Positions 1-64,000 of a DNA stretch of 64,000 nt are shown one piece after another. Numbering within the stretch: position 1 is the first letter of the stretch; each line of letters opens with the position of its first letter. The stretch comes from an uncultured Actinomycetes bacterium (lineage in GTDB: Bacteria > Actinomycetota > Actinomycetes > Nanopelagicales > Nanopelagicaceae): positions 88,183 through 152,182 of the forward strand of contig CAYORK010000001.1 of NCBI GenBank assembly GCA_964406345.1, given 5' to 3'. The notes under the pieces are model-generated. The model had not been told where the DNA came from and did no database searches. It was given only the letters and a program-made list of their open reading frames with translations. A program made the position numbers and the translations under genes.

Positions 1-490
1 GTCGAACTCGCTGTGTTCGATAGAAGTTCTCCATCAGTAACGACTTCTTCGAAGTTGCCCACGCCTGGAATTCCTCTTTTGGCGTGAGGAAGAGATCGTT
101 TTCGAGGAGTTTGAAACCATGGTCGATCAAGGTCCTATGGAGTCGAAAGGAGGCGGGTTCCATCGCTACCTTCGCCGCCGACGGGAAGGCGTCATTGATC
201 CCTTTGAATGCAGAGGAGAAGTCCTGAGATTTGAGATAGAGGACTTGGTACCCGGTTGCGGCGAGTTCTTGGGCGAAGTGACGTGCTGATGAGACCAAGA
301 AGAAGAGCCTTTGGATATGCCAACGCCTACCTCTTAGATTCGCATCACTCTCTACGAAGAGGATGAGTTCAGTGGCCTTATCGATCGAATCGAGGATCTT
401 GGATTGAAGACCCAGCTGGTCAAAGGCGATGAATCGCACCGCCGAGATCTTCCCACCACCTTCAAAGGGAAGACTCTCCTGTAACGCCAT
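1..490 (-). CDS. Cryptochrome/photolyase-family protein, FeS-BCP / (6-4) photolyase PhrB-like, N-terminal part (3' end runs off the window)
   Basis: Absent from the ORF track because it has no in-window stop. Reverse translation from the ATG at 490 gives MALQESLPFEGGGKISAVRFIAFDQLG...HIQRLFFLVSSARHFAQELAATGYQV...FLTPKEEFQAWATSKKSLLMENFYRTQR. These blocks match recalled blocks of Agrobacterium PhrB (AFIFSAMRHFAEELRGEGYRV; RKSLTMEYFYREMR). Confidence 0.7.
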   Translation of the reverse strand, partial: MALQESLPFEGGGKISAVRFIAFDQLGLQSKILDSIDKATELILFVESDANLRGRRWHIQRLFFLVSSARHFAQELAATGYQVLYLKSQDFSSAFKGINDAFPSAAKVAMEPASFRLHRTLIDHGFKLLENDLFLTPKEEFQAWATSKKSLLMENFYRTQRVR

Positions 491-587
491 GACCCTAACG
501 CTAGACTGAGCCAGTCAATGATGACCACTTGAATGCGCTTATCGAGCCTGTCCCGTCGATAGCGCGTTACCGAAAGAGATTATCGAT

Positions 588-1613
588 ATGAAGTTTGGTG
601 TCCTAACTGGTGGCGGAGATTGCCCTGGTCTCAATGCTGTGATTCGAGCCGTCGTCCGTAAGGGCGAGAAGGAGTATGGCTACGAGTTCGTGGGATTTCG
701 TGATGGTTGGAAGGGTCCCCTTGAGGGATTGACCATGCCTCTCGACATCAAGGCGACGCGGGGAATCCTCCCGCGAGGAGGCACGATCCTGGGCTCTTCT
801 CGAACCAATCCATTCAAGATCGATGGCGGAGTTGAGAGGATCCAGAAGAATCTTGCTTCACATGGAGTCGACGCTCTGATCGCGATCGGTGGCGAGGACA
901 CTCTAGGCGTCGCGACCAAACTGGACTCACTCGGCGTAAAGGTCATCGGTGTCCCGAAGACAATTGATAACGATCTCAACAACACCGATTACACCTTTGG
1001 ATTCGATACCGCCGTCAACATCGCCGTGGAAGCAATCGATCGTCTTCACACGACCGCCGAGTCGCATCATCGCGCGCTCATCGTGGAAGTGATGGGTCGT
1101 CACGCTGGTTGGATCGCACTTCATTCTGGTCTTGCAGGTGGCGCTTCGTGCATCCTCATCCCAGAGGTCCCATTCGATCTGGAGCGTGTCTGTTCTTATG
1201 TGGAATCTCGTTTCACGCAGTCCTATGCGCCCATCATCGTCGTCGCAGAGGGTGCTCTTCCGAAGGATGGCGATATCGTCACTAAGGATGCGAGCAAGGA
1301 CGCTTTCGGTCACGTAAAGCTCTCTGGTATCGGGGAGTGGCTGGCACGCGAGATCGAGTCGCGAACAGGCAAAGAGGCTCGCACCTCAGTGCTCGGTCAC
1401 ATTCAACGTGGCGGTACGCCGACTGCATTTGATCGCGTCCTCGCGACGAGATTCGGACTCCATGCGATCACCGCAGCACATGAGGGGGATTGGGGCAAGA
1501 TGGTGGCGCTCCATGGGACCGACATCAAGCGAGTCCCGTTGGCGTCGGCGACAACGCAGCTAAAGACCGTCGATCCAGCGCTCTACAGCGAAGCCGAAAT
1601 CTTCTTCGGCTGA
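588..1613 (+). CDS. pfkA: 6-phosphofructokinase, actinobacterial ATP/PPi-dependent PfkA group
   Basis: 341-aa ORF with GGGDCPGLNAV, GGEDT, PKTIDNDL and MGRHAGW motifs. The phosphoryl donor cannot be assigned from sequence alone. Confidence 0.9.
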   Translation: MKFGVLTGGGDCPGLNAVIRAVVRKGEKEYGYEFVGFRDGWKGPLEGLTMPLDIKATRGILPRGGTILGSSRTNPFKIDGGVERIQKNLASHGVDALIAIGGEDTLGVATKLDSLGVKVIGVPKTIDNDLNNTDYTFGFDTAVNIAVEAIDRLHTTAESHHRALIVEVMGRHAGWIALHSGLAGGASCILIPEVPFDLERVCSYVESRFTQSYAPIIVVAEGALPKDGDIVTKDASKDAFGHVKLSGIGEWLAREIESRTGKEARTSVLGHIQRGGTPTAFDRVLATRFGLHAITAAHEGDWGKMVALHGTDIKRVPLASATTQLKTVDPALYSEAEIFFG

Positions 1614-1636
1614 TCGATCGATTCTCCTAGGCTTGC

Positions 1637-2974
1637 GTGATGGTGGACTTGGATCGACTCTTCGACCGCTCACTTCTGGCTGCGCAACAGCCAGAGTGGC
1701 CGGACCGTGCGCAACTTGCGAGAGTGGAAGCAGATCTTCGCAAACTGCCGCCATTGGTCTTCGCAGGCGAAGCGGACGCGCTCAAGTCTCGCATCGCGTT
1801 GGCGCAGGAGGGCAAGGCATTCTGGTTGCAGGGCGGTGATTGTGCCGAAACCTTCGAGGCAGCCACAGCAGACTCCATCCGAAATCGAATCAAGACCATC
1901 CTGCAGATGGCTGCAGTATTGCAATATGGCGCGAGCATGCCTGTCATCAAGGTGGGAAGGATGGCTGGCCAATTCGCCAAGCCGCGAAGCCGGGACGATG
2001 AGCGACGAGGGGACATCTCGCTACCTGCTTACCGAGGTGATGCCGTCAATGACCTTGAGTTCACCGAAGAGGCGAGGCGACCGGATCCAGAGAGATTGCT
2101 TCGCGTCTATCACACCTCATCTGCGACCCTCAATCTCGTTCGCGCATTCACTCATGGCGGATTCGCCGATCTGAGAAAGGTCCATGAGTGGAACAAAGGA
2201 TTCATCAAGGACTCCAAGATCGGACCGCGCTATGAGGCGATGGCCAAGGAGATCGGTCGAGCACTCGACTTCATGAAGTCGGCTGGCATCGAACATGACG
2301 CTATCAAGACGGTTGACTTCTACGCTTCGCACGAGGCATTGATACTGCCGTATGAATTCGCACTGACGCGCATCGATTCACGGAGCGATCTGCCATATGC
2401 GGTCTCTGCGCACTTCCTTTGGATCGGTGAGCGGACTCGCCAGATCGATGGTGCTCACATCGACTTCGCATCCAAGGTGCAGAACCCAGTTGGCGTGAAG
2501 CTGGGACCGAAGACCACGGCAAGTGAGGTCGAGGCGTTGATTACGAAGTTGAACCCGGAGAATGAGGCTGGTCGACTCACCTTCATCACCCGAATGGGCG
2601 CCTCCAGCATCCGTGAAGCGTTGCCGCCACTTGTGCGCCGTGTTGAGGAGATCGGCGCGAAAGTGCTTTGGGTCTCGGACCCGATGCACGGAAATACCTA
2701 TGAAGCCCCCTCCGGATACAAGACGCGACGCTTTGAGGATGTGATCGAAGAGGTACATGGATTCTTCGAAGTCCATCGAACCATCGGCACCCATCCCGGT
2801 GGAATCCATATTGAACTCACGGGAGACGATGTCACTGAATGTGTCGGTGGTGGCGAGGAAATCTCACATGAGGACCTGTCCACGCGTTATGAGAGTGCCT
2901 GCGATCCGCGCCTGAATCACACTCAGAGTTTGGAGTTGGCATTCCTGCTCGCTGGCGAACTCAGCGAACGATGA
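1637..2974 (+). CDS. aroG: 3-deoxy-7-phosphoheptulonate (DAHP) synthase, class II
   Basis: 445 aa with a GTG start. Class II blocks LQGGDCAETF, FAKPRS and DPMHGNT are present. Same backbone position as the mycobacterial aroG. Confidence 0.9.
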   Translation: MMVDLDRLFDRSLLAAQQPEWPDRAQLARVEADLRKLPPLVFAGEADALKSRIALAQEGKAFWLQGGDCAETFEAATADSIRNRIKTILQMAAVLQYGASMPVIKVGRMAGQFAKPRSRDDERRGDISLPAYRGDAVNDLEFTEEARRPDPERLLRVYHTSSATLNLVRAFTHGGFADLRKVHEWNKGFIKDSKIGPRYEAMAKEIGRALDFMKSAGIEHDAIKTVDFYASHEALILPYEFALTRIDSRSDLPYAVSAHFLWIGERTRQIDGAHIDFASKVQNPVGVKLGPKTTASEVEALITKLNPENEAGRLTFITRMGASSIREALPPLVRRVEEIGAKVLWVSDPMHGNTYEAPSGYKTRRFEDVIEEVHGFFEVHRTIGTHPGGIHIELTGDDVTECVGGGEEISHEDLSTRYESACDPRLNHTQSLELAFLLAGELSER

Positions 2975-3447
2975 CTCTGCTCACGAGCAGTGTCGCAACA
3001 CCCGTTGGACCGTTCTCTTTCACCACTCGTGATGGCAAAGTCATCGAAGCAACCTTCGGCTCTACGAGGAAGTTGCATGCGAAAGGTCGAATCGTGAAGA
3101 CGATCCCAGTCATCACATCAGCTCTTCGCGCCTATTGCCACGGAGAACTTGATGCCTTGGAGAGGATTCCGGTGGAACTCTCTGAGACTGAATTTCGCAC
3201 TCGTGTGCTTCGCGCAATGAGAAGGATTCCTGCCGGCACGACCATGAGCTACAAGGAGTTGGCGCGGAGATCGGGATCGAAGGATGCAAGTCGCGCCGTC
3301 GGCAGTACCTGCGCCAGCAATCGAATCCCTCTGATCATCCCATGTCATCGAGTCGTACCTAGTGATGGTTCGATCGGTGCTTACGGTTATAGTTCGAAGA
3401 AGAAAGAGTGGCTACTGCAGTTCGAAGGCGCTATCCCGCACTCTTGA
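2971..3447 (+). CDS. ogt: Methylated-DNA--protein-cysteine methyltransferase
   Basis: 158 aa with the IPCHRV active-site motif. The start overlaps the aroG stop (ATGA). Confidence 0.85.
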   Translation: MTLLTSSVATPVGPFSFTTRDGKVIEATFGSTRKLHAKGRIVKTIPVITSALRAYCHGELDALERIPVELSETEFRTRVLRAMRRIPAGTTMSYKELARRSGSKDASRAVGSTCASNRIPLIIPCHRVVPSDGSIGAYGYSSKKKEWLLQFEGAIPHS

Positions 3448-4471
3448 GGGCGCCTTGAATGACCTTCGCTGCTTGATCGATCTCATCACTTGAAAGATCG
3501 CCATGTGTGACGAGACGAAGATACTTCGCCCCTAATGCTCCAGCCAAGACTCCATTTGCGCGAAGGGTCTCAGCGAGTTCCGCGGCGGTGACGGTGAGCG
3601 GAGAGAGGTCGATGCCGACGATGTTGGTCTGCACAGTCTCCATGTCGATCAGTCGTTCGTCGACGTGTGCGATTCCTTCCGCGAGAACTTTCGCGTGACG
3701 ATGATCCACTTCTAGTCGCCCAAGGTGATGGTCGAAAGCGAACTCTGCAGCAGCCGCCAAGAGGCCCACCTGGCGCATCCCACCTCCGAAGCGCTTTCTC
3801 CAGATACGAGCCGTTGCGATCCTTTCCTTCGAGGAGATCAGCATCGATCCGATTGGCGCTCCCAGGCCCTTGGAGAAGCAGACGCTGATCGTTTCGAAGT
3901 AGCGTCCATACTCCTTGAACTCGATACCGGTAGCGATGTGTGCATTCCAGATTCGAGCGCCATCGAGATGGAGCAAGATTCCAGATGAGCTTGCGAGGCG
4001 ATGCAGCTTGGCGATCTCATCGAGGGGCTGGATCACGCCACCTCCGAAGTTGTGGGTGTTCTCCACAGCGATAGCAGTGGTGGAGACCAGGTAGGGGCCG
4101 GCATCTGAAGTTGCCACTGCGAAGGCGCTCTCAGCATCGAGGATCGATCTCTTACTGGCAAAGGTGCGGGTGGTTATCCCACTGAGTACCGCGGCAGCTC
4201 CGAGTTCTGCTCTGACGACATGAGCCTTCTCGTCGGCGAGAAGTTCTTCACCTTCGCGCACCAAGGTGCGAAGTGCCAGTTGGTTGGCGAGTGAGCCAGT
4301 TGAGGTGAAGAGTCCGGCCTCTTTACCGAAGAGTGTTGCCATCCGGGACTCGAAGGCATTGACGGTTTCGTCGTCGCCGTAGACATCGTCACCGACTCTC
4401 GCCCGACTCATCGCCGCCAACATCTCTGGAGTTGGCCTGGTTACGGTGTCAGAGCGAAGGTCAATGAGCAT
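3431..4471 (-). CDS. ltaE: Low-specificity L-threonine aldolase (PLP-dependent)
   Basis: 346 aa. The N-terminus DLRSDTVTRPTPEM...GDDVYGDD is typical of the family. The 3' end overlaps the ogt 3' end by 17 nt (convergent). Confidence 0.85.
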   Translation of the reverse strand: MLIDLRSDTVTRPTPEMLAAMSRARVGDDVYGDDETVNAFESRMATLFGKEAGLFTSTGSLANQLALRTLVREGEELLADEKAHVVRAELGAAAVLSGITTRTFASKRSILDAESAFAVATSDAGPYLVSTTAIAVENTHNFGGGVIQPLDEIAKLHRLASSSGILLHLDGARIWNAHIATGIEFKEYGRYFETISVCFSKGLGAPIGSMLISSKERIATARIWRKRFGGGMRQVGLLAAAAEFAFDHHLGRLEVDHRHAKVLAEGIAHVDERLIDMETVQTNIVGIDLSPLTVTAAELAETLRANGVLAGALGAKYLRLVTHGDLSSDEIDQAAKVIQGALKSAG

Positions 4472-5354
4472 CTTTTGCCGCTCTTGCGACTGGATCCTCA
4501 GATCTATCGGTCAAGAGGATGAGATACATACCGATTGTCACGAGTACTCCACCAAGTATCACTCGAAGGGTAAGAACCTCGGTACCGCTTGCGACAGAGA
4601 AGATGGCGGCGAAGAAGACCTCGGTGGTCAAGAGCACGGCTACTGTCGTTGCTGCGATGATCGATTGCGCCCATGTTTGCACGATGAAAGCAAGAACGGT
4701 GGCGAAGAGCGCTGTGAAGAGCACGACGTACCAGCCATTGCTACCTACGGGCCCGCTGATGCCATCGGGTAGGGCGGCAATCGTGGTGAGGATCGCGCAT
4801 GTCGCGAGCTGCATCGTGGTCAAGGAGTAGATGTCGAACTCCTTGCTCCAAGCCCCCAAGGTGATGATGTGGGCAGCGAAGAAGATCGCGCTGATGAAGA
4901 CGGCGATGGCTCCCCAGGAGATCTCGAAACCATTGAATGAGAGGACGAGGAGTCCACTTGTCGCGAGCATGACTGCTATCCACCCGATCATCCGAACTTT
5001 CGATCGAAGGAAGAAGATGGCGAAGATGGGAGTGATCACGACATAAAGGCCAGTGATGAATCCGGTGATTGCAGGAGTCGTGAGAGATAGTCCGAGTGTT
5101 TGGAAGATGTATCCGAGTGCGAGGAAAGTGCCCGCGATCCCACCCTTGGTGATCAGGTTCTTGGAGAGGCTCGCAATGACCCGTGGTCGGATAGCGACAA
5201 GGAAGAGCGTGGCAAAGAGGAAGCGAAACGATAGGAAGTCATTGATGCCTTGTCGCTCGATCGGATCCACCATGAGGACGAAGGCCAGACCCCACATAGC
5301 CGCGACAGTGATCAGCGCAAGAGGAGCCAATGGTTTGAATCGGATGGAACTCAT
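4461..5354 (-). CDS. EamA/DMT-family transporter
   Basis: 297 aa, about 10 hydrophobic helices, two-repeat EamA-like architecture. Confidence 0.75.
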   Translation of the reverse strand: MSSIRFKPLAPLALITVAAMWGLAFVLMVDPIERQGINDFLSFRFLFATLFLVAIRPRVIASLSKNLITKGGIAGTFLALGYIFQTLGLSLTTPAITGFITGLYVVITPIFAIFFLRSKVRMIGWIAVMLATSGLLVLSFNGFEISWGAIAVFISAIFFAAHIITLGAWSKEFDIYSLTTMQLATCAILTTIAALPDGISGPVGSNGWYVVLFTALFATVLAFIVQTWAQSIIAATTVAVLLTTEVFFAAIFSVASGTEVLTLRVILGGVLVTIGMYLILLTDRSEDPVARAAKDAH

Positions 5355-6247
5355 TTCGCCACCGCACCCCTCATCTTCTTCAGAAGTTTTACTTCACGCC
5401 CGTGTTCTGGTTCCTCTCCCGGTGTCTCCAGTATGAGCGGAGCATTCTTGATCGCTGGGTGAGCGAGCATCTCCTTGAACGGATCGACACCGATCTCGCC
5501 ATCACCGAGATTCTGATGACGATCCTTGAGCGAACCCAAGACATCCATGGAGTCGTTGGCATGGACGAGTTGAACCCTCTCGATCCCTACGATCTCCACC
5601 AAGAGGTCCAACGTTGCCTTCATTCCGCCTCTGCTCTTGATGTCATGACCCGCTGCGAAGACGTGACAAGTATCGAGACAGATTCCCACCTTTGGATGAT
5701 GTTCGAGCGCATTGAGATAGGAATTGAGATCCTCGAGGCGTTTGACCAGAGACTGACCTTGACCAGCTGTGGGTTCGAGCAAGAACCACGGGTCATCCTC
5801 TTTGAGGCTTTCGAGTATCGGTAACATCCCTTTGGTGATCTGTCGCCACGCAGACTCCACGAAAGACTCATCGACGGCTGAGCCGGTGTGGACGACTACG
5901 CCGAGTGCACCGATCTCGCGACCGCGTCGAAGGGCATAGGCAGTCGACTTGAGAGAGTTCTCGTAGGTAGATGGGTTAGGCGAACCGAGATTTACCAGGA
6001 AAGGCGAGTGGATGTACGTCTCTATGCCAAGTGCGTCAGCTTTCTCACGAAAGGCGGCATCCGCCTTGGGATCAGGATCTGGCATCGCCCAACCCCGAGG
6101 GTTCGAAGCGAACACTTGGATTGCCTCAGCCTCGATCGTCTCTGCATATTGAATCGATCGCTTCGCCATCCCACCCGAAGTAGGGACATGCGCGCCTATG
6201 CGTGGACGTAGAAGGTTCACACCTTCTACCTGCTTGGAGCGCGGCAC
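5351..6247 (-). CDS. nfo: Deoxyribonuclease IV (endonuclease IV, AP endonuclease family 2)
   Basis: 298 aa with blocks IGAHV, VFASNPRGW, IHSPFLVNL, VVVHTGS, LLEPTAGQG, CLDTCHVFAAGHD and LVHANDS. Confidence 0.9.
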   Translation of the reverse strand: MPRSKQVEGVNLLRPRIGAHVPTSGGMAKRSIQYAETIEAEAIQVFASNPRGWAMPDPDPKADAAFREKADALGIETYIHSPFLVNLGSPNPSTYENSLKSTAYALRRGREIGALGVVVHTGSAVDESFVESAWRQITKGMLPILESLKEDDPWFLLEPTAGQGQSLVKRLEDLNSYLNALEHHPKVGICLDTCHVFAAGHDIKSRGGMKATLDLLVEIVGIERVQLVHANDSMDVLGSLKDRHQNLGDGEIGVDPFKEMLAHPAIKNAPLILETPGEEPEHGREVKLLKKMRGAVAK

Positions 6248-6278
6248 ATTGCGAGTCTAACGGAAGGGATATCTCCTA

Positions 6279-8186
6279 CTAACTCAGAGTGATCGTCACG
6301 GTGCTGCCACGCTTGACGCGGTCTCCGACCTTGGGGGAGACATTGGTGACAACCTTGTTCTCTCGCCTGCCAATCGTCTTCGTTTCCACGTTCAATCCGA
6401 GATCGGAGAGAAGTCTCTTGGCTTCGGCGCCCTTAAGAGAGAGGACATTAGGGATGAAGACATACTCCGTTCCCTCTGAGACGGTGAGAACTATCGCGCT
6501 TCCTTTCGGGAGCGGTTGGTCAGCTGCTGGAACTTGCACGATCACAGCACCGAGTGGAACTGTCTCCGAGTATTGATACTGCACGTCGACGTCGAAACCT
6601 GCAGCATTGAGTTCGTTGAGCGCCTGTTCTCCGGACTGACCGACATAACTCTTGACCAGGACCTCCTCGGTGCCTTTGCTGATCACATAATTGACGAGAG
6701 AGTTTCGCTTGACCCGAGCGGAGGCAGTCGGTTCCTGACTCGCGATCAATCCTTTCTCGACATCAGGACTGAATCTCTCGCTCACAGTGCCAACCTGGAG
6801 GTTGCTATCTTCAATCAATTTCTTTGCAGCCTCTGGGGTCAGACCTGCGATGGAAGGAACGGTGTAGCGCTCCTTGCCCTGACTCACGATCAGGTTGACG
6901 GTGCCACCCTCGGACACTCGGCCTCCACCGGCTGGATCACTGCGAAGCACGAGACCCTCTTCGATCACCTCACTGAACTCACGTTCCCCGATCTCGACGG
7001 AGAGCCCTAACGGAGTGAGTCTGTTGGTCGCTTCAACGATGCTCATGCCAGCAACGGAGGGAACGACGACTCGATTGCCCGGTCCAATGAGGAGATACCA
7101 GGCGCCAGTCACGAGAGCGACAAGCATGAGGGCGGCGATGGTGCGATTTCTCTTCACTCGCTTCGAGAGTTTCCGCTTCTTTGGCTTGCTCACCTGATCC
7201 TCATCTCGCATCACTTTGGAATGTTCATTAGCTCTGTTATTAGACGGATTCTCTTCCGCTCGCTTCGGAGAGAGTTCGCTCTTCGCGGCAGGTGGAAGGT
7301 CCAACTCTAGGCTCATCTGTGCACTGCTCTTCGCAGATGGATCCCAGGTCGAAGTGACTGCACGAAGCCTTTCTAGGAATTCACCGGCATCTTTTGGACG
7401 ATCGTCAGGATTGCTCGATGTAGCGAGATAGATGAGATCGTCGAGGGCTGGATCTATTCCGACAAGCAACTGCGAGAGACGAGGAACACGTTCTTTGACG
7501 TGCTTGAGCGCCACCTGAACCGGATCTTCTCCCATGAATGGACGTTCACCCGTCAGGGCTTCGAAGATCACGATCGCTGCCGAGTAGACATCGCTTCGAG
7601 CATCGGTCACGCCGCGTTGAACCTGCTCCGGTGCGAGATAGGAGACGCTGCCAAGCACGACAGAGGCTTCGGCCGTCATCGTCTCACCGATGAGCGAGCC
7701 ACGAGCAAGCCCGAAGTCAGCGATCTTCACTCGACCATCGCGAGCGATCAGAATGTTCTCAGGCTTGATGTCTCGGTGAACGATTCCGAGTCGATGTGCC
7801 GCAGAGAGAGCGTTCAACACTGGCATCATGATCCGCAGCATTGGCTCTAACTCGATTCGACCTTGATGATCCAGATGAGAACGGAAAGTCGAGCCATCGA
7901 TCAGCTCCATGACGATGAAGACGCAGGGCGTCCCTCCCTGATTCCAGCCTTGATCCTGGATGCTGACTATGTTGGGGTGGGAGAGTGCAGCGGCGGCTTT
8001 GGCCTCTCGGATGAAGCGAGAGACGTAGTTCTCATCGTTAGCAAGATGAGGATGCATGATCTTGACGGCGACTTCGCGATCGAGTCGTAGGTCGAGCGCG
8101 GCATAGATGGTTGCCATCCCGCCAGCATCAACGATCCGAGTGAGTTGATATCGACCATCGATCACTTCACCGGTGAGATCAGCCAC
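6279..8186 (-). CDS. Ser/Thr protein kinase with four C-terminal PASTA repeats (PknB/PknL family)
   Basis: 635 aa. Hanks kinase motifs are VAVKIM, HRDIKPENIL, ADFGLA and YLAPEQ. A single TM helix (TIAALMLVALVTGAWYLLIG) is followed by four roughly 65-aa PASTA-like repeats. Confidence 0.9.
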   Translation of the reverse strand: MADLTGEVIDGRYQLTRIVDAGGMATIYAALDLRLDREVAVKIMHPHLANDENYVSRFIREAKAAAALSHPNIVSIQDQGWNQGGTPCVFIVMELIDGSTFRSHLDHQGRIELEPMLRIMMPVLNALSAAHRLGIVHRDIKPENILIARDGRVKIADFGLARGSLIGETMTAEASVVLGSVSYLAPEQVQRGVTDARSDVYSAAIVIFEALTGERPFMGEDPVQVALKHVKERVPRLSQLLVGIDPALDDLIYLATSSNPDDRPKDAGEFLERLRAVTSTWDPSAKSSAQMSLELDLPPAAKSELSPKRAEENPSNNRANEHSKVMRDEDQVSKPKKRKLSKRVKRNRTIAALMLVALVTGAWYLLIGPGNRVVVPSVAGMSIVEATNRLTPLGLSVEIGEREFSEVIEEGLVLRSDPAGGGRVSEGGTVNLIVSQGKERYTVPSIAGLTPEAAKKLIEDSNLQVGTVSERFSPDVEKGLIASQEPTASARVKRNSLVNYVISKGTEEVLVKSYVGQSGEQALNELNAAGFDVDVQYQYSETVPLGAVIVQVPAADQPLPKGSAIVLTVSEGTEYVFIPNVLSLKGAEAKRLLSDLGLNVETKTIGRRENKVVTNVSPKVGDRVKRGSTVTITLS

Positions 8187-8236
8187 GGTCGGATTTTAGG
8201 ATGGTTGAGCGTAGTGAGCCGTGTTTGCCACCCGAC

Positions 8237-8839
8237 TCAGACGAAGAGTTCGCCGTCGAAACGCAGATGCGCTGTGTCGAATGTGTTTTCGCGCGCGAAA
8301 TGGAGTAGCTCCTCACCTTGCCAAGAGAGAATGCGACCTCTGTACTGCTCCAGGTCCGTTGCGAAGACGCTATCTCGTCGCATCACTCTCTCTAGACCGC
8401 GAGACGGTGTGATCTCTATCCAGACCATCGTGGTGGCAAATGGTCTGACGATTCGCTGCGACGCTCCCACTCCCTCCAGAATGAGGAAGGGATGTCTCGG
8501 GATGGTGCGGAACTCACCCGCCATGCCCTTATGCCAATCCCAAGCGCGATAGCCACCGCTCCTCCCGAGCCCGATGGGCGTCAAGATCTGATCCCTTAGT
8601 GTTGCCGTGAGTTGCGCAGTGAGAGCGTCATCCCATCCTCGGTAGAGGTCATCCATATGCACGATGGGCGCATCATCGAGAAGCGGCGAGAGGGCATCAG
8701 CGAAGGTGCTCTTGCCACCGCCTGCCCTGCCATCGATGGTTACGACTCGGACATCACCGACAAGAGGCGAGGCCTTCGTGGCATGTTCGAGAGCGAGTGA
8801 TAACGCTTCGCTAAACGGCAGGCGATGGAGTTTGTGCAC
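8237..8839 (-). CDS. P-loop kinase of the uridine-kinase/PRK-like fold, substrate unknown
   Basis: 200 aa. Walker A is GRAGGGKST; HMDDLY and LILEGVG blocks resemble the Udk/Nrk family. The only available start is the GTG at 8839, which overlaps the pnuC 3' end by 29 nt. Confidence 0.6.
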   Translation of the reverse strand: MHKLHRLPFSEALSLALEHATKASPLVGDVRVVTIDGRAGGGKSTFADALSPLLDDAPIVHMDDLYRGWDDALTAQLTATLRDQILTPIGLGRSGGYRAWDWHKGMAGEFRTIPRHPFLILEGVGASQRIVRPFATTMVWIEITPSRGLERVMRRDSVFATDLEQYRGRILSWQGEELLHFARENTFDTAHLRFDGELFV

Positions 8840-9401
8840 GCCGATACCAACGGACCAGACCCAAGATAGCCATTCCGGTGAAGATGAGATAGACGATGGA
8901 AGTGAAGTAACTTCCGCCGAGCCAGAACTGCACCGTCAAGACCACATTGACGACTAACCAAACTAACCAGTTCTCCCACTTCTCCTTGACCATCGCGAAT
9001 TGTGCGAGAGCGCTTCCAAGAAGACCAAGAGTGTCACTCCAGATGTAGACCGCTCCGACAGATTGAAGGTAGGGGGTAAAGGCGATCCAAGCAGCTGCGA
9101 AAGCACCGAGACCGATCGCGCGATATCTCCAGGGAATGCTTGAGGGATCGGCCCCTCGCGGTCCCCAACCGAACCAACCCCAGATGGCGAATGCGATGAA
9201 GATGAACTGGGTGGCCATGCTCGCGAAATACTCGTATTGATAGAACCAGATCGCGTATAGAGAGGAACTGATCACCCACCAGGGCCACATGATGCGCTTT
9301 CCAGTGGTCCCGAGGTAGACCGCGACGAGTGCGGTGGTCGCCGCAAGACCTTCCAAGAGTGTTACGTCATATCCCCAAGCTGTGAAAAGAACTGTGTTCA
9401 T
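8811..9401 (-). CDS. pnuC: PnuC-family vitamin transporter (nicotinamide riboside transporter family; context suggests a thiamine-type PnuT)
   Basis: 196 aa, about 7 TM helices. W-rich PnuC-like blocks include PWWVISSSLYAIWFYQYEYF and IAFAIWGWFGW. Confidence 0.85.
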   Translation of the reverse strand: MNTVLFTAWGYDVTLLEGLAATTALVAVYLGTTGKRIMWPWWVISSSLYAIWFYQYEYFASMATQFIFIAFAIWGWFGWGPRGADPSSIPWRYRAIGLGAFAAAWIAFTPYLQSVGAVYIWSDTLGLLGSALAQFAMVKEKWENWLVWLVVNVVLTVQFWLGGSYFTSIVYLIFTGMAILGLVRWYRRAQTPSPAV

Positions 9402-9500
9402 TTTTCTCTCCCAAAAGTCTGCATTACCAGACTGGTCTTACGGTCGGCCCATTTTGGACCCTCTCAGCCAACTTTTGGCTCCCGTTCTCCGAGAAGGTTA
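9402..9500 (-). promoter_or_regulatory. Candidate TPP (THI-box) riboswitch in the pnuC leader
   Basis: The minus-strand RNA reads ...CCUUCUCGGAGAACGGGAGCCAAAAGUUGGCUGAGAGGGUCCAAAAUGGGCCGACCGUAAGACCAGUCUGGUAAUGCAGACUUUUGGGAGAGAAAAAUG. It aligns by eye to E. coli thiM: GGGAGC plus a P3 hairpin, CUGAGA, ACCG, then ACCAGUCUGGUAAUGCAGAC versus ACCUGAUCUGGAUAAUGCCAGCG, then GGGA. The 5' UUCUC can pair with GAGAA inside the SD. Confidence 0.55.
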
Positions 9501-9510
9501 GCATCCCGAC

Positions 9511-9849
9511 ATGGATCGCTATGGGTATCTCGCCATGATCCTCTTTACAGTCTTCGGATCCTTCTGGCTGGAGATCGTCCTGAAGACTCGCGTCCTGGTT
9601 CGTATCAGGCGCGCACTCCTTGCAATCCTCCCAATCTCCACCATATTCCTGATCTGGGACTTCTATGCCGTGAGCCGCGGTCATTGGGATTTCGATGCTG
9701 CACAAACGCTCGGGATCAACGGTCCACTGGAGATTCCCCTTGAAGAGTTCCTCTTCTTTCTCGTCGTACCGATGGCAGGGATATTGACCCTTGAGGCCGT
9801 GAGGAATGTGAAGAAGAAGTGGATCGTCGGCGATGAGGTGGAGCGATGA
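9511..9849 (+). CDS. crtYc: Lycopene cyclase domain protein, heterodimeric cyclase subunit
   Basis: 112 aa, 3 TM helices, PLEE motif (EIPLEEFLFF). Paired with a second small subunit. Confidence 0.85.
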   Translation: MDRYGYLAMILFTVFGSFWLEIVLKTRVLVRIRRALLAILPISTIFLIWDFYAVSRGHWDFDAAQTLGINGPLEIPLEEFLFFLVVPMAGILTLEAVRNVKKKWIVGDEVER

Positions 9850-10148
9850 CCTACACCGAGCTAGTCCTATTCGCCATTCTCTTCACCGTGATCAATGACC
9901 TATATATCTTGCGGACCCGGTTGCTTACCCGAAAGGTCTTTTGGACTTCCTATGCGATCATCGTCTTCTTCCAACTCATCACCAACGGTTGGCTGACCTA
10001 CAACGAGATAGTGATCTACTCCGATGACATGATCACTGGATTGCGCATCGCATTCGCGCCGATCGAGGACCTCGGATTTGGCTTCGCCTTGGTCACCAAT
10101 GTCATGGCACTCTGGGTCTTCTGGGGGCGCCGCGGCATCAGGAGCTGA
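9846..10148 (+). CDS. crtYd: Lycopene cyclase domain protein, heterodimeric cyclase subunit
   Basis: 100 aa, PIED motif (FAPIEDLGFGF). ATGA overlap with crtYc. Confidence 0.85.
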   Translation: MTYTELVLFAILFTVINDLYILRTRLLTRKVFWTSYAIIVFFQLITNGWLTYNEIVIYSDDMITGLRIAFAPIEDLGFGFALVTNVMALWVFWGRRGIRS

Positions 10149-10161
10149 GCGCGAGGATCGT

Positions 10162-11079
10162 TTACTTCCAAAGTTTGCGCATCTGCCACCAGGCGGGCAG
10201 TGCGACTGCGACTCTTCTCATCATCGAGGTCTTCGCCCGCTTGTTGAAGACCTGGTAATCGATCCGCTCCACCTCATCGACGATGCCGCAGTAGAGCTCA
10301 CTAGCGGCTTTGATGCAACCGTGCGACTCAGGTGTGAGGTGATGGATGGTCTTATCTGCCTCGGCCTGAAGTGAGCGGACTCGTGCGATCTGATACCGCA
10401 TCACTTCGACGAAGTCGCTATCGACGGTGCGCCGCTCGAGTCGTTCTCGGTCAATCCCGAAGCGAGCGAGTTCATCAAGTGGGAGATAGACCCGACCGCG
10501 ATCGAGATCCTCACCCACATCGCGGATGAAGTTGGCAAGTTGGAATGCGATGCCGAGGCTCTTGGCGCCCTCAAGAGTCGCCTGGAAGTTCGCACCATCA
10601 CGAACGCCAAGTACGTGGACCATCTGCAAGCCGATCACGGCAGCAGAACCATAGACATACTCCGAGAGCGCCCCATAGTCGCGATACTCCGTGACGGTGA
10701 GGTCCATCGCCATGGAGTGGAGGAAGGCCTCGAAGTACTCGGTCGGTATCGACCAACGATTGACGGTATCGATGAGGGCCCGTCCGATCTCGTCATCGGA
10801 TCGCCCGGAGCGAAGGTCTTCGAGTATCTGTCTACTCCAACCTTCGAGCCAGGAACGCTTCTCATTGGGAGTCAGCGTCGAGGCGAGGTCATCGACGATC
10901 TCGTCTGCGTATCTGGCAAAGCCATAGAGAGCATGGACGTAAGGACGTTTCTCTGGTGGCAAGAGTCGAGTCGCCAGGAAGTAAGTCTTTCCATGACGGG
11001 CATTGAGGTCTCGACAGGCGAGATAGGAGCGTTGGAGATCCGGATCAGTGATCCCTGCGCGAGTGAGCTCTGCAGACAC
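10162..11079 (-). CDS. crtB: Phytoene synthase
   Basis: Asp-rich motifs ARYADEIVDD and RDVGEDLDRGR. The start was moved to the GTG at 11079, 2 nt after the crtI stop. The 371-aa track ORF extends into crtI and is not credible. Confidence 0.9.
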   Translation of the reverse strand: MSAELTRAGITDPDLQRSYLACRDLNARHGKTYFLATRLLPPEKRPYVHALYGFARYADEIVDDLASTLTPNEKRSWLEGWSRQILEDLRSGRSDDEIGRALIDTVNRWSIPTEYFEAFLHSMAMDLTVTEYRDYGALSEYVYGSAAVIGLQMVHVLGVRDGANFQATLEGAKSLGIAFQLANFIRDVGEDLDRGRVYLPLDELARFGIDRERLERRTVDSDFVEVMRYQIARVRSLQAEADKTIHHLTPESHGCIKAASELYCGIVDEVERIDYQVFNKRAKTSMMRRVAVALPAWWQMRKLWK

Positions 11080-11081
11080 CT

Positions 11082-12566
11082 TTAGATGATTCTCTCCGCT
11101 GCGAGTTTTCCAGAGATCAGCACCATAGGCACACCGACTCCAGGTTGTGTCCCAGATCCCGCAAAGACGATGTTCTCGTAGCCCTTCGCCATATTCCGAG
11201 GCCTGAAGGGACCAGTTTGGAAGAAGGTATGTGCGCTGGCGAAAGGTGCGCCACGTTCCATTCCCATCGCTTCCCATTCCAATGGAGTGGTGATCTCTTC
11301 GACTTCGATCGACTCTGCGAACTCTGGATAGCCACGGCTCTCTAAGGAGCGCAACATGCTCTCACGGTAACTCTTCTTCGCCGTCCGCCAATCGATATCG
11401 GCATCGAGGTTGGGTGTCGGGAAGAGGACGTAATAGGAGTGTTTTCCTGGTGGAGCCAATTCAGGATCATCATGCGAGGGGACGGTGACCAAGAAGCTTG
11501 GATCGCTCATCAACTCCTGCTTCTCGATGAGTTGATCGAAGACGCCATCCCAGTCGTGACCGAAGTGGATGTTGTGATGGGCGACATGGTCGTACTTCTT
11601 CGAGGATCCGATCAACATCGTCACTGCGGAGGGCGAGTAACGCAATCTCTTCAATCGTGGCGGCACATGACCTAGTAACTCACGCCATGCCACCGGTAGA
11701 TCAGGGTTGAGGATCAGCGCATCACACTCATAGCGCTCGCCATTGGCTGTGAGCGCCGCTGTCGCTCTGCCGTTCTTCCGCTCGATCCCGACGACTTTGC
11801 TCTCATACTTGATCGTGACGCCATGCTTTTGGGCCGCGGCAGCAAGGGCGCGCGGCAGGGCATGCATGCCACCTTTCGGGAAGAAGACACCGGCCACTGA
11901 ATCCATATAGGCGATCACGGCATAGATGGCGAGAGCCTGTTGTGGGCTGACTCCCGCATACATCGCTTGGAAGGAGTAGACGCGTTGTGTCCTTGGATCC
12001 TTGAGGAAGTCGCTTACTCGTGGTGCGAGACGCCTGAAACCACCTATTGCGACCAATCGCGCGAGATTGGGAGTGAGTAGGTCGAAAGGAGTGTCGATGT
12101 TGCGGTCGATGAAGTCGTTCATCTCGTACTTGTAGAGCTTGGTGACGAAGTCGACGTAGCGACGATAACCATCTGCCTCATCGCCTCCGATGACCTTGGC
12201 GATCTCCGCTTCCATCTGCTTCGTATCTGCATGGACATCGAGCTGCGATCCATCGGCATAGAAGGCGCGATAGAGCGGTGAGACTGGCATCAACTCCAGC
12301 CAATCCTTGGTGGTCTCACCGACTGCATTGAAGGCGTCTTCGATCAGATCCGGCATAGTCAGCACTGTCGGTCCGGTGTCGAATCGATAGCCATCCTTCA
12401 GTAGGAGACCGTTGCGCCCTCCAGGAACTGATTCGCGTTCCAGGATCGTCACTTCACGACCTTCGCCCGCGAGAAGAAGTGCAGCGCTCAAACCGGCAAG
12501 GCCGGCGCCAACGATCACGATGCGATCGGTCGCTCCTTTGACTTTGCGGATGCGATCTCGTCTCAC
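11082..12566 (-). CDS. crtI: Phytoene desaturase
   Basis: 494 aa, N-terminal FAD fold IVIVGAGLAGLSAALLLAGEGREVTILERESVPGGR, CrtI-length protein next to crtB. Confidence 0.9.
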   Translation of the reverse strand: MRRDRIRKVKGATDRIVIVGAGLAGLSAALLLAGEGREVTILERESVPGGRNGLLLKDGYRFDTGPTVLTMPDLIEDAFNAVGETTKDWLELMPVSPLYRAFYADGSQLDVHADTKQMEAEIAKVIGGDEADGYRRYVDFVTKLYKYEMNDFIDRNIDTPFDLLTPNLARLVAIGGFRRLAPRVSDFLKDPRTQRVYSFQAMYAGVSPQQALAIYAVIAYMDSVAGVFFPKGGMHALPRALAAAAQKHGVTIKYESKVVGIERKNGRATAALTANGERYECDALILNPDLPVAWRELLGHVPPRLKRLRYSPSAVTMLIGSSKKYDHVAHHNIHFGHDWDGVFDQLIEKQELMSDPSFLVTVPSHDDPELAPPGKHSYYVLFPTPNLDADIDWRTAKKSYRESMLRSLESRGYPEFAESIEVEEITTPLEWEAMGMERGAPFASAHTFFQTGPFRPRNMAKGYENIVFAGSGTQPGVGVPMVLISGKLAAERII

Positions 12567-12588
12567 TCTTGAGCCTCTCGTCGATAGA

Positions 12589-13671
12589 TCAATTGGAGCG
12601 ATGGAGCGCCATCTGCGCCATGGTCCGAAGGAGCGGCTTTGCTTCCTCGGCGATGGCGCTCGAAGAGAGAGCCTCTTCAGCTTGCTCGGCGCGGTCGCTA
12701 ATCATCTCCTCGACTCGGGTCAGCGCGCCACTTGAGATGATCGCTTCACGAATCCGCTCTATTCTCGCTGGGTCGAGATGAGGATCGCCCAATGCGGAGA
12801 AGATCTCGGAGTCACGGCTTCCTTTGACCGCCAAAGCGATCAGGACGGTTCGCTTACCTTCACGGAGGTCATCACCGGCAGGTTTGCCGGTCTGCTCTGG
12901 GTCACCGAAGACTCCAAGGATGTCATCGCGAAGTTGGAATGCCTCGCCGATAGGGATGCCATACCGAGAGAGCGCAACGAGCGCTTCATCGCTGCCATGC
13001 GAGAGGCGCGCGCCAAAATGAAGTGGACGCTCGATGGAGTACTTGCCTGACTTGTACTTGGCGACCTTGAGTGAGCGATCGGCATCGACCGTCGCAAGCG
13101 ATTGTTCGTGGACATCGAGATATTGACCTGCCATCAACTCGACGCGAAGTTCATCGTAGATCGGTAGTACTGAGAGGAGGCGATCGGAGCCTACGCCGGA
13201 TCGATGCAAGACAAGGTCGGCCCAGATCAGCGCCAGGTCACCGAGGAGGATCGCGCTCGCTTCTCCGTACTTTGCACTATCCCCAGAGAGATGTGCCTCT
13301 CGATGCATTGCCTCGAAGCGCCTATGGATCGAAGGATTGCCTCGTCGAGTATCTGAACCATCCATGACATCGTCATGGATCAGTGCGCAGGCATGGAGGA
13401 ACTCAAGGGATGCGACCGCTTTGATTGTGGCGCGATCTGGTTCGATCCCGGTGACCGCCATCGAACCGATGGCACCAAGGAGTGGGCGAAAACGCTTTCC
13501 GCCATCGATAAGGAAGCTCTGCATGGCGCTCGAGACCGGAAGGAGTTCGGGGCCTATCGAATCGATGTATGAGCCGGCATCGTCGAGTAAGGAAGTGATC
13601 TCTTCATCGATCTGACTTCGGAATGTGGCGATGAGAGAGCGCGCATTCACCGCCTCGTCAGAAGAAGACAC
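12589..13671 (-). CDS. idsA: Polyprenyl (geranylgeranyl) diphosphate synthase
   Basis: 360 aa with FARM LIHDDVMDGSDTRRG and SARM FQLRDDILG. GTG start; an alternative GTG lies at 13650. Backbone neighbour of metF, as in mycobacteria. Confidence 0.85.
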   Translation of the reverse strand: MSSSDEAVNARSLIATFRSQIDEEITSLLDDAGSYIDSIGPELLPVSSAMQSFLIDGGKRFRPLLGAIGSMAVTGIEPDRATIKAVASLEFLHACALIHDDVMDGSDTRRGNPSIHRRFEAMHREAHLSGDSAKYGEASAILLGDLALIWADLVLHRSGVGSDRLLSVLPIYDELRVELMAGQYLDVHEQSLATVDADRSLKVAKYKSGKYSIERPLHFGARLSHGSDEALVALSRYGIPIGEAFQLRDDILGVFGDPEQTGKPAGDDLREGKRTVLIALAVKGSRDSEIFSALGDPHLDPARIERIREAIISSGALTRVEEMISDRAEQAEEALSSSAIAEEAKPLLRTMAQMALHRSN

Positions 13672-13675
13672 TAAG

Positions 13676-13691
13676 GTGAGGGTACCCTCAC
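13676..13691. repeat. 16-bp perfect palindrome GTGAGGGTACCCTCAC in the 25-nt idsA/metF divergent spacer
   Basis: Read directly from the sequence. The function (operator or SD-occluding hairpin) is not established. Confidence 0.9.
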
Positions 13692-13696
13692 CGACT

Positions 13697-14575
13697 ATGG
13701 ATTTCAGCCTTCTTCAGGCTTCTCGCGCTACATCGAAGCCGACCTTCTCGGTGGAGTTCTTCCCACCGAAGGATGAGGCCGGCGAGCAGAGATTGTGGGA
13801 CTCGCTCTCGCTCCTGGCGGAGAAAGACCCTGATTTCGTAAGTGTCACCTACGGTGCAGGTGGCAGTACTAGGGATCGAACCATTCGTATCACCGCTGAG
13901 ATCACGGCAGGCACTTCCATTCCGACCGTGGCGCACCTGACCTGCGTGGGTGCGACTCGTAGCGAAGTTGATGCCATCCTCACCCGTTACAAAGAGAGTG
14001 GAATTGCCACGATCCTCGCACTTCGTGGCGATCCACCAGGCGGTCCAAGTGCCGAATGGATCCAGACACCGAATGGTTTCCATCATGCTGATCAACTCGT
14101 GGAGTTGGCGGTTGAACGAGGATTCACTGTCGGCGTGGCGGCATTCCCAGATGGACATCCCGCATCAGGAGGGGAGACGGCGCGAGATGTCGATGTCCTG
14201 GTTCGGAAGTTCGAACTGGGCGCATCCTTCGCCACCACCCAATTCTTCTTCGATGTGAGTAAGTACCAGGAACTTCGCGACCGTCTCTCCGCCAAGGGGG
14301 TGGATCGTCCGCTCATCGCGGGCATCTTGCCGATCACCAACTTCAAGCAGTTGATACGGATGGCCGAACTCGGTGGCACTCCATTGCCGAAGGTCGTGAT
14401 CGATCGCATCTCGCGATTCCAGGATGATCCCGACTCATTGCGCAAGGAGGGGATCGAGATCGCCTCCGAACTCGCTTCGGACCTCATCGGAGTCGGTGCG
14501 CCGGGCCTTCACTTCTATACGATGAACTCAGCGCACTCCACGATGGAGATTACCGCGCGAATCGGACTTCGATGA
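13697..14575 (+). CDS. metF: Methylenetetrahydrofolate reductase
   Basis: MTHFR blocks FSVEFFPPK, VSVTYGAGGSTR and HLTCVG. The start was set at ATG 13697, because the track start at 13625 would overlap idsA. Confidence 0.9.
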   Translation: MDFSLLQASRATSKPTFSVEFFPPKDEAGEQRLWDSLSLLAEKDPDFVSVTYGAGGSTRDRTIRITAEITAGTSIPTVAHLTCVGATRSEVDAILTRYKESGIATILALRGDPPGGPSAEWIQTPNGFHHADQLVELAVERGFTVGVAAFPDGHPASGGETARDVDVLVRKFELGASFATTQFFFDVSKYQELRDRLSAKGVDRPLIAGILPITNFKQLIRMAELGGTPLPKVVIDRISRFQDDPDSLRKEGIEIASELASDLIGVGAPGLHFYTMNSAHSTMEITARIGLR

Positions 14576-15267
14576 TGATGCGTGAGGAATTCTTCGACCG
14601 CTGGAGCGAAGTGCACGGTGGCGCAGAGATCAAAGGGATCGTGCGATGGTGGCTCTCGATCTCATTTCGAGTCGCCTCACTCCTTCGACATTTGAAGGTC
14701 ACTGCGAATTCGATGACCGTATTCGGTGTGATCATCGCTCTCTTGTTGATCGTGGCTCTTCGGGATGAAGGAAGCGAGCAAGCCGCGCCACTCCTCATCG
14801 CAGCACTCCTTTTGGTGATCTCGCTGGCAGCAGATGGTGTCGATGGTTCGCTTGCCCTCTTGACCGGCCATGTGAGTAGAAGGGGGGCCGCGCTCGATGC
14901 CATCGCAGATCGCCTTGCAGAGTCCTTCTGGGCCTTTGCCTTCATCCAGATCGGTGCCGACTATCGCGTCGTCGTCATGGCATGGCTCATGGCTCAGACT
15001 CAGGAGTACATCAGAGCGCGGCTCGGCGGACTTGGCGTCAGTGAGATCGGTGTCGTCACGGTGAGCGAGAGGCCGGTGCGTGCGTCCTTTCTTGCTGTGG
15101 CTCTAGTCATCGCATTGATCTACGCAGCATCGGGCGCTGGAGAGATTCTCGCCGTCACGCTCACATCCGCAGTGACGATCATCGCCGCGCTCTGGCTGCT
15201 CTTGCAGACGATCGCGTTAGGGCAACTCTCTCGATTCGCGATACATTCAACGATTGATCTGCGCTGA
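14572..15267 (+). CDS. CDP-alcohol phosphatidyltransferase family protein
   Basis: 231 aa, multi-TM. The signature DG-x2-A-L-x8-G-x3-D-x3-D (DGSLALLTGHVSRRGAALDAIAD) has L at the usual R position. The start overlaps the metF stop. Confidence 0.8.
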   Translation: MMMREEFFDRWSEVHGGAEIKGIVRWWLSISFRVASLLRHLKVTANSMTVFGVIIALLLIVALRDEGSEQAAPLLIAALLLVISLAADGVDGSLALLTGHVSRRGAALDAIADRLAESFWAFAFIQIGADYRVVVMAWLMAQTQEYIRARLGGLGVSEIGVVTVSERPVRASFLAVALVIALIYAASGAGEILAVTLTSAVTIIAALWLLLQTIALGQLSRFAIHSTIDLR

Positions 15268-16788
15268 GATCGCATCTGCGACGATCTCACCACTGAGTCC
15301 GACCAAAGGCAATCCACCACCTGGATGAGCTGAACCGCCGACGTTATAGAGGCCGGCAAGTCGGGAGACATTGGGTGCGCGCCGGAAAGCAGCACGGATC
15401 CCATTGCTTGAGGGGCCATAGATGGAGCCACCTTCACTGCCGTAGTCATTCTCGATATCGAGGGGAGTACGGAACTTCTTCACGACGATGCGGTCACGGA
15501 AATCAATTCCAATCCGATCGACGAGGATCTCGATGATCCTGTCACCATAGTCTCGAGCTACGGCCTCATCACTCCAATCGAAACCGCCCTGAGGTTGATG
15601 ACGTGGTGCATTGACGAGGATGAAGAGATTCTCGCCGCCTTCACTCGGCACCATCGCTGGGTCATCTGGCGAGCATATGTAGATGGTCGGATCCGTGACC
15701 GGGATCTTCTCTTCGAAGATCTGATCGAATTCACGGTCATAGTCGGCGGGGAAGAAGACAGTGTGATGGGCTTGAAGCAACCGCTGCTTCGAGGGCTTGA
15801 GGCCAAGGAGAAGTGAGAAGCCAGAGAGTGAGGGAGTGGTGCGATTGATGTTTCGTCGTTCGCCAGCGGTCTTCTCTTCCTTCGAACCATCAATTGCCAG
15901 CATCCCGTTGTAAAGGCGATAGGCATCCACATTTGAGATCACTGCATCCACTTTGATCTCGCGGCCGCCTTCAAGGGCAATTCCTGTCACTTTCGCTCGG
16001 TCGTGGAGGATCCTCGTCACGGGAGAGCAGAGTTCGATCGTGACTCCACGCTCTCTCGCCCGCGCCTCAACTTTCTCTACCAAACGTCCAAGTCCGCCAC
16101 GGATGTGCCAAGCACCAAAGGCCTCCTCTACGAATGCGATGGTGAGTAAGACCGCGGGCACTTTCCGTGGATCAGATCCGGTATAGGTGGCATAGCGATC
16201 GATGATGTAGCGAAGACGTCGATCGCTCAATCGCTTTTCTGTGAATTTTCGCAAGGTGGTGAAGGGAGCGATAGTCGAGAGGTCTCTAATGACCTTCCCT
16301 CGACGTATCAATTTCGGAACTGATGGCAATGCCCGTTCCACGAAATCTGTCCTAGATGCTTGCCACATCCTTGCTGCTCGCTCGAGAAGCGAGCCCCATT
16401 CCTGGCCAGCTCGCTCTCCGAATGCATTGGATATCTCTGTGACAGCTCGATTACGCGAAAGGTTGGGTAGTTGTAGTCGACTTCCATCTGCGAAGTGATA
16501 ATCGAATGCGGGGTCCAATCCGACGAGGTCTAGGTCGACACCACGTCCTGTCTTCATGAAGAAGTCGCGATAGACAGCAGGGAGAGTGAGTAGCGACGGT
16601 CCAGTGTCGAATCCAAATCCATCAATCCACTCGGTGTGACACTTTCCCCCGACGCGGTCACTCTTCTCATAGATGGTGACGCGATGTCCTCGGTGCGCGA
16701 GGCGAGCTGCGACGGTCAAGCCACCGACGCCAGCACCGATCACCGCGATATCGAGGGTGCGAGAATCTCTTCTCTGATGACTCATCAT
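15247..16788 (-). CDS. Phytoene-desaturase-family FAD oxidoreductase (CrtD-like carotenoid desaturase)
   Basis: 513 aa, IAVIGAGVGGLTVAARLAHRGHRVTIYEKSDRVGGK, CrtI/CrtD-family length. The 3' end overlaps the convergent CDP-alcohol transferase gene by 21 nt. Confidence 0.8.
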   Translation of the reverse strand: MMSHQRRDSRTLDIAVIGAGVGGLTVAARLAHRGHRVTIYEKSDRVGGKCHTEWIDGFGFDTGPSLLTLPAVYRDFFMKTGRGVDLDLVGLDPAFDYHFADGSRLQLPNLSRNRAVTEISNAFGERAGQEWGSLLERAARMWQASRTDFVERALPSVPKLIRRGKVIRDLSTIAPFTTLRKFTEKRLSDRRLRYIIDRYATYTGSDPRKVPAVLLTIAFVEEAFGAWHIRGGLGRLVEKVEARARERGVTIELCSPVTRILHDRAKVTGIALEGGREIKVDAVISNVDAYRLYNGMLAIDGSKEEKTAGERRNINRTTPSLSGFSLLLGLKPSKQRLLQAHHTVFFPADYDREFDQIFEEKIPVTDPTIYICSPDDPAMVPSEGGENLFILVNAPRHQPQGGFDWSDEAVARDYGDRIIEILVDRIGIDFRDRIVVKKFRTPLDIENDYGSEGGSIYGPSSNGIRAAFRRAPNVSRLAGLYNVGGSAHPGGGLPLVGLSGEIVADAISAQINR

Positions 16789-17900
16789 GTGGCGATCGCT
16801 CTATCTCGCCAGGTCAAGGCCCCTGCTCGTTTCAATCTGAAGGATCGAAAGACCAAATAGAGAAGGAGAGCCACGCTGAGTGGATGAAGTAGAAAGCTTT
16901 GCCAGAACGATGCAGTGCGAAGCGCTGCAATGAGACGCGAGAGTGAGATGGCGAAGAAGGCGATCCAACCCCATGCAGCTCCCAGGATCCCGGCGACGAG
17001 TGGTAACCATGAGGTCGTAACCATGAGAAGGAGTGCGACTGCGGCACCTAATGGTGAGCCGAATGCGCGCCAGAGGGATTTGCTGTAGCCATCGATCAGT
17101 TCCTGGCTCGACTCGTACATCCTGCAATGTGCGATAGCGCTGCCATCGACCACGGAACCTGCGAAACCTGCCTGCCACAATCTCCTTGCGAGTTCGATGT
17201 CCTCTAGGACTTCACCCTTGACGGATTCGAAACCACCGATCGAAGAGAGCGCTTCTCTAGTGACGACGAAGAACTGGCCATTTGCCACCGCCATGGATGG
17301 GAGACGAAGCTTCGCAGCAAGACGTAGTGGCACCGATGCGAACCATGACCACTGCAAGAGCGGTTGGATGACTCGCTCCAAGAAAGTCACTGCCACCTGT
17401 CTCGGATAGGGCGAGATCCACTCCCATTCGTTACTTTCCATCGTCGATATCGCCGCTGAGATCGCCCCGGGTTCGAGCCGCACATCAGCGTCGATGAAGA
17501 CGAGGTACCGACCTGTGGAGACTTGGAATAGCCGCTCTTGTGCAGCAGGTTTTCCGAGCCAGCCTGCAGGAGGATTTTGACCTTCGAGGACCTTCAGTTC
17601 CTTGATCCTCTCTTTAGCGAGAGCGAGGAGTTGGCCGGTCTCATCGGAGGATTGATCATCGATTGCGATCACTTCCCAGGTCGATCGCTCTTTCTCATCC
17701 TGAAGGCTTCGCTGCAATGAATCCGCGAGTGGCGGGACATTACGTGCTTCATTGCGCAGCGGGATCATCAGCGAGACGCCAGCAGTCCATTGCCCTGGTG
17801 GAAGCTTGGCGCGCCAGATGGTGAGTGCATTGAGCAGAGTGAGGGAGAGCGCGAGAAGGCAGAGGGTCAGGATCGCGACCTGGAAGATGAATGGCTCCAC
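16785..17900 (-). CDS. Family 2 glycosyltransferase (carotenoid glycosyltransferase candidate)
   Basis: IAIDDQSSDE and DxD (FIDADV) motifs, N-terminal and C-terminal TM helices. The start was set at GTG 17900. The longer track ORF overlaps the upstream gene. Confidence 0.8.
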   Translation of the reverse strand: MEPFIFQVAILTLCLLALSLTLLNALTIWRAKLPPGQWTAGVSLMIPLRNEARNVPPLADSLQRSLQDEKERSTWEVIAIDDQSSDETGQLLALAKERIKELKVLEGQNPPAGWLGKPAAQERLFQVSTGRYLVFIDADVRLEPGAISAAISTMESNEWEWISPYPRQVAVTFLERVIQPLLQWSWFASVPLRLAAKLRLPSMAVANGQFFVVTREALSSIGGFESVKGEVLEDIELARRLWQAGFAGSVVDGSAIAHCRMYESSQELIDGYSKSLWRAFGSPLGAAVALLLMVTTSWLPLVAGILGAAWGWIAFFAISLSRLIAALRTASFWQSFLLHPLSVALLLYLVFRSFRLKRAGALTWRDRAIAT

Positions 17901-17920
17901 GTTACCGATTACTTCATCCC

Positions 17921-18730
17921 TCAGAAGTCGCTTCGACCAAGTCGTTGCGCGAGGAAGTAAGGAATGAGGTAGAGCGTGAAGACGATTCCAACGGAGATCC
18001 CGATCTCGGGATAGCCGAAGAAGAAGACATTTCCGATCACGCCGCCGAAGACAGTCCAGAGCAAGAAGAAGTCCGGGATCGCATTGGAGAGACCGCGCTT
18101 GCGACGTTCGCGCGGTAGTGCGACATGCAAGAGCGCCATCAATCCCATACCCGTCAGAAGCCAGCCGAATGCGTTCGAGAGCGGGATCATCGGCTGGAAG
18201 GGCACCGTTGCGCCATCGATCTGCCAAGTCCATCTGCCTGCATTGACCATCTGTGGATCAAGGAAGAAATCCCAGACCATCAATCCGATACCTCCGTAGA
18301 GGAAGACCCAACGGGGTGCGACGCGACGAGCGACGATGATGATCGGATAGGAGATCATCACCCAAGCGAATGGGACTACGAGCGGAATGTCGAAGACTTG
18401 GTAAGCGAGCGACGCGTCATATTGATAGACACCGAATGGCCAGCCAGTTCGATGGCCGATCTGTTCGATGATGAGCGAATAGAAGAAGGTGATGAGTAGG
18501 AAGCGCACTGCGAACTTCGGTCCGAAGGAGTAGTAGGAGTGAAGCACCATCGCCGCTGCGCCCCAATAGACGACTGCGAGCGTGACCAGTCGGAGCGCTT
18601 CACCTTCGAGCAGTGGATAGGAGACTTGAAGAAGAAGAGCGACTGCGAAGACCAGATAGACCGGCAACGCTTCGGAGATGGTGAATTGCTGCCCGATTCG
18701 ACGGCGAGGCACATATTGTCGAATCGACAT
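17921..18730 (-). CDS. Carotenoid biosynthesis membrane protein (CruF-like 1,2-hydratase family, DUF422)
   Basis: 269 aa polytopic membrane protein in a carotenoid context. Family assignment is from recollection of CruF/DUF422 features and was not searched. Confidence 0.7.
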   Translation of the reverse strand: MSIRQYVPRRRIGQQFTISEALPVYLVFAVALLLQVSYPLLEGEALRLVTLAVVYWGAAAMVLHSYYSFGPKFAVRFLLITFFYSLIIEQIGHRTGWPFGVYQYDASLAYQVFDIPLVVPFAWVMISYPIIIVARRVAPRWVFLYGGIGLMVWDFFLDPQMVNAGRWTWQIDGATVPFQPMIPLSNAFGWLLTGMGLMALLHVALPRERRKRGLSNAIPDFFLLWTVFGGVIGNVFFFGYPEIGISVGIVFTLYLIPYFLAQRLGRSDF

Positions 18731-18747
18731 GTGCTAATAGTAACTTT

Positions 18748-19395
18748 CTACCAGTCTCCGGACTCTTCCACGACTGCGAAGCGAGCGAACATCTCCTCGG
18801 AATACCATCCGATCCGCTTTGTCGCTTCGATTGCGCCTTGGTGTGCGGGAGAGCGATAGGCGAAGTCACGAATCGCTTGGGGTGAGTCCCAGAGCGAGAA
18901 AGTTCCCTGCAGGCCGATCGGTGCCTCACCGATTCCGATCGCACTCTCCAACCCTGGTGATGCATGGAGCGCTATGTTGACTGGCGGGACTGAGTGCCAG
19001 AACTCTCGGTTGTGGCGCCACTTGATGCGAGCTCGCGTGATCGCTGCGACCTTGCCATCCCATGTCTTGGCGTCGACCTTCGCCATGGATTCGAAGGGAT
19101 CTCGTTTCGCCCATCGGCCATTGACGGCGATCGGCTTGAGGGAGAACTCCTTGCAGGCGATAGCACGTCGATCCCAATGAGAGAGTCTCGGTAGATCCTC
19201 ACCGACCATGATGACGCCCCATCGATAGGGATTGGCATCTCGGACCGTGAAAGTCTCACCACTGCCGGTTCCAAGAAGTTTCCAGAAGTCGACACCTTCT
19301 CGCCGTAATCGAAGTCGATCCCACCCCATCCGCATGATCGCCCAGGGGATGTGTCGGCGCTTGATTCGCCAGAAGATCACTCGCGCTTCTCTCAT
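18748..19395 (-). CDS. CrtA-like (spheroidene monooxygenase family) carotenoid oxygenase
   Basis: 215 aa. FWKLLGTGSGETFT, ITRARIKWRHNREFW, IGIGEAPIGLQGTFSLW and GWYSEEMFARF align by eye with Rhodobacter CrtA (FWKLCGSGTGEGFT ... IGIGEVPWLHQVTFSIW ... GWFREELYARF). Confidence 0.7.
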   Translation of the reverse strand: MREARVIFWRIKRRHIPWAIMRMGWDRLRLRREGVDFWKLLGTGSGETFTVRDANPYRWGVIMVGEDLPRLSHWDRRAIACKEFSLKPIAVNGRWAKRDPFESMAKVDAKTWDGKVAAITRARIKWRHNREFWHSVPPVNIALHASPGLESAIGIGEAPIGLQGTFSLWDSPQAIRDFAYRSPAHQGAIEATKRIGWYSEEMFARFAVVEESGDW

Positions 19396-20213
19396 GATCC
19401 GATTCGCTCTCTACCTGAAGTCATCAGTATCTCTGCCATCACCTCGGGGACGGCATCCCACATCGGAGCGTGACCAGTCTCGGCGAGTGTCACCCAGCGT
19501 GCATGATCTGGTGCGAGCGATCTCTCCTGACAACTCTGGGCTGGCAGAGTGTTGTCACTATCGCCAAAAATGATCGTCACCGGGATCTGCGCTGGTATCT
19601 CGCTCTCAAAACGCTTCATCAACATGCCGTCGAATGCTGGGTAGTAACCGTCGGAGTCCGTCATCGCACGAACCGCATCCATGCAGAGGCGATACGAAAA
19701 ATCTCGCCAACGAGGACTGACGCTGGCGAAGCCCAACGACCTTGCCCATTCGAAGTGGAGGAAGAGAGGAGTGAGGAGACGCGTCGACTTGGCAAAGATC
19801 CGCAAGAAGGCAGTCGCGGGATAACGACGCTGGAAGGGATTGATCCACATTCCAGCCGGTGCGAGCGCCGTCAAAGAACGAACTCTCTCCCCGTGATGCG
19901 CGGCAAGTTCGAGGGATACCCATCCACCGAGTGAGTTTCCGACGAGGTGATAACCGGTGGAGATCTCATCGACCGAGGTACGGACCATGTCGGCTAGCGC
20001 AATCGGATCCATATGAGTCCCTTTGATGAAGGGAGTCTTTCCATGTCCAGGTAGATCCACCGTGATGACGCGAAAGTGGCGTCGCAGTTCCGGGATCAAT
20101 ACTTGCCAAGCCGTGCTCGCAGATCCCATGCCATGGATGAGAAGGATGTCCTCGATCTGCTGCCCACGTGTGGCGGACCTCAGTGGCGGGATGACCTGAG
20201 TTTCAAGTCTCAT
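19392..20213 (-). CDS. Alpha/beta-fold hydrolase
   Basis: HG box (LLIHGMG) and nucleophile elbow GNSLGG. ATG 20213 is preferred; the alternative GTG at 20252 would overlap ybaK by 29 nt. The stop overlaps the crtA-like start by 4 nt. Confidence 0.75.
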   Translation of the reverse strand: MRLETQVIPPLRSATRGQQIEDILLIHGMGSASTAWQVLIPELRRHFRVITVDLPGHGKTPFIKGTHMDPIALADMVRTSVDEISTGYHLVGNSLGGWVSLELAAHHGERVRSLTALAPAGMWINPFQRRYPATAFLRIFAKSTRLLTPLFLHFEWARSLGFASVSPRWRDFSYRLCMDAVRAMTDSDGYYPAFDGMLMKRFESEIPAQIPVTIIFGDSDNTLPAQSCQERSLAPDHARWVTLAETGHAPMWDAVPEVMAEILMTSGRERIGS

Positions 20214-20223
20214 GGCTTCGATC

Positions 20224-20724
20224 TCAATCTCCGACGATGAGTGGCGTCGCACCGGTTATTCGATGTAGCTCGTCGAAAGAAGTCGGAAATACTGCATGGG
20301 GATGTCCTGCTGCAGCCCAGATCACTTCGTACTCAGCAAGTGCTTGGTCGATGACTACTTTCGTTCTCACGGAGAGATCCTCGCTTTCCCAGCCAATCGG
20401 AGCGACACCGCCCACAGAAAAACCACTAACGCTCTTGACCCAATCTGCATCGGCGCGCGCAAGAGCGCTCACTCCGAGATGCCTTGCGACCAGGTCGGTA
20501 TCGACTCGATGCCGTCCCGACGTTATGACGAGCAAGGGTGATCCATCCGGGAGTTTGAAGACGAGAGAGGATGCGATCTGTCCGACCTCGATGCCGAGAC
20601 CTTTGGCAGCATCGACCGCAGTCTTCGCACTCTCACTCAAGACCTTGATCTCGCCCGGTAGCGCGTTCGCCTCGATCGCAGCGCGCACTCGCCTCACTGC
20701 GGGGCGATTCAGTATCTCTTCCAT
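20224..20724 (-). CDS. YbaK/EbsC-type aminoacyl-tRNA deacylase domain protein
   Basis: 166 aa from ATG 20724. The YbaK-like core is GQIASSLVFK...LLVITSGRHRVD...GGVAPIGW. Confidence 0.8.
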   Translation of the reverse strand: MEEILNRPAVRRVRAAIEANALPGEIKVLSESAKTAVDAAKGLGIEVGQIASSLVFKLPDGSPLLVITSGRHRVDTDLVARHLGVSALARADADWVKSVSGFSVGGVAPIGWESEDLSVRTKVVIDQALAEYEVIWAAAGHPHAVFPTSFDELHRITGATPLIVGD

Positions 20725-20740
20725 TTCAGGTGTGCTCCGG

Positions 20741-21535
20741 CTACTCGGCCAAGATCCACGTCTCGAACAAGGTGAAGATAGCAATCGAGAGCAGGAGCGC
20801 CGCGAAGGAGCGCTTGAGAAGGTCTTGTGATACCCGAGAGCTTTGATGTGAACCGATTCGAGAGATCACAATTGCGACGACTGCCATGATCAATGGCAAC
20901 GACCAGTCGACTTGATCCCAACTCCCGTTCCGCACCAAGAAAGCAATGCTCGAGTTGAGGAAGATGATGAGAAGGGAAGTCCCTGCCGCCTTCGCCGCTG
21001 GGGTATTGAAGAAGAGGACCAAGATGGGAATGGCGACAAAGCCACCACCGATTCCGAATAGACCTGTGATCACACCGATTCCGAGCGAGAGCAGGATGAG
21101 GATCGGGATCGGCATCCTTCGTTCGGATCCTGGCCTAATCGGTCTCTGCAACATCGACCAGGCAGCCAGCAAGAGCACGAGCGCAAGACCAGAGGTCATC
21201 GCCTTCTCGGGGATTCGCGGTGCGAGGAGGGCGAAAGTTACGTTTGTAGTGGCGCTCAAGGCGGAGATAGTCAGTGCCTCTCGCACCAGGACCTCACCGC
21301 GAGAGAACTTCGGCACCGTTCCCGAGAGCGCTGCTGTACCTACGACTACGAGCGCGGCGGTAGTGGCTTGAAGTGGCGTGAATCCAAAGATGTAGATGAG
21401 CATAGGAACTGCGAGCATCGCTCCGCCTGCCCCCACGAAACCTAGGACGAGACCGATCACTCCACCTGCGAGTACCGCGAGGATCAGTTCCACCCCTGCA
21501 CTATCCCATAAGAAAACCCCGATGGAGCTTTCCAC
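20741..21535 (-). CDS. TauE/SafE-family anion (sulfite) exporter
   Basis: 264 aa, 7-8 TM helices, two GxGGG repeats (GAGGAM, GIGGGF). Confidence 0.8.
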   Translation of the reverse strand: MESSIGVFLWDSAGVELILAVLAGGVIGLVLGFVGAGGAMLAVPMLIYIFGFTPLQATTAALVVVGTAALSGTVPKFSRGEVLVREALTISALSATTNVTFALLAPRIPEKAMTSGLALVLLLAAWSMLQRPIRPGSERRMPIPILILLSLGIGVITGLFGIGGGFVAIPILVLFFNTPAAKAAGTSLLIIFLNSSIAFLVRNGSWDQVDWSLPLIMAVVAIVISRIGSHQSSRVSQDLLKRSFAALLLSIAIFTLFETWILAE

Positions 21536-21560
21536 CGGGGTTTTCGAAGTGAAGTGCGAG

Positions 21561-21977
21561 TTACATGTCGAAGAAGTGATCGACCGTCACAGAAGGACCG
21601 AAGTCAGCGCCGGTTGCGACGAGGACGAAGATCACGAGAGCTGCGCCCGCGAGTGCGAGGTTCTTGAAGAAGTTGATCATCTCGCCCTGCTTTGCTTGAG
21701 CGTCCTGGATGGTCCAGAAGTTATGCATCATGAATGCGGTCGGTACCAGGAAGATGGCGAGGAGAAGGGCGCCGAGATCTGCGTAGATGCCGAGCGCTAC
21801 GAAGAGGCCACCAAGCAGGATCATGAATCCGGAGAGGAGGACCATCAACTTCGCGGCTGGCACCTTCTTGAATTGTGCATAGCCGGACATCGCATCACGC
21901 TGAGTGAAGTGGGCGATACCTGAGTTGATGAAGAGCAGCGCGAAGAGCACGCGGCCGATGAGTAGGACGATATCCAT
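21561..21977 (-). CDS. DoxX-family membrane protein
   Basis: 138 aa, 4 TM helices, DoxX-like N-terminus GRVLFALLFINSGIAHF. Strong SD (AAAGGAGA) and an A-rich leader. Confidence 0.8.
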   Translation of the reverse strand: MDIVLLIGRVLFALLFINSGIAHFTQRDAMSGYAQFKKVPAAKLMVLLSGFMILLGGLFVALGIYADLGALLLAIFLVPTAFMMHNFWTIQDAQAKQGEMINFFKNLALAGAALVIFVLVATGADFGPSVTVDHFFDM

Positions 21978-22077
21978 GGATCTCCTTTTTTCTTTTTTGT
22001 TCTCTTGTCGAAGACGCAGATCTGATTGACCTGCTTGCTGAGAGGAAGGTTAGGAGAATTTAGTTGAAATTTCAACG

Positions 22078-22112
22078 AAAACGGTCACCCGCGTGTCGCG
22101 GATGACCGTTTT
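22078..22112 (-). terminator. Rho-independent terminator of the 5'-nucleotidase gene
   Basis: AAAACGGTCA(C/T)CCGCG-loop-CGCGGATGACCGTTTT forms a 16-bp stem with one mismatch. It is followed by a U-run on the minus-strand transcript, 28 nt after the stop. Confidence 0.75.
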
Positions 22113-22139
22113 CTCACCGCACCCTTCGGAACGGGGAAG

Positions 22140-24155
22140 TCATGGCAACCAGGTGATTCGGCCTTCTCCCGTGCTCTTGTTGTAGCGCCCATCAGTGTCT
22201 GGTACCTCAGGTAGACCAGCGGAGTTCTTTGGGAAGCTAAGCAGATAGTCGTAGAGCGCCTGCTCGTAGGAGATCCCAAACCCAACTTTGGTCAACTTGG
22301 CAAAGGTTGGATAGTTGTCTCCGCCCTCAGCGGTGAAACTGTTGGTTACAACTGTTACTGATGGCGCGCCTACAACGACCGCTCCGGCAGTGACGAGGGC
22401 CCGACCATCTGCGAGAGTGATCGATCGAACTCGAGTACCGGCAGTGGTGACCGTTCCCGCGTAGGCGTCACCTGTTGGATTTGAGACCACTATTGCAGTT
22501 CCGCTTCGCGAACACTCTACTTTGAGCCCAGAGACTTGGAGGAATTGTCCGCCACCCGAAGTGCCACTCGAACAGGATCTCTCGAAGATCTCCTTGAGAT
22601 CCGTCGCGTTGACTGCGGTGATGGCTACCAGCCTGTTATCGAAAGGAAGCAGGTCGAATGTGTTTCCACGATTGATCGCGCCTGCAGTACCATTCGTTGG
22701 CAGAGTCACACCACCGTTCTGCCTGATTCCGCCACCATTTTGGACCGCGACCAGAGGGTTCGTCGTCGACTCTGCAGGAAGCCCGAATCCTGCGGCTCGA
22801 TTCTTATAAGCATGGACGAAAGAATCAGCAACGAGATTGCCACCATTTGTTTCAACTGTGCGCACTCCAGCTACCGTGGCGCTACCGCGATCTGTCGCAA
22901 AGACGACCTTGCTGGAGGCGATTGGAGTCGAGAAGCCGGCAAGGCACGCCCGTAGTGGAACTTCAGCTTGCTCGACGACTTTGGGATCCGGCCGCACTGA
23001 GTCATTGATATTGAGACTTTGTGAGAGCGCCGAAGTCGGAATCACTCGCCTTGGGTAGGAGAGGGTCTTGTTGTAGCCCTTCACTTCACCATCCGACGAG
23101 AAGGTGACGTCGAATCGACCGAGGTACGTGTAGTTCCCCTTTGTGGTGATCAACGGAACATCGACGCCAGCGGCGTCCTTGATCATCTCTGGATACTTGC
23201 CAACCGACTTAGCTTCGCCAGGGATGAGCTGAGTCGCCTCGGGGACATCGGGACTTGTTAGAAGATCATCACCGCCACCTGCTATCGCAACATCGACATC
23301 TTTGACTAGAGCGATGAGCTCTTTATCATAGGCGATGCCTTGTAAGTGGCTGACCAAGATGATCTTGTTGAGTCCCCGTGCCTGCAGTGCATTGACTTCA
23401 GCCTGTACTGCAAGCGCTGTTCCCTTGATGTCAGAAGATGTCAACTTCACAGTGCCAGGTGAAGAGATGGTTCTCAAATTTGGAGTTATGGCACTGACGA
23501 CTCCGAAGTAGGCACCTGTGTTGTAGTCTCGATGGATATAGCTCGCTGCCAGTTGCTTTCCGATGAAGTTTCCACGAAGCAGACTTGAACGCTTGGCTTT
23601 GATTCCAGAGAGATCACTATTGGCGCTGAAATCCAGGTTGCCGGAGATGAATGGATGGCGAGCTTTGTTGATGAAGGAATCTATATAGCGACGGAGGAAT
23701 CCGGTGCCATAGTCGAATTCATGATTGCCAAGCACGTGGACGTCGTATGGCATCAATGACTGGGCGACTCCATCCAGCACTTGTTTGGTTGAACTGGGGT
23801 TAGCGGGATCAGCGCAAATCAGTGCCTTGCTTGCAAGAAAGGAGTCACCTGCGTAGACACTCAGTATCGCTTGATTGAGTCGTCGTGCGTTCTTCACTTC
23901 ACGCTTCATAACTGATGCAAAGGCAGCTGCTCCACCGGCAAGAAGGGTGCCGCTCGTCGTTCGGTAGCTCTGCTCAGTGAGCAACGCTGACTCGCCATCG
24001 TTGTTATGGAGGATCGTGAGGATCACATCCCCACTTGGTTCGTCGAAACTCGCTTGAGCTGAGGTTGCTGTGAGAGTCGTGACTGTCATGGCTACTAGAG
24101 TCACCACTGAGGTGATCGCCAAGGGAATGCGCTTAGGTTTTCTATTTCTGAACAT
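22140..24155 (-). CDS. Secreted bifunctional metallophosphatase/5'-nucleotidase
   Basis: 671 aa from ATG 24155 (SD AAGGAAAGG). Sec signal peptide ends ...TATSAQA. GNHEFDYG motif and a C-terminal 5'-nucleotidase domain are present. The track start at 24257 is an upstream extension. Confidence 0.85.
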   Translation of the reverse strand: MFRNRKPKRIPLAITSVVTLVAMTVTTLTATSAQASFDEPSGDVILTILHNNDGESALLTEQSYRTTSGTLLAGGAAAFASVMKREVKNARRLNQAILSVYAGDSFLASKALICADPANPSSTKQVLDGVAQSLMPYDVHVLGNHEFDYGTGFLRRYIDSFINKARHPFISGNLDFSANSDLSGIKAKRSSLLRGNFIGKQLAASYIHRDYNTGAYFGVVSAITPNLRTISSPGTVKLTSSDIKGTALAVQAEVNALQARGLNKIILVSHLQGIAYDKELIALVKDVDVAIAGGGDDLLTSPDVPEATQLIPGEAKSVGKYPEMIKDAAGVDVPLITTKGNYTYLGRFDVTFSSDGEVKGYNKTLSYPRRVIPTSALSQSLNINDSVRPDPKVVEQAEVPLRACLAGFSTPIASSKVVFATDRGSATVAGVRTVETNGGNLVADSFVHAYKNRAAGFGLPAESTTNPLVAVQNGGGIRQNGGVTLPTNGTAGAINRGNTFDLLPFDNRLVAITAVNATDLKEIFERSCSSGTSGGGQFLQVSGLKVECSRSGTAIVVSNPTGDAYAGTVTTAGTRVRSITLADGRALVTAGAVVVGAPSVTVVTNSFTAEGGDNYPTFAKLTKVGFGISYEQALYDYLLSFPKNSAGLPEVPDTDGRYNKSTGEGRITWLP

Positions 24156-24413
24156 CAGACCTTTCCTTATCGGATCTCGTAACGTGCGAGCCGGCATCCT
24201 GCTGGCGCGACACGATTGCTGCTTTGGCCCTGCTTTAGGGAAGGGTGTGCGAAGCAAGCTGAAGTTAGGACGACTGAGGAATGGTTTGCTTGTGCTGGTC
24301 TGAATGGGGGGTTAATTGCTGGTGACTTGTTGAGCGTGGTTTTGGGTCACTTTTGGGGTCTAACCGTGCTCTCTGATCCGCTCGTTGCCTATGTCTCTGG
24401 CCGGTAGTAGGGT

Positions 24414-24429
24414 TAGAACAAATGTTCTA
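24414..24429. promoter_or_regulatory. LexA (SOS) box TAGAAC-AAAT-GTTCTA
   Basis: Perfect GAAC-N4-GTTC palindrome with symmetric flanks (AGGGTTAGAAC...GTTCTAAAACCCT), about 30 nt upstream of the first ORF of the dnaE2 operon. Confidence 0.75.
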
Positions 24430-24458
24430 AAACCCTCAACTTCAGATTGAGTCTACCT

Positions 24459-24806
24459 ATGCCAGAGATACCTCGTTCCGAAATCGCGCTCTTCGATGGC
24501 GAGCCGATCGAGTTCACCTATCGCAATCGTCGCTATCGGGTCTACGCCGTCCTTTCGCGATGGCGCGAAGCCGGTGGTTGGTGGAACCGAGCTAGTGATG
24601 GGAACTATCGCCCTGATGATGGTGCGCGTGCTCTCTGGCGAGTGGAGGCTGCACCAGTTGGTGCGATGACCACATTCGAGATCGAGCGGATCGATAACGC
24701 CGATCTCACCGATGAGCAGTTAGCCGAGGGTTTCGTATGGCGAATCCGACCTACATCGCGTTCGAAATCAGACCCGAGATCCGAATACCAGAGCGATGTC
24801 TCATGA
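24459..24806 (+). CDS. Small W-rich protein, DUF6504-like (recalled), first gene of the SOS cassette
   Basis: 115 aa from ATG 24459, or 119 aa from TTG 24447. Motif YRVYAVLSRWREAGGWWNR. The stop overlaps the dnaE2 ATG by 11 nt. Confidence 0.65.
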   Translation: MPEIPRSEIALFDGEPIEFTYRNRRYRVYAVLSRWREAGGWWNRASDGNYRPDDGARALWRVEAAPVGAMTTFEIERIDNADLTDEQLAEGFVWRIRPTSRSKSDPRSEYQSDVS

Positions 24807-27800
24807 ACCATTCATCCACCTTCGCGCTGTCAGTGGATATTCATTCAAGTTCGGTACCGCATCACCAGATGATCTGATCGCCACGGCAGCGCGATATGGG
24901 ATGCCAGCGCTCGCTCTCGCTGATCGAGACACTCTCGCTGGGACGATCCGATTCGCCAAAGCTGCTTCAAGATCTGGCATAACACCGATCATCGGTATCT
25001 CACTGAGGTTCTTGAACGATAGGAATCGCGTCACTCTCCTTGCTCGCTCCGGCGGTGGTTATCCTGCTTTGGTCCAACTTCTTACCTATATCAACACTCA
25101 CAGTAGCGCTATCGGCGATACCCAGAGTCATACCCAAAAGCGAAAGCCCCTCCTGACGCAGGAGATATTGATCGAGAAGAGCGAACTCACCAAGGAGTTG
25201 ATACTCCTTCACGGGCCCGACTCCTTCCTCCAAGAGAGCATCTGGAATCGAAGGCGGGAACTCGCTCTCAACCATCATCGATCGCTCGAATCGCTCTTCG
25301 CGGAACAGGTGGTCGAATGCGTCTCGCATCTTGCCTCCCTTGGCCCGCGGTCGACCGCCTTCGCTGCTCGCTCCCTCTCTTTTGCACGGGAGGAGGGGCT
25401 TACCGCGGTCGTAAGCAATGAGATCAGGATGCTCGCTCGCGAGGATGCACCGATCGCTGATGTCCTCGATGCCGCACGCCATCTCTCGCCTTTACATGAG
25501 AAGAACGTCAAGCGGATGAATGCAGAGGCGTTCTTCAAGTCCACCGGTGAGATGGATGAGGTGATCCGAGATATCGCTCGCATGGCAGGTGAGCGCAGTG
25601 GTGGGAGATTGCTTCGTGATACCAGGGCCTTGGCAGAACGCGCGATGCTCTCACCAGAGCGTGACATCGGCCTTGGCGAGATCCATCTGCCAGAGCCGGA
25701 GATGGTCGGTGCGCGGGATGAGCGAGAGATGATCCAGATCTTCCAAGATCGAAATCTCGCAGGGCTCAATCGCCGTTATGGGGACCTTCCATCGTCGAGA
25801 TACGAGAGTGCGTTGCAACGGATGCGCGAGGAACTCGATGTCATCCGGATCCTTGGCTTCGAGTCCTACTTCCTCACCGTCGCCGATATCACCGAGGCGA
25901 GTCGGAAGTTAGGGATCCGCGTCGCAGCGCGGGGCAGTGGCGCCGGCTCCTTGGTCTGTCATCTCCTGGGGATCAGCGCGATCGATCCGCTGGAACATGG
26001 TCTGATCATGGAGCGATTCTGTTCGCCACTGCGACGAGAGTTGCCGGATATCGACATCGATGTGGAGTCGGCGCGAAGACTCGAGATCTATGACTTGGTC
26101 CATGAGAGATATGGCAATCAGGTCGCGACCGTCGCGATGGTGGAGCGTTACCGAGCGAGACAAGCGATCCGAGATGTGGGGATGGCACTCGCAATATCGC
26201 CCACCGAGATCGAGATTTTGGCGAAATCGATGCCACATATCCGCGCCGGCAGGATCTCGGAAGTCATGGCAAGACTTCCGGAGTTACGTTCACTGGAGCA
26301 CTCACGTTCCAACTCATCGCTCCTTGCCATGGCGATCGGTCTGGCAGAGAGATTGGACTCATTGCCACGCAATCTTGCGATGCATCCTTGCGCTATCGCG
26401 CTATCCGATAAGGCCTTTCGGACCAGGGCACCGTTAGAGATCAATGCCAGCGGTTATCCGATGATTCAATTCGATAAGGATGATGTCGAGGAGATCGGCT
26501 TGTTGAAACTCGACATCCTGGGCGTGAGAATGCAATCGGCACTCGCTTACACGATCAACGAGATCAAAAGAGTGGATGAGAGTGAGATCGACCTGGATCG
26601 GATTCCACTCGATGATAAGAAGACCTTCGAATTGATCCAATCGACGAAGACCCTCGGTCTCTTCCAGATCGAGAGTCCAGGACAACGGGAGTTGGTAGGC
26701 AAATTCACGCCATCATCGTTTAACGATCTGATCATCGATATCTCACTCTTTCGCCCTGGGCCGGTCAAGAGCGACATGATCTCTCCCTTCCTCAATGCCC
26801 GACATGGTCACGCTCCTTCGAAGATGATCCATCCTGATCTCGAACCGATCCTCTCCGAGACCGAAGGAGTGGTGGTCTTCCACGAGCAGGTGATTCGAAT
26901 CATCGCGACGATGACGGGTGCATCGCTAGCAGAAGGTGATGAGAGGCGAAGAGAACTGGGCAGCCCTGAAGGCCAACAACGAGTCTGTGACTGGTTCTAT
27001 CCCACCGCACTCGCTCGCGGATATCCGCGGAATGTGGTCGATGAGATCTGGGAGGTGTTGCGCGCTTTCGCTTCCTTCGGTTTCTGTAAGGCACATGCCG
27101 CTGCTTTCGCACTCCCTACCTATCAATCCGCTTGGCTCAAGACTCATCACCCTGCGCATTTCTTCGCAGGTCTGCTGACCCATGACCCAGGGATGTATCC
27201 GAAGAGATTGATCCTGGACGAGGTACGGCAGTGGGGGATCGCGATCAAAGGGCTCGATGTCAACAACTCTGATTCGGGGTATCGAGTGTCACGAATCGAT
27301 GAGAGTGATGAAGGAAAGTACGCAATCTCTCTGGCCCTCAGCGAAGTTCAAGGGATCAGCGAAGAGGAGATCGAAAGCATCATTACCAATCGTCCATACA
27401 GTGATTTGAACGACTTCGTCTATCGCTCTGGCGCGAGCCAGCCGATCACAGAGGCGTTGATCCTCCTCGGTGGGTTCACCAGTATCTATGGCGAACAAGT
27501 CAATCGACGCGATCTCTTGCTTCATCTCGGTGATATCCATCGTCTTGCACGCGGTAGTGAGCAGAGACCCAGCGCTGGTCAATTCACCCTCGGTTTCAAG
27601 GCAGAGTTCGTCGAGAGCGGGTTGCCACAGTTGAGTAAGAGCGAGAAGGTGAAGCTGGAACTCGATCACCTCGGGATGGATGTCTCACATCACCTCATCG
27701 AGTTCTACGCAGATTTCCTCAACCATATTGGCGCAGTGAAGTCATCCGAGTTGTTATCACTGCGCTCCAATTCTGAGGTACTGGTAGCTGGAGTGAAGGT

Positions 27801-28059
27801 GGCGTTACAGACACCACCGATCCGATCTGGAAAGCGCGTGATCTTCTTGACGCTCAGTGACGGTCATGGCTGTAGCGACATCACCTTCTTCGAGGATGTG
27901 CAGTCAGAGGCAGCGGAATTGCTCTATTCCAGCTCACTCCTCTTGGTTAGAGCAGTGACGAGAAGGACCGGTGCACGCGGGATATCGCTACGTGCCATCA
28001 AAGCATGGGATCTCGCGCTCTCGTATGAAAGGTGGCGTAGCGTTGCGGTCTGTGAGTGA
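24796..28059 (+). CDS. dnaE2: Error-prone DNA polymerase III alpha paralog DnaE2 (ImuC)
   Basis: 1087 aa, typical DnaE2 length. Palm motif LPDIDIDVES and N-terminal PHP-like region are present. SOS box lies upstream, and a separate full-length dnaE1 lies at 55418. Confidence 0.9.
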   Translation: MSHEPFIHLRAVSGYSFKFGTASPDDLIATAARYGMPALALADRDTLAGTIRFAKAASRSGITPIIGISLRFLNDRNRVTLLARSGGGYPALVQLLTYINTHSSAIGDTQSHTQKRKPLLTQEILIEKSELTKELILLHGPDSFLQESIWNRRRELALNHHRSLESLFAEQVVECVSHLASLGPRSTAFAARSLSFAREEGLTAVVSNEIRMLAREDAPIADVLDAARHLSPLHEKNVKRMNAEAFFKSTGEMDEVIRDIARMAGERSGGRLLRDTRALAERAMLSPERDIGLGEIHLPEPEMVGARDEREMIQIFQDRNLAGLNRRYGDLPSSRYESALQRMREELDVIRILGFESYFLTVADITEASRKLGIRVAARGSGAGSLVCHLLGISAIDPLEHGLIMERFCSPLRRELPDIDIDVESARRLEIYDLVHERYGNQVATVAMVERYRARQAIRDVGMALAISPTEIEILAKSMPHIRAGRISEVMARLPELRSLEHSRSNSSLLAMAIGLAERLDSLPRNLAMHPCAIALSDKAFRTRAPLEINASGYPMIQFDKDDVEEIGLLKLDILGVRMQSALAYTINEIKRVDESEIDLDRIPLDDKKTFELIQSTKTLGLFQIESPGQRELVGKFTPSSFNDLIIDISLFRPGPVKSDMISPFLNARHGHAPSKMIHPDLEPILSETEGVVVFHEQVIRIIATMTGASLAEGDERRRELGSPEGQQRVCDWFYPTALARGYPRNVVDEIWEVLRAFASFGFCKAHAAAFALPTYQSAWLKTHHPAHFFAGLLTHDPGMYPKRLILDEVRQWGIAIKGLDVNNSDSGYRVSRIDESDEGKYAISLALSEVQGISEEEIESIITNRPYSDLNDFVYRSGASQPITEALILLGGFTSIYGEQVNRRDLLLHLGDIHRLARGSEQRPSAGQFTLGFKAEFVESGLPQLSKSEKVKLELDHLGMDVSHHLIEFYADFLNHIGAVKSSELLSLRSNSEVLVAGVKVALQTPPIRSGKRVIFLTLSDGHGCSDITFFEDVQSEAAELLYSSSLLLVRAVTRRTGARGISLRAIKAWDLALSYERWRSVAVCE

Positions 28060-29251
28060 GAGGCCCGTGATCCTCCATGTCGACATGGATGCCTTCTTCG
28101 CATCCGTCGCAGAACTCGACCATCCGCAGTACAGAGGAAAGCCCCTTGTCGTCGGTGCAGGTGCGCGCGGGGTAGTGCTCTCTGCCAACTACCCGGCACG
28201 AAAGTTCGGGATCCGTGCCGCAATGCCAGTAGCAAAGGCGCAACGGATGGCGCCCAGTGCGATCTTCTTGCCACCCGACCATGCTCGCTACAGCGAAGTC
28301 TCTGACTCCATCATGGAGATCTTCCATCGCTTCACGCCCAAGGTCGAGCCTCTCTCACTCGATGAAGCCTTTCTTGATGTCACTGGGTCACAACGTCTCT
28401 TCGGTACCGGCCAAGAGATCGCAGCTCGCATCCGCCAGGAGGTCGAGAGTGAGCAGGGCATCACTTGTTCGGTAGGTATCGCGACGACGAAGTTCATCGC
28501 CAAGCTCGCATCGGGAAAGTGCAAACCTAATGGGATGCTCGAAGTCGACGGAGAGAAGGTCTTGGAATTCCTCCATCCGCTTCCGGTTGGAGATATCTGG
28601 GGCGTTGGACCGAAGACGAACGAGGTACTGCTGAACTTAGGCCTTCGCACCGTGGCTGATATCGCGACGACGCCGCTGGGCACGCTCCAGCGTGCTCTTG
28701 GTGAGGCCTCGGGCAGTGCCATCTACGAATTGGCCTGGGGTAGGGATCACCGTGAGGTGATCAGTGATGAGTCCGAGAAGAGCATCTCTGCGGCAGAGAC
28801 TTTCGCTTATGACTTGGAAGAGAGCGAAGAGATACTCACTGAGTTGATGCGATTGACTGAACGGGCTACCTATCGTTTACGTCGTGCCGGATTGAGGGCA
28901 GGGACGATCTCGATCAAAGTGCGGTTCGCAGATTTCAAGACCATCACTCGCTCGAAGAGCATCGCGAATCCCGTCGATGGAATCGTCGAGACATTCGCTG
29001 TCGCGAAACAACTCTTCCTAGCGCTCCGGCTCTCCGGTGTCCGGATCAGGTTGATCGGGATCTCACTTGAAGGATTGATCTCGGCGGAGTCCGCTCCAGA
29101 GCAGTTGGAGTTGGGGGCGAGAACGAGAGGGTGGCGTGAGGCAGTCTCCGCAGTCGACCAGGCCCTTGCTCGTTTCGGTAAAGGCTCCGTTCGACCGGCG
29201 CGATTGGTGGAACCCGAGGAAGACTCAGGGGATTCTGAACCTAGGGCGTAG
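28052..29251 (+). CDS. dinB: DNA polymerase IV (Y-family), catalytic residues intact
   Basis: HVDMDAFFASV and SLDEAFLDVTG motifs. Start is uncertain (ATG 28025, GTG 28052 or GTG 28067), all coupled to the dnaE2 stop at 28059. C-terminal QLELG is a clamp-binding-like motif. Confidence 0.9.
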   Translation: MSERPVILHVDMDAFFASVAELDHPQYRGKPLVVGAGARGVVLSANYPARKFGIRAAMPVAKAQRMAPSAIFLPPDHARYSEVSDSIMEIFHRFTPKVEPLSLDEAFLDVTGSQRLFGTGQEIAARIRQEVESEQGITCSVGIATTKFIAKLASGKCKPNGMLEVDGEKVLEFLHPLPVGDIWGVGPKTNEVLLNLGLRTVADIATTPLGTLQRALGEASGSAIYELAWGRDHREVISDESEKSISAAETFAYDLEESEEILTELMRLTERATYRLRRAGLRAGTISIKVRFADFKTITRSKSIANPVDGIVETFAVAKQLFLALRLSGVRIRLIGISLEGLISAESAPEQLELGARTRGWREAVSAVDQALARFGKGSVRPARLVEPEEDSGDSEPRA

Positions 29252-29295
29252 AAATCGACATGACTGCCCCGCTTGAGAGGGACTACTCTGTCGCT

Positions 29296-29658
29296 ATGCC
29301 TCTTTCCGATGAAGAGAAACGCCTTCTGGCCGAGATGGAGGCTGCGCTCGCAGTCGATGACCCGAAGTTGGTCTCAACCCTCTCGGGTAAGGCTCGCACG
29401 CCGAAGAAGAATCGGATGTTCGCTGGCATCGCACTCTTCTTCACCGGTATCGCCACTCTCCTCGGGGGCTTGATCTCTCAGACCGTCCCGGTTGGAATCG
29501 TTGGCTTCGTATTTGCGCTGGTAGGACTCGTACTCATCATCTCGAATTTGGCCGGCAAGGGTGAGGTTGGCGTGAAGCAAGTCCGACCCAAGCAGAAGCC
29601 GAAGTGGAGCGCTACCTTGGAAGAACGCTGGGAGCGTCGTCAGCAGGAGAACGAGTAA
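29296..29658 (+). CDS. DUF3040-family membrane protein
   Basis: MPLSDEEKRLLAEMEAALAVDDPKL followed by two TM helices. The start was set at ATG 29296. Confidence 0.75.
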   Translation: MPLSDEEKRLLAEMEAALAVDDPKLVSTLSGKARTPKKNRMFAGIALFFTGIATLLGGLISQTVPVGIVGFVFALVGLVLIISNLAGKGEVGVKQVRPKQKPKWSATLEERWERRQQENE

Positions 29659-30489
29659 TCACTTCATAAAGAGCGCGGTCAGGCGCTTCGTAGTCAGAGT
29701 CGTTCCGATCAAAATCATCACCATGAAGTAGAGCACGTGAGTCAACAGTCCCAGCGATACGTTGCCCAGCATCAATCCACGAACCAATTCGATCGCATGC
29801 CAGAGCGGTAGCGCTTGGATCACGCTCTGGATCCATTCCGGAAAGACGGTGATCGGGTAGAAGGAACCAGAGAAGAGGAACATCGGCAGAAGCACGACAT
29901 TGATCAGGTCCATCTGTTGGTAGGTCTTCATATAGGAGGTAATTGCCATTCCAATAGCCGAGAAGGCGAAAGCGATGATCACCGCCGCCGGGATCGCGGC
30001 GATCGCCCACCAGCTTGTGACCAATCCGAGCGGTGTCACGATGGCCATGAATCCGATGGAATAGATCAGACCTCGAACGAGAGCCCAGATGATCTCGCCA
30101 AGTGCGACATCGAGCGTGCCGAGCGAGGTGGCCAGCATTGATTGATAGAGACGGCCGTGTTTGATCTTGAAGAAGACATTCCAGGTCGAGTCATAGATGG
30201 CGCCATTCATTGCGCTCGTCGCCAAGAGGCCGGGTGCGATGTACATCGCGTAGGTGATCTCAGGCCCTTGTCCCGGTGCGACCGTGCCGATCAACTCTCC
30301 GATTCCATATCCGAATGCGAAGAGAAAGAGGACAGGCTCGACGAAGCCGGTGAGAACGACGATCCAATTCGAAGACTTGAAGGCGATGATGCTTCGCTCG
30401 ATCACAGCGCCGGTGCGTCCCGCGAAGTACTGCTCACCACGCTTACCTACGCGACGCTGAGCGATGGCGACTGCGGAATCGATGATCAC
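29659..30489 (-). CDS. ABC-2-type transporter permease
   Basis: 276 aa, 6 TM helices. Its stop directly abuts the DUF3040 stop (0-nt spacer). Confidence 0.8.
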   Translation of the reverse strand: MIIDSAVAIAQRRVGKRGEQYFAGRTGAVIERSIIAFKSSNWIVVLTGFVEPVLFLFAFGYGIGELIGTVAPGQGPEITYAMYIAPGLLATSAMNGAIYDSTWNVFFKIKHGRLYQSMLATSLGTLDVALGEIIWALVRGLIYSIGFMAIVTPLGLVTSWWAIAAIPAAVIIAFAFSAIGMAITSYMKTYQQMDLINVVLLPMFLFSGSFYPITVFPEWIQSVIQALPLWHAIELVRGLMLGNVSLGLLTHVLYFMVMILIGTTLTTKRLTALFMK

Positions 30490-31358
30490 TTCGCCAACCT
30501 CCGCTCAAAGTTCTTGAAAGCCCATAGAAGTCCTACGACGAGAAGTGCCAGCATCACCGCGATGTGAACGAAGACGAGATGTGTTGGCAGGGCGTAGTCA
30601 TAGGTGAGGAAGCGACCGAGTTCGGTTGCGTGCCAGAGTGGCGAAATCCAGCCGATGGGTTGCAAGAAGATGGGCATCGTCGATAGCGGATAGAAGGTTC
30701 CTGAGAAGAGGAACATCGGCATGATGATGAGACGGTTGATTACGGTAAGGAAGAGATCCTCATTGTCCACATAGGAGACGAAGCCGAGCATCAGCGCTCC
30801 GAATCCTGCTCCGGCAAGGATCGCAACTGGAATGGCCATCCAGGATGTCGGAGAGTCGAGTGCTCCGAAGAGATAGAGCAAGAGCCAGTAGCAAGTCACG
30901 GCGAAGACCGTTCGAACCATGGCGGCGAGGAACACTCCCGTGGCGATCTGACGAGGTGAGAGTGGAGTCGAGTTCATGGCGAAGTAAGTCTTTTGCCATT
31001 TGAAGCCATCGAGAGATGGGAAGACCACCTCATCCATTGCACCAGTGATTGCAGTCGTGGCGAGAAGTGCTGGCGCGATGAAGGTTAGGTAGGGGACTCC
31101 GCCGACGCCTTCGCTTCCAAGGTTCTGATCGACTAGTGCTCCGATGCCGATTCCGACTGAGACGAGATAGAGCATGGGGTTGGCGAGTGCTTCGAAGGCG
31201 ATGACCCAGAAGAACTTCCACATGTTGCGGATGCGAGCTTCAGTGACAGAGAGCGCGCCTTGGCGAGAGATTCTCTTGATGTTGACCAATCGGAGGGACC
31301 CGACTCGCTCGCTCTCGACTTTCGTCGCACCGGTGTGCATCTTTGCCATCTTGGACAT
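30486..31358 (-). CDS. ABC-2-type transporter permease
   Basis: About 290 aa, 6 TM helices. The ATG shares one base with the ATPase stop (TGATG). Confidence 0.8.
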   Translation of the reverse strand: MSKMAKMHTGATKVESERVGSLRLVNIKRISRQGALSVTEARIRNMWKFFWVIAFEALANPMLYLVSVGIGIGALVDQNLGSEGVGGVPYLTFIAPALLATTAITGAMDEVVFPSLDGFKWQKTYFAMNSTPLSPRQIATGVFLAAMVRTVFAVTCYWLLLYLFGALDSPTSWMAIPVAILAGAGFGALMLGFVSYVDNEDLFLTVINRLIIMPMFLFSGTFYPLSTMPIFLQPIGWISPLWHATELGRFLTYDYALPTHLVFVHIAVMLALLVVGLLWAFKNFERRLAK

Positions 31359-32320
31359 CAATCCACGAGAGAGCGACCGGTCAGTCGCAAGAAGACATCT
31401 TCGAGGGAGGATCGACGGACGAGCGAAGTCAAAGGGTGTAGACCCTTCTTGTAGACCTGCTCAAGGATCTCCTCTCCATCCTCGCCGTACATCAAAATGC
31501 GGTCCGGGAGTACTTCTATTCGTTCACAAAGCGCGGTCAACTGGTCCGAAAGTGTTTGGTTCCTTTCGGAGCCGAATCGAACCTCCAACACCTCTTTGGT
31601 GGAGTAGATCCGGATGAGTTCCTGTGGCGAAGCCTCCGCCATGATCTTTCCCTTATCCATGACGATGAGGCGATCACAGAGTTGCTCAGCTTCGTCCATG
31701 TAATGGGTCGTGATGAGGAGTGTGACGCCCAATTCTTTGAGTCGGAAGAGACGATCCCAGAGGATATGACGCGCCTGTGGGTCGAGCCCAGTCGTCGGCT
31801 CATCGAGCATGAGGATCTCGGGTTCGCTGACGAGAGAACGTGCGATGGTCAATCGCCGTTTCATTCCACCACTGAGCGCCTCCACTTTGGTGTTGCGCTT
31901 CTCCTCCAACTGCGCGAACTCCAAGAGTTCCTCGATCTTCTTGCGGATGAATGGGCGTGAGAGGCCGAAGTAACGTCCATAGATGTAGAGGTTCTCCTCG
32001 ACCGTGATCTGGGTGTCGAGGTTGTCCGTCTGTGGGACCACGCCGAGGTGAGCGCGGATTTCTGGACCGTGGAGATCAGGGTCCTTACCGAGGATCGTGA
32101 TCTCGCCCCCGGTTCGCTGTGAGGTGGCAGCGATGATCCGCATGGTGCTCGACTTGCCCGCGCCGTTGGGGCCGAGGAATCCGAAGGACTCTCCCTTTCG
32201 CACTTCGAAGTCGATCCCAGCAACCGCCTCAAAGTCCCCGTAGCGCTTGATCAGACCCTTGGCGGTGATGAGAGGGGTGCCATTCGGGGTTTGCGAGATC
32301 TCTGAAGTTCTGGTGGACAT
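31358..32320 (-). CDS. ABC transporter ATP-binding protein (DrrA/NodI-like exporter ATPase)
   Basis: Walker A GPNGAGKSS, signature LSGGMKRR, Walker B LMLDEPTTGLD. Confidence 0.9.
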   Translation of the reverse strand: MSTRTSEISQTPNGTPLITAKGLIKRYGDFEAVAGIDFEVRKGESFGFLGPNGAGKSSTMRIIAATSQRTGGEITILGKDPDLHGPEIRAHLGVVPQTDNLDTQITVEENLYIYGRYFGLSRPFIRKKIEELLEFAQLEEKRNTKVEALSGGMKRRLTIARSLVSEPEILMLDEPTTGLDPQARHILWDRLFRLKELGVTLLITTHYMDEAEQLCDRLIVMDKGKIMAEASPQELIRIYSTKEVLEVRFGSERNQTLSDQLTALCERIEVLPDRILMYGEDGEEILEQVYKKGLHPLTSLVRRSSLEDVFLRLTGRSLVD

Positions 32321-32360
32321 AGGCGGACGAGCCTAGCCATCACGGATAGCGCTCGCCTCG

Positions 32361-32438
32361 GTGGGGAGGGGTGGGGGGTACGGGGGAAATAAGTGGCGAT
32401 AGGTGGTTGAAAAGGGAGGAAAAGGGAGTAAAGTGGGG
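32361..32438 (+). promoter_or_regulatory. Candidate MraZ operator: phased GTGG(G) direct repeats
   Basis: GTGG begins at 32361, 32371, 32393, 32403 and 32433 (spacings 10, 22, 10 and 30 nt), 60-130 nt upstream of mraZ. This resembles the 10-nt phased TGGG-type MraZ boxes known from E. coli. Confidence 0.5.
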
Positions 32439-32492
32439 AATAGAGCGAGACGGGGGTCTTGCTCAAGAAGTAAAGAAACAAGGGGAAAACCA

Positions 32493-32924
32493 GTGTTTTT
32501 AGGGACTCACGAACCTCGACTCGATGAGAAGGGTCGATTGATTCTCCCCGCAAAGTTCCGTGAACCCCTTGCCCCAGGACTCGTCATAACCAAGGGCCAA
32601 GAGCGTTGCCTCTATGTCTTTCCGGCCGATGAGTTCGCCCGAATCACCGAGCAGCTTCGCCAAACCCCACTCACCGCCAAGAGCGCTCGCGACTACATGC
32701 GAGTGATGTTCGCCGGCGCCCACGACGAGATTCCAGACAAACAGGGTCGCGTGACCATCCCAAACGGGTTGCGTGATTACGCCTCACTGACGAAGGAGTG
32801 CGTGGTCATCGGTGCCAATACCCGCGTCGAGATCTGGGATGCGAAGTCGTGGCAGAGCTATCTCGCTGACCGCGAAGGAGATTTTGCAAACGTCTCGGAG
32901 GAGATCTTTCCAGGTCTCTTCTGA
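32493..32924 (+). CDS. mraZ: Division/cell wall cluster transcriptional regulator MraZ
   Basis: 143 aa from GTG 32493 (SD AAGGGGAAAA). Two SpoVT/AbrB-like halves carry DEKGRLILP and DKQGRVTIP. Confidence 0.9.
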
Positions 32925-33147
32925 GGGAACCAATTCCAGAAGTACAACTACATAGCGATGAAGTGAGCAGGGCCGTTCTGGCCACTGTCGACCTTCACAG
33001 AATCGGCACTGCTTCCCCGGTGCCGATTTACCCCCCCCATCCGTCGGCCGACAGTGACCAGAGCGTCTCTTCAACTCCATCGCAACCTGAATTCGGGATT
33101 CGAATCCTTGATTCAAAAGACTTGATCCAACAGAAGTGTGAAGCGCC

Positions 33148-33198
33148 AGAGATAGAGCAACACAAGAGATAGAGCAACACAAGTGATAGAGCAGCAGG
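33148..33198 (+). repeat. 17-nt tandem repeat x3 (AGAGATAGAGCAACACA, identical copy, then a 13/17 copy) just upstream of the rsmH SD
   Basis: Read directly: 33148-33164 and 33165-33181 are identical; 33182-33198 is AGTGATAGAGCAGCAGG. Confidence 0.9.
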
Positions 33199-33213
33199 AG
33201 AGAGGTGGGGAAG

Positions 33214-34161
33214 ATGCCCGAGATCCATCTGCCTGTCTGTCTCGATAGAACCGTAGAGCTGCTTGCTCCTGCGATAGAAGGTCGCGAACACCCGATCATC
33301 GTCGACGGAACGCTCGGTCTAGCCGGACACAGTTTCGAATTGCTTACGCGCTTTCCGCATCTGACCATCATCGGAATCGATAGGGATGCAGATGCGATCT
33401 CTCATGCAGCCAAGCGCCTCGAACCATTCCATGGTCGTGTACAGATCTATCGCGATTCCTACGACAATCTTGGGAAAGTTCTCGATCAATTCGGCACACG
33501 CACCGTTGATGGGATCCTCCTTGATCTCGGAGTTTCCTCCATGCAACTCGATTCCGTCGAGCGGGGGTTCTCCTACTCTCAGGAGAGCGCGCTCGATATG
33601 CGTATGGATAGGAGCCAGGGCCTCACCGCAGCCGAAGTCCTGGCCACCTACTCAGAGTCTGACCTCACTCGGATCTTGCGCCAATATGGGGAAGAGCGTT
33701 TCGCGCCAAGGATCGCCAAAGCGATCGTTGCTGAGCGAGCCAAGGAACCGATCTCGAAGAGTTCGACATTAGTCGAGCTCATCAAGCGAGTGATTCCCGC
33801 GCCAGCGCGACGGACCGGTGGAAACCCTGCAAAGCGCACCTTCCAAGCACTTCGCATCGAGGTAAATGGCGAACTCGACATCTTGGATCGATCACTGCCG
33901 ATCGCCCTTGACCGTCTCGCCGTCGGAGGTCGGATGGTCGTCCTCTCCTTCCATTCACTCGAGGATCGCATCGTCAAGGAGCACTTCGCCCGCGTCACTG
34001 CGCGCAAGGACCTTCCTGGACTTCCTGTCGAGTTACCTGGTCAAGATCAGAAATTCGCACTCATCTTCAACGGCAGCGAGAAGGCGAGCGAGGAAGAGAT
34101 GCTCGTAAATCCTCGCGCCAAGTCGGTTCGTATCCGCGCGATCACTCGAGTGGCAGCCTGA
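33214..34161 (+). CDS. rsmH: 16S rRNA (cytosine1402-N4)-methyltransferase
   Basis: 315 aa from ATG 33214. HLPVCLDRTVELL, DGTLGLAGHS, DLGVSSMQLD and FHSLEDRIVK blocks. Confidence 0.9.
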   Translation: MPEIHLPVCLDRTVELLAPAIEGREHPIIVDGTLGLAGHSFELLTRFPHLTIIGIDRDADAISHAAKRLEPFHGRVQIYRDSYDNLGKVLDQFGTRTVDGILLDLGVSSMQLDSVERGFSYSQESALDMRMDRSQGLTAAEVLATYSESDLTRILRQYGEERFAPRIAKAIVAERAKEPISKSSTLVELIKRVIPAPARRTGGNPAKRTFQALRIEVNGELDILDRSLPIALDRLAVGGRMVVLSFHSLEDRIVKEHFARVTARKDLPGLPVELPGQDQKFALIFNGSEKASEEEMLVNPRAKSVRIRAITRVAA

Positions 34162-34541
34162 TGGCAATACGAGAACTTGGACCCGCGACTACTCGCAAAT
34201 CCATCCCAACGCGGCGGCTCTCTCTCGTCGCGCCGCTGAGTAACCTTTCACTGGCGTCATTGACCGACGCAAAGAGAGACTCCAAGAACTTCGTCATGAT
34301 CTGCGTCTCGATAGCAACCGCAGGTTTGCTGGCGATGTTCACCCTCAACATCGCGTTGACAGAAGGTGCATTCACCGTTCGATCCCTCAAGCTAGAGGTG
34401 ATCGAGATGAAGGAACTTCGACAGGCAGCACTGACCGAATTGGCTCATGTCTCATCCCCTGATCGCCTCGCTCGTTCGGCGGAGATGTTGGGGATGGTCG
34501 CTTCGGGCAGCCCACGTTTCATAGAGATCAACGACAGGTAG
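34161..34541 (+). CDS. ftsL: Cell division protein FtsL-like (single-pass, coiled-coil)
   Basis: 126 aa, one TM helix (FVMICVSIATAGLLAMFTL) followed by a coiled-coil. Canonical position between rsmH and ftsI. Confidence 0.7.
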   Translation: MAIRELGPATTRKSIPTRRLSLVAPLSNLSLASLTDAKRDSKNFVMICVSIATAGLLAMFTLNIALTEGAFTVRSLKLEVIEMKELRQAALTELAHVSSPDRLARSAEMLGMVASGSPRFIEINDR

Positions 34542-34553
34542 GAAGTTCTCCCC

Positions 34554-36446
34554 GTGAATCTTGCAACTGACCGATCACTCCAACCAAAGCGGATTCAGAT
34601 CGCAGTTGCCATCATCGGCATCATCCTCTTGGTCTTTGCGATCAGACTTCTCGACTTGCAAGCGCTCCGATCCAACGACCTCATGGTCAAAGCTGCAGGT
34701 GAATTGGAGCGAACTGCGACCATACCAGCGCCCCGCGGTGCGATCCTTGATGCCAATGGAGTGGAACTTGCTCGCAGCGTGCTCTCGTATCGAATCGTCG
34801 TGGATCAGAAGCTGATACATGATGGTGAGGCAGTGGCAAAGGTCATCGCACCGATTCTGGATATGGATGAGGTCTACCTCGCCGAACGTTTGACGGGGGA
34901 TCGCAGGTATGTGGTGATCGCCGACAAGGTGCGCCCTGCGATTTGGCGGACCATGGAGTCGAGAATAGATAGCTATAACGAGAAGGTGATCGAGGAACGC
35001 AACGGCTATGCCAAGCGGATCAGTGGATTTTGGGCAGAGCGCCTCTATGACCGCGAGTACCCAGCCGGTCGACTCGCAGCATCACTACTTGGCTTCACCA
35101 ATGCTGCGGGTGCAGGAGCAGCCGGATTGGAGTACAGCCTCAACTCCCAACTGACCGGACAAGATGGTGTCTACACGTACGCCAATGCGGGTGGGACGAT
35201 CATTCCAGGCACGCAAGAAGTGATGCTTGATTCAGTACCAGGTGAGAGCGTGCAGTTGACGATCGATAGGGATGTGCAGTGGGTCGCGCAACGCGCGATC
35301 ACCAAAGTAGTGAGGTCATCTCGAGCAGTCTCTGGAACTGTGATCGTACAGAATCCGAAGACAGGAGAGATTCTCGCTCACGCAACCTATCCGACATTCG
35401 ATCCGAACAATCGGGATGGTGTCGACCCCGCTCTCTATCGGAATCTCACGGTTGAGGAGATCTATGAACCTGGTTCAACCGGAAAAGTGATCACCTTCGC
35501 CGCGGCCTTGGAGGAGGGAAAGATCTCTCCAGAGACGATCATCACCACTCCCTACAAGATCAAGCGATATGGGACGACATTCAAGGATCACGAGTATCAC
35601 AAGGGAGAGAAGATCACAGTGGCAGGTGCGCTCGCCAACTCGACGAATACCGGTGCCATCAAGATCGGTGAAATGGTTGGAAAGGAACGCCTCTACGACT
35701 ATCTGCGCGCATTCGGATTGGGAGAGTCGACCGAGCTTCGTCTACCCGGAGAAGCCGCGGGCAAATTGCGTCCGGTCAAAGAGTGGTCTGGAACTTCACT
35801 CCCAACAATCTCCTTCGGTCAGGGCTATTCATTGACAGCGATCCAAGCGACTTCGATCTTTTCCACTTTGGCGAATGATGGTGTGCGAGTGCCCCCGAGC
35901 GTCATCAAGGGAACGATTGCTCCCAATGGCGCATTCACTGCTCACAAGACTGGAGATGCGGTAAGAGTGGTCTCCTCCGACACTGCGAAGAAGATGCGCC
36001 TGATCATGGAGAGCGTCGTCGGACCACATGGAACCGCTGAGACTGCCGCCATTCCCGGTTACCGCGTCGCAGGCAAGACTGGAACCGCGTGGCGTCATGA
36101 TGAGAAGTGCGGGTGTTACAAGGGCTACACCGCATCGTTCATCGGCTTCGCTCCAGCAGATGATCCTGCTTATGTGGTCAATGTGACCATTCAGGCGCCT
36201 AAGGGTGTCTACTACGGCGGCTATCTTGGTGGCCCCGTCTTCAAGGAAGTGATGAGTTACATCCTTCAATCTCAGAACATCCCGCCGACGGCAAAGGCTG
36301 AATCCAGTTATGCCTTGAGTTACAAGGAGTACCTGCGGAAGATCAGCACTCCCACTGCTGCTACCGAGAGCGAAGAGCCTAAGAAGCCAGCTGATCCGGT
36401 GAAGAAGGACAAGAAGAAGAAAGAGAAAGTCGATGCTCGTGGATGA
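34554..36446 (+). CDS. ftsI: Division-specific class B penicillin-binding protein (D,D-transpeptidase)
   Basis: 630 aa, N-terminal TM helix, motifs STGK, STN and KTGT. Confidence 0.9.
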   Translation: MNLATDRSLQPKRIQIAVAIIGIILLVFAIRLLDLQALRSNDLMVKAAGELERTATIPAPRGAILDANGVELARSVLSYRIVVDQKLIHDGEAVAKVIAPILDMDEVYLAERLTGDRRYVVIADKVRPAIWRTMESRIDSYNEKVIEERNGYAKRISGFWAERLYDREYPAGRLAASLLGFTNAAGAGAAGLEYSLNSQLTGQDGVYTYANAGGTIIPGTQEVMLDSVPGESVQLTIDRDVQWVAQRAITKVVRSSRAVSGTVIVQNPKTGEILAHATYPTFDPNNRDGVDPALYRNLTVEEIYEPGSTGKVITFAAALEEGKISPETIITTPYKIKRYGTTFKDHEYHKGEKITVAGALANSTNTGAIKIGEMVGKERLYDYLRAFGLGESTELRLPGEAAGKLRPVKEWSGTSLPTISFGQGYSLTAIQATSIFSTLANDGVRVPPSVIKGTIAPNGAFTAHKTGDAVRVVSSDTAKKMRLIMESVVGPHGTAETAAIPGYRVAGKTGTAWRHDEKCGCYKGYTASFIGFAPADDPAYVVNVTIQAPKGVYYGGYLGGPVFKEVMSYILQSQNIPPTAKAESSYALSYKEYLRKISTPTAATESEEPKKPADPVKKDKKKKEKVDARG

Positions 36447-37950
36447 GCGGGCTCTTGTAGCGCAGACGAGGTCACTCGTCGACGTCGCCAATTACCTCGG
36501 TGATACCGGTCTCTCGCTCTCCCAACTTGCAGGTATCGAGATCACAGAGATCGCAAGTTCGACCGATTCAGTCGTTCCTGGCGCTCTCTTCGTCGCACAT
36601 AGAGGTATTCGCAGTCACGGCGCGGAATATGTCGAACGCGCCATCTCCTCTGGAGCGAGTGCGATCTTGACCGACAAGGAGGGTGAATCGAAGATCTCTG
36701 CAAAAGGCGGGATCCGAGTTCCTGTCCTCGTCGTCTCGCGCCCTGAGGTAGATCTGGGTCATTTGGCTCATTGGTTCCATGGTGATCCGATGCGAAGCAT
36801 GCATGCGGTCGGGGTCACCGGCACGAATGGCAAGAGCACCATAACCACTTTGCTTTACGAGATGTGGCAGGCCGCTGGGTTCACGGCTGGCTTGATGGGA
36901 ACGATTGCGACTTTGATGCCTGGGTTGGAGTTGAAAGCCGAGCGCACCACTGAGTCAGCCGATGAGTTGGCCCGTCGTGTCGCGCAAATGGCTCAACTCC
37001 ATGTTCGCGCCCTCGCCATGGAAGTGAGCTCTCATGGACTGGCTCTCCATCGTGTCAATGGTGCCCGTTTCGCAGCAGCAGGTTTCAGCAATCTCTCGCA
37101 AGACCATCTGGACTTCCACGGTGACATGGAGAGCTACTTCGCCGCAAAAGCTTCGCTCTTCACTCATGAGTATGCCGATCGCGCATTCATCAACATCGAC
37201 GATGCCTATGGAAAGCGTCTTGCCACCATGACCTCGCTCGAGACCATCACACTCTCCTTGAAGGATAGAAGTGCATCATGGTTCGTAGCCGAGCGAGAGG
37301 TGACAGGACGCGGAAATCGTCTTGAGATTCGAGGACCCGGCGGCATTCTGATCTCGACGGAGATCCCGCTTATCGGTACGCACAATGTGGAGAACTATCT
37401 GATGGCTCTGGCTCTTGCCATCGATAGCGGAGTGGACCCTGTCGTCATCGAGAGTGCATCCCGAAATCTCAAGGGAGCTCACGGTCGCATGGAACGAGTC
37501 GAACTCGGACAGCCATTCACCGCTCTTGTCGATTATGGGCACTCTCCAGATGCTGTCGCCCGTGTCCTTCAATCACTTCGCGAGAGCACCTCAGGCAGGA
37601 TCATCGCTCTCCTTGGATGTGGTGGCGACCGAGACCGCGGTAAGCGTCCGCTGATGGGGCAAGCGCTCATCGCTGGATCTGATGTCGCGATCTTCACGAG
37701 TGACAATCCACGAAGTGAGGATCCTGCGGACATCTTGCGGGAGATGACGGCAGGACTTGCGATCAAAGAGCCTTCACGCATCGAAATCGACCGAAGGAGT
37801 GCGATCGAGTATGCGGTCTCGCTTGCTGAGCCTGGCGATCTTGTCATCGTTCTTGGTAAAGGGCATGAACGTGGTCAACAATTCAAGGATCGGCTCGAAG
37901 AGTTCGATGATCGCCTCGAGGTAGCTAAGGCAATTGAAGGCCGAGGCTGA
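36433..37950 (+). CDS. murE: UDP-N-acetylmuramoyl-L-alanyl-D-glutamate--2,6-diaminopimelate ligase
   Basis: 505 aa, Mur ligase P-loop GVTGTNGKST, DNPR motif (SDNPRSEDP), dcw position. Confidence 0.9.
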   Translation: MLVDERALVAQTRSLVDVANYLGDTGLSLSQLAGIEITEIASSTDSVVPGALFVAHRGIRSHGAEYVERAISSGASAILTDKEGESKISAKGGIRVPVLVVSRPEVDLGHLAHWFHGDPMRSMHAVGVTGTNGKSTITTLLYEMWQAAGFTAGLMGTIATLMPGLELKAERTTESADELARRVAQMAQLHVRALAMEVSSHGLALHRVNGARFAAAGFSNLSQDHLDFHGDMESYFAAKASLFTHEYADRAFINIDDAYGKRLATMTSLETITLSLKDRSASWFVAEREVTGRGNRLEIRGPGGILISTEIPLIGTHNVENYLMALALAIDSGVDPVVIESASRNLKGAHGRMERVELGQPFTALVDYGHSPDAVARVLQSLRESTSGRIIALLGCGGDRDRGKRPLMGQALIAGSDVAIFTSDNPRSEDPADILREMTAGLAIKEPSRIEIDRRSAIEYAVSLAEPGDLVIVLGKGHERGQQFKDRLEEFDDRLEVAKAIEGRG

Positions 37951-37957
37951 ATCGACG

Positions 37958-39457
37958 ATGAGCGACGCGACTTCAAGGCCGACTCATGACTTTCCAAAAC
38001 ATGAAGGCCAGCGCCTGACGCTTACATGGACGATTGAAGATGTTGCTGAAGTCATTGGCGGGACTCTCGTCAATGCCGATAGGGCGCGAGAGACGAATGG
38101 TGCACTCTTCTTCGATTCTCGAGCCTCAGTCAAGGACGGGATCTTCCTCGCACTTGAAGGCGAAAAAGTCGATGGTCATGACTTCATAAATGAATCAGGT
38201 GCATCCTTTTCGATCGTCTCTCGCCATGTCGATGACCCAGCGATCGTAGTCTCCGATGTGTTGGTCGCCGCAGGGCTATGGGCGAGCCACTATCGAGCAT
38301 CGTTGAAGGAATTGATTGTCGTAGGGATCACGGGATCACAGGGCAAGACGACCACTAAGGACATGGCTCATCACATGCTCCGTCTCCACAGTGGGATGAG
38401 AGAAGACGCCGTAGTCGCCCCTCGAGGTTCATACAACAATGACCTCGGCCTTCCAATCGTGATCACATCGTGCCAGCCAACGACGCGGTACTGCATCTCT
38501 GAGATGGGAGCGCGTCACAAGGGAGACATCCTCCGACTCGCGACCATCGCGAAGCCGCAGATCGGAATCGTTCTCAAAGTCGGGACCGCGCACCTGGGGG
38601 AGTTCGGAAGCCGTGAAGCGATTGCGCAGACTAAGTCAGAGTTAGTAGCAGGCATCGATCAAGAGGGAATTGCGATCCTCGGAACATACGATGAGTTCAC
38701 GCCCCTGATGGCTCGTAACCGCGCTGACCTGACTGTCATCACTTTTGGTGAAAGAGGCGATGAGACAGTCCGTGCGACAGATGTAGAGGCGCGCGGGGGT
38801 TTCGCTCACTTCGAATTGGTCACACCTCGAGGTCGTGAGGTGGTGGAGTTGCGGGTAGCAGGCATCCATAACGTCGCCAATGCTCTCGCTACTGCAGCTC
38901 TCGGATTCGTTCTCGGAATACCGGAGAACGAGATCGCTACCGCACTTTCGACCTTCGAACCACAGAGTCGATGGCGGATGGAGTTGAGCGAGATCGATGG
39001 CGTGACTGTGATCAATGACTCCTACAACGCCAATCCGGAGAGCATGAAGGCAGCGTTGGAGACCACACGGCTACTCGCGCAAGAGAGCGGTGGACGCACT
39101 TTTGCCTTCTTAGGGACGATGAATGAACTGGGTGATGCCTCTGATGAGATGCATGGTGAGATCGGCAGAGAAGTGCTATCACTCGGGATCGATTACCTCA
39201 TCGCGGTCAACGAGAAGAGGTACTTGGTCGATTCCGAGGGAGAGACGGAGACAATTCTGGCCACTGATCTCGATCAGGCACGCAAACTCTTCGACTCCAT
39301 CGAGACCGGGGATTGCGTGTTGTTCAAGGCCTCTCGCAGCATCGGTCTGGAACGATTGGCAGCTGACCTTGTCGAGTCTCTCAAGAACCGTGTTCAGAGA
39401 TCCTCCGAATCGTCGGATCAAGGAGTAGCGAGAGATGAAGAAAGGGAGCGTGGATAG
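37958..39457 (+). CDS. murF: UDP-N-acetylmuramoyl-tripeptide--D-alanyl-D-alanine ligase
   Basis: ATG 37958. GITGSQGKTTTKD P-loop, dcw position, acidic/basic C-terminal tail. Confidence 0.9.
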   Translation: MSDATSRPTHDFPKHEGQRLTLTWTIEDVAEVIGGTLVNADRARETNGALFFDSRASVKDGIFLALEGEKVDGHDFINESGASFSIVSRHVDDPAIVVSDVLVAAGLWASHYRASLKELIVVGITGSQGKTTTKDMAHHMLRLHSGMREDAVVAPRGSYNNDLGLPIVITSCQPTTRYCISEMGARHKGDILRLATIAKPQIGIVLKVGTAHLGEFGSREAIAQTKSELVAGIDQEGIAILGTYDEFTPLMARNRADLTVITFGERGDETVRATDVEARGGFAHFELVTPRGREVVELRVAGIHNVANALATAALGFVLGIPENEIATALSTFEPQSRWRMELSEIDGVTVINDSYNANPESMKAALETTRLLAQESGGRTFAFLGTMNELGDASDEMHGEIGREVLSLGIDYLIAVNEKRYLVDSEGETETILATDLDQARKLFDSIETGDCVLFKASRSIGLERLAADLVESLKNRVQRSSESSDQGVARDEERERG

Positions 39458-40516
39458 ATGAGAGGAATTCTCCTCGCCGGCGCCTTCGCTGCGATCTTGG
39501 CATTTCTTCTCTCACCACTGCTCATCAAGGTTCTCACGCGTCGGGGAATCGGACAGGTGATTCGAACCGACGGACCGACGACCCATCAGGTCAAGAGTGG
39601 CACTCCAACGATGGGGGGAGTGGCGATCATCTTCGCAGCGACGATGGGTTATCTCATTTCTCATCTGATCATCGGTGTGCCTGTCACCACTTCGGCGATC
39701 TTGGTCTTGGGTCTCGTCGTTGGAATCGGATTCATCGGATTCCTTGATGATTGGCTGAAGATCTCGCGCCGGAATTCCAAGGGGTTATCAGCCAAGTTGA
39801 AGTTACTTGGTCAGGCAGTGATCGCCGTCGCCTTCGCAATGGCCGGAAGGAATTTCCCAGACGAGAGAGGGCTGACCCCAATCTCCGATCAACTCTCCAC
39901 GGTGAGAGATACCGCAGTCACCCTCGCTCCAATCTTGGTCATACTTCTTGCCCTGGTGATGATCTTGGGTACGAGCAATGCAGTCAATCTCACCGATGGT
40001 CTCGACGGTTTGGCATCAGGTGCTGCGATCCTCTCTTTCCTCGCCTTCATACTCATCGGTGTGTGGGAGTTCGGACAGAGCTGTGGAATCGAACCATCAC
40101 CGAAGTGTTATGAAGTTCGAGACCCGCTCGATCTTGCAGTATTGGCGGCAGCATTCGCTGGAGCTCTCGCAGGATTCCTCTGGTGGAACACCGCGCCGGC
40201 ACAGATCTACATGGGAGATACGGGTTCGCTAGCGATTGGTGCGGCTCTCGCCGGTTTGGCGCTCACTCTCCGTGTCGAGTTACTCTTGATCGCACTCGGT
40301 GGCCTCTTCGTCATCATCACTCTCTCCGTGATCATTCAAACTGGTTACTTCAAGCTCTCCGGGGGAAAACGAGTGTTCAAGATGGCGCCGCTTCACCATC
40401 ACTTCGAACTCTCGGGCTGGAGCGAAGTGACTGTGGTGGTTCGATTTTGGATCATCGCGGGTCTCTCGATGGCCTTGGGACTTGGACTCTTCTATGCCGA
40501 CTGGGTAGCGGGGTAG
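39458..40516 (+). CDS. mraY: Phospho-N-acetylmuramoyl-pentapeptide transferase
   Basis: 352 aa, 10 TM helices. Motifs GFLDDWLKI, NAVNLTDGLDGLA and HHHFEL. Confidence 0.95.
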   Translation: MRGILLAGAFAAILAFLLSPLLIKVLTRRGIGQVIRTDGPTTHQVKSGTPTMGGVAIIFAATMGYLISHLIIGVPVTTSAILVLGLVVGIGFIGFLDDWLKISRRNSKGLSAKLKLLGQAVIAVAFAMAGRNFPDERGLTPISDQLSTVRDTAVTLAPILVILLALVMILGTSNAVNLTDGLDGLASGAAILSFLAFILIGVWEFGQSCGIEPSPKCYEVRDPLDLAVLAAAFAGALAGFLWWNTAPAQIYMGDTGSLAIGAALAGLALTLRVELLLIALGGLFVIITLSVIIQTGYFKLSGGKRVFKMAPLHHHFELSGWSEVTVVVRFWIIAGLSMALGLGLFYADWVAG

Positions 40517-40526
40517 AACTAAGAAG

Positions 40527-41909
40527 ATGACTCCAGGATCGATCACCGTCGAAGGTTTGCGAGGTCTCGATCTCGTCATCGTTGGAGCAGGCGTAACTGG
40601 TAAGGCGCTGCAGGATTTCGCGACCTCTCACGGTGCAAGCGTGACGATGGTCGATGATCGCGCTGAAGGCGCGTCTCGCGACCTGCCGGAATCTTGCGCG
40701 TTAGCGATCATCAGTCCGGGATGGAAACCTGATCATCCGATCATCGAGGGGATACGCGCACGTGGGATCCCGTATCTGAGTGAGATCGACTTCGCTTGGG
40801 AGATGAAGAGGCAGATCGCCCCGGCACAACGCTGGATCGCTCTCTCAGGTACAAATGGCAAGACCACGACTATTCAAATGGTCGAGAAGATCATGCAGTG
40901 CGCCGGAATCGCGGGTGTCGCATGTGGCAACGTGGGAAGGACAGTGATCGAGTCGATCACGCCCGAGATCGAAGTCCTCGCCATCGAACTCTCCTCTTTC
41001 CAGATTCAATGGAGCGATCTCCCTCGATTCGAGGCAATCGCACTCCTCAACATCTCTCCTGACCATATCGATTGGCATGGGAGCTTCGATCGCTATCGGG
41101 ACGCGAAGCTGAAGTTGATCTCGCTCTCCGCACGATCTTTCATCAACATCTCTGACGCCACCTTGAGTCGTTCTTGGCCGGAACTCCTTTCTTCTACGAC
41201 GGGTGAGTTGATCCCTTTTCATCTCGGATCGCCTGCTCGTGGGGAGATAGGTCTTGTAGAAGACTTGATCGTCGATCGGGCATTGGTTGATGACCCGATG
41301 AACGCAGAGGTCTTGATCGAGGTGGGGGCTCTACCCTCACGGGCATCGCACAATGTCAGCAACGCAATGGCTGCTGCTGCGCTCGCGAAGGCGATCGGCA
41401 TCGGAGCAGAAGCGATCACAGCTGGCCTATCTGCATTCATCTTCGATCAACATCGCTTGCAGGTTGTGGGAGAGTCGAAGGGTGTCACTTGGATCGATGA
41501 TTCCAAAGCCACCAATCCGCATGCAGCGTTGGCCGCAATCTTCTCTTTCCCATCCGTGATCTGGATCGCCGGAGGTCTTGCCAAAGGCGCATCGATGGAT
41601 GAGTTGGTCCGCGCAACTTCTTCGAGAGTCAGGGCAGCGATCCTGGTCGGACGAGACGCTCCTCTGATCCGCTCGGCGATCCAAGAGGTCAATCCCAGTA
41701 TGAAGATCGTCGAAGTAGGCGCAACGCAAGGCAGGGAAGTGATGCGCGAAGCAGTGACCTTCGCCAAGAATCTCGCCTCGCGCGGTGACACAGTGTTACT
41801 CGCACCGGCGTGTGCATCAATGGATCAATTCACCTCCTACAAGGAACGTGGTGATCTCTTTCAAAGTGCCGTGAGAGAGCTCGTATTGAGTGAAGGGGGA
41901 GCATCATGA
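40527..41909 (+). CDS. murD: UDP-N-acetylmuramoylalanine--D-glutamate ligase
   Basis: 460 aa, GAGVTG Rossmann fold, LSGTNGKTTT P-loop. Confidence 0.9.
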   Translation: MTPGSITVEGLRGLDLVIVGAGVTGKALQDFATSHGASVTMVDDRAEGASRDLPESCALAIISPGWKPDHPIIEGIRARGIPYLSEIDFAWEMKRQIAPAQRWIALSGTNGKTTTIQMVEKIMQCAGIAGVACGNVGRTVIESITPEIEVLAIELSSFQIQWSDLPRFEAIALLNISPDHIDWHGSFDRYRDAKLKLISLSARSFINISDATLSRSWPELLSSTTGELIPFHLGSPARGEIGLVEDLIVDRALVDDPMNAEVLIEVGALPSRASHNVSNAMAAAALAKAIGIGAEAITAGLSAFIFDQHRLQVVGESKGVTWIDDSKATNPHAALAAIFSFPSVIWIAGGLAKGASMDELVRATSSRVRAAILVGRDAPLIRSAIQEVNPSMKIVEVGATQGREVMREAVTFAKNLASRGDTVLLAPACASMDQFTSYKERGDLFQSAVRELVLSEGGAS

Positions 41910-43078
41910 GACGCCCGGTGGTCAACTTCTATGGGGTGGCGCTTCCGACCATCTTGATCTCTGTATTCGGCCTGGTCATGGTCTTCTCTGCCTCGAGTGT
42001 CAAAGCACTTCAAGAATCTGGTTCCTCTGTCGCCATCGTTAGTAGGCAAGCGCTGCTCTTCTTCGTCGGTCTTGGGATTGCACTCTTCCTCTTCCGCGCT
42101 CCCTTCGCTTTCTTGAAACGGATGTCGACTCTCTCCCTTGTACTCTCGCTCATCGCACTGGCTTTGCCGCAACTTCCAGGGATAGGCAAAGAGGTCAATG
42201 GCAACGTCAACTGGATCTCCATCGCTGGATTCACGATGCAACCAAGTGAGTTCGCCAAGCTCGGCATGATCCTTTGGTTGGCGGGCGTCTTGGCTCGACA
42301 TGAGGAGATGAAGGAACGCCAGGTGCAGATGAGCCCGGGTGCGCTCGCCATGCAAGTGCTTCCCGGTGTCATCGCCATGATCGCACTCATCCTCATCGGC
42401 AGGGACCTTGGTACTGCTCTAGTCTTCGCTGCCATCGCGGCAGCAGTGCTTTTCGTCGCTGGGATCCAGATTCGATGGTTCGTCGCCGCGATCGCTGCGC
42501 TATCTCTGATGGCGGCGATTTTGATCTTGACTCAATCGAATCGCATCTATCGCATCAAGGCTCTCCTTGATCCATTCTCAGAGGAGCACTATCAGAACGC
42601 TGGATGGCAACCTGCACACTCCATCATGGGGCTAGCATCGGGCGGTGTCTTCGGTTCTGGCCTGGGTGCCGGAAAACAGAAGTGGGGCAATCTCGCTGAG
42701 GCACATACAGATTTCATTTTCGCCGTCATTGGCGAAGAGATGGGTCTTCTAGGAACTCTTACCCTTCTTGGGCTCTTTGCTTTCCTCCTGCTGTCTATAT
42801 TCAAGATCGCACTCCGCTCTCAAACTCTCTTGGAGAGGTTCTTCGTCTGCGGTGTCGGACTCTGGTTCGCCATACAGATCGTGGTCAACATCGGATCCGT
42901 AACAGGTCTCATCCCTGTGATCGGCGTGACGCTTCCCCTCGTTTCCTACGGCGGCTCTTCCTTGCTTGCGACATTCGCCGCGCTGGGCTTGGTCTTGGGC
43001 GTGGCCATGCGGGATCCTGAGGTAAAGAGTGAGATCACGGAAAGAATCTCTCGCTCCCTCAAGTACTCTCAGAAGTGA
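41906..43078 (+). CDS. ftsW: Peptidoglycan glycosyltransferase FtsW (SEDS family)
   Basis: 390 aa polytopic protein. SEDS blocks QPSEFAKL, TDFIFAVIGEE and PLVSYGGSS. Confidence 0.9.
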   Translation: MRRPVVNFYGVALPTILISVFGLVMVFSASSVKALQESGSSVAIVSRQALLFFVGLGIALFLFRAPFAFLKRMSTLSLVLSLIALALPQLPGIGKEVNGNVNWISIAGFTMQPSEFAKLGMILWLAGVLARHEEMKERQVQMSPGALAMQVLPGVIAMIALILIGRDLGTALVFAAIAAAVLFVAGIQIRWFVAAIAALSLMAAILILTQSNRIYRIKALLDPFSEEHYQNAGWQPAHSIMGLASGGVFGSGLGAGKQKWGNLAEAHTDFIFAVIGEEMGLLGTLTLLGLFAFLLLSIFKIALRSQTLLERFFVCGVGLWFAIQIVVNIGSVTGLIPVIGVTLPLVSYGGSSLLATFAALGLVLGVAMRDPEVKSEITERISRSLKYSQK

Positions 43079-44136
43079 TGAAGCGCGTTCTCTTCGCTGC
43101 TGGAGGCACGATGGGACATCTTGGTCCCGCGATCGCCGTTGCGACTGCGCTCTCCAAAGCTTCGCCGTCAACCGGGATCCATTTCGTCGGCACGCGATCG
43201 GCAGTCGAGACTGGAATCGAGATTCCTTTCTCGCGTCATACCATCATCAAAGTCCCGATGCCGCGGCGAGTAGGACCCGCAATCCTGGTCTTTCCCATCC
43301 GTCTCGTCTTCGCAATCCTGCAGTCGATGCGATGGGTAGCAAAAGCCGACGTCGTAGTCGGATTTGGTGGCTATGTCGCCACCCCGGTCTACATAGCAGC
43401 TTGGTTGCTCCGTCGCCGGATCATCCTTCATGAGGCGAATGCCCTCCCCGGTTTCGCCAACAAAGTAGGCAGGGCTCTCGGTGGCGAATGCTTCGTGAAT
43501 TTCGAAAGTGTCGGCCGAAGTTGGAACGCTCCGGTCGTCGGCATGCCTTTACGTCAAGAGATCATCGACTACGCGAAGGAACGTGCAGATAGCGCGGGTG
43601 GATCGACCCATGAAGAATCTCAGACGAGTGAGGTTCTGGTTATGGGAGGCTCGCAGGGGAGCATGCGCATCAACGATGCAGTCTGGAGCGCCTTACCGAA
43701 ATTCAGCCAGACGATCCGCTTCCGTCATGCCGTCGGCGCAGGAAATCTCGATCGTATTCCGGTCAGCGCGCATCGTGAGGGCTATCTTCCGATTGGATTC
43801 ATCGAGGAGATAGCTAAGGCGTATCGGACAGCCGACCTCGTCATCGCTCGTGCCGGAGCCGTTACCTGTGCGGAATTATTGGCTCTTGGCAAGCGAGCGA
43901 TCTTGGTTCCACTCGGACATGGAAACGGTGAACAATCGTTCAATGCCCAAGAACTCGTTGCAGCCGGGATTGCGATTGCAGTCGCTGATTCAGAGTTCGA
44001 TGGCGATTGGTTGTTGGAGAACCTTCCGCGAGCACTCGCTCTGCGCCCAAAGGTTTCGAGCCAACCACGATTGGATGCCACCGAATGCATGGTTGCCAGC
44101 ATCCTTGTTGCTCCGACGCGAGGGAGTGGGAGATGA
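43075..44136 (+). CDS. murG: UDP-N-acetylglucosamine--N-acetylmuramyl-(pentapeptide) pyrophosphoryl-undecaprenol N-acetylglucosamine transferase
   Basis: 353 aa. AAGGTMGHLGPA N-terminus and GGSQG motif. Confidence 0.9.
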   Translation: MMKRVLFAAGGTMGHLGPAIAVATALSKASPSTGIHFVGTRSAVETGIEIPFSRHTIIKVPMPRRVGPAILVFPIRLVFAILQSMRWVAKADVVVGFGGYVATPVYIAAWLLRRRIILHEANALPGFANKVGRALGGECFVNFESVGRSWNAPVVGMPLRQEIIDYAKERADSAGGSTHEESQTSEVLVMGGSQGSMRINDAVWSALPKFSQTIRFRHAVGAGNLDRIPVSAHREGYLPIGFIEEIAKAYRTADLVIARAGAVTCAELLALGKRAILVPLGHGNGEQSFNAQELVAAGIAIAVADSEFDGDWLLENLPRALALRPKVSSQPRLDATECMVASILVAPTRGSGR

Positions 44137-45512
44137 GTACGTCGAATTTCGTGCCTGGCAGTCATATCCACATGATCGGTATTGCAGGTTCAGGAATGAG
44201 TGGAATCGCCGAAATCCTGGCATCTCGCGGATTCAAGGTGAGCGGATCCGACGAGAAGGAGAGTGCGACCTTGCGATCTCTCGCCTCACGTGGCATTACC
44301 ACTTATGTAGGGCATCTAGCAGAGCAGGTTGGCGAAGCGAAGTATGTTGTTATCTCCAGCGCCATTCGAGAAGAGAACCCCGAACTCAGCGCAGCGAGAG
44401 CCAAAGGGATCGAGGTCGTTCGACGTGCCAGCGCATTAGCGCGACTTCTTCCAGGTAAGTTCTCAATCGCGGTCGCAGGAACACATGGAAAAACCACAAC
44501 CTCAGGGATGTTCGCTCAGATGCTCGATGCGCTTGGTCGCGATCCATCCTTTGTCATAGGTTCAAGGATTGCGTCACTTGGCGTTAGTGCACGTGAGGGC
44601 AGGGGAGATGTCTTCGTCGTTGAGGCCGATGAATCAGATGGTTCCTTTCTCGATTACAAGCCTGATGGTGCGATCATCACAAATGTAGAACTCGATCATG
44701 TCGACAACTTCTCCTCGATCGATGAGGTCATGGAGCTTTTCACTCGCTTCATCGCCACTGCGCAAGAGTTTGTCGTGATCTGTGGCGATGACCCCCGAGC
44801 GTCGGCATTGTCGGTACCGAGCGGCATACGAAGGATCACCTATGGAACCTCTGATCGATGCGACCTCCTGATCGATGAGATCGAAGAGCTCTCGGATGGA
44901 TTAGTGGCGCATTTGCAGTGGCAAGGCGGTGCGATAGCTCGGTTGCGCCTCCCAATCCATGGCAGACATAACGCGATGAACGCTGCTGCCGTGGTGGCAT
45001 CTGCCATTGCCATGGGAATCGACATTGCTGCCGCGACCAATGCGCTCTCCGGTTTTCGTGGGACAGCACGTCGCTTCGAAGTCAAGGGCGTCTTCGATGA
45101 GATCGCTATCGTCGATGACTATGGACACCATCCGACGGAGATCGAGGTGACGATCTCGGCGGCGCGCGCGGTGCTTGCTACTGCGGGAAAGGGAAGACTC
45201 TGCGTCATCTTCCAGCCCCATCGCTTCAGTAGGACAGCAGCATTCGCCGAAGGCTTCTCGAAGGCGCTCTCGGGAGCGGATCGATCCGTTGTGATGGACA
45301 TCTACAGCGCTGGTGAGGATCAATTACCCGGTGTAACGAGTGAGGCGATCGCGGAAAGAGCGAAGAATTCCATCCATCTTGGTGATTCGAGCCGAGTGAT
45401 CGAAGAGATCGTCATGTGGGCGAGGCCGGGGGACATCGTCCTCACCCTTGGTGCCGGAGATGTGACGGAGTTGGGGCCGAAGATCCTCACTGCGCTGAAG
45501 TCACGAGATTGA
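44133..45512 (+). CDS. murC: UDP-N-acetylmuramate--L-alanine ligase
   Basis: ATG 44133 (ATGA overlap with murG). HMIGIAGSGMSGIAEIL and GTHGKTTT motifs. The track ORF from 44007 is an extension. Confidence 0.9.
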   Translation: MSTSNFVPGSHIHMIGIAGSGMSGIAEILASRGFKVSGSDEKESATLRSLASRGITTYVGHLAEQVGEAKYVVISSAIREENPELSAARAKGIEVVRRASALARLLPGKFSIAVAGTHGKTTTSGMFAQMLDALGRDPSFVIGSRIASLGVSAREGRGDVFVVEADESDGSFLDYKPDGAIITNVELDHVDNFSSIDEVMELFTRFIATAQEFVVICGDDPRASALSVPSGIRRITYGTSDRCDLLIDEIEELSDGLVAHLQWQGGAIARLRLPIHGRHNAMNAAAVVASAIAMGIDIAAATNALSGFRGTARRFEVKGVFDEIAIVDDYGHHPTEIEVTISAARAVLATAGKGRLCVIFQPHRFSRTAAFAEGFSKALSGADRSVVMDIYSAGEDQLPGVTSEAIAERAKNSIHLGDSSRVIEEIVMWARPGDIVLTLGAGDVTELGPKILTALKSRD

Positions 45513-45522
45513 ATCGACCTCA

Positions 45523-46290
45523 ATGAGAAGGTTATTCGCACTCCTTGCTGCGTCGATGCTCGTTGGCTTGATCTACCTCATCGGCTGGTCGTCACTTCTC
45601 GCGATTTCGTCGGTATCGATCGAGACGACGGATCCCAAGAATGTCGCACTCATCGAGAATGAACTGGGAACTTCCGGACTCACCATCAAGGTCGGAGAGC
45701 CCTTGGCCCGCATCAACACCCGCGCGATTGAACGCTCGCTCAAAGATCAACCGTGGATCGGTGAGGTCAATCTGGAGCGCGATTGGATAGGTGGTGAGGT
45801 AAGACTCTTCGTACGAGAACGAATTCCACGTTTCGTCGTTGAAGAGAACACCCCGGTCACTGGTGGTTCGACGGGCTCGATCAGTTCGACCAAGAGATTC
45901 ATGACCGATGACGGAACACTCTTTGATTTGCCGGGGGATCTGGCGGCGGAGTACACGCAACTTCCGAAGGTTGAGATCCAGAGTGAGAGACAGGTCGACC
46001 GCGGTGACGCCGCGGAACTCTTCGCCGCGATCCATGAGAAGTTTCCTACTGAGCGAGTGATCGCAACCTCGCTATCGACCTTCATCACAGAAAGTCGGGT
46101 TCCCTTGGAAACCGGCTCGAATCCTGAGGATCAACCGGTTTCGAATCGGCTCATTCGCATCTCCTGGGGAGAGTTGAAAGAGATCTCGTCCAAGGTACTT
46201 GTGGTCGAAGAATTGATGAAATTGAAGGCAAATCGCGCAGTTTCTGTGATCGATGTCAGTAATCCAAGGTTGCCAATCGTCAGTCGATGA
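45523..46290 (+). CDS. ftsQ: Cell division protein FtsQ (POTRA domain)
   Basis: 255 aa, N-terminal TM helix then a POTRA-like region. Position between murC and ftsZ. Confidence 0.8.
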   Translation: MRRLFALLAASMLVGLIYLIGWSSLLAISSVSIETTDPKNVALIENELGTSGLTIKVGEPLARINTRAIERSLKDQPWIGEVNLERDWIGGEVRLFVRERIPRFVVEENTPVTGGSTGSISSTKRFMTDDGTLFDLPGDLAAEYTQLPKVEIQSERQVDRGDAAELFAAIHEKFPTERVIATSLSTFITESRVPLETGSNPEDQPVSNRLIRISWGELKEISSKVLVVEELMKLKANRAVSVIDVSNPRLPIVSR

Positions 46291-46398
46291 CGGCGAAGGT
46301 GCCGCCAGTAAGAGTGATCCTCGCCTTGAGACTTTCCATCGTGTCGGTGTTTGATTGCATCTGCATCGCTCTCTACTTTTGCGCGCACTACTGAACTC

Positions 46399-46423
46399 GA
46401 CTCTCAAGTTGAACTTGAGAGTC
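46399..46423 (+). promoter_or_regulatory. Perfect 10-bp stem / 5-nt loop hairpin directly 5' of the ftsZ SD
   Basis: GACTCTCAAG-TTGAA-CTTGAGAGTC. The SD GAGAGG lies at 46429-46434 and the GTG start at 46441. Confidence 0.8.
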
Positions 46424-46440
46424 CCATTGAGAGGCGCATC

Positions 46441-47580
46441 GTGGCCACACCGCAGAACTATCTAGCAGTCATCAAGGTCGTCGGTATCGGCGGAGGCGGT
46501 GGCAAGGCTGTCAATCGGATGATTGAAGCTGGCTTGAAGGGTGTCGAGTTCATCGCGATCAACACCGATTCACAAGATCTCTTCATGAGTGATGCAGATG
46601 TGAAGTTGGACATCGGCAGAAAATTGACGAAGGGACTTGGCGCAGGTGCGTCTCCCGACATCGGCAAGCAAGCTGCCCTCGATAGCATCACAGAAATCGA
46701 AGAGGTGCTTCGTGGCGCAGACATGGTCTTCATCACCGCAGGAGAAGGTGGCGGGACAGGTACCGGCGCAGCCCCTGTTGTCGCGAAGGTGGCTCGCGAG
46801 ATCGGTGCCTTGACGGTCGGTGTCGTAACTCGACCATTTAGTTTTGAAGGAAAGCGACGTTCACTGCAGGCGGAGGAGGGAATAGAAAATCTCCGGAGTG
46901 AGGTGGACACTCTCATCATCATCCCCAATGATCGTCTCTTGTCGATCTCTGATCGGTCAATCAGTCTTGTCGAAGCATTCCGCAGTGCAGATCAGGTCCT
47001 GCTCTCGGGCGTACAGGGGATAACTGATCTCATCACCACACCGGGATTGATCAATCTCGACTTCGCCGATGTGAAGAGCGTCATGAGTGGTGCAGGTTCT
47101 GCGCTGATGGGGATCGGTTCGGCTCGCGGTGAAGCGCGCGCTTCAAAGGCTGCGGAGTTAGCCGTTTCCTCACCGTTGCTTGAAGCTTCGATTGATGGTG
47201 CACATGGCGTGCTTCTCTCCATCGCGGGTGGCTCAGACCTTGGGCTCTTCGAAGTACATGAAGCGGCCGAGATGGTTGCGAAGTATGCGCATCCTGATGC
47301 GAACATCATTTTCGGTACCCAGATCGATGACACCTTGGGTGACGAGGTGCGAGTAACAGTGATCGCTGCCGGTTTCGAAGGGGGAGAGCCGAAGCGAGTT
47401 TCCGTACCCGTCATCGATAGCGCTGCGCTCCTCGGTAAGGCTGATCCGATCCCGAGCAATGACCCGATCGCTGTAGCGATGGAGAGTCACACAGAGGGTG
47501 AGGAATTGCCTCGACGTCGGGTTCGCTTCGAAGAACTCTTGGGCGAAGACGACATCGATGTCCCTGACTTCATGAAGTAG
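46441..47580 (+). CDS. ftsZ: Cell division GTPase FtsZ
   Basis: 379 aa from GTG 46441. [22 protein letters not shown] and the tubulin signature [10 protein letters not shown]. Confidence 0.95.
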
Positions 47581-47606
47581 TAGTAACCCGACCTCCACCA
47601 TAGGTT

Positions 47607-48341
47607 GTGACCATGGCACGCATCTGGTGCACCAATAGGACCGGGTTTCATCCTGCCTCTGCAAGATTTCGCGCACTTGGAGAGGTCGGTAATTCACTTC
47701 ATCCGTATCAATCCTTCAACCTCGGTACGAAAGTTGGGGACGAGATCGAACGAGTCATATTGAATCGCACCGCCCTTGCCTCGAGCTGCGAACTGAGTGA
47801 AATCAGATTCATGGATCAGATCCATAGCGACCTTATGATCGAGTGTGAAGCCGTCGAGACGACGGGGAGTTGTGATGGCATCTTCATCCGCCGTGACTCC
47901 TGGAACGATCAGGTCGGGCTCGCAGTGCAGGTCGCAGACTGCGTCCCTCTCATTCTTGCTGGCGAAGAGATCATCGCTGCCGTCCATGTAGGGAGAGAGG
48001 GTTTGGTGGGAGGCATGACGGAGTCCGCTCTCGTTGCGCTCGCTTCAACGACAGACCTCACGCGGCTCTCTGCAACCATCGGTCCTTCCATTTGCGGTGA
48101 TTGCTACCCACTCTCAGAGGAGACTTATCTAGCCGTAGCAGCTAGATACCCCAGAGCCATCTTCAAAGAGTCCGAGCAGAAGGTCGATGTGGCTGCCGGC
48201 GTGATCTCCATCCTGGAGGATCATCAGATCCCGTGGGCGTGGTTCGCCGGGACACGTGAGTGCGTTTCTTGCGATGACTCGTATTACTCCTACCGGAGAG
48301 ATCGGGTCACAGGACGTCAAGCCATGGTCGTTTCCTGGTGA
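47607..48341 (+). CDS. pgeF: Peptidoglycan editing factor PgeF (YfiH/laccase-domain family)
   Basis: 244 aa. Family blocks include DQIHS, ADCVPL and HVGREG. Canonical position after ftsZ. Confidence 0.85.
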   Translation: MTMARIWCTNRTGFHPASARFRALGEVGNSLHPYQSFNLGTKVGDEIERVILNRTALASSCELSEIRFMDQIHSDLMIECEAVETTGSCDGIFIRRDSWNDQVGLAVQVADCVPLILAGEEIIAAVHVGREGLVGGMTESALVALASTTDLTRLSATIGPSICGDCYPLSEETYLAVAARYPRAIFKESEQKVDVAAGVISILEDHQIPWAWFAGTRECVSCDDSYYSYRRDRVTGRQAMVVSW

Positions 48342-49054
48342 TGAATCGATCGGATCGTTCGGCCGAGATCGCCCGAAGATTGAGCGAGGTGCGTAGCGAG
48401 CTTGCGTCGGGAGTGACTCTCATCGTGGTCACGAAGAATTTTCCGGTCAGTGATATCGAGATCCTCTTCGAGTTGGGGGAGAGAAACTTCGGTGAGAATC
48501 GAGTGCAAGAGCTGTTGAGCAAACGTCAGGCAATGAGACCTGAGATGGATGATGAGATCACCTGGCACTTCCAAGGCCAGATTCAGAGCAATAAGACTTC
48601 GGCGCTCAATCGAAATGCTGATGTGATCCATTCGTTGGATTCTGAGAGAGTGATCGAGCGAATATCGCCTGACCGAGAAGTCTTTCTTCAGATAAATCTC
48701 GACCTCGCATTCGAGTCGCAGCGTGAGAGCGTCATAGCCTCTGACCCACCGTCTCGCGCTGGCATCGAGCCAAGGGAAATAGAACGGTATTCCCGATTGA
48801 TGGTCTCCCGATTCGGCAGTAACTTCCTTGGCGTCATGGCCGTGGCGCCACATTTCCCAGGGATCACGAGTTCTCAAATCAGCGATTCGTTCGGATGGCT
48901 CCACTCTCTGAGTCAAGAAGTGCAGTCGATCGCACCGGGGGCCCAAGCCATCTCTGCAGGGATGAGTGGTGATTATCGTCTTGCCCTCGCACATGGTGCG
49001 ACACATATTCGCCTCGGGAGCTCAATCCTCGGACAACGGACTTCGGAAGCCTAA
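48338..49054 (+). CDS. yggS: YggS-family pyridoxal-phosphate homeostasis protein
   Basis: 238 aa. VTKNFP (PLP lysine), FGENRVQE and HIRLGSSILG blocks. Confidence 0.85.
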   Translation: MMNRSDRSAEIARRLSEVRSELASGVTLIVVTKNFPVSDIEILFELGERNFGENRVQELLSKRQAMRPEMDDEITWHFQGQIQSNKTSALNRNADVIHSLDSERVIERISPDREVFLQINLDLAFESQRESVIASDPPSRAGIEPREIERYSRLMVSRFGSNFLGVMAVAPHFPGITSSQISDSFGWLHSLSQEVQSIAPGAQAISAGMSGDYRLALAHGATHIRLGSSILGQRTSEA

Positions 49055-49063
49055 AATTCATCT

Positions 49064-49531
49064 ATGTCTAAAGGCCTACGCAAGATGACCGATTACCTCG
49101 GGCTCACCGAGCCTGACGAAGCTGCAGTTACGGAGGTCGCTCGACCGGCTCTGCGCACCGTGAGTTCTCCGGCGACAACGACTCCAGTGACACCAGCTCG
49201 GGTCGCGCCGTCACAACCACTTCCTGGCATTGCTCAGAGCGCAGCCCTCGATCGAATCATCACGCTCCATCCTCGCTTCTATAACGAAGCTCGAACAGTC
49301 GGTGAGCATTTCCGACAAGGCAATCCAGTGATCATCAATTTGAGCGATATGGATGATGCTGAGCGCAAGCGAATCATTGATTTTGCATCAGGGTTGGTCT
49401 TCGGTCATAGCGGATCCATCGAACGCGTGACATCAAAGGTCTTCTTGCTCTCACCTCCCAATGTGACGGTGAGCGCTGAGGACAAGTCTGCCGCAGCAGC
49501 TGCTTCCGCAGACTTCTTCAACCAGAGCTGA
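49064..49531 (+). CDS. sepF: Cell division protein SepF
   Basis: 155 aa. Disordered N-terminus then the SepF core (PRFYNEARTVGEHFRQGNPVIINL...KVFLLSP). Confidence 0.85.
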   Translation: MSKGLRKMTDYLGLTEPDEAAVTEVARPALRTVSSPATTTPVTPARVAPSQPLPGIAQSAALDRIITLHPRFYNEARTVGEHFRQGNPVIINLSDMDDAERKRIIDFASGLVFGHSGSIERVTSKVFLLSPPNVTVSAEDKSAAAAASADFFNQS

Positions 49532-49535
49532 GTGA

Positions 49536-49832
49536 GTGCAGATGAGCCTCGGTTCTCTCCTTATTCAGATCCTCAATATCTTCGTCCTCTTTCTCTTGGC
49601 AAGATTGATCCTGGATTATGTTCGGATGTTCAAGCCTGGATGGCGACCACGAGGGATACTGCTTCCGATCTTGGAGATCGTTTATCTCGTAACCGATAAG
49701 CCACTCTCATTCGTGCGTCGTTTCGTGCCTCCCCTGCGATTGGGGCCGGTCGCGCTCGATCTCTCCTTCATCGTGCTCTTCTTCGGTATTCAGTGGTTGG
49801 TGATCCCTCTAATCCGCGCGTTGCCGATTTGA
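49536..49832 (+). CDS. yggT: YggT-family membrane protein
   Basis: 98 aa, 2-3 TM helices, canonical position after sepF. Confidence 0.8.
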   Translation: MQMSLGSLLIQILNIFVLFLLARLILDYVRMFKPGWRPRGILLPILEIVYLVTDKPLSFVRRFVPPLRLGPVALDLSFIVLFFGIQWLVIPLIRALPI

Positions 49833-49850
49833 TCAGCGAGCAGGCGACTT

Positions 49851-52800
49851 CTACGGACTCTGCTTGCGCTCCAACCGAAGTGCTAGCCCAATTTCATTCT
49901 CGGCAAGAGCGAGAGTCGCATCCCTTTTGATCTCAGTGGCAAGCACTTCTTCGCCGATGCGGCTGGAGTGTGTCGTTATCGCAGGCACGTTCTCCTCGCT
50001 TGCGTTCCAGACCAAGCTGATCCGGTCGGAGATGTCGAAACCGAGCGCTTTACGCTCATCTTGGATCAAGCGGATCGCCTCGCGAGCGATGCCCTGTGCG
50101 AGCAACTCAGGCGTCAGCGTGAGATCGAGAGCAAGGCTCTCTCCGTGGGCTGAGGCGTAAGTCCAACCTTCGCGCGGAGTCTCGGTGACGAGTACGTCTT
50201 CGGTTGTGATCTCGGCCTTCTGGGTGTGGCCATCAGCATCGCGGTAGTCGATGGATGTAGAACCCTTCGAGCGAAGTACCGCGACCAAATCCGCAGCGTC
50301 TTTGGCATGGATTGCCTTCGCTATCGCCTGGACGGAAGCGCCGTACTTCGTACCAAGTGATCGGAAATTAGCCTTGACTGAGACGTCCACTAAATCGCCG
50401 GAGACAGAGAGATCATCGAGCGCAAGGACGTTGAGTTCATCTGAGATTTGATCCCGCAACTCTGCTGGAAGTGATTGCCAGCCTCTTGCCGAGATGAGTG
50501 CGCGAGAGAGCGGTTGCCTAATCTTCACTGCAGATTCTGCTCGCGCAGCACGACCAAGCTCAACAAGTCGACGAGTGAGGGCCACTTGCTGAGATAGATC
50601 CTGGTCAATGAGGGAGGGATCGGAGAGGGGGAAGGCCGCGAGGTGGACCGATTCTGCGGCGCCACCTTTGACCGTCGTGATCAATTTCTGCCAAACATGT
50701 TCGGTGATGAAAGGAACCATGGGCGCCATCAGTAACGTCAGGTTCTCCAAGCAATAGTGAAGGGTCTCGAGCGCATCGAGGTCGCCGTCCCAGAATCTCC
50801 TCCGGGAACGTCTGACATACCAATTCGAGAGTTGATCGATGAACTCTGCGATCACTCGACCACTCTCTTGAGAGTCGAAGTTCGAGAGCGCCTCATCCAC
50901 CTGCTTGATCAAGAGGTGAAGTTCACTGAGGATCCAGCGGTCAAGGAGATGAGCGCTATTGGGAGCCTTTCCGTTCTGCGACGGCGTGAATCCCGCAGCT
51001 TTGGCGTAGAGGGTTTGGAAGGAGACGGTGTTCCAGTAAGTCAGCAGGGTCTTGCGAACCACTTCAGTGATCAAATCATGGCCGACGCGTCGCGCGCTCC
51101 ACGGTGAGCCCGCAGCGAGCATGAACCAGCGGACAGCATCTGCACCATGCTGATCCATCAGCGACATCGGCTCCAAGACATTGCCAAGGTGCTTGCTCAT
51201 CTTTCGGCCATCCTTATCAAGGATGTGTCCGAGACAGAGGACGCTTCGATAGGAGGATTGATCGAAGACGAGAGTGCCGATCGCCATCAATGTGTAGAAC
51301 CAGCCGCGAGTCTGATCGATGGCTTCGCAGATGAAGTCAGCGGGATATGCGGAATCGAAGATCTCCTTCGAGCCCTCACGGTGTGGGTATCCCCATTGCG
51401 CGAAAGGCATGGCACCGGAGTCATACCAAACATCAATCACCTCAGGTACGCGCTTCATCGAAGATGGACTCGTTGACGGGCAGAGCGGGCAAAGGAATCG
51501 GATCTCATCGACATAGGGGCGATGGGGATCGGTTGCAGTGAGGTCGCTGCCTGCCAACTCACTCAACTCCTTGAGCGAGCCGACGCAGATATCGTGCGAT
51601 TTCTCTCCGCTTTCGCAACGCCAGATCGGAAGTGGCGTGCCCCAGAATCGATTACGAGAAAGGGCCCAGTCGATGTTGTTATTGAGCCAATCCCCGTAAC
51701 GACCATCCTTGATGGTCCCTGGATGCCAATCCGTGGCAGAGTTCTCACGTAACAGTGCGTCTTTGATCTTTGTGGTTCGGATATACCAAGAAGGTTGTGC
51801 GTAGTAGATCAACGGTGTGTGGCAGCGCCAGCAGTGAGGGTAGGAGTGTTCGTAAGGAAGATGCTTGAAGAGGAGCTCCCGACCCTTGAGATCCTTGACC
51901 AGCGCTTTGTCAGCTTCCTTGAAGAATTGCCCACCGATCAATGGCAACCCACTTTCGAAGGTGCCATCACCGCGCACTGGATTGACGACTGGAAGGCCGT
52001 ACTTCCTGCAGACTGCGAGGTCATCAGCGCCGAATGCGGGGGATTGATGGACTAGTCCAGTGCCATCCTCGACGGTGACGTAATCCCCAAGGACGATGTA
52101 ATGGGCGTAAGGAATCTCGATGAGATCGAAGGGGCGCGAGTAGGTGACTCTCTCCAATTCGGATCCGAGATAGCTCTTGAGGACGCGATGCTCGCCCACG
52201 ACGGCTGCGAGCTCCTTGGCGACGACAAGACGCTCGCCATCTTCCTCTCGCTCCAAGACCAGGTACTCGACCTTGGGATTGACAGCCACTGCCGTGTTTG
52301 AGACCAGAGTCCATGGTGTTGTCGTCCACACCAAGAACTTCGCCTCTAGTTCAGCCAACTCTCCCGAGGTCGCTGGGAATCGAACATAGACAGATGGATC
52401 AGTGACGGTCTCATAGCCTTGTGCAAGTTCGTGATCAGAGAGCCCCGTCCCACAGCGCGGGCAATATGGCGCCACACGATGATCCTCGCCAAGGAGCCCC
52501 TTATTCCAGATCTCTTTCAGTGACCACCAGATGCTCTCGACATACTCTGGCGACATGGTCCAGTAGGCCTGGTCGAAATCGACCCAGAAACCCATCCTTT
52601 TCGTCATGTCGGTGAATGCTCCGACATGACGCTGGACTGACTCTCGACATTTCTGATTGAACGCTGCTATTCCATACTTCTCGATGTCGCCCTTGCCAGA
52701 GAATCCAAGTTCCTTCTCTACTGCGATCTCTACCGGCAATCCATGGCAATCCCAACCAGCTTTTCTCCGGACGTATCGACCCTTCATCGTGTGGAATCGT

Positions 52801-53018
52801 GGGAAGACATCCTTGAAGACGCGAGCCTCGATGTGATGAGTACCTGGCATGCCATTGGCGGTAGGAGGCCCTTCGAAGAAGGTCCAAGGTTCGCCCGATT
52901 CGCGTGAGGAGAGAGACTTCTCAAAGATCTCGCGGCTGTCCCAGAATTCGAGGATTTCGCGCTCGACAGCAGGGAGGTCGATATGGGGGGAGAGCTGCGG
53001 ATACTGTCGCTCGCTCAT
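49851..53018 (-). CDS. ileS: Isoleucine--tRNA ligase (type 2)
   Basis: 1055 aa. HIGH-like PTANGMPGTHH, KMSKHLGN, CP1 editing domain. Confidence 0.95.
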   Translation of the reverse strand: MSERQYPQLSPHIDLPAVEREILEFWDSREIFEKSLSSRESGEPWTFFEGPPTANGMPGTHHIEARVFKDVFPRFHTMKGRYVRRKAGWDCHGLPVEIAVEKELGFSGKGDIEKYGIAAFNQKCRESVQRHVGAFTDMTKRMGFWVDFDQAYWTMSPEYVESIWWSLKEIWNKGLLGEDHRVAPYCPRCGTGLSDHELAQGYETVTDPSVYVRFPATSGELAELEAKFLVWTTTPWTLVSNTAVAVNPKVEYLVLEREEDGERLVVAKELAAVVGEHRVLKSYLGSELERVTYSRPFDLIEIPYAHYIVLGDYVTVEDGTGLVHQSPAFGADDLAVCRKYGLPVVNPVRGDGTFESGLPLIGGQFFKEADKALVKDLKGRELLFKHLPYEHSYPHCWRCHTPLIYYAQPSWYIRTTKIKDALLRENSATDWHPGTIKDGRYGDWLNNNIDWALSRNRFWGTPLPIWRCESGEKSHDICVGSLKELSELAGSDLTATDPHRPYVDEIRFLCPLCPSTSPSSMKRVPEVIDVWYDSGAMPFAQWGYPHREGSKEIFDSAYPADFICEAIDQTRGWFYTLMAIGTLVFDQSSYRSVLCLGHILDKDGRKMSKHLGNVLEPMSLMDQHGADAVRWFMLAAGSPWSARRVGHDLITEVVRKTLLTYWNTVSFQTLYAKAAGFTPSQNGKAPNSAHLLDRWILSELHLLIKQVDEALSNFDSQESGRVIAEFIDQLSNWYVRRSRRRFWDGDLDALETLHYCLENLTLLMAPMVPFITEHVWQKLITTVKGGAAESVHLAAFPLSDPSLIDQDLSQQVALTRRLVELGRAARAESAVKIRQPLSRALISARGWQSLPAELRDQISDELNVLALDDLSVSGDLVDVSVKANFRSLGTKYGASVQAIAKAIHAKDAADLVAVLRSKGSTSIDYRDADGHTQKAEITTEDVLVTETPREGWTYASAHGESLALDLTLTPELLAQGIAREAIRLIQDERKALGFDISDRISLVWNASEENVPAITTHSSRIGEEVLATEIKRDATLALAENEIGLALRLERKQSP

Positions 53019-53053
53019 TCGCGCAAGCCTACCAATCCCACTACCCTCAGCCC

Positions 53054-53866
53054 GTGCCTGCGAAGAAGACAGCGAAGAAGCCGATCAAGAAGTCAGCGGT
53101 AAAGAAGGTCAAGCCAGCGACCAAGAAGTCCGCCCCGAAGGTCGCTTCCAAGTCTCCGAAGAAGTCGCCCGAAAAGAAGAGCAAGACGGTTGCGAAACCA
53201 GCTCCTAAGCCAGTGGCTAAGCCTGCGGTGAAGAAGAGTGCAGCATCGAAGCCGGTGATCGTCCGAGGTAAGGCGAAGACAGCATTGACCTCGACGACCG
53301 CCAAGGGTGCGACCACCATCTCGGTTTACAAACCTGAAGTCGAATCAAATGCTGAGGCTGTCGTCGAAGAGAAGAAGCTCTTGATGCTTCCCCCAGCACG
53401 TACCGCCAAGCAGAACCTAAAGGGTGCAGCCGCAAAGAAGGTGCCACAACTCAAGCCAATCAAGGGCGCACCGACACCAGTTGCTACTGCCGAAGGTGAT
53501 GAGCAATGGACCGCGACCGAGCTCAAGAACGTTCGCGCTGAACTAGCCAAGGACTTGGTGCGTTTGAAGGCGGAATTGGCAGAGATCGAATCCGAGATGG
53601 ACGAGCTGATCGAGAGAGATGGAATCGGCGCCGGGGATGATCAAGCAGATGCAGGCACCAAGACTTTCGAGCGTGAGCACGAGATGTCCTTGGTCTACAA
53701 CGCTAGGGATATGGTTTTGCAGACCGAACGTGCTCTGGATCGGATCGATAGCAAGACCTATGGCCTTTGCGAGGATTGCCACAACCCCATCGGCAAGGCT
53801 CGATTGAGAGTCTTCCCGCGAGCCACCCTCTGCATGAAGTGCAAGGCCAAAGAAGAGCGTCGCTAA
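53054..53866 (+). CDS. Histone-H1-like / DksA-TraR C4 zinc-finger fusion protein (DdbA-like)
   Basis: 270 aa from GTG 53054. The N-terminal 70 aa are K/A/P-rich (AKKTAKKPIKKSAVKKVKPATKK...). The C-terminus has a coiled-coil plus CEDC-x17-CMKC. Same position as Streptomyces SCO2075, between ileS and lspA (recalled). Confidence 0.75.
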   Translation: MPAKKTAKKPIKKSAVKKVKPATKKSAPKVASKSPKKSPEKKSKTVAKPAPKPVAKPAVKKSAASKPVIVRGKAKTALTSTTAKGATTISVYKPEVESNAEAVVEEKKLLMLPPARTAKQNLKGAAAKKVPQLKPIKGAPTPVATAEGDEQWTATELKNVRAELAKDLVRLKAELAEIESEMDELIERDGIGAGDDQADAGTKTFEREHEMSLVYNARDMVLQTERALDRIDSKTYGLCEDCHNPIGKARLRVFPRATLCMKCKAKEERR

Positions 53867-53874
53867 AAGCTATC

Positions 53875-54384
53875 GTGCGGTTGGCGGAAAGGCTTGCGAG
53901 ATCGCGTAGAACGATCCTGCTCCTTTCACTCTCTATCTTCGGTCTCGATCAAGCATCGAAGTGGTGGGCGGTTGCATATCTAGATGGGCAACCTCCAGTC
54001 GCCGTCATCGGCGATCTCCTTCGCTTCAATCACACAACTAACAGCGGCGCCGCCTTCAACATCGGATCCGACTTCACCATCTTCCTTACCGTCTTCGCCT
54101 TGATCGTCACGACCGGTCTGATCATCTTCTCTCGAAAGGTCGCAGAACCGCGTTGGGCGATTGGATTCGGCGTACTCCTTGGTGGCGTACTCGGCAACCT
54201 GACCGATCGGATCTTCCGAGAGCCACAGTTCCTTCACGGCCATGTCGTGGACTTCATCCAACTTCCGAACTGGCCGATCTTCAATATCGCAGATATCGCG
54301 ATCACTTGCTCCGGATTCTGGATCGCCTATCTCTTGGTCCGTGACATCCAACCATTCGCCACATTTGGAGAGCGTGATGAGTGA
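53875..54384 (+). CDS. lspA: Lipoprotein signal peptidase II
   Basis: 169 aa from GTG 53875. NSGAAFN and FNIADIAI motifs, 4 TM helices. Confidence 0.85.
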   Translation: MRLAERLARSRRTILLLSLSIFGLDQASKWWAVAYLDGQPPVAVIGDLLRFNHTTNSGAAFNIGSDFTIFLTVFALIVTTGLIIFSRKVAEPRWAIGFGVLLGGVLGNLTDRIFREPQFLHGHVVDFIQLPNWPIFNIADIAITCSGFWIAYLLVRDIQPFATFGERDE

Positions 54385-55321
54385 TCGAAGCAGTGAGGTC
54401 TCACACGAGCTCTCTTTCACTGCGGAGTCCGAGGGCATGCGATACGACCAAGTCATCGCTCGCGAGCTAGGCCTCTCTCGAAGCGCTCTTGAGCCACTCT
54501 TCGAAGCCGGTGCAATAACGCACCGCAACTCTGGGCGAACGATCAAGAAGTCTGACCGGGTCAGCGCGGGCGACACCATCGTTGTGCACTTCCCTCCGAC
54601 GCAGGTCAGTGAAGAAGAGCACGTCCTGATTCCACTTCTTTTCCAGGATTCCGACATTGTCGTGATCGATAAGCCAGTAGGTGTAGCAGCGCATCCAAGT
54701 CCAGGTTGGAGTGGACCCACGGTCACAGGCTCCCTTCGCGCCATGGGTATCCAGCTCGCCTCTCTCGGCCCCGATGAACGCGAGGGGATCGTCCACCGCC
54801 TTGATGTGGGAACTAGCGGCGTCATGGTCGTAGCGAAGTCGTCGGAGGCTCATCGATCGCTCAAGGCTCAATTCAAGGAGCGAGAGGTAAAGAAGATCTA
54901 TCACGCGTTGGCACAAGGGCATCTCGATCCTGCGGTTGGCACCATCGATGCGCCTATCGATCGGCACCCGAAGGAAGATCATCGATTCGCAGTGGTCGCC
55001 TCAGGGAAGGCGAGCATCACCCACTACGAAGCCATGGAGTATTTCCCGGCGGTGACACTTGCGCGAATCGAGCTCGAGACAGGTAGGACGCATCAGATCC
55101 GTGTCCACTTCTCCGCGGTCAAGCACCCACTTGTTGGCGACCTCACCTATGGCGCAGATCCGAGACTCTCCGAGAGACTCTCGATGCGCCGACCTTGGCT
55201 CCACGCGATGGAACTCGAGTTGACCCACCCTCGAACGGGGGAGCGCCTCCACTTCACAGCGCCCTACCCGAAGGACCTCGAGGAAAGCCTCGCGTCCTTG
55301 CGAAGCAGTATCGGTGGGTGA
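54377..55321 (+). CDS. rluD: RluA-family 23S rRNA pseudouridine synthase
   Basis: 314 aa from ATG 54377. S4-like N-terminus, catalytic HRLDVGTSGVMV, THQIRVH motif. Confidence 0.85.
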   Translation: MSDRSSEVSHELSFTAESEGMRYDQVIARELGLSRSALEPLFEAGAITHRNSGRTIKKSDRVSAGDTIVVHFPPTQVSEEEHVLIPLLFQDSDIVVIDKPVGVAAHPSPGWSGPTVTGSLRAMGIQLASLGPDEREGIVHRLDVGTSGVMVVAKSSEAHRSLKAQFKEREVKKIYHALAQGHLDPAVGTIDAPIDRHPKEDHRFAVVASGKASITHYEAMEYFPAVTLARIELETGRTHQIRVHFSAVKHPLVGDLTYGADPRLSERLSMRRPWLHAMELELTHPRTGERLHFTAPYPKDLEESLASLRSSIGG

Positions 55322-55417
55322 AGATACGCTCACGATGGAACCTCGCTTAGGTCACATCTGCGGGTCTCTCCAATCTTGAGTTGATCTGACCTGTTGTGAA
55401 CTGAAGTGGGATGAAAG

Positions 55418-58400
55418 TTGAGTCAAGAAAGGTCCAAAGACGTGCGACGCGATGAGAACTTCGTGCACCTTCATGTGCATACGGAGTACTCCATGCTCGA
55501 TGGAGCAGCACGGCTGCAAGACCTAGCAAGTGAAACCTCTCGCCAAGGAATGCCCGCGCTCGCGATGACGGATCATGGAAATCTCTTCGGAGCGTATGAC
55601 TTCTACAAGACGATGAACGCCAAAGGCGTCAAGCCGATCATCGGTCTGGAGGCGTATGTAGCCCCAGGCTCACGCTTCGAGAAGAAGCGGGTCAAGTGGG
55701 CCGAAGGCGGCGAGGATGATGTCTCAGCTGGTGGCGCCTACACACACATGACGCTCTTGGCATATGACAACGTCGGTCTTGCAAATCTATTTCGTTTGGC
55801 ATCGCTCTCGTCCCTTGAAGGTTTCTATTACAAGCCGCGCATCGACCGAGATCTCCTTTCGCGATACGCAGAAGGTCTGATTGGCACCACAGGCTGCGCA
55901 GGAGGTGAGATCCAGACCAGGATTCGGATGGGGGCCTATAACGAAGCCCGTTCAGCGGCTGCAGAATTCGCTGAGATCTTTGGCGCAGGGAACTTCTACG
56001 TCGAGTTGATGGACCACGACATCGACATTGAGAGGCGCTCGCGCGATGACCTATTACGCCTCGCAAAGGAGTTAGGACTGCCGCTACTGGCAACGAATGA
56101 CCTTCATTACACCTATAACGAGGACTTCTCCGCCCATGCTGCGTTGCTCTGCGTGCAGTCCGGTTCAGTGCTCTCCGATCCGAAGAGGTTCAAGTTCGAC
56201 AACGACCAGTTCTATCTCAAGAGTGCAGCAGAGATGCGCCACCTCTTCAAGGACCTGCCTGAGGCGTGCGACAACACACTCTTGATCGCTGAACGTTGCG
56301 ACGTGAAGTTACGTGAAGGTGAGAACCTGCTACCACGTTTCCCGGTCCCTTCGGGCGAGAGTGAAGATTCATGGTTGCGTTCGCTTGCCAATCAAGGACT
56401 ACGTGAAAGAGTCACTGGTGCGATCCCACGCGAGTACCAAGAGCGACTCGATTACGAACTCGATGTGATGTGCAAGATGGGTTTCCCTGGCTACTTCCTC
56501 GTGGTGGCTGACTTGGTCAGATATGCAAAGCAGAACGGAATCTGGGTAGGGCCGGGACGAGGTTCCGCTGCCGGATCCTTGGTTTCCTATGCGTTGGGCA
56601 TCACTGCTCTCGACCCGATCAAGTACGGCTTACTCTTCGAACGATTCCTCAATCCGGAACGCATATCGATGCCTGATATCGACTTGGACTTCGATGAGCG
56701 TCGTCGCGCAGAGATGATCCGTTATGCGACCGATAAGTATGGTGAGGATCGAGTCGCTCAGATCATCACCTACGGCACCATCAAATCCAAACAAGCGATC
56801 AAGGATGCGACCAGAGTCCTCGGTCTGCCTTTTGCTATCGGTGATCGATTGACCAAGGCGCTTCCACCTTCTGTCATGGGTAAGGACATATCACTCAGCG
56901 GAGTCTTCGATACCGAGGATGACCGTTTCTCCGAAGCGGGTGAGTTCCGAAAGCTCTATGAGAGCGATCCAGAGGCGAAACAAGTGGTTGATACCGCGCG
57001 AGGTCTTGAAGGTCTCAAGCGCCAATGGGGTGTCCATGCCGCTGGCGTCATCCTTAGTCGTGACCCATTGATCGATGTCATTCCGATCCACCGCCGTGAG
57101 GCGGACGGCGCGATCATCACGCAATTCGATATGGGCGCTTGTGAAGCGACTGGCCTACTGAAGATGGATTTCCTCGGGCTTCGAAATCTCTCGGTGATCG
57201 ATGATTGCCTTATCAACATCAAACGGAACAGAGGAGAAGAGGTGACGCTCTCTACCTCGAATCTCGATGATGCCAAGACCTTCGAACTCTTGGCACGCGG
57301 CGAAACCCTGGGTGTGTTCCAGCTCGATGGTGCTCCCATGCGGGCACTCCTTCGTTCGATGGCACCAGACTCCTTCGAAGACATTTCGGCTGTGATCGCG
57401 CTCTATCGACCAGGACCGATGGGGGTCAACGCGCACAACGATTACGCTGACCGAAAGAATCGCCGCAAGAAGGTCGAGCCGATCCATCCGGAGTTGGCGG
57501 AGCCCTTGGCGGAGATCCTCGGCGATACCTACGGTTTGATCGTCTATCAGGAACAAGTCATGGCGATCGCACAGAAGGTCGCAGGCTTCTCGTTGGGACG
57601 CGCGGATCTCCTCCGCAAGGCGATGGGCAAGAAGAACAAGGACATCCTCGACAAGGAGTACGTCCACTTTGAGAGTGGAATGCGTGCCAATGGATTCACC
57701 AATGATGCGATCGAGGAGCTTTGGAAGACGCTCATCCCGTTCTCGGATTATGCCTTCAACCGAGCTCATAGCGCGGGATACGGAGTCGTCTCGTACTGGA
57801 CCGCATACCTGAAGGCGAACTATCCGACTGAATATATGGCCGCGCTCCTGACCAGCGTCCGTGACGACAAGGACAAGAGCGCTCTCTATCTCAATGAATG
57901 TCGCAGGATGGGTATCAAGGTACTCCCACCCGATGTCAATTCATCAGATGCTGATTACTCGCCAGGTGGTAGCGATATCCGCTTTGGCCTAGCGGCGATT
58001 CGAAACATCGGCGAGAACGTCGTTGCCTCCATCAAGAGGGCACGTGAAGAGAAGGGTCCGTTCCAGTCCTTTGCAGACTTCTTGGCCAAGGTGGATATCC
58101 AGGTCTGTAACAAGAAGACGATCGAGTCTTTGATCAAGGGCGGAGCGTTCGACTCTCTCGGTGCTACTCGAAAGGGATTGATGGCAATCCACCTCGAAGC
58201 GCTCGACGCGATCGTGGAATCGAAGCGAGCCGAGTCGCTTGGTCAGTATGACCTCTTTGGCGATGCAGGAAGCAGTCTTCAATCGGTCGGTGGCGGCGAG
58301 ATGTCCATTCCGACAGAGGAGTGGGAGAAGTCGATCCTGCTTTCCTACGAGCGTGAGATGTTGGGGCTCTATGTATCCGATCACCCGCTTCTTGGAGTGG

Positions 58401-58954
58401 AGTCTCGTCTTCGAGGACTGACTGACATGCCGATCAGTCAGTTGAGTGATGAAAGCGTCGCGCATGAACAGATCGTGACCATCGCAGGTTTGATCACTTC
58501 GGTCTCACGTAAGGTCTCGCGCCAGGGCAATGCCTGGGCGATCGTCGGTATAGAGGACCTCGAAGGCGCTGTCGATGCCCTCTTCTTCGCCAACACCTAT
58601 ACCCAATATGCCGAGAGCTTGGCTGAGGATCGGATCGTCGTGGTGCGCGGTCGTGTCGATAAGAGGGAAGAGAACATCCGGTTCATGGCGCTTGAGGTGA
58701 ACTTCCCAGATATCAATCAACGCCCAAGCGGTCCGGTCTTGATTCGAGTCGAGGCCAATCGCTGCACTCCACCGCTCGTGGATCGGATGAAAGAGATCCT
58801 CAGGGCTCATCCTGGATCGCGCGAGGTCCATCTTCAATTGATTGGCAGGTCCGTCACGACTTTGAAGATCGACGATGCGCTCAAGGTCAGCGCAACTCCG
58901 AGCCTTGGTGCCGATCTCAAAGCCTTATTGGGACCCGACTGCATTCGCTTCTAA
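55418..58954 (+). CDS. dnaE: Replicative DNA polymerase III alpha subunit
   Basis: 1178 aa. Intact PHP motif FVHLHVHTEYSMLDG and AMTDHGNLFG; palm motif MPDIDLDFDE. Confidence 0.95.
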   Translation: MSQERSKDVRRDENFVHLHVHTEYSMLDGAARLQDLASETSRQGMPALAMTDHGNLFGAYDFYKTMNAKGVKPIIGLEAYVAPGSRFEKKRVKWAEGGEDDVSAGGAYTHMTLLAYDNVGLANLFRLASLSSLEGFYYKPRIDRDLLSRYAEGLIGTTGCAGGEIQTRIRMGAYNEARSAAAEFAEIFGAGNFYVELMDHDIDIERRSRDDLLRLAKELGLPLLATNDLHYTYNEDFSAHAALLCVQSGSVLSDPKRFKFDNDQFYLKSAAEMRHLFKDLPEACDNTLLIAERCDVKLREGENLLPRFPVPSGESEDSWLRSLANQGLRERVTGAIPREYQERLDYELDVMCKMGFPGYFLVVADLVRYAKQNGIWVGPGRGSAAGSLVSYALGITALDPIKYGLLFERFLNPERISMPDIDLDFDERRRAEMIRYATDKYGEDRVAQIITYGTIKSKQAIKDATRVLGLPFAIGDRLTKALPPSVMGKDISLSGVFDTEDDRFSEAGEFRKLYESDPEAKQVVDTARGLEGLKRQWGVHAAGVILSRDPLIDVIPIHRREADGAIITQFDMGACEATGLLKMDFLGLRNLSVIDDCLINIKRNRGEEVTLSTSNLDDAKTFELLARGETLGVFQLDGAPMRALLRSMAPDSFEDISAVIALYRPGPMGVNAHNDYADRKNRRKKVEPIHPELAEPLAEILGDTYGLIVYQEQVMAIAQKVAGFSLGRADLLRKAMGKKNKDILDKEYVHFESGMRANGFTNDAIEELWKTLIPFSDYAFNRAHSAGYGVVSYWTAYLKANYPTEYMAALLTSVRDDKDKSALYLNECRRMGIKVLPPDVNSSDADYSPGGSDIRFGLAAIRNIGENVVASIKRAREEKGPFQSFADFLAKVDIQVCNKKTIESLIKGGAFDSLGATRKGLMAIHLEALDAIVESKRAESLGQYDLFGDAGSSLQSVGGGEMSIPTEEWEKSILLSYEREMLGLYVSDHPLLGVESRLRGLTDMPISQLSDESVAHEQIVTIAGLITSVSRKVSRQGNAWAIVGIEDLEGAVDALFFANTYTQYAESLAEDRIVVVRGRVDKREENIRFMALEVNFPDINQRPSGPVLIRVEANRCTPPLVDRMKEILRAHPGSREVHLQLIGRSVTTLKIDDALKVSATPSLGADLKALLGPDCIRF

Positions 58955-58968
58955 ATTAGACTTCAGAG

Positions 58969-60294
58969 GTGATTCGGCGCCTCGATCTACGTGGGAAGTG
59001 CGAGAACCTCGATAAGAGTTCACTGCAACTCCTCGTTCCTCGCGCTGCGCTGTCGATCGATGCGGTGATGCCTGACGTCCTTGAGATCATCGACAAAGTC
59101 ATCAAGGGTGACGAGGGATCGATACTTGCGATTGGCGCTTCATTCGACGGCATCGCCCCAAAAGAAGTAAGAGTCCCCGAAGAGGTGATCGATCGATCTC
59201 TGCTTGAGTTGGATCCGAATGTAAAGGAAGCGCTGCTGCGTTCCATAGATCGCATCAAGAAAGTTCACCTGTCCCAACGCCGTGAAGACGAGACTATCAA
59301 CGTGAGCGATGGCGCGACTGTCACCGAGCGATGGATTCCAGTCGATCGGGTCGCTCTCTATGTACCGGGCGGACGTGCTGTTTACCCGAGTTCCGTGATG
59401 ATGAATGTCATCCCAGCCCAAATTGCAAAGGTGCCCAGCATTGCCATCCTCTCGCCAGCCCAAGTCGAAAATGACGGTTGGCCACATCCGACAATCCTTG
59501 CCACTGCCGCACTTTTGGGAGTCAGAGAGGTGTATTCCTTGGGCGGTGCGGTTGCGATCGCTGCTGCGGCCTACGGTGTACGCGATCTCCGGGGAGAGTG
59601 GGCGATGGCGCCAGCGGATATGGTGACTGGACCGGGGAACATCTATGTAGCGGCCGCGAAGCGCGCGCTTCGAGGCAGGATCGGCATCGATTCCGAGGCA
59701 GGTCCGACCGAGATCGCCATCGTCGCGGACGAGAGTGCGCAAGCGCGAATCGTTGCGGCGGATCTCATCAGTCAGGCTGAACATGACACCATCGCAGCCG
59801 CGGTCTTGATCACGGACTCTGAGAAGTTGGCAGCAGAAGTCGAGGAAGAGTTGGTGCATCGCGTTGGATCGACTCGACATGGTGATCGAATCAGAGAAGC
59901 ACTCGGTGGCACGCAATCGGCGATAGTGCTGGTCGACTCGATTGCCGATGCGATCAAGGTCGCCAATCTCTACGCAGCGGAACATCTTGAGATACAGACC
60001 AGAGATGATGAGAGGTGGGCAAGTCAGATTCGAAATGCTGGCGCCGTGTTCTTGGGTCGATTCACGCCAGTCTCACTAGGGGATTATTCGGCTGGGTCGA
60101 ATCACGTCCTGCCTACTGGTGGCTGTGCCTGCCATTCGAGCGGTCTCTCGGTACAGAGTTTCCTCCGCGGGCTCCATTTCATCCAATACGACAGGAGCGC
60201 ACTTTCGGAGGTGGCTTCTACTGTCATCACACTCGCTGAGGCGGAGAACCTGCCTGCCCATGGTGAAGCGATCACGGTGAGATTCGATGACTGA
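58969..60294 (+). CDS. hisD: Histidinol dehydrogenase
   Basis: 441 aa. MIRRLDLRG N-terminus, GPGNIYVAAAKR and SQAEHD blocks. Confidence 0.9.
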   Translation: MIRRLDLRGKCENLDKSSLQLLVPRAALSIDAVMPDVLEIIDKVIKGDEGSILAIGASFDGIAPKEVRVPEEVIDRSLLELDPNVKEALLRSIDRIKKVHLSQRREDETINVSDGATVTERWIPVDRVALYVPGGRAVYPSSVMMNVIPAQIAKVPSIAILSPAQVENDGWPHPTILATAALLGVREVYSLGGAVAIAAAAYGVRDLRGEWAMAPADMVTGPGNIYVAAAKRALRGRIGIDSEAGPTEIAIVADESAQARIVAADLISQAEHDTIAAAVLITDSEKLAAEVEEELVHRVGSTRHGDRIREALGGTQSAIVLVDSIADAIKVANLYAAEHLEIQTRDDERWASQIRNAGAVFLGRFTPVSLGDYSAGSNHVLPTGGCACHSSGLSVQSFLRGLHFIQYDRSALSEVASTVITLAEAENLPAHGEAITVRFDD

Positions 60295-61423
60295 GAAGTG
60301 GCCGGATTGGTTGCCCTTGCGTGAGAGCCTTCGCGAGAGGACTCCATATGGAGCCCCGCAGGTCGAAGCGAGCGCTCGTCTCAACACCAATGAGAATCCT
60401 TATCCGCTGCCGCAGCAAGTCGCCGACGCGATTGCATCTGCGATCTCGAAAACCCTCTCGGGCCTGAACCGATACCCAGATCGCGATGCGATCGAACTGC
60501 GCAGGTCTCTCGCTAGCTATGTCAACGACCACCTGATCTCTGAGGCGTCAAAGGGAAAGCCGCGTTTTGATGAGAAGAACATCTGGCCCGCAAATGGAAG
60601 TAATGAGGTTCTGCAATCGATCCTCTTGGCTTTCGGAGAGAGCGTCGCTGGATTCGCACCCTCTTATTCCATGCATCCCATACTGACCGAAGCGGCTGGC
60701 AAGAGTTTCAAAGCAGTGCCTCTGAAAGCTGATTTCACCCCAGATATCGAAGTACTCAGAGGCTTCCTCACCGCTAAGAAACCGAGCATCTTCTTCGTCA
60801 CCACACCGAACAACCCGACCGGGCGATCCATCTCACTGGAGCAAATCAGATTGATTGCTGACCTTGTCGCATCGCATGGAGGATTGTTGATTGTCGATGA
60901 AGCGTATGGGGAGTTCTCCGACCAAGAGAGTGCAGTCATGTTGATCGACGAGATGCCATCAGTGGTGGTCGTTCGCACCATGAGTAAGGCTTTCGCCTTT
61001 GCCGGAGCACGCCTCGGCTATGCCATCGCACGGAGCGAAGTGATCGATGCTCTGCAGCTTGTTCGCCTGCCGTATCACTTGAGTGCTCTGACACAGAGCG
61101 CAGCCTTAGCGGCCATCGGAGAGAGCCAGTTACTCCTAGCTGAAGTGGCGGAGATCAAACGAAATCGTGGTCAACTCGCCGATGCATTAGAGGAGATGGG
61201 ATTCACCGTGACGCCCAGTGATGCGAATTTCATACTCTTCGGTGGATTCGATTCTTTGGACGAGATCAGAGGTTGGAGTAGCGAGAGACTGTGGCAGGCG
61301 CTCTTGGGGCATGGCGTACTCGTCCGTGACGTCGGAATCCCTGGCACCTTACGAGTGACTGTTGGGACGAACGAAGAGAATTCGACCTTCCTCAATTCCC
61401 TTCGTCTTGTTATCGGCGCGTAG
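60287..61423 (+). CDS. hisC: Histidinol-phosphate aminotransferase
   Basis: 378 aa. LNTNENPYP, DEAYGEF and RTMSKAFAFAGARLGY (PLP lysine). Confidence 0.9.
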   Translation: MTEKWPDWLPLRESLRERTPYGAPQVEASARLNTNENPYPLPQQVADAIASAISKTLSGLNRYPDRDAIELRRSLASYVNDHLISEASKGKPRFDEKNIWPANGSNEVLQSILLAFGESVAGFAPSYSMHPILTEAAGKSFKAVPLKADFTPDIEVLRGFLTAKKPSIFFVTTPNNPTGRSISLEQIRLIADLVASHGGLLIVDEAYGEFSDQESAVMLIDEMPSVVVVRTMSKAFAFAGARLGYAIARSEVIDALQLVRLPYHLSALTQSAALAAIGESQLLLAEVAEIKRNRGQLADALEEMGFTVTPSDANFILFGGFDSLDEIRGWSSERLWQALLGHGVLVRDVGIPGTLRVTVGTNEENSTFLNSLRLVIGA

Positions 61424-61475
61424 TAACCTTCGGCGAAGTGGTCCTTTGATCCAAAGCATTGAACCGTGATGCGGG

Positions 61476-61534
61476 GGAACGGATTCAGCGGAATTGACAC
61501 AGGGGAATCGACGCAGGGAATCGACGCAGGGAAA
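61476..61534 (+). repeat. Phased 13-14-nt GGAA-initiated repeats (two perfect GGAATCGACGCAG copies plus degenerate flanking copies) ahead of hisB
   Basis: GGAA starts at 61476, 61490, 61504, 61517 and 61530. The perfect copies are 61504-61516 and 61517-61529. The last copy merges into the hisB SD. Confidence 0.8.
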
Positions 61535-61542
61535 GAGGAGCG

Positions 61543-62127
61543 ATGAGAACTTCTAAAGTGGAGAGAAGTACCAAGGAATCCTCAGTTTCGATCTCACTCA
61601 ATCTTGATGGAAGCGGCGCGATAGACGTCTCTACAGGCGTCCCGTTCTATGACCATATGCTCTCTCAATTAGGCAAACATGCCGGATTCGATCTATCGGT
61701 CAAGACCGAGGGTGATGTCGATGTCGATTCACACCATACGGTCGAAGACACCTCACTCGCCTTCGGAGAAGCTCTTCGTACGGCTCTAGGAGATAAGAGC
61801 GGAATCCGAAGATTCGGAGACGCTCTGGTCCCGCTTGATGAGGTCCTGGTTCAGGCAGCCGTCGACCTCTCAGGTCGTCCTTATCTCGTACACCGACAAC
61901 CCGAGATCGTTGAATTGATTGGTACCTTCGACACCACTTTGGGTAAGCACATCTGGGAGTCGATTGTCGCTGAGGCGCGCATCGCACTTCACATTCGAGT
62001 CCTAGAAGGGCGAAACGCACACCATGTCTTTGAAGCTCAATTCAAAGCAGTGGCACGCGCACTTCGTGATGCGGTCGCACTCGATGGTCGCGTGAGCGGA
62101 ATTCCTTCGACCAAGGGTTCTCTCTAG
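61543..62127 (+). CDS. hisB: Imidazoleglycerol-phosphate dehydratase
   Basis: 194 aa. DSHHTVEDT and NAHHVFEAQFKA motifs. Confidence 0.9.
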   Translation: MRTSKVERSTKESSVSISLNLDGSGAIDVSTGVPFYDHMLSQLGKHAGFDLSVKTEGDVDVDSHHTVEDTSLAFGEALRTALGDKSGIRRFGDALVPLDEVLVQAAVDLSGRPYLVHRQPEIVELIGTFDTTLGKHIWESIVAEARIALHIRVLEGRNAHHVFEAQFKAVARALRDAVALDGRVSGIPSTKGSL

Positions 62128-62129
62128 GC

Positions 62130-62759
62130 GTGAGCGCCCGCCCGAAGATTGCATTGCTCGATTACGGGACAGGGAACATTCGCTCGGCAGAGCGAGCACT
62201 CTCGAAATCTGGTGGCGATGTCACGATCACGAGTGACTTCCATGTCGCGTTCGAAGCGGATGGTCTGGTCGTCCCTGGTGTTGGTGCCTTCGGACAGTGC
62301 ATGAGTGGTCTGCGGGCGATACGTGGTGATGAGGTGATTACGGAACGGCTTAGGCAGGAACGCCCAACTCTGGGAGTTTGTGTTGGGCTACAAGTGCTCT
62401 TTGCATCCAGCAGTGAGAGCGAGGGTGTCACTGGCGTCTCTGTCTTCGACGAGAGAGTCGAGAGATTGCCAGCTGCGATCCTGCCCCACATGGGTTGGAA
62501 CCTTGTCGATCCGCCTTCGGGATCACTTCTCTTCGATGGCGTTGAGAGAGAACGCTTCTATTTCGTTCACTCATATGCGAGAGTGCAACAAGGTGCTGAG
62601 GCGGAGTCACCGATTTACTCGCCTTCGTGGAGCAAGCATGGCGCACGGTTCCTTGCCGCTTTGGAATTCGGATCCTTGGCTGCTACGCAGTTCCATCCGG
62701 AGAAGAGTGGAGATGCTGGCCTCCATCTCTTGGAGAATTGGATCACGAGCCTCTCATGA
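62130..62759 (+). CDS. hisH: Imidazole glycerol phosphate synthase, glutamine amidotransferase subunit
   Basis: 209 aa. LLDYGTGN, GVCVGLQVL (nucleophile Cys) and QFHPEKS. Confidence 0.9.
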   Translation: MSARPKIALLDYGTGNIRSAERALSKSGGDVTITSDFHVAFEADGLVVPGVGAFGQCMSGLRAIRGDEVITERLRQERPTLGVCVGLQVLFASSSESEGVTGVSVFDERVERLPAAILPHMGWNLVDPPSGSLLFDGVERERFYFVHSYARVQQGAEAESPIYSPSWSKHGARFLAALEFGSLAATQFHPEKSGDAGLHLLENWITSLS

Positions 62760-63514
62760 GAGATTTGTCGGAGCAGATGAACGCACACCCACCCCTGACC
62801 ATCATTCCTGCGATTGATATCAAGGCAGGCAAAGCCGTTCGACTCCATCAGGGCAAGGCATCACACGTGACCGATTACGGCGATCCAGTTGAGCGCGCAT
62901 ATGAATTCGAACGCACTGGTGCGCGATGGCTCCATGTCGTCGATCTCGACGCTGCCTTTGGGGATGGAGACAATCGCGGTGTAGTCGAGTCGATAGTCGC
63001 CAACGTCGATATCTCCGTGGAAGTCTCGGGCGGACTTCGAGATTCCGATGCGGTGGCACGAGCGCTCGAGACAGGAGCACATCGTGTGACCCTCGGGACC
63101 GCTGCAGTTGAGGATCCTCTCTGGGCAGCAAAGATGATCGCCGAGTACGGCTCTCGGATCGTCATTGGTCTTGATGTTCGCGATGGGCTAGTTGCGACTC
63201 ACGGTTGGACCAAGAGTGCTGGAGCGATGGTGGATTTGATCCGTCGCTTCGATGCTGTTGGGTGTGGGACGTATATGGTCACCGACATTTCCAAGGACGG
63301 CACTCTCTCTGGGCCGAACCTAGACCTCTTACGAGAGAGTGCGGCTTTGACCTCAGGATCGATCATCGCCTCAGGTGGAGTCTCATCCCTCGATGACATC
63401 GCATCACTACGCGAATTGGTTCCTATCGGAGTCGAAGCAGTGATCATCGGCAAAGCCTTCTACGAGGGGTACTTCACCGTGGCAGAGGCATGTGAAGTGG
63501 CAGAGCGCTCATGA
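62756..63514 (+). CDS. hisA: Phosphoribosyl isomerase HisA (actinobacterial PriA-type likely)
   Basis: 252 aa from ATG 62756 (ATGA overlap with hisH). [15 protein letters not shown] and SGGVSS blocks. The track start at 62627 lies inside hisH. Confidence 0.9.
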
Positions 63515-64000
63515 TCGAGGCTCCAATAACTGACTCAGATGCTGGTAAAGCAACGAGTGTCGCTATCCGCGTGATTCCGTGCCTCGATGTCAAAGAAGGA
63601 CGTGTCGTCAAAGGAACCCACTTCACCGACCTTCAGGATGCTGGAGATCCGGTAGAACTCGCGGCGCGATACGGCTCGGAGGGTGCTGATGAATTGACGT
63701 TCCTTGACATCTCAGCGAGTGAAGAAGGAAGAGCCACGCTGCTCGAGATGGTCAAGAAGTGTGCAGAGCAGCTCTTCATCCCACTTACCGTTGGGGGAGG
63801 CGTCAGATCGCGGGAAGATGTCGATCGACTCTTGCGCGCCGGAGCAGACAAGGTCTCCATCAATACAGCAGCCATACTCAGACCGGAGTTGATCGATGAG
63901 ATCGCATCTACATTCGGGTCCCAAGTGCTCGTGGTTTCGGTCGATGCCAGACGCGAAAGAAGTCAGCAGAATGGATTTGAGGTTACGACACATGGTGGAA
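63511..64000 (+). CDS. hisF: Imidazole glycerol phosphate synthase cyclase subunit (5' part; runs off the window)
   Basis: Absent from the track because it has no stop. Translation from ATG 63511 gives ...[20 protein letters not shown]...[12 protein letters not shown]...[10 protein letters not shown]. Confidence 0.9.

What the first reader, a model, noticed from the sequence alone, without database searches (positions are those of the whole stretch)
8237..9401. PnuC-family transporter translationally coupled to an uncharacterised uridine-kinase-like P-loop kinase (metabolic-trapping pair, substrate ambiguous)
The only usable start of the 200-aa P-loop protein overlaps the last 29 nt of the transporter gene. 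Its motifs are Walker A GRAGGGKST, HMDDLY and LILEGVG. Pnu transporters are facilitators that need a cytoplasmic kinase to trap substrate (NadR-RNK for NR, thiamine pyrophosphokinase for PnuT). This kinase is neither NadR-like nor TPK-like. Its Udk/Nrk-like fold argues for nicotinamide riboside or another nucleoside, whereas the THI-box-like leader argues for thiamine or a thiamine precursor. Either way it is a candidate non-orthologous vitamin salvage kinase.
Basis: inference. Interest (0 to 1): 0.6.

Follow-up and report, generated by a model that had tools for sequence, protein, structure and literature searches.

The report
Candidate thiamine kinase coupled to PnuT
In a tiny freshwater actinobacterium that cannot make vitamin B1, a B1-sensing RNA switch controls a passive vitamin channel whose gene overlaps an uncharacterised small kinase. 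That kinase is probably the missing enzyme that traps imported thiamine as thiamine monophosphate, but no assay has shown this.

Summary
On the minus strand a PnuC-family gene (9401..8811) overlaps by 29 nt the only P-loop-preserving start (GTG 8839) of a 200-aa kinase (8839..8237). A divergent but real TPP riboswitch (9501..9391) precedes the pair.

The substrate question resolves towards thiamine:
- The riboswitch recurs in front of the pair in 27 related loci and shows strong covariation.
- The genome has ThiL, but no ThiC, ThiE, ThiM, ThiD, TPK or ThiK orthologue was found.
- It has NadA, so NAD can be made de novo.
- The same ThiL-only pattern holds across 41 Nanopelagicaceae genomes and in a second family.

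The kinase has a uridine-kinase/PanK/PRK-type fold (AF2 pLDDT 95, Z about 17) with intact catalytic residues, and it matches no named family.

Best reading (about 0.55): it is a non-orthologous thiamine kinase, making TMP for ThiL and trapping PnuT-imported thiamine.

Caveats:
- The operon arose once.
- Homologues in about half of the sampled Actinomycetia have no thiamine context.
- A few relatives keep the kinase without PnuT.
- Rare relatives are fused to a PabB-like enzyme.

The PnuT/THI-element part was published in 2017; I found no paper on the kinase. This scan noted the same operon on another acI genome, and analogous NadR-type modules elsewhere.

The parts
9391..9501 (-). Divergent TPP (THI-box) riboswitch aptamer. 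The pyrimidine-sensor half is intact (ACGGGAGCC...GGCUGAGA). The P4/P5 region is remodelled and lacks the consensus AU/CG internal loop.
   Evidence: RF00059 match 1-105/105, 33.4 bits, E 8e-4; it is the only TPP-like hit in the genome. The same element sits in front of pnuT in 7 of 8 loci and 19 of 20 loci. In a 28-sequence alignment 98.6% of cells are paired, 11 of 20 pairs are compensatory, and the covariation score is 0.432 against 0.10 or less for slid controls.
9404..9414 (-). 3' strand of helix P1 (GGGAGAGAA), which contains the Shine-Dalgarno sequence of pnuT 5-11 nt before the AUG at 9401. This is the expression platform of a translational OFF switch.
   Evidence: Read directly from the minus strand: 5' CCUUCUC (about 9497-9491) can pair with GAGAGAA before the AUG. 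No terminator-like site was found on this strand. The mechanism is inferred by analogy with E. coli thiM.
8811..9401 (-). pnuT-type Pnu-family facilitator gene (196 aa).
   Evidence: PF04973 114.9 bits (cut-off 27.3) and TIGR01528 52 bits. It is the only PF04973 gene in the genome. Kang et al. 2017 (PMC5301498) proposed that acI pnuC genes behind a THI element are PnuT.
8811..8839 (-). 29-nt overlap of the pnuT 3' end with the kinase 5' end (translational coupling). There is no clear Shine-Dalgarno sequence before GTG 8839.
   Evidence: The reading frames overlap in all Nanopelagicaceae loci examined and abut within 27 nt or less in the three loci of the second family's clade (L040, L045, L091).
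8237..8839 (-). 200-aa P-loop small-molecule kinase of the PRK06547-like, uridine-kinase/PanK/PRK fold. It is the candidate thiamine kinase.
   Evidence: AF2 model pLDDT 95.2, pTM 0.92. Foldseek and VIA-align best matches are UCK2, Thermus Udk, 1rz3, PRK and MtPanK, with Z 16-17. The profile search of PDB gives 1rz3 at E 1.4e-13.
8708..8734 (-). Walker A motif, D36-G-R-A-G-G-G-K43-S.
   Evidence: Invariant DGxAGxGK in alignments A1 and A3. Conserved in both the paired and the solo clades.
8642..8659 (-). H61-M-D-D-L-Y66 motif with the putative catalytic Asp. It aligns with the Asp of the Udk 'MDHYYK' segment.
   Evidence: HMMER alignment to Thermus uridine kinase and to 1rz3.
8465..8485 (-). 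L-I-L-E122-G-V-G strand (Walker-B-like, Mg/ATP site).
   Evidence: E122, G123 and G125 are invariant. They align with the 'ILEG' segment of Udk and 1rz3.

Best explanation
This is a three-part thiamine uptake-and-trap operon.

1. A TPP-riboswitch derivative masks the pnuT ribosome-binding site when the cell's thiamine/TPP pool is full.
2. PnuT lets external thiamine diffuse in.
3. The overlapping, translationally coupled P-loop kinase phosphorylates the hydroxyethyl group of thiamine with ATP to give thiamine monophosphate (EC 2.7.1.89 chemistry, on a fold unrelated to enterobacterial ThiK).
4. PnuT cannot carry TMP back out, and the genome's ThiL converts it to the cofactor TPP.

Because the kinase has no clear ribosome-binding site of its own, its translation follows that of pnuT. 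The riboswitch therefore governs both genes.

Shown here: the anatomy, conservation of the triad, the riboswitch structure, the kinase fold and intact catalytic residues, and the pathway gap. Inferred: the substrate, the product, and the coupling mechanism.
For: (1) Operon anatomy and conservation.
- PnuT followed by the kinase on one strand occurs in 32 distinct loci.
- They are adjacent in 31 of the 34 Nanopelagicaceae genomes that carry a strong kinase match. The arrangement also occurs in a second family, f60.
- Kinase identity within this clade falls to about 35%.

(2) Thiamine signal.
- The RF00059 element lies directly upstream in the window and in 26 of 28 further loci.
- Its helices are proven by covariation.
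- The P1 3' strand is the Shine-Dalgarno sequence.

(3) Pathway hole in the own genome (93% complete).
- ThiL is present at 200 bits.
- No TPK, ThiE (13), ThiM (15) or ThiC (78) was found.
- The weak Phos_pyr_kin hit is a PfkB sugar kinase.
- The ThiK model scores only 34 bits (cut-off 299) on a generic APH protein beside an acyl-CoA dehydrogenase.
- Across 41 family genomes ThiL is in 41 of 41, TPK in 0 of 41 and strong ThiE in only 7.
- In f60 no ThiE was found and ThiL is present.

(4) The six ThiE-positive genomes of three genera lack the kinase or carry only a stop-containing remnant.

(5) The fold belongs to the hydroxyl-phosphorylating Udk/PanK/PRK group, Z 16-17 against 11.3 for NRK1. 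The Walker A motif, catalytic Asp, LEG strand and lid arginines are conserved.

(6) NAD de novo synthesis is present (NadA 331 bits), so NR salvage is not required.

(7) Literature.
- Pnu transporters work by facilitated diffusion plus kinase trapping, and PnuT binds neither TMP nor TPP (PMC5749112).
- acI are thiamine auxotrophs with a THI-element pnuC (PMC5301498).
Against: - There is no biochemical evidence for the substrate.
- All PnuT-coupled kinases form one clade (99/94 support). The linkage therefore reflects one ancient event, and the ThiE anticorrelation rests on about three genera.
- The family occurs in 202 of 401 sampled Actinomycetia. Most are large genomes where the gene lies in a housekeeping backbone (hisG, bPH_6, aldose epimerase, RbpA, TIM) with no thiamine gene or riboswitch nearby.
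- Its core residues are the same as in the coupled clade. If those solo enzymes act on something else, so may this one.
- G403, G404 and G411 keep the kinase directly after the carotenoid genes without PnuT or a riboswitch. G404 also has ThiE.
- Three relatives are fused to a PabB-like chorismate-binding enzyme, which hints at another pathway.
- ThiL retention could also be explained by recycling or uptake of TMP.
- The generic APH-family protein cannot be excluded as the thiamine kinase.
Confidence: 0.55

Rival explanations
1. The kinase is a housekeeping small-molecule or nucleoside kinase unrelated to thiamine. It ended up behind pnuT once in the ancestor of a genome-streamlined lineage and stayed there because compact operons are hard to break.
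For: - The family is in 202 of 401 Actinomycetia genomes with no thiamine context.
- The same core residues occur in the solo and the coupled clades.
- The kinase is retained without PnuT in G403, G404 and G411.
- The coupling has a single origin.
- PabB-like fusions exist.
Against: - The overlap and order have been kept over divergence to about 35% identity, in two families.
- The kinase has no clear Shine-Dalgarno sequence of its own, so it sits under a thiamine-responsive switch. That would be an odd control for a housekeeping enzyme.
- It is missing from the ThiE-positive genera, although they have larger genomes.
- It matches no housekeeping family: Udk 11.8/180, CoaE 12 bits, Cmk 11 bits.
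- This reading leaves the ThiL-only pathway hole unexplained.
Confidence: 0.2
2. The kinase acts in thiamine metabolism but at a different step or on a different substrate. Candidates are TMP to TPP, a thiamine analogue or degradation product carried by the transporter, or HMP or thiazole alcohol.
For: The riboswitch and PnuT context indicate only 'thiamine-related'. P-loop kinases of the NMP-kinase type do phosphorylate phosphates. Known TPP-riboswitch variants with P4-P5 changes sense thiamin, TMP and TPP alike (PMC5473149).
Against: No ThiE, ThiD, ThiM or ThiC was found, so HMP or thiazole phosphates would have no use. ThiL already covers TMP to TPP. The nearest folds are hydroxyl kinases (Udk, PanK, PRK) and not NMP kinases, with Z 17 against 10-12.
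Confidence: 0.12
3. The pair is a classical PnuC plus nicotinamide-riboside kinase module for NAD salvage.
For: The transporter matches the PnuC models (TIGR01528 52 bits). The kinase shares the DDxF/Y and ILEG motifs and a distant fold relationship with human NRK1 (Z 11.3, profile E 1e-5).
Against: - The only RNA family matched in the leader is TPP; no NAD riboswitch was found.
- NadA is present.
- There is no NadR/AAA_28 match.
- Udk, PanK and PRK are much closer structurally than NRK1.
- acI strains that differ in NAD pathways all carry the THI-element pnuC (PMC5301498).
Confidence: 0.05

Closest known systems
TPP-riboswitch-controlled pnuT-TPK (pnuT-tnr3) thiamine uptake operons (Rodionov et al. 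2002 as cited in PMC5749112; Bacteroides thetaiotaomicron PnuT/TPK, PMC5613172)
   Same: A THI element is followed by a Pnu-family facilitator and then a cytoplasmic thiamine-phosphorylating enzyme. The logic is metabolic trapping, and PnuT does not bind TMP or TPP.
   Different: The partner here is a P-loop Udk/PanK-like kinase, not a thiamine pyrophosphokinase. No PF04263 match was found in any of 41 family genomes. The predicted product is TMP, which then needs ThiL, and not TPP made in one step.
E. coli ThiK (YcfN) thiamine kinase plus ThiL two-step salvage
   Same: The proposed chemistry is the same: thiamine to TMP by a kinase, then TMP to TPP by ThiL (for the pathway description).
   Different: ThiK has the APH/choline-kinase fold, whereas this protein is a P-loop kinase. 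The ThiK model finds only a 34-bit generic APH protein in this genome. No homology between the two is implied.
PnuC plus NadR ribosylnicotinamide-kinase domain / eukaryotic Nrk1
   Same: A Pnu facilitator is paired with a P-loop kinase that traps a cationic vitamin riboside. The kinase fold is distantly related (NRK1 Z 11.3).
   Different: There is no AAA_28/NadR match. The riboswitch is TPP-type, and the genome has NadA.
Uridine-cytidine kinase / PRK / type I pantothenate kinase structural group, and the uncharacterised 1rz3 (Geobacillus RBSTP0775) and 3c8u proteins
   Same: These are the best structural matches (Z 16-17, rmsd 2.4-2.8 over 167-196 residues). They share the Walker A motif, the Asp after strand 2, the ILEG strand and the lid arginines.
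   Different: Sequence identity is 14-21%. The curated Udk, CoaE and Cmk models score far below cut-off. The family-specific motifs (HMDDLYxGW, DW, WQxxE) are absent from Udk.
acI 'PnuC/PnuT with THI element' (Kang et al. 2017, PMC5301498) and TPP-riboswitch variants mutated in P4-P5 (McCown et al. 2017, PMC5473149)
   Same: It is the same transporter and the same leader in the same lineage. The weak Rfam score fits the described class of variants altered in the pyrophosphate-binding core.
   Different: Neither paper mentions the overlapping kinase. Kang et al. state that nearly all salvage enzymes are missing.

Membership tests
Pnu transporter family (PF04973 / TIGR01528) | Match to the family HMM above the curated cut-off over its full length | tested here: met
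   PF04973 114.9 bits against 27.3, positions 2-175 of 175. TIGR01528 52.1 bits against 42.45.
PnuT (thiamine-specific Pnu subgroup) | Control by a TPP riboswitch and co-localisation with a thiamine-phosphorylating enzyme | tested here: met
   The riboswitch derivative is conserved upstream. A kinase is co-localised, but its substrate is unproven.
PnuT (thiamine-specific Pnu subgroup) | Transport of thiamine, and not of TMP or TPP | not testable with these tools
   This needs uptake or binding assays as in PMC5749112.
TPP riboswitch (Rfam RF00059) | Score at or above the gathering threshold of 54.3 bits | tested here: not met
   33.4 bits in the window and 26.5-43.5 bits in relatives.
TPP riboswitch (Rfam RF00059) | P2/P3 pyrimidine-sensor helix with the CUGAGA junction, and P5 with the conserved loop, supported by covariation | tested here: met
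   CUGAGA and GUAAUG are invariant in 28 sequences. 11 of 20 pairs are compensatory and 98.6% of cells are paired.
TPP riboswitch (Rfam RF00059) | Consensus J4/5-J5/4 internal loop that binds the pyrophosphate | tested here: not met
   The 'AU' and 'CG' consensus positions are deleted or replaced in the cmscan alignments, and the sequence there varies between loci. This is consistent with the variants described in PMC5473149.
Uridine kinase (Udk; NF004018 / PF00485) | Score above the curated cut-off | tested here: not met
   NF004018 scores 11.8 bits against 180. PF00485 is not reported for the window protein at E of 1 or less.
Udk/PRK/PanK structural group of P-loop kinases | Shared fold with Walker A, catalytic Asp after strand 2, ILEG strand and lid Arg | tested here: met
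   Z 16.4-17.2 to PRK, MtPanK, 1rz3, Thermus Udk and UCK2. Motif alignment is and the invariant residues.
NCBIfam PRK06547 (unnamed 'hypothetical protein' equivalog) | Score above the cut-off of 173 bits | tested here: not met
   106.3 bits over 160 of 172 positions. It is the best hit but below cut-off.
NadR-type ribosylnicotinamide kinase / Nrk | Match to the NadR RNK (AAA_28) domain, or closest structural similarity to Nrk | tested here: not met
   There is no AAA_28 hit at E of 1 or less. NRK1 gives Z 11.3, ranked sixteenth and well below Udk, PanK and PRK.
Thiamine pyrophosphokinase (TPK/ThiN) | TPK_catalytic domain | tested here: not met
   The kinase has a different fold. No PF04263 match was found in the own genome or in 41 family genomes.
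ThiK (TIGR02721, APH fold) | APH-type fold and a score above 299 bits | tested here: not met
   The kinase is a P-loop protein. TIGR02721 hits only a different gene, at 34 bits.
Thiamine kinase activity (EC 2.7.1.89), functional class | ATP-dependent formation of TMP from thiamine | not testable with these tools
   This is inferred from the operon, the riboswitch and the ThiL-only pathway gap.

The most novel reading that the evidence does not exclude
The whole PRK06547-like family, found in about half of the sampled Actinomycetia and sharing one set of pocket residues, is the long-missing actinobacterial thiamine kinase. It would be a P-loop, Udk/PanK-fold enzyme non-orthologous to enterobacterial ThiK. 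In the acI lineage it has been wired, by gene overlap, to PnuT and to a TPP-riboswitch variant that reads the total thiamine pool and not TPP alone.
Probability: 0.3. Interest if true: 0.7.

Novelty: new variant of a known kind. Interest (0 to 1): 0.55.

Why it matters
acI/Nanopelagicaceae are among the most abundant freshwater bacteria. They are obligate vitamin B1 auxotrophs, and how they turn imported thiamine into the cofactor has not been explained. They keep ThiL, yet no enzyme known to make its substrate TMP was found.

A P-loop thiamine kinase would close that gap. It would add a third, structurally unrelated solution (after TPK and ThiK) to thiamine salvage. It would also give a function to an unnamed family present in roughly half of the sampled Actinomycetia, and improve B1-auxotrophy predictions from genomes.

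The test is simple: one small soluble protein, a kinase assay and E. coli complementation.

Tried and rejected
- **Conserved pnuC linkage outside acI.** In large actinobacteria a PnuC-like gene lies 3-12 kb from the kinase. It sits inside an FMN-riboswitch riboflavin operon (PnuX/RibM type). The kinase lies convergently beyond hisG and a PH-domain gene. This is backbone synteny and not a functional link, so I rejected it as evidence.
- **Canonical TPK in Actinomycetia.** The 197 PF04263 hits at class level are 35-residue partial matches in ORFs of about 400 aa. They are not true TPKs and cannot be used for a complementary-distribution test.
- **Sequence search of PDB with the single protein.** Nothing was found. 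The profile search found only Udk-group proteins.
- **Fused forms.** None were found with the window protein. The profile found four: three PabB-like fusions and one DNA-glycosylase fusion. The long open frames in high-GC loci carry no extra domains.
- **ESM Atlas.** It returned only unnamed 'uridine kinase family' actinobacterial clusters.
- **Riboswitches near solo kinases.** None were found at gathering score in 40 loci. None appeared at E of 1 or less in the four PnuT-less Nanopelagicaceae loci.
- **Expression.** One freshwater metatranscriptome held only a 267-nt low-depth contig of a relative over part of pnuT. Nothing can be said about co-transcription.
- **Order-level sample.** It contained only the window's family and added nothing independent.
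- **Literature.** Searches for a P-loop or non-ThiK thiamine kinase, or for the acI kinase, found nothing. The library is incomplete, so this is weak evidence of novelty.
- **Not run.** I did not run complex prediction, because no protein-protein binding is claimed.
Full report
**1. What is there**

All the relevant features lie on the minus strand.
- A 196-aa Pnu-family gene runs 9401..8811. PF04973 scores 114.9 bits against a cut-off of 27.3.
- A 200-aa P-loop gene runs 8839..8237 and starts with GTG.
- The transporter ends ...GCC GTT TAG at 8811. The kinase frame opens 29 nt upstream at GTG 8839.
- The next in-frame start codon after 8839 is residue 60, beyond the Walker A motif. Orthologues at 54-99% identity start at the same position.

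**2. The leader**

Rfam gives one match in the 5 kb around the genes. It is a full-length TPP riboswitch at 9501..9391 with 33.4 bits, E 8e-4, below the gathering score of 54.3. It is also the only TPP-like element in the 1.28 Mb genome.

A sub-threshold hit alone would be weak evidence. The same element, however, lies immediately upstream of the orthologous transporter in 7 of 8 loci and in 19 of 20 loci, with scores of 26.5-43.5 bits.

I aligned 28 leaders.
- 98.6% of cells pair in the four predicted helices, against 16-39% when the partners are slid.
- 11 of 20 pairs show compensatory changes.
- The covariation score is 0.432 against 0.10 or less for the slid controls.

ACGGGAGCC, GGCUGAGA and the GUAAUG loop are invariant. 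The P4/P5 internal loop that binds the pyrophosphate in canonical aptamers is deleted or replaced, and it varies between loci. This explains the low score. It also fits the TPP variants mentioned by McCown et al. 2017, which carry P4-P5 mutations and bind thiamin, TMP and TPP about equally (PMC5473149).

The 3' strand of P1 (GGGAGAGAA, 9414-9404) contains the Shine-Dalgarno sequence of pnuT. No terminator was found. The element therefore looks like a translational OFF switch; this step is inferred.

**3. The kinase**
- No Pfam family reaches its cut-off and there is no NadR/AAA_28 hit.
- The best NCBIfam model is PRK06547 'hypothetical protein', 106 bits against 173. Uridine kinase scores 11.8 against 180.
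- With a 22-sequence alignment AlphaFold2 gives a confident model, pLDDT 95.2 and pTM 0.92.
- Foldseek and VIA-align place it in the uridine-kinase/phosphoribulokinase/type-I pantothenate-kinase group. PRK gives Z 17.2, MtPanK 17.0, 3c8u 16.8, 1rz3 16.7, Thermus Udk 16.7 and UCK2 16.4.
- Human NRK1 is much further away at Z 11.3, and NMP kinases give about 10-12.
- A profile search of PDB sequences aligns HMDD with the catalytic-Asp segment of Udk and LILEG with Udk's ILEG.

The protein is thus a catalytically intact hydroxyl-phosphorylating small-molecule kinase that belongs to no named family. The ESM Atlas shows only unnamed actinobacterial clusters.

**4. Is the pairing conserved?**

Yes, within the lineage.
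- Transporter followed by kinase on one strand occurs in 32 distinct loci.
- In a sample of 41 Nanopelagicaceae genomes from 18 genera, 34 have a strong kinase match. In 31 of these the PnuT-type gene is adjacent.
- A second family (f60), which the tool places outside the window's order, has the same pair.
- The frames overlap in all Nanopelagicaceae loci examined. They abut within 27 nt or less in the three loci of the f60 clade (L040, L045, L091).
- In a maximum-likelihood tree all coupled kinases form one clade with 99/94 support. The only 'solo' row inside it (L047) starts at a contig end.

The coupling is ancient and maintained, since identity falls to about 35%. It arose once, however, so the many loci are not independent evidence.

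**5. Outside that clade**

The family is in 202 of 401 sampled genomes of the class. Class-level tallies include a few genomes flagged unpublished (G006, G029, G031, G035, G042). None of the loci cited in this report comes from them.

In large genomes a PnuC-like gene often lies 3-12 kb from the kinase. That gene sits in an FMN-riboswitch riboflavin operon and is of the PnuX/RibM type. The kinase lies in a housekeeping backbone next to hisG, a bPH_6 protein, aldose epimerase, RbpA or TIM. No riboswitch is nearby.

The solo kinases therefore carry no thiamine signal. Their conserved residues are nonetheless the same as in the coupled clade.

**6. Pathway context**

This is the strongest argument for the substrate. 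In the own genome, which is 93% complete:

| Function | Result |
|---|---|
| ThiL | present, 200 bits |
| TPK | not found |
| ThiE | not found |
| ThiM | not found |
| ThiC | not found |
| ThiD | only hit is a PfkB sugar kinase |
| ThiK | 34 bits (cut-off 299) on a generic APH protein beside an acyl-CoA dehydrogenase |
| NadA | present, 331 bits; NR salvage not required |

Across the 41 family genomes ThiL is in 41, TPK in 0, and a strong ThiE in only 7. The two f60 genomes show the same pattern, with no ThiE found and ThiL present.

A streamlined auxotroph that keeps ThiL needs a source of TMP, and phosphorylation of imported thiamine is the obvious one. PnuT works by facilitated diffusion, binds neither TMP nor TPP, and depends on a trapping kinase (PMC5749112).

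Six of the seven ThiE-positive genomes, from three genera, lack the kinase or hold only a stop-containing remnant. This suggests the kinase is dispensable when thiamine phosphate is made de novo. It may reflect only one or a few loss events.

**7. Complications**
- G403, G404 and G411 keep the kinase directly behind the carotenoid genes, with PnuT and the riboswitch cleanly absent. G404 also has ThiE.
- Three metagenomic relatives are N-terminal fusions to a PabB-like chorismate-binding enzyme, with a PabC-like gene nearby. They keep the family motifs. This may be a chance fusion, or a hint that solo members serve another pathway.
- No expression evidence could be obtained.

**8. Comparison and novelty**

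The module works like the known riboswitch-pnuT-TPK operons and like PnuC-NadR. The chemistry proposed is that of E. coli ThiK plus ThiL.

It is not a member of the TPK, ThiK, NadR-RNK or Udk families; each was tested and not met. Kang et al. 2017 already proposed that acI pnuC genes behind a THI element are PnuT. They did not mention the kinase and described the salvage enzymes as nearly all missing. I found no paper describing a P-loop thiamine kinase.

Earlier notes of this scan had flagged the same riboswitch-pnuC-kinase order and the loop-less riboswitch on another acI genome. They had also flagged analogous PnuT operons with NadR-type kinases in other bacteria. Those notes are leads and not evidence.

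**9. Verdict**
- Observation: confirmed.
- Best explanation: a non-orthologous thiamine kinase that feeds ThiL and traps PnuT-imported thiamine, placed under a translational TPP-type riboswitch through gene overlap. Confidence 0.55.
- Novelty: a new variant of a known kind.
- Interest: 0.55. The case is moderately surprising, relevant to a dominant freshwater lineage, and directly testable with a simple enzyme assay.

Noticed in passing
window 9391-9501 (-); relatives L041, L072-L090: The TPP aptamer keeps the pyrimidine-sensor half but lacks the consensus P4/P5 internal loop that binds the pyrophosphate. All copies therefore score 26-44 bits, below Rfam's gathering score. This fits the 'thiamin = TMP = TPP' variants mentioned in McCown et al. 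2017 (PMC5473149).
   Followed up: partly
L094:3398-5584 and L095:1998-4217 (proteins P0122-P0124): Relatives of the kinase (29-32% identity, family motifs kept, HLEDIY in place of HMDDLY) are fused N-terminally to a PabB-like chorismate-binding enzyme. A class-IV aminotransferase (PabC-like) and an ECF transporter module lie nearby.
   Followed up: partly
L035, L036, L038, L039, L042, L043 (large actinobacterial genomes): The PnuC-family gene a few kb from the solo kinase lies inside an FMN-riboswitch operon (88-100 bits), so it is a PnuX/RibM-type riboflavin transporter. The apparent kinase-pnuC proximity there is backbone synteny through hisG and a bPH_6 gene.
   Followed up: yes
L096 (G404:C2), L097 (G403:C2), L098 (G411:C22): Three Nanopelagicaceae genomes keep the kinase directly after the lycopene-cyclase or phytoene-synthase genes, with PnuT and the riboswitch absent. 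In G404 only 58 nt remain between the cyclase and the kinase, and that genome has ThiE.
   Followed up: partly
class-level search: PF04263 (TPK_catalytic) matches in 197 of 401 Actinomycetia genomes cover only model positions 9-44, inside ORFs of about 400 aa. They are not canonical thiamine pyrophosphokinases and may be a different conserved protein with a TPK-like segment.
   Followed up: no
(e.g. G038:C1:747984-748565): Many Nanopelagicaceae carry a second, higher-scoring PnuC-family paralogue (141-164 bits) elsewhere in the genome. It is the only Pnu gene in the ThiE-positive genera. Kang et al. 2017 linked such a paralogue to an FMN riboswitch (PnuX) in one strain.
   Followed up: no
window 6279-8186 (-): A four-PASTA Ser/Thr kinase gene follows the P-loop kinase after a 50-nt gap on the same strand. 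The order PnuT, kinase, PASTA kinase, nfo is kept in Nanopelagicaceae loci (L048, L051, L056, L059, L067-L071) but not in the second family.
   Followed up: partly
G000:C4:49909-50538 (L092:1396-2421): A generic APH-family phosphotransferase (PF01636, 179 bits) lies next to an acyl-CoA dehydrogenase. It is the only weak ThiK-model hit in the genome (34 bits) and cannot be formally excluded as an alternative thiamine kinase.
   Followed up: partly

Follow-up and report, generated by a model that had tools for sequence, protein, structure and literature searches.

The 64-kb window analysed here, a contiguous stretch of actinobacterial DNA, contains a three-gene locus, imuBC-dnaE2-polY, that is real and strongly conserved in freshwater acI-type actinobacteria. 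It is, in our judgement, fairly probable that this locus is a DNA-damage-inducible operon of a freshwater acI/Nanopelagicales-type actinobacterium and that it belongs to the predicted DnaE2B-PolY-ImuB-C-RecA class, in which ImuA and ImuB are missing. Two computational studies, Aravind 2013 and Timinskas & Venclovas 2019, described stand-alone ImuB-C proteins encoded with DnaE2 and/or DinB. The class itself was named by Timinskas, Kazlauskas, Timinskas & Venclovas (NAR 2026; PMC12926913) as a putative mutasome specific to Actinobacteria, with examples from Tessaracoccus lapidicaptus, Janibacter indicus, and Kineococcus radiotolerans. The initial annotation of this DNA read the locus as a streamlined alternative mutasome, an architecture that all three studies had already published. 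Stand-alone ImuB-C with an active PolY and with RecA, in place of ImuB and ImuA, is therefore no new category.

Table 1. Features of the locus and its surroundings, in window coordinates
Feature	Position	Strand	Description
Promoter region	24385..24413	+	Predicted from upstream conservation; -35-like TTG, -26-type element, -10 hexamer
-35-like TTG	24385	+	T at this position invariant
-26-type element	24392-24397	+	TGTCTC; TGTC[AG]G in relatives
-10 hexamer	24408-24413	+	TAGGGT; directly abuts the LexA box
LexA-type SOS box	24414..24429	.	TAGAAC-AAAT-GTTCTA; symmetric variant of actinobacterial TCGAAC-N4-GTTCGA
Vestigial ancestral start	24422..24430	+	ATG TTC TAA (M F stop); inside the LexA box
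imuBC	24459..24806	+	115 aa; alternative TTG 24447 gives 119 aa; predicted stand-alone ImuB-C domain (DUF6504)
dnaE2	24796..28059	+	Predicted DnaE2B group; 1087 aa C-family polymerase; intact polymerase site, degenerate PHP domain
polY	28025..29251	+	Predicted DinB, PolY-core type; start ATG 28025 or, more likely, GTG 28052
DUF3040 / SCO2097-family gene	29260..29658	+	8 nt after polY; Pfam DUF3040; NCBIfam SCO2097_fam below cut-off
dnaE1	55418..58954	+	Replicative Pol III alpha; 1178 aa; full Pfam domain set

Organization and conservation of the locus

The three genes are tightly packed (Table 1). The imuBC stop and the dnaE2 ATG (24796) overlap by 11 nt, and polY overlaps the end of dnaE2, which terminates in TGA (28057-28059), by 35 nt if it starts at the ATG or by 8 nt if it starts at the GTG. 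Upstream, the longest ORF of a 5'-nucleotidase starts at 24257 on the minus strand, leaving a gap of 189 nt to the TTG at 24447. The initial annotation had pointed out an exact palindromic SOS box, TAGAACAAATGTTCTA, at 24414-24429, a small ORF of 115 or 119 aa coupled to dnaE2 by the 11-nt overlap, the junction of dnaE2 with the Y-family gene, and the tight space between the divergent 5'-nucleotidase and a cassette devoid of imuA' and imuB. All of these were found as described.

Among 459 genomic relatives, 80 loci were kept, representing 80 species-level genomes. Apart from two exceptions, the order imuBC-dnaE2-polY-DUF3040 is retained in all of these loci whose contigs extend far enough; the census of the triad that the initial annotation had suggested thus finds co-occurrence and order conserved almost everywhere in the 80 genomes. 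Spacing varies somewhat. Gene calls give a 4-nt overlap followed by a 4-nt gap between the operon genes in one locus (L002), and an 18-nt gap followed by a 4-nt overlap in another (L005). Where it could be located, the HxDMD motif of polY starts 11-46 nt past the dnaE2 stop.

Could polY be an ordinary housekeeping dinB that came to lie between the dcw cluster and an imuBC-dnaE2 insertion and is expressed mainly from its own signals, so that the triad is an accident of synteny? The order polY-DUF3040-mraZ is a conserved downstream context, and since polY adjoins the dcw cluster, its place beside dnaE2 could in part reflect inherited synteny. PolY-RecA pairs are also ubiquitous without DnaE2 (PMC12926913). 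However, polY begins either before the dnaE2 stop or right next to it in the loci examined, with no intergenic room for a promoter, and the imuBC-dnaE2-polY adjacency recurs in Propionibacteriales, Micrococcales, and Kineosporiales, as judged from consecutive protein accessions (PMC12926913). In addition, the polY-core gene is the only Y-family gene that the same source gives for five complete Nanopelagicaceae genomes. An accident of this kind is very improbable.

A predicted LexA operator and a PafBC-like promoter

The box at 24414-24429 is a predicted LexA operator. Its exact 16-mer is found a single time in the window, compared with 0 expected from shuffles. When two mismatches are allowed, the number of SOS-box matches in the window is at chance level, and the window alone is therefore no proof of an operator. 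In all orthologous loci (86/86) one T[CA]GAAC-N4-GTTC[GT]A box lies just upstream of the small gene, reading TCGAACAAATGTTCGA in 62 of the 86. The variant in the window, with the symmetric changes C2>A and G15>T, is 2 positions off the consensus and is common to three of the loci (L013-L015).

Conservation upstream of the box outlines the promoter region. The 76 unique upstream sequences from orthologous loci all have TANNNT with its last base exactly 1 nt before the box, and all have GTC 21-19 nt upstream of it; this GTC extends to GTC[AG]G in 72 of the 76. The -26 element of the window keeps the GTC and its spacing, with the two G's missing. A simple sigma-70 consensus scan made no call for a promoter at 24385-24413. 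The conserved promoter has the same layout as the PafBC consensus tGTCgg(N10)tA(N3)T (PMC8635444; consensus also PMC5656591), and the -26 element is a putative PafBC-type site that may confer positive control by DNA damage. No PafBC was found among the 10 window ORFs scanned.

The box also bears on translation. In 71 of 79 loci, box positions 9-11 read ATG in the frame of the small gene and give a conserved N-terminal MFE[KN]. In the clade of the window, this reading runs into a stop created by the G>T substitution within the box, and the gene begins anew further downstream, in a different frame. The location of the start codon inside the LexA box of most relatives suggests that their mRNA is probably leaderless.

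Mycobacterial promoters under control of both LexA and PafBC/RecA-NDp, such as those of recA and uvrA, likewise combine tGTC[ag]g-N10-TAnnnT with a TCGAAC-N4-GTTCGA box. Unlike in these dual-controlled promoters, the predicted operator here directly abuts the -10 element and contains the start codon. The arrangement of promoter, LexA box, and start codon is a feature of the window lineage, and no discussion of it was found in the accessible part of PMC12926913.

The small protein

The imuBC product matches Pfam DUF6504 (PF20114) with an E of 5.3e-9, scoring 36.7 bits where the gathering cut-off is 24.2, and the same model matches the C-terminus (430-505 of 507) of a Rhizobium ImuB. Aligned with the ImuB-C of T. 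lapidicaptus by hhalign, it gives a probability of 92.6% and an E of 4e-7; the DUF6504 profile matches four ImuB1 C-termini weakly (E 0.024). A resemblance to DUF6504 and a relation to ImuB-associated proteins, which the initial annotation had suggested, are borne out by the Pfam comparison, and the protein is conserved, with 284 homologues that are, among the matches listed, all small stand-alone proteins. Judged by these profile matches, imuBC is a stand-alone ImuB-C domain protein. Its AF2 model is all-beta (pLDDT 72). No PDB relative was found by sequence or fold search, which agrees with the published statement of a 'novel fold' for ImuB-C (PMC12926913).

What might such a protein do? Aravind et al. 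2013 proposed that ImuB-C, rather than being an adaptor, senses DNA lesions or binds DNA and so directs repair enzymes to damage. ImuB-C is encoded beside a wide range of unrelated repair systems, among them Ku/ligase, SplB photolyase, and SRAP. The conserved residues of imuBC, which are basic residues and tryptophans with no catalytic pattern (W41, W42, and W94 are invariant in the alignment, R27 in A1), are consistent with such a role. However, the C-terminal region of M. tuberculosis ImuB binds DnaE2 and ImuA' (cited in PMC6511836), AlphaFold models seat ImuB-C on the PHP domain of DnaE2 (PMC12926913), and searches of the PDB by sequence and by fold gave no DNA-binding fold match. We therefore hold a sensor role to be improbable, and an adaptor in a mutasome remains our preferred reading of the small protein.

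Two polymerases

The dnaE2 product has the Pfam domains PHP, DNA_pol3_alpha, finger, HHH_6, and OB. A replicative dnaE1 is present in the same window, which makes dnaE2 a second, specialised paralogue; the two products are 29% identical. Identity is 43% to DnaE2 of Arthrobacter/Streptomyces, ~28% to proteobacterial error-prone DnaE2, and about 25-28% to DnaE2A. With the N-terminal 400 aa, DnaE2B of T. lapidicaptus scores best (233 bits, 39.6%), followed by other DnaE2B at 165-203 bits, the DnaE1 of the window at 111 bits, and DnaE2A at 69-91 bits. These pairwise scores and identities assign the protein, as a prediction, to group B and not to A or X.

The PHP domain is degenerate: Pfam PHP scores 177 bits in DnaE1 vs 61 bits in DnaE2, and DnaE2 reads HLRAVSGYSFKFG where DnaE1, which has canonical PHP ligands, reads HLHVHTEYSMLDG; these ligands are lost. 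The polymerase site keeps PDIDID and KLDILG, with the catalytic Asp retained. DnaE1 carries a C-terminal extension and, as clamp motif, QYDLFG. DnaE2 is without ~95 C-terminal residues and has no tau-binding C-terminus; where DnaE1 has its clamp motif, DnaE2 reads QFTLGF, and its orthologues retain a clamp-like QL[TS][LF]GF.

PolY has the Pfam domains IMS, IMS_HHH, and IMS_C with no fused DUF6504, and scores 349.5 against the NCBIfam DinB / Pol IV equivalog NF002677 (cut-off 256). The intact catalytic motifs HVDMDAFFAS and SLDEAFLDVTG and the clamp-like QLELG, all remarked on in the initial annotation, are indeed present, and QLELG is conserved in orthologues. The protein is predicted to be an active-type DinB. 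After QLELG follows a RecA-NT-like motif in the tail GWREAVSAVDQALARFGKGSVRPARL, which is conserved in orthologues and lines up with the corresponding tails in published members; compared with a RecA N-terminus profile, the tail profile gives an E of 1.2e-4 over only 11 columns (probability 55%). With PolY of T. lapidicaptus it shares 47% identity (E 2e-121) along its full length, including the clamp motif and the RecA-NT tail.

A proposed mutasome without ImuA' and ImuB

No imuA, imuB, or second Y-family gene was found within the 64-kb window; recA lies outside it too, and no lexA was seen there. Five complete Nanopelagicaceae genomes have 4 polymerases each, namely DnaE1, DnaE2B, PolA1, and one PolY-core (PMC12926913, Supplementary data file 5). 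As that file gives a single PolY-core per genome, these genomes have no ImuB. The window locus differs from a canonical ImuA'-ImuB-DnaE2 cassette in having 189 nt upstream, a catalytic Y-family protein without fused DUF6504, and a DnaE2 that is not A-type. The initial annotation had read the locus as an alternative mutasome in which the small protein and DinB take over from ImuA' and ImuB. The cassette without ImuA'/ImuB, the stand-alone ImuB-C, the active-type DinB, and the LexA box stand; the replacement of ImuA' falls in the published model to RecA, not to the small protein or DinB (PMC12926913).

Do the three genes specify one complex? Or, do two separate translesion devices, a DnaE2B-ImuB-C heterodimer and a PolY-RecA heterodimer, share an SOS operon without forming a four-subunit complex? 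Both pairs are recognised as stand-alone types (PMC12926913), and the modules of the operon are separable in nature, which counts against the single system. ImuB-C and DnaE2 occur without PolY on the Arthrobacter plasmid pYA7-1a, as a pair in Arthrobacter alpinus, and in one relative (L072), where polY is absent downstream of imuBC-dnaE2; another relative (L082) has retained imuBC and polY and lost dnaE2 almost wholly. The DnaE2 orthologues have their own QL[TS][LF]GF, so PolY may be unneeded to reach the clamp. Against two devices stand the tight coupling in translation of the three genes, which is conserved in the 80 species-level loci examined, and published tetramer models of orthologous systems, with ipTM of about 0.82-0.87 (PMC12926913). 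The retention of imuBC beside polY despite the loss of dnaE2 in L082 also hints at a link between ImuB-C and PolY. Two devices are unlikely, if a good deal less so than a sensor role for the small protein.

Comparison with known systems

In the preferred reading, a DnaE2B-PolY-ImuB-C-RecA mutasome, the locus shares with the published members the stand-alone ImuB-C, the group-B DnaE2, the active PolY-core, the restriction to Actinobacteria, and, within the 64 kb of the window, the absence of imuA and imuB. The PolY clamp motif is followed in those members, as in the window, by GW..A..A.D.A..RFG..V.PA. Between the window and T. lapidicaptus, PolY is 47% and the DnaE2 N-terminus 40% identical, beside the hhalign match of ImuB-C (92.6%). 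Unlike the published members, the window comes from a streamlined freshwater lineage with the locus fixed beside the dcw cluster, and its proteins are shorter, with a DnaE2 of 1087 aa vs 1250-1320 aa. The class as a whole is a computational prediction, and its complex comes from AlphaFold models of other species, among them five actinobacterial examples with the same three genes (PMC12926913).

The canonical ImuA'-ImuB-DnaE2 system (M. tuberculosis Rv3395c-Rv3394c and Rv3370c) is similar in its SOS-controlled error-prone C-family polymerase that needs ImuB-C, in a protein of Y-family fold with a clamp motif, and in a RecA-NT-type motif. In contrast, the window has no ImuA', has a separate ImuB-C and a catalytically intact DinB in place of ImuB, presumably has RecA as partner, and has a DnaE2 predicted to be of group B, not group A.

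In DnaE2B-ImuB-C pairs (Arthrobacter alpinus type; Arthrobacter sp. YA7-1 pYA7-1a) a DUF6504 gene likewise lies immediately upstream of DnaE2B, and the pYA7-1a DnaE2 and that of the window share 43% identity. Unlike the window, these pairs have no adjacent PolY, and the pYA7-1a copy adjoins an SRAP gene and is mobile. The operon lexA-imuB-C-polY of Geobacter sulfurreducens (PolY-ImuB-C-RecA type) shares the stand-alone ImuB-C co-transcribed with an active PolY and the control by damage; it is the one member of the wider group with experimentally demonstrated damage induction and co-transcription (PMC6511836). It differs in lacking DnaE2, in including lexA, and in its deltaproteobacterial host.

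Proposed mechanism and significance

In the undamaged cell, LexA would sit on the palindrome that abuts the -10 element and cover the transcription start; conservation of the site is observed and binding is presumed. In most relatives it would also cover the ATG of the probably leaderless mRNA. Upon damage, RecA on ssDNA would trigger self-cleavage of LexA, and a PafBC-type activator at the -26 GTC element may, as its motif match suggests, add positive control. Derepression would then yield the products of the three tightly overlapping genes together. In published AlphaFold models of orthologous systems, the ImuB-C beta-barrel binds the degenerate PHP domain of DnaE2, and PolY uses QLELG to dock on the beta clamp and the C-terminal RecA-NT-like motif to dock on RecA. 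PolY and ImuB-C would thus amount to a split ImuB, with RecA in the place of ImuA'. The predicted outcome is an error-prone machine that bypasses lesions with two polymerases, both active, and that would be the sole translesion equipment of these streamlined genomes. That these proteins form one complex and cause induced mutagenesis is predicted from AlphaFold models made by others.

The acI/Nanopelagicales are the most abundant freshwater bacterioplankton, and a recently predicted mutasome type appears to be fixed in this whole order of genome-streamlined lake bacteria. We tentatively suggest, while holding it somewhat doubtful, that they have placed their whole translesion capacity (2 of only 4 DNA polymerases) in one operon, expressed as a leaderless mRNA with its first codon inside the LexA operator, from a PafBC-type hybrid promoter that would bring a split mutasome (DnaE2B, active PolY, ImuB-C, and RecA) under dual damage control. 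If this is true, the locus would be a minimal natural model for the origin of ImuB by fusion, and it would contradict the earlier view of dnaE2 as a gene of soil bacteria with large, high-GC genomes. The promoter anatomy, with the -10 element abutting the operator, the start codon within it, and a PafBC-like -26 element, gives testable predictions on regulation. Because gene order is conserved and the operator invariant, the lineage is suited to a search of lake metatranscriptomes for UV- or day-induced expression. The compact proteins (DnaE2 of 1087 aa, ImuB-C of about 95-115 aa) are also attractive for reconstitution of the complex.

The window scan found no terminator-like site between polY and the DUF3040 gene. 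The latter lies downstream of polY in nearly all loci, as a conserved neighbour that leads into the dcw cluster; it may be co-transcribed with polY and is left outside the system described here.

Gene content of the operon

The operon comprises a small gene, imuBC, followed by dnaE2 and polY, a DinB-type gene (see table). The SOS box, the small ORF, its 11-nt overlap with the next gene and the abutting Y-family gene were all present as described in the initial annotation, and the 189-nt gap it gave to the divergent 5'-nucleotidase gene upstream was recovered between the longest ORFs.

Features of the operon and of related or neighbouring sequences (window coordinates)
Feature	Position	Remarks
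Promoter element	24385-24413	upstream of the box
Palindrome TAGAACAAATGTTCTA	24414-24429	perfect
Small ORF (imuBC)	TTG 24447 or ATG 24459 to 24806	119 or 115 aa
Polymerase gene (dnaE2)	ATG 24796 to 28059	1087 aa; start overlapped 11 nt by the small ORF's stop
Y-family polymerase ORF (polY)	ATG 28025 or GTG 28052 to 29251	overlaps dnaE2 end
ABC-transporter-type genes	29659-32320	minus strand; two permeases and an ATPase
mraZ	32403-32924	
RecA-NDp match TATCGGTG-N8-TACGCT	55309-55330	one mismatch; ~90 nt upstream of dnaE1
dnaE1, canonical	55418-58954	1178 aa

The dnaE2 product has the complete domain set of a Pol III alpha subunit and is 29% identical to the DnaE1 of the same window. It retains the polymerase aspartates (PDIDID, KLDILG) and has lost the PHP metal ligands (HLRAVSGYSFKFG versus HLHVHTEYSMLDG in DnaE1) and the ~95 C-terminal residues of DnaE1. 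Identity is 43% to the DnaE2 of Arthrobacter and Streptomyces and ~28% to proteobacterial 'error-prone DNA polymerase', and the best scores of its N-terminal 400 residues are to published DnaE2B sequences. A second replicative DnaE was rejected as its identity because the window holds a full DnaE1, the PHP ligands and C-terminal domain are lost, and the protein groups with DnaE2B. The motif QL[TS][LF]GF is conserved in the DnaE2 orthologues (loci L013-L092) and reads QFTLGF in the window (residue 928 onward, about 27577-27597). In alignment it falls at the site of the window DnaE1's beta-clamp motif, QYDLFG, so this error-prone polymerase may bind the clamp on its own.

PolY scores above the NCBIfam equivalog cut-off for Pol IV and retains its catalytic motifs, in agreement with its earlier description as a catalytically intact DinB. 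The C-terminal tail, EQLELG-ARTR-GWREAVSAVDQALARFGKGSVRPARL, includes the clamp-like QLELG motif already pointed out there, is conserved in orthologues, and can be aligned with the tails of PolYs that have a published RecA-N-terminus-like (RecA-NT) motif. A profile of the tail matched RecA N-termini with an E-value of 1.2e-4, a short (11 columns) and non-random match.

A stand-alone ImuB C-terminal domain

The small protein had been likened to DUF6504 proteins, and the Pfam model of that family matches it at 36.7 bits against a curated cut-off of 24.2; a relative on an Arthrobacter plasmid bears the NCBI name 'DUF6504 family protein'. A relationship to the ImuB C-terminus was also borne out. 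The same model matches residues 430-505 of a Rhizobium ImuB (507 aa) from an imuA-imuB-dnaE2 cassette, so DUF6504 is the domain at the C-terminus of ImuB, which Aravind et al. 2013 (PMC3765255) called ImuB-C. The bridge between DUF6504 and ImuB is this match together with the literature. No paper using the name 'DUF6504' was found in our literature search. Against 1.84 billion representatives, the best 150 matches of a 20-sequence DUF6504 profile were all small proteins (53-191 aa) with no full-length ImuB among them, and therefore HMMER alone makes no bridge. An hhalign comparison of 37 DUF6504 sequences with four proteobacterial ImuB C-termini was colinear and weak (E 0.024, probability 2%) and was set aside as evidence.

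Tryptophans are invariant in the family at WW, WRVEA and the C-terminal W. The AF2 model of the small protein is all-beta (pLDDT 72). Neither a sequence search nor a Foldseek fold search found relatives in the PDB, which yields no clue to function and fits the 'novel fold' that Timinskas et al. 2026 (PMC12926913) state for ImuB-C. Some family members, among them the window protein (24745-24803) and homologues P0012, P0014, P0020, P0089, P0119 and P0126-P0137, share a conserved C-terminal tail, W.IRP.SR, after which comes a hydrophilic extension that varies. The remaining clades stop directly after the final Trp (W.I..V).

Conservation of the locus

The protein collection contained 284 homologues of the small protein; those listed are all stand-alone, and where a source is named it is either Candidatus Nanopelagicaceae or a freshwater metagenome. 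With one genome scanned per species, 459 encoded relatives were found; 80 of these loci, all from freshwater actinobacterial MAGs, were kept as the census. The query alignment was of the Nanopelagicales-type subfamily, to which the census is hence limited; a broader alignment had no conserved stretch. Locus L013 shares 99% identity with the window, and the nearest public record, WLDY01000021.1 (Actinomycetota bacterium UFOp-RE-18aug17-1), has an ImuB-C that is 99% identical. Some records with a Nanopelagicales-type locus (L025, L028, L036, L037, L042 and others) have 'uncultured Bifidobacterium sp.' or 'Clavibacter sp.' as their title, probably through mislabelled taxonomy of freshwater actinobacterial MAGs.

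Contigs of sufficient length keep the order imuBC-dnaE2-polY-DUF3040(-mraZ), with overlapping or nearly overlapping junctions between the first three genes, so that the triad proposed initially is indeed a conserved unit. A housekeeping dinB adjacent by accident is a less likely account of polY. There are two exceptions to the order. L072 (VGAE01000003.1, 11446-12000) has imuBC-dnaE2 without polY, DUF3040 or mraZ downstream, and L082 (CAYLYA010000022.1, 8264-8581) keeps imuBC and polY with dnaE2 reduced to its last ~70 codons. In addition, dnaE2 is frameshifted or internally deleted in L001, L052 and L071. These five variants could be true decay or MAG assembly errors.

Outside this group, a DUF6504-dnaE2 pair adjoins a SRAP (SOS-response-associated peptidase) gene on the conjugative plasmid pYA7-1a of Arthrobacter sp. 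YA7-1 (L008; NZ_CP110115.1, 4701-8990). Its presence on a conjugative plasmid indicates that the module is mobile.

The probable LexA operator and the start codon

The exact 16-mer TAGAACAAATGTTCTA occurred 0 times in shuffles of the window. Relaxed forms of the LexA consensus, with mismatches allowed, were found in the window at chance level, and the case for an operator therefore relies on comparison across genomes. For 86 loci the upstream sequence was long enough to assess, and each had exactly one T[CA]GAAC-N4-GTTC[GT]A box; in 62 of these it was TCGAACAAATGTTCGA, the actinobacterial LexA consensus. The window box carries a symmetric pair of changes from this consensus, in a form shared by its three closest relatives (L013-L015).

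At 71 of 79 loci, an ATG at box positions 9-11 (TCGAACAA-ATG-TTC-GA.) is in frame with imuBC, and the N-terminus MFE[KN] is conserved. As the -10 element ends 8 nt upstream of this ATG, the mRNA of such relatives is probably leaderless, with its first codon under the LexA operator. In the window clade, a G>T substitution within the box makes the third codon TAA (ATG TTC TAA, 24422-24430), and imuBC starts ~37 nt further downstream in another frame (24459). This loss and restart explain why the box had appeared to lie about 30 nt upstream of the small ORF.

A possible second regulator

When 76 unique orthologous upstream sequences are aligned, all of them show a -10 hexamer (TANNNT) whose end lies exactly one base before the box. 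A GTC 21-19 nt upstream of the box, in a -26-type element, and a T at -29 are invariant, and the fuller TGTC[AG]G is present in 72 of the 76. The mycobacterial consensus for PafBC-type promoters (RecA-NDp) is tGTCgg-N10-tAnnnT (PMC8635444, PMC5656591), and the orthologues have the same spacing, tGTC[ag]g-N10-TAnnnT; the window copy is degenerate (TGTCTC). As a motif match, the shared spacing suggests that the operon may be under dual control by LexA and PafBC. Within the window, the RecA-NDp pattern is no more frequent than chance would give, and 2 mismatches are needed to fit the promoter of imuBC. The regulatory argument rests on cross-species conservation. No PafBC was found among ten window ORFs of 230-360 aa, and a generic promoter and terminator scan gave nothing informative near the operon. 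The one-mismatch RecA-NDp match upstream of dnaE1 is of a frequency expected by chance in the window.

Relation to published systems and proposed mechanism

Stand-alone ImuB-C beside DnaE2 and/or DinB was noted as early as 2013 (PMC3765255). Timinskas and Venclovas 2019 (PMC6511836) described variants that lack ImuA and have an active or inactive PolY together with stand-alone ImuB-C and/or DnaE2; in their proposal, the RecA-NT motif is bound by RecA instead of ImuA. PMC12926913 recognises three DnaE2 groups (A, B and X) and defines eleven putative complexes. Two of these, 'DnaE2B-PolY-ImuB-C-RecA' (e.g. T. lapidicaptus) and 'DnaE2B-ImuB-C' (e.g. Arthrobacter alpinus), are confined to Actinobacteria and are found in genomes that lack imuA/imuB, with AlphaFold models in support. 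Its feature table includes Ca. Planktophila dulcis, sulfonica and versatilis and Ca. Nanopelagicus limnes and hibericus, each with four polymerases (DnaE1, DnaE2B, PolA1 and one PolY-core).

The window locus is a member of the first of these computationally predicted classes, given that the class is defined there, that the window PolY shares 47% identity with that of T. lapidicaptus along its whole length, and that Nanopelagicaceae are in the table. The window-family profile likewise matched the stand-alone ImuB-C of T. lapidicaptus (probability 92.6%, E 4e-7). The lineage is thus already in the published dataset, and the available part of that paper does not discuss it; our literature search found no paper tying Nanopelagicales specifically to LexA or DnaE2. 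The alternative mutasome of the initial annotation holds in outline. That reading missed RecA, and the architecture was not new, having been described in 2013, 2019 and 2026.

The reading with most support is a translationally coupled operon under SOS repression and, possibly, activation by PafBC. ImuB-C would dock on the degenerate PHP domain of DnaE2, and PolY would contact the clamp through QLELG and RecA through RecA-NT; in this way PolY and ImuB-C together would do the work of a split ImuB, and RecA would stand in for ImuA'. These contacts all come from others' predicted models of orthologues, to which the present analysis adds the gene identities, their coupling and the conservation of the operator. 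ImuB-C as a pure lesion sensor is less likely than such an adaptor role.

Do the three proteins form one machine? Or are DnaE2-ImuB-C and PolY-RecA two separate devices sharing one promoter? The latter is the main rival, and is favoured by the occurrence of the modules apart in nature (the pYA7-1a pair, L072, L082) and by the clamp-like motif that DnaE2 orthologues retain. The locus is very strongly conserved in an ecologically dominant, genome-streamlined lineage, and its anatomy of operator, start codon and -26 element makes clear experimental predictions.

An earlier study described dnaE2 as a soil-specific gene, associated with a high GC content and a large genome, that is under-represented in fresh water (PMC4069389). 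Its fixation in Nanopelagicales, freshwater bacteria whose genomes are small (window GC 55.6%; cultured relatives 40-48% GC, 1.2-1.4 Mb), does not fit this generalisation.

Neighbouring genes

In most relatives, mraZ lies within ~150 nt of DUF3040. The ABC-transporter-type genes lie between the two in the window; a downstream mraZ match is absent in L013, L014 and L016-L018 and is ~2.8 kb downstream in L015. These transporter genes seem to have been inserted in the window clade only.
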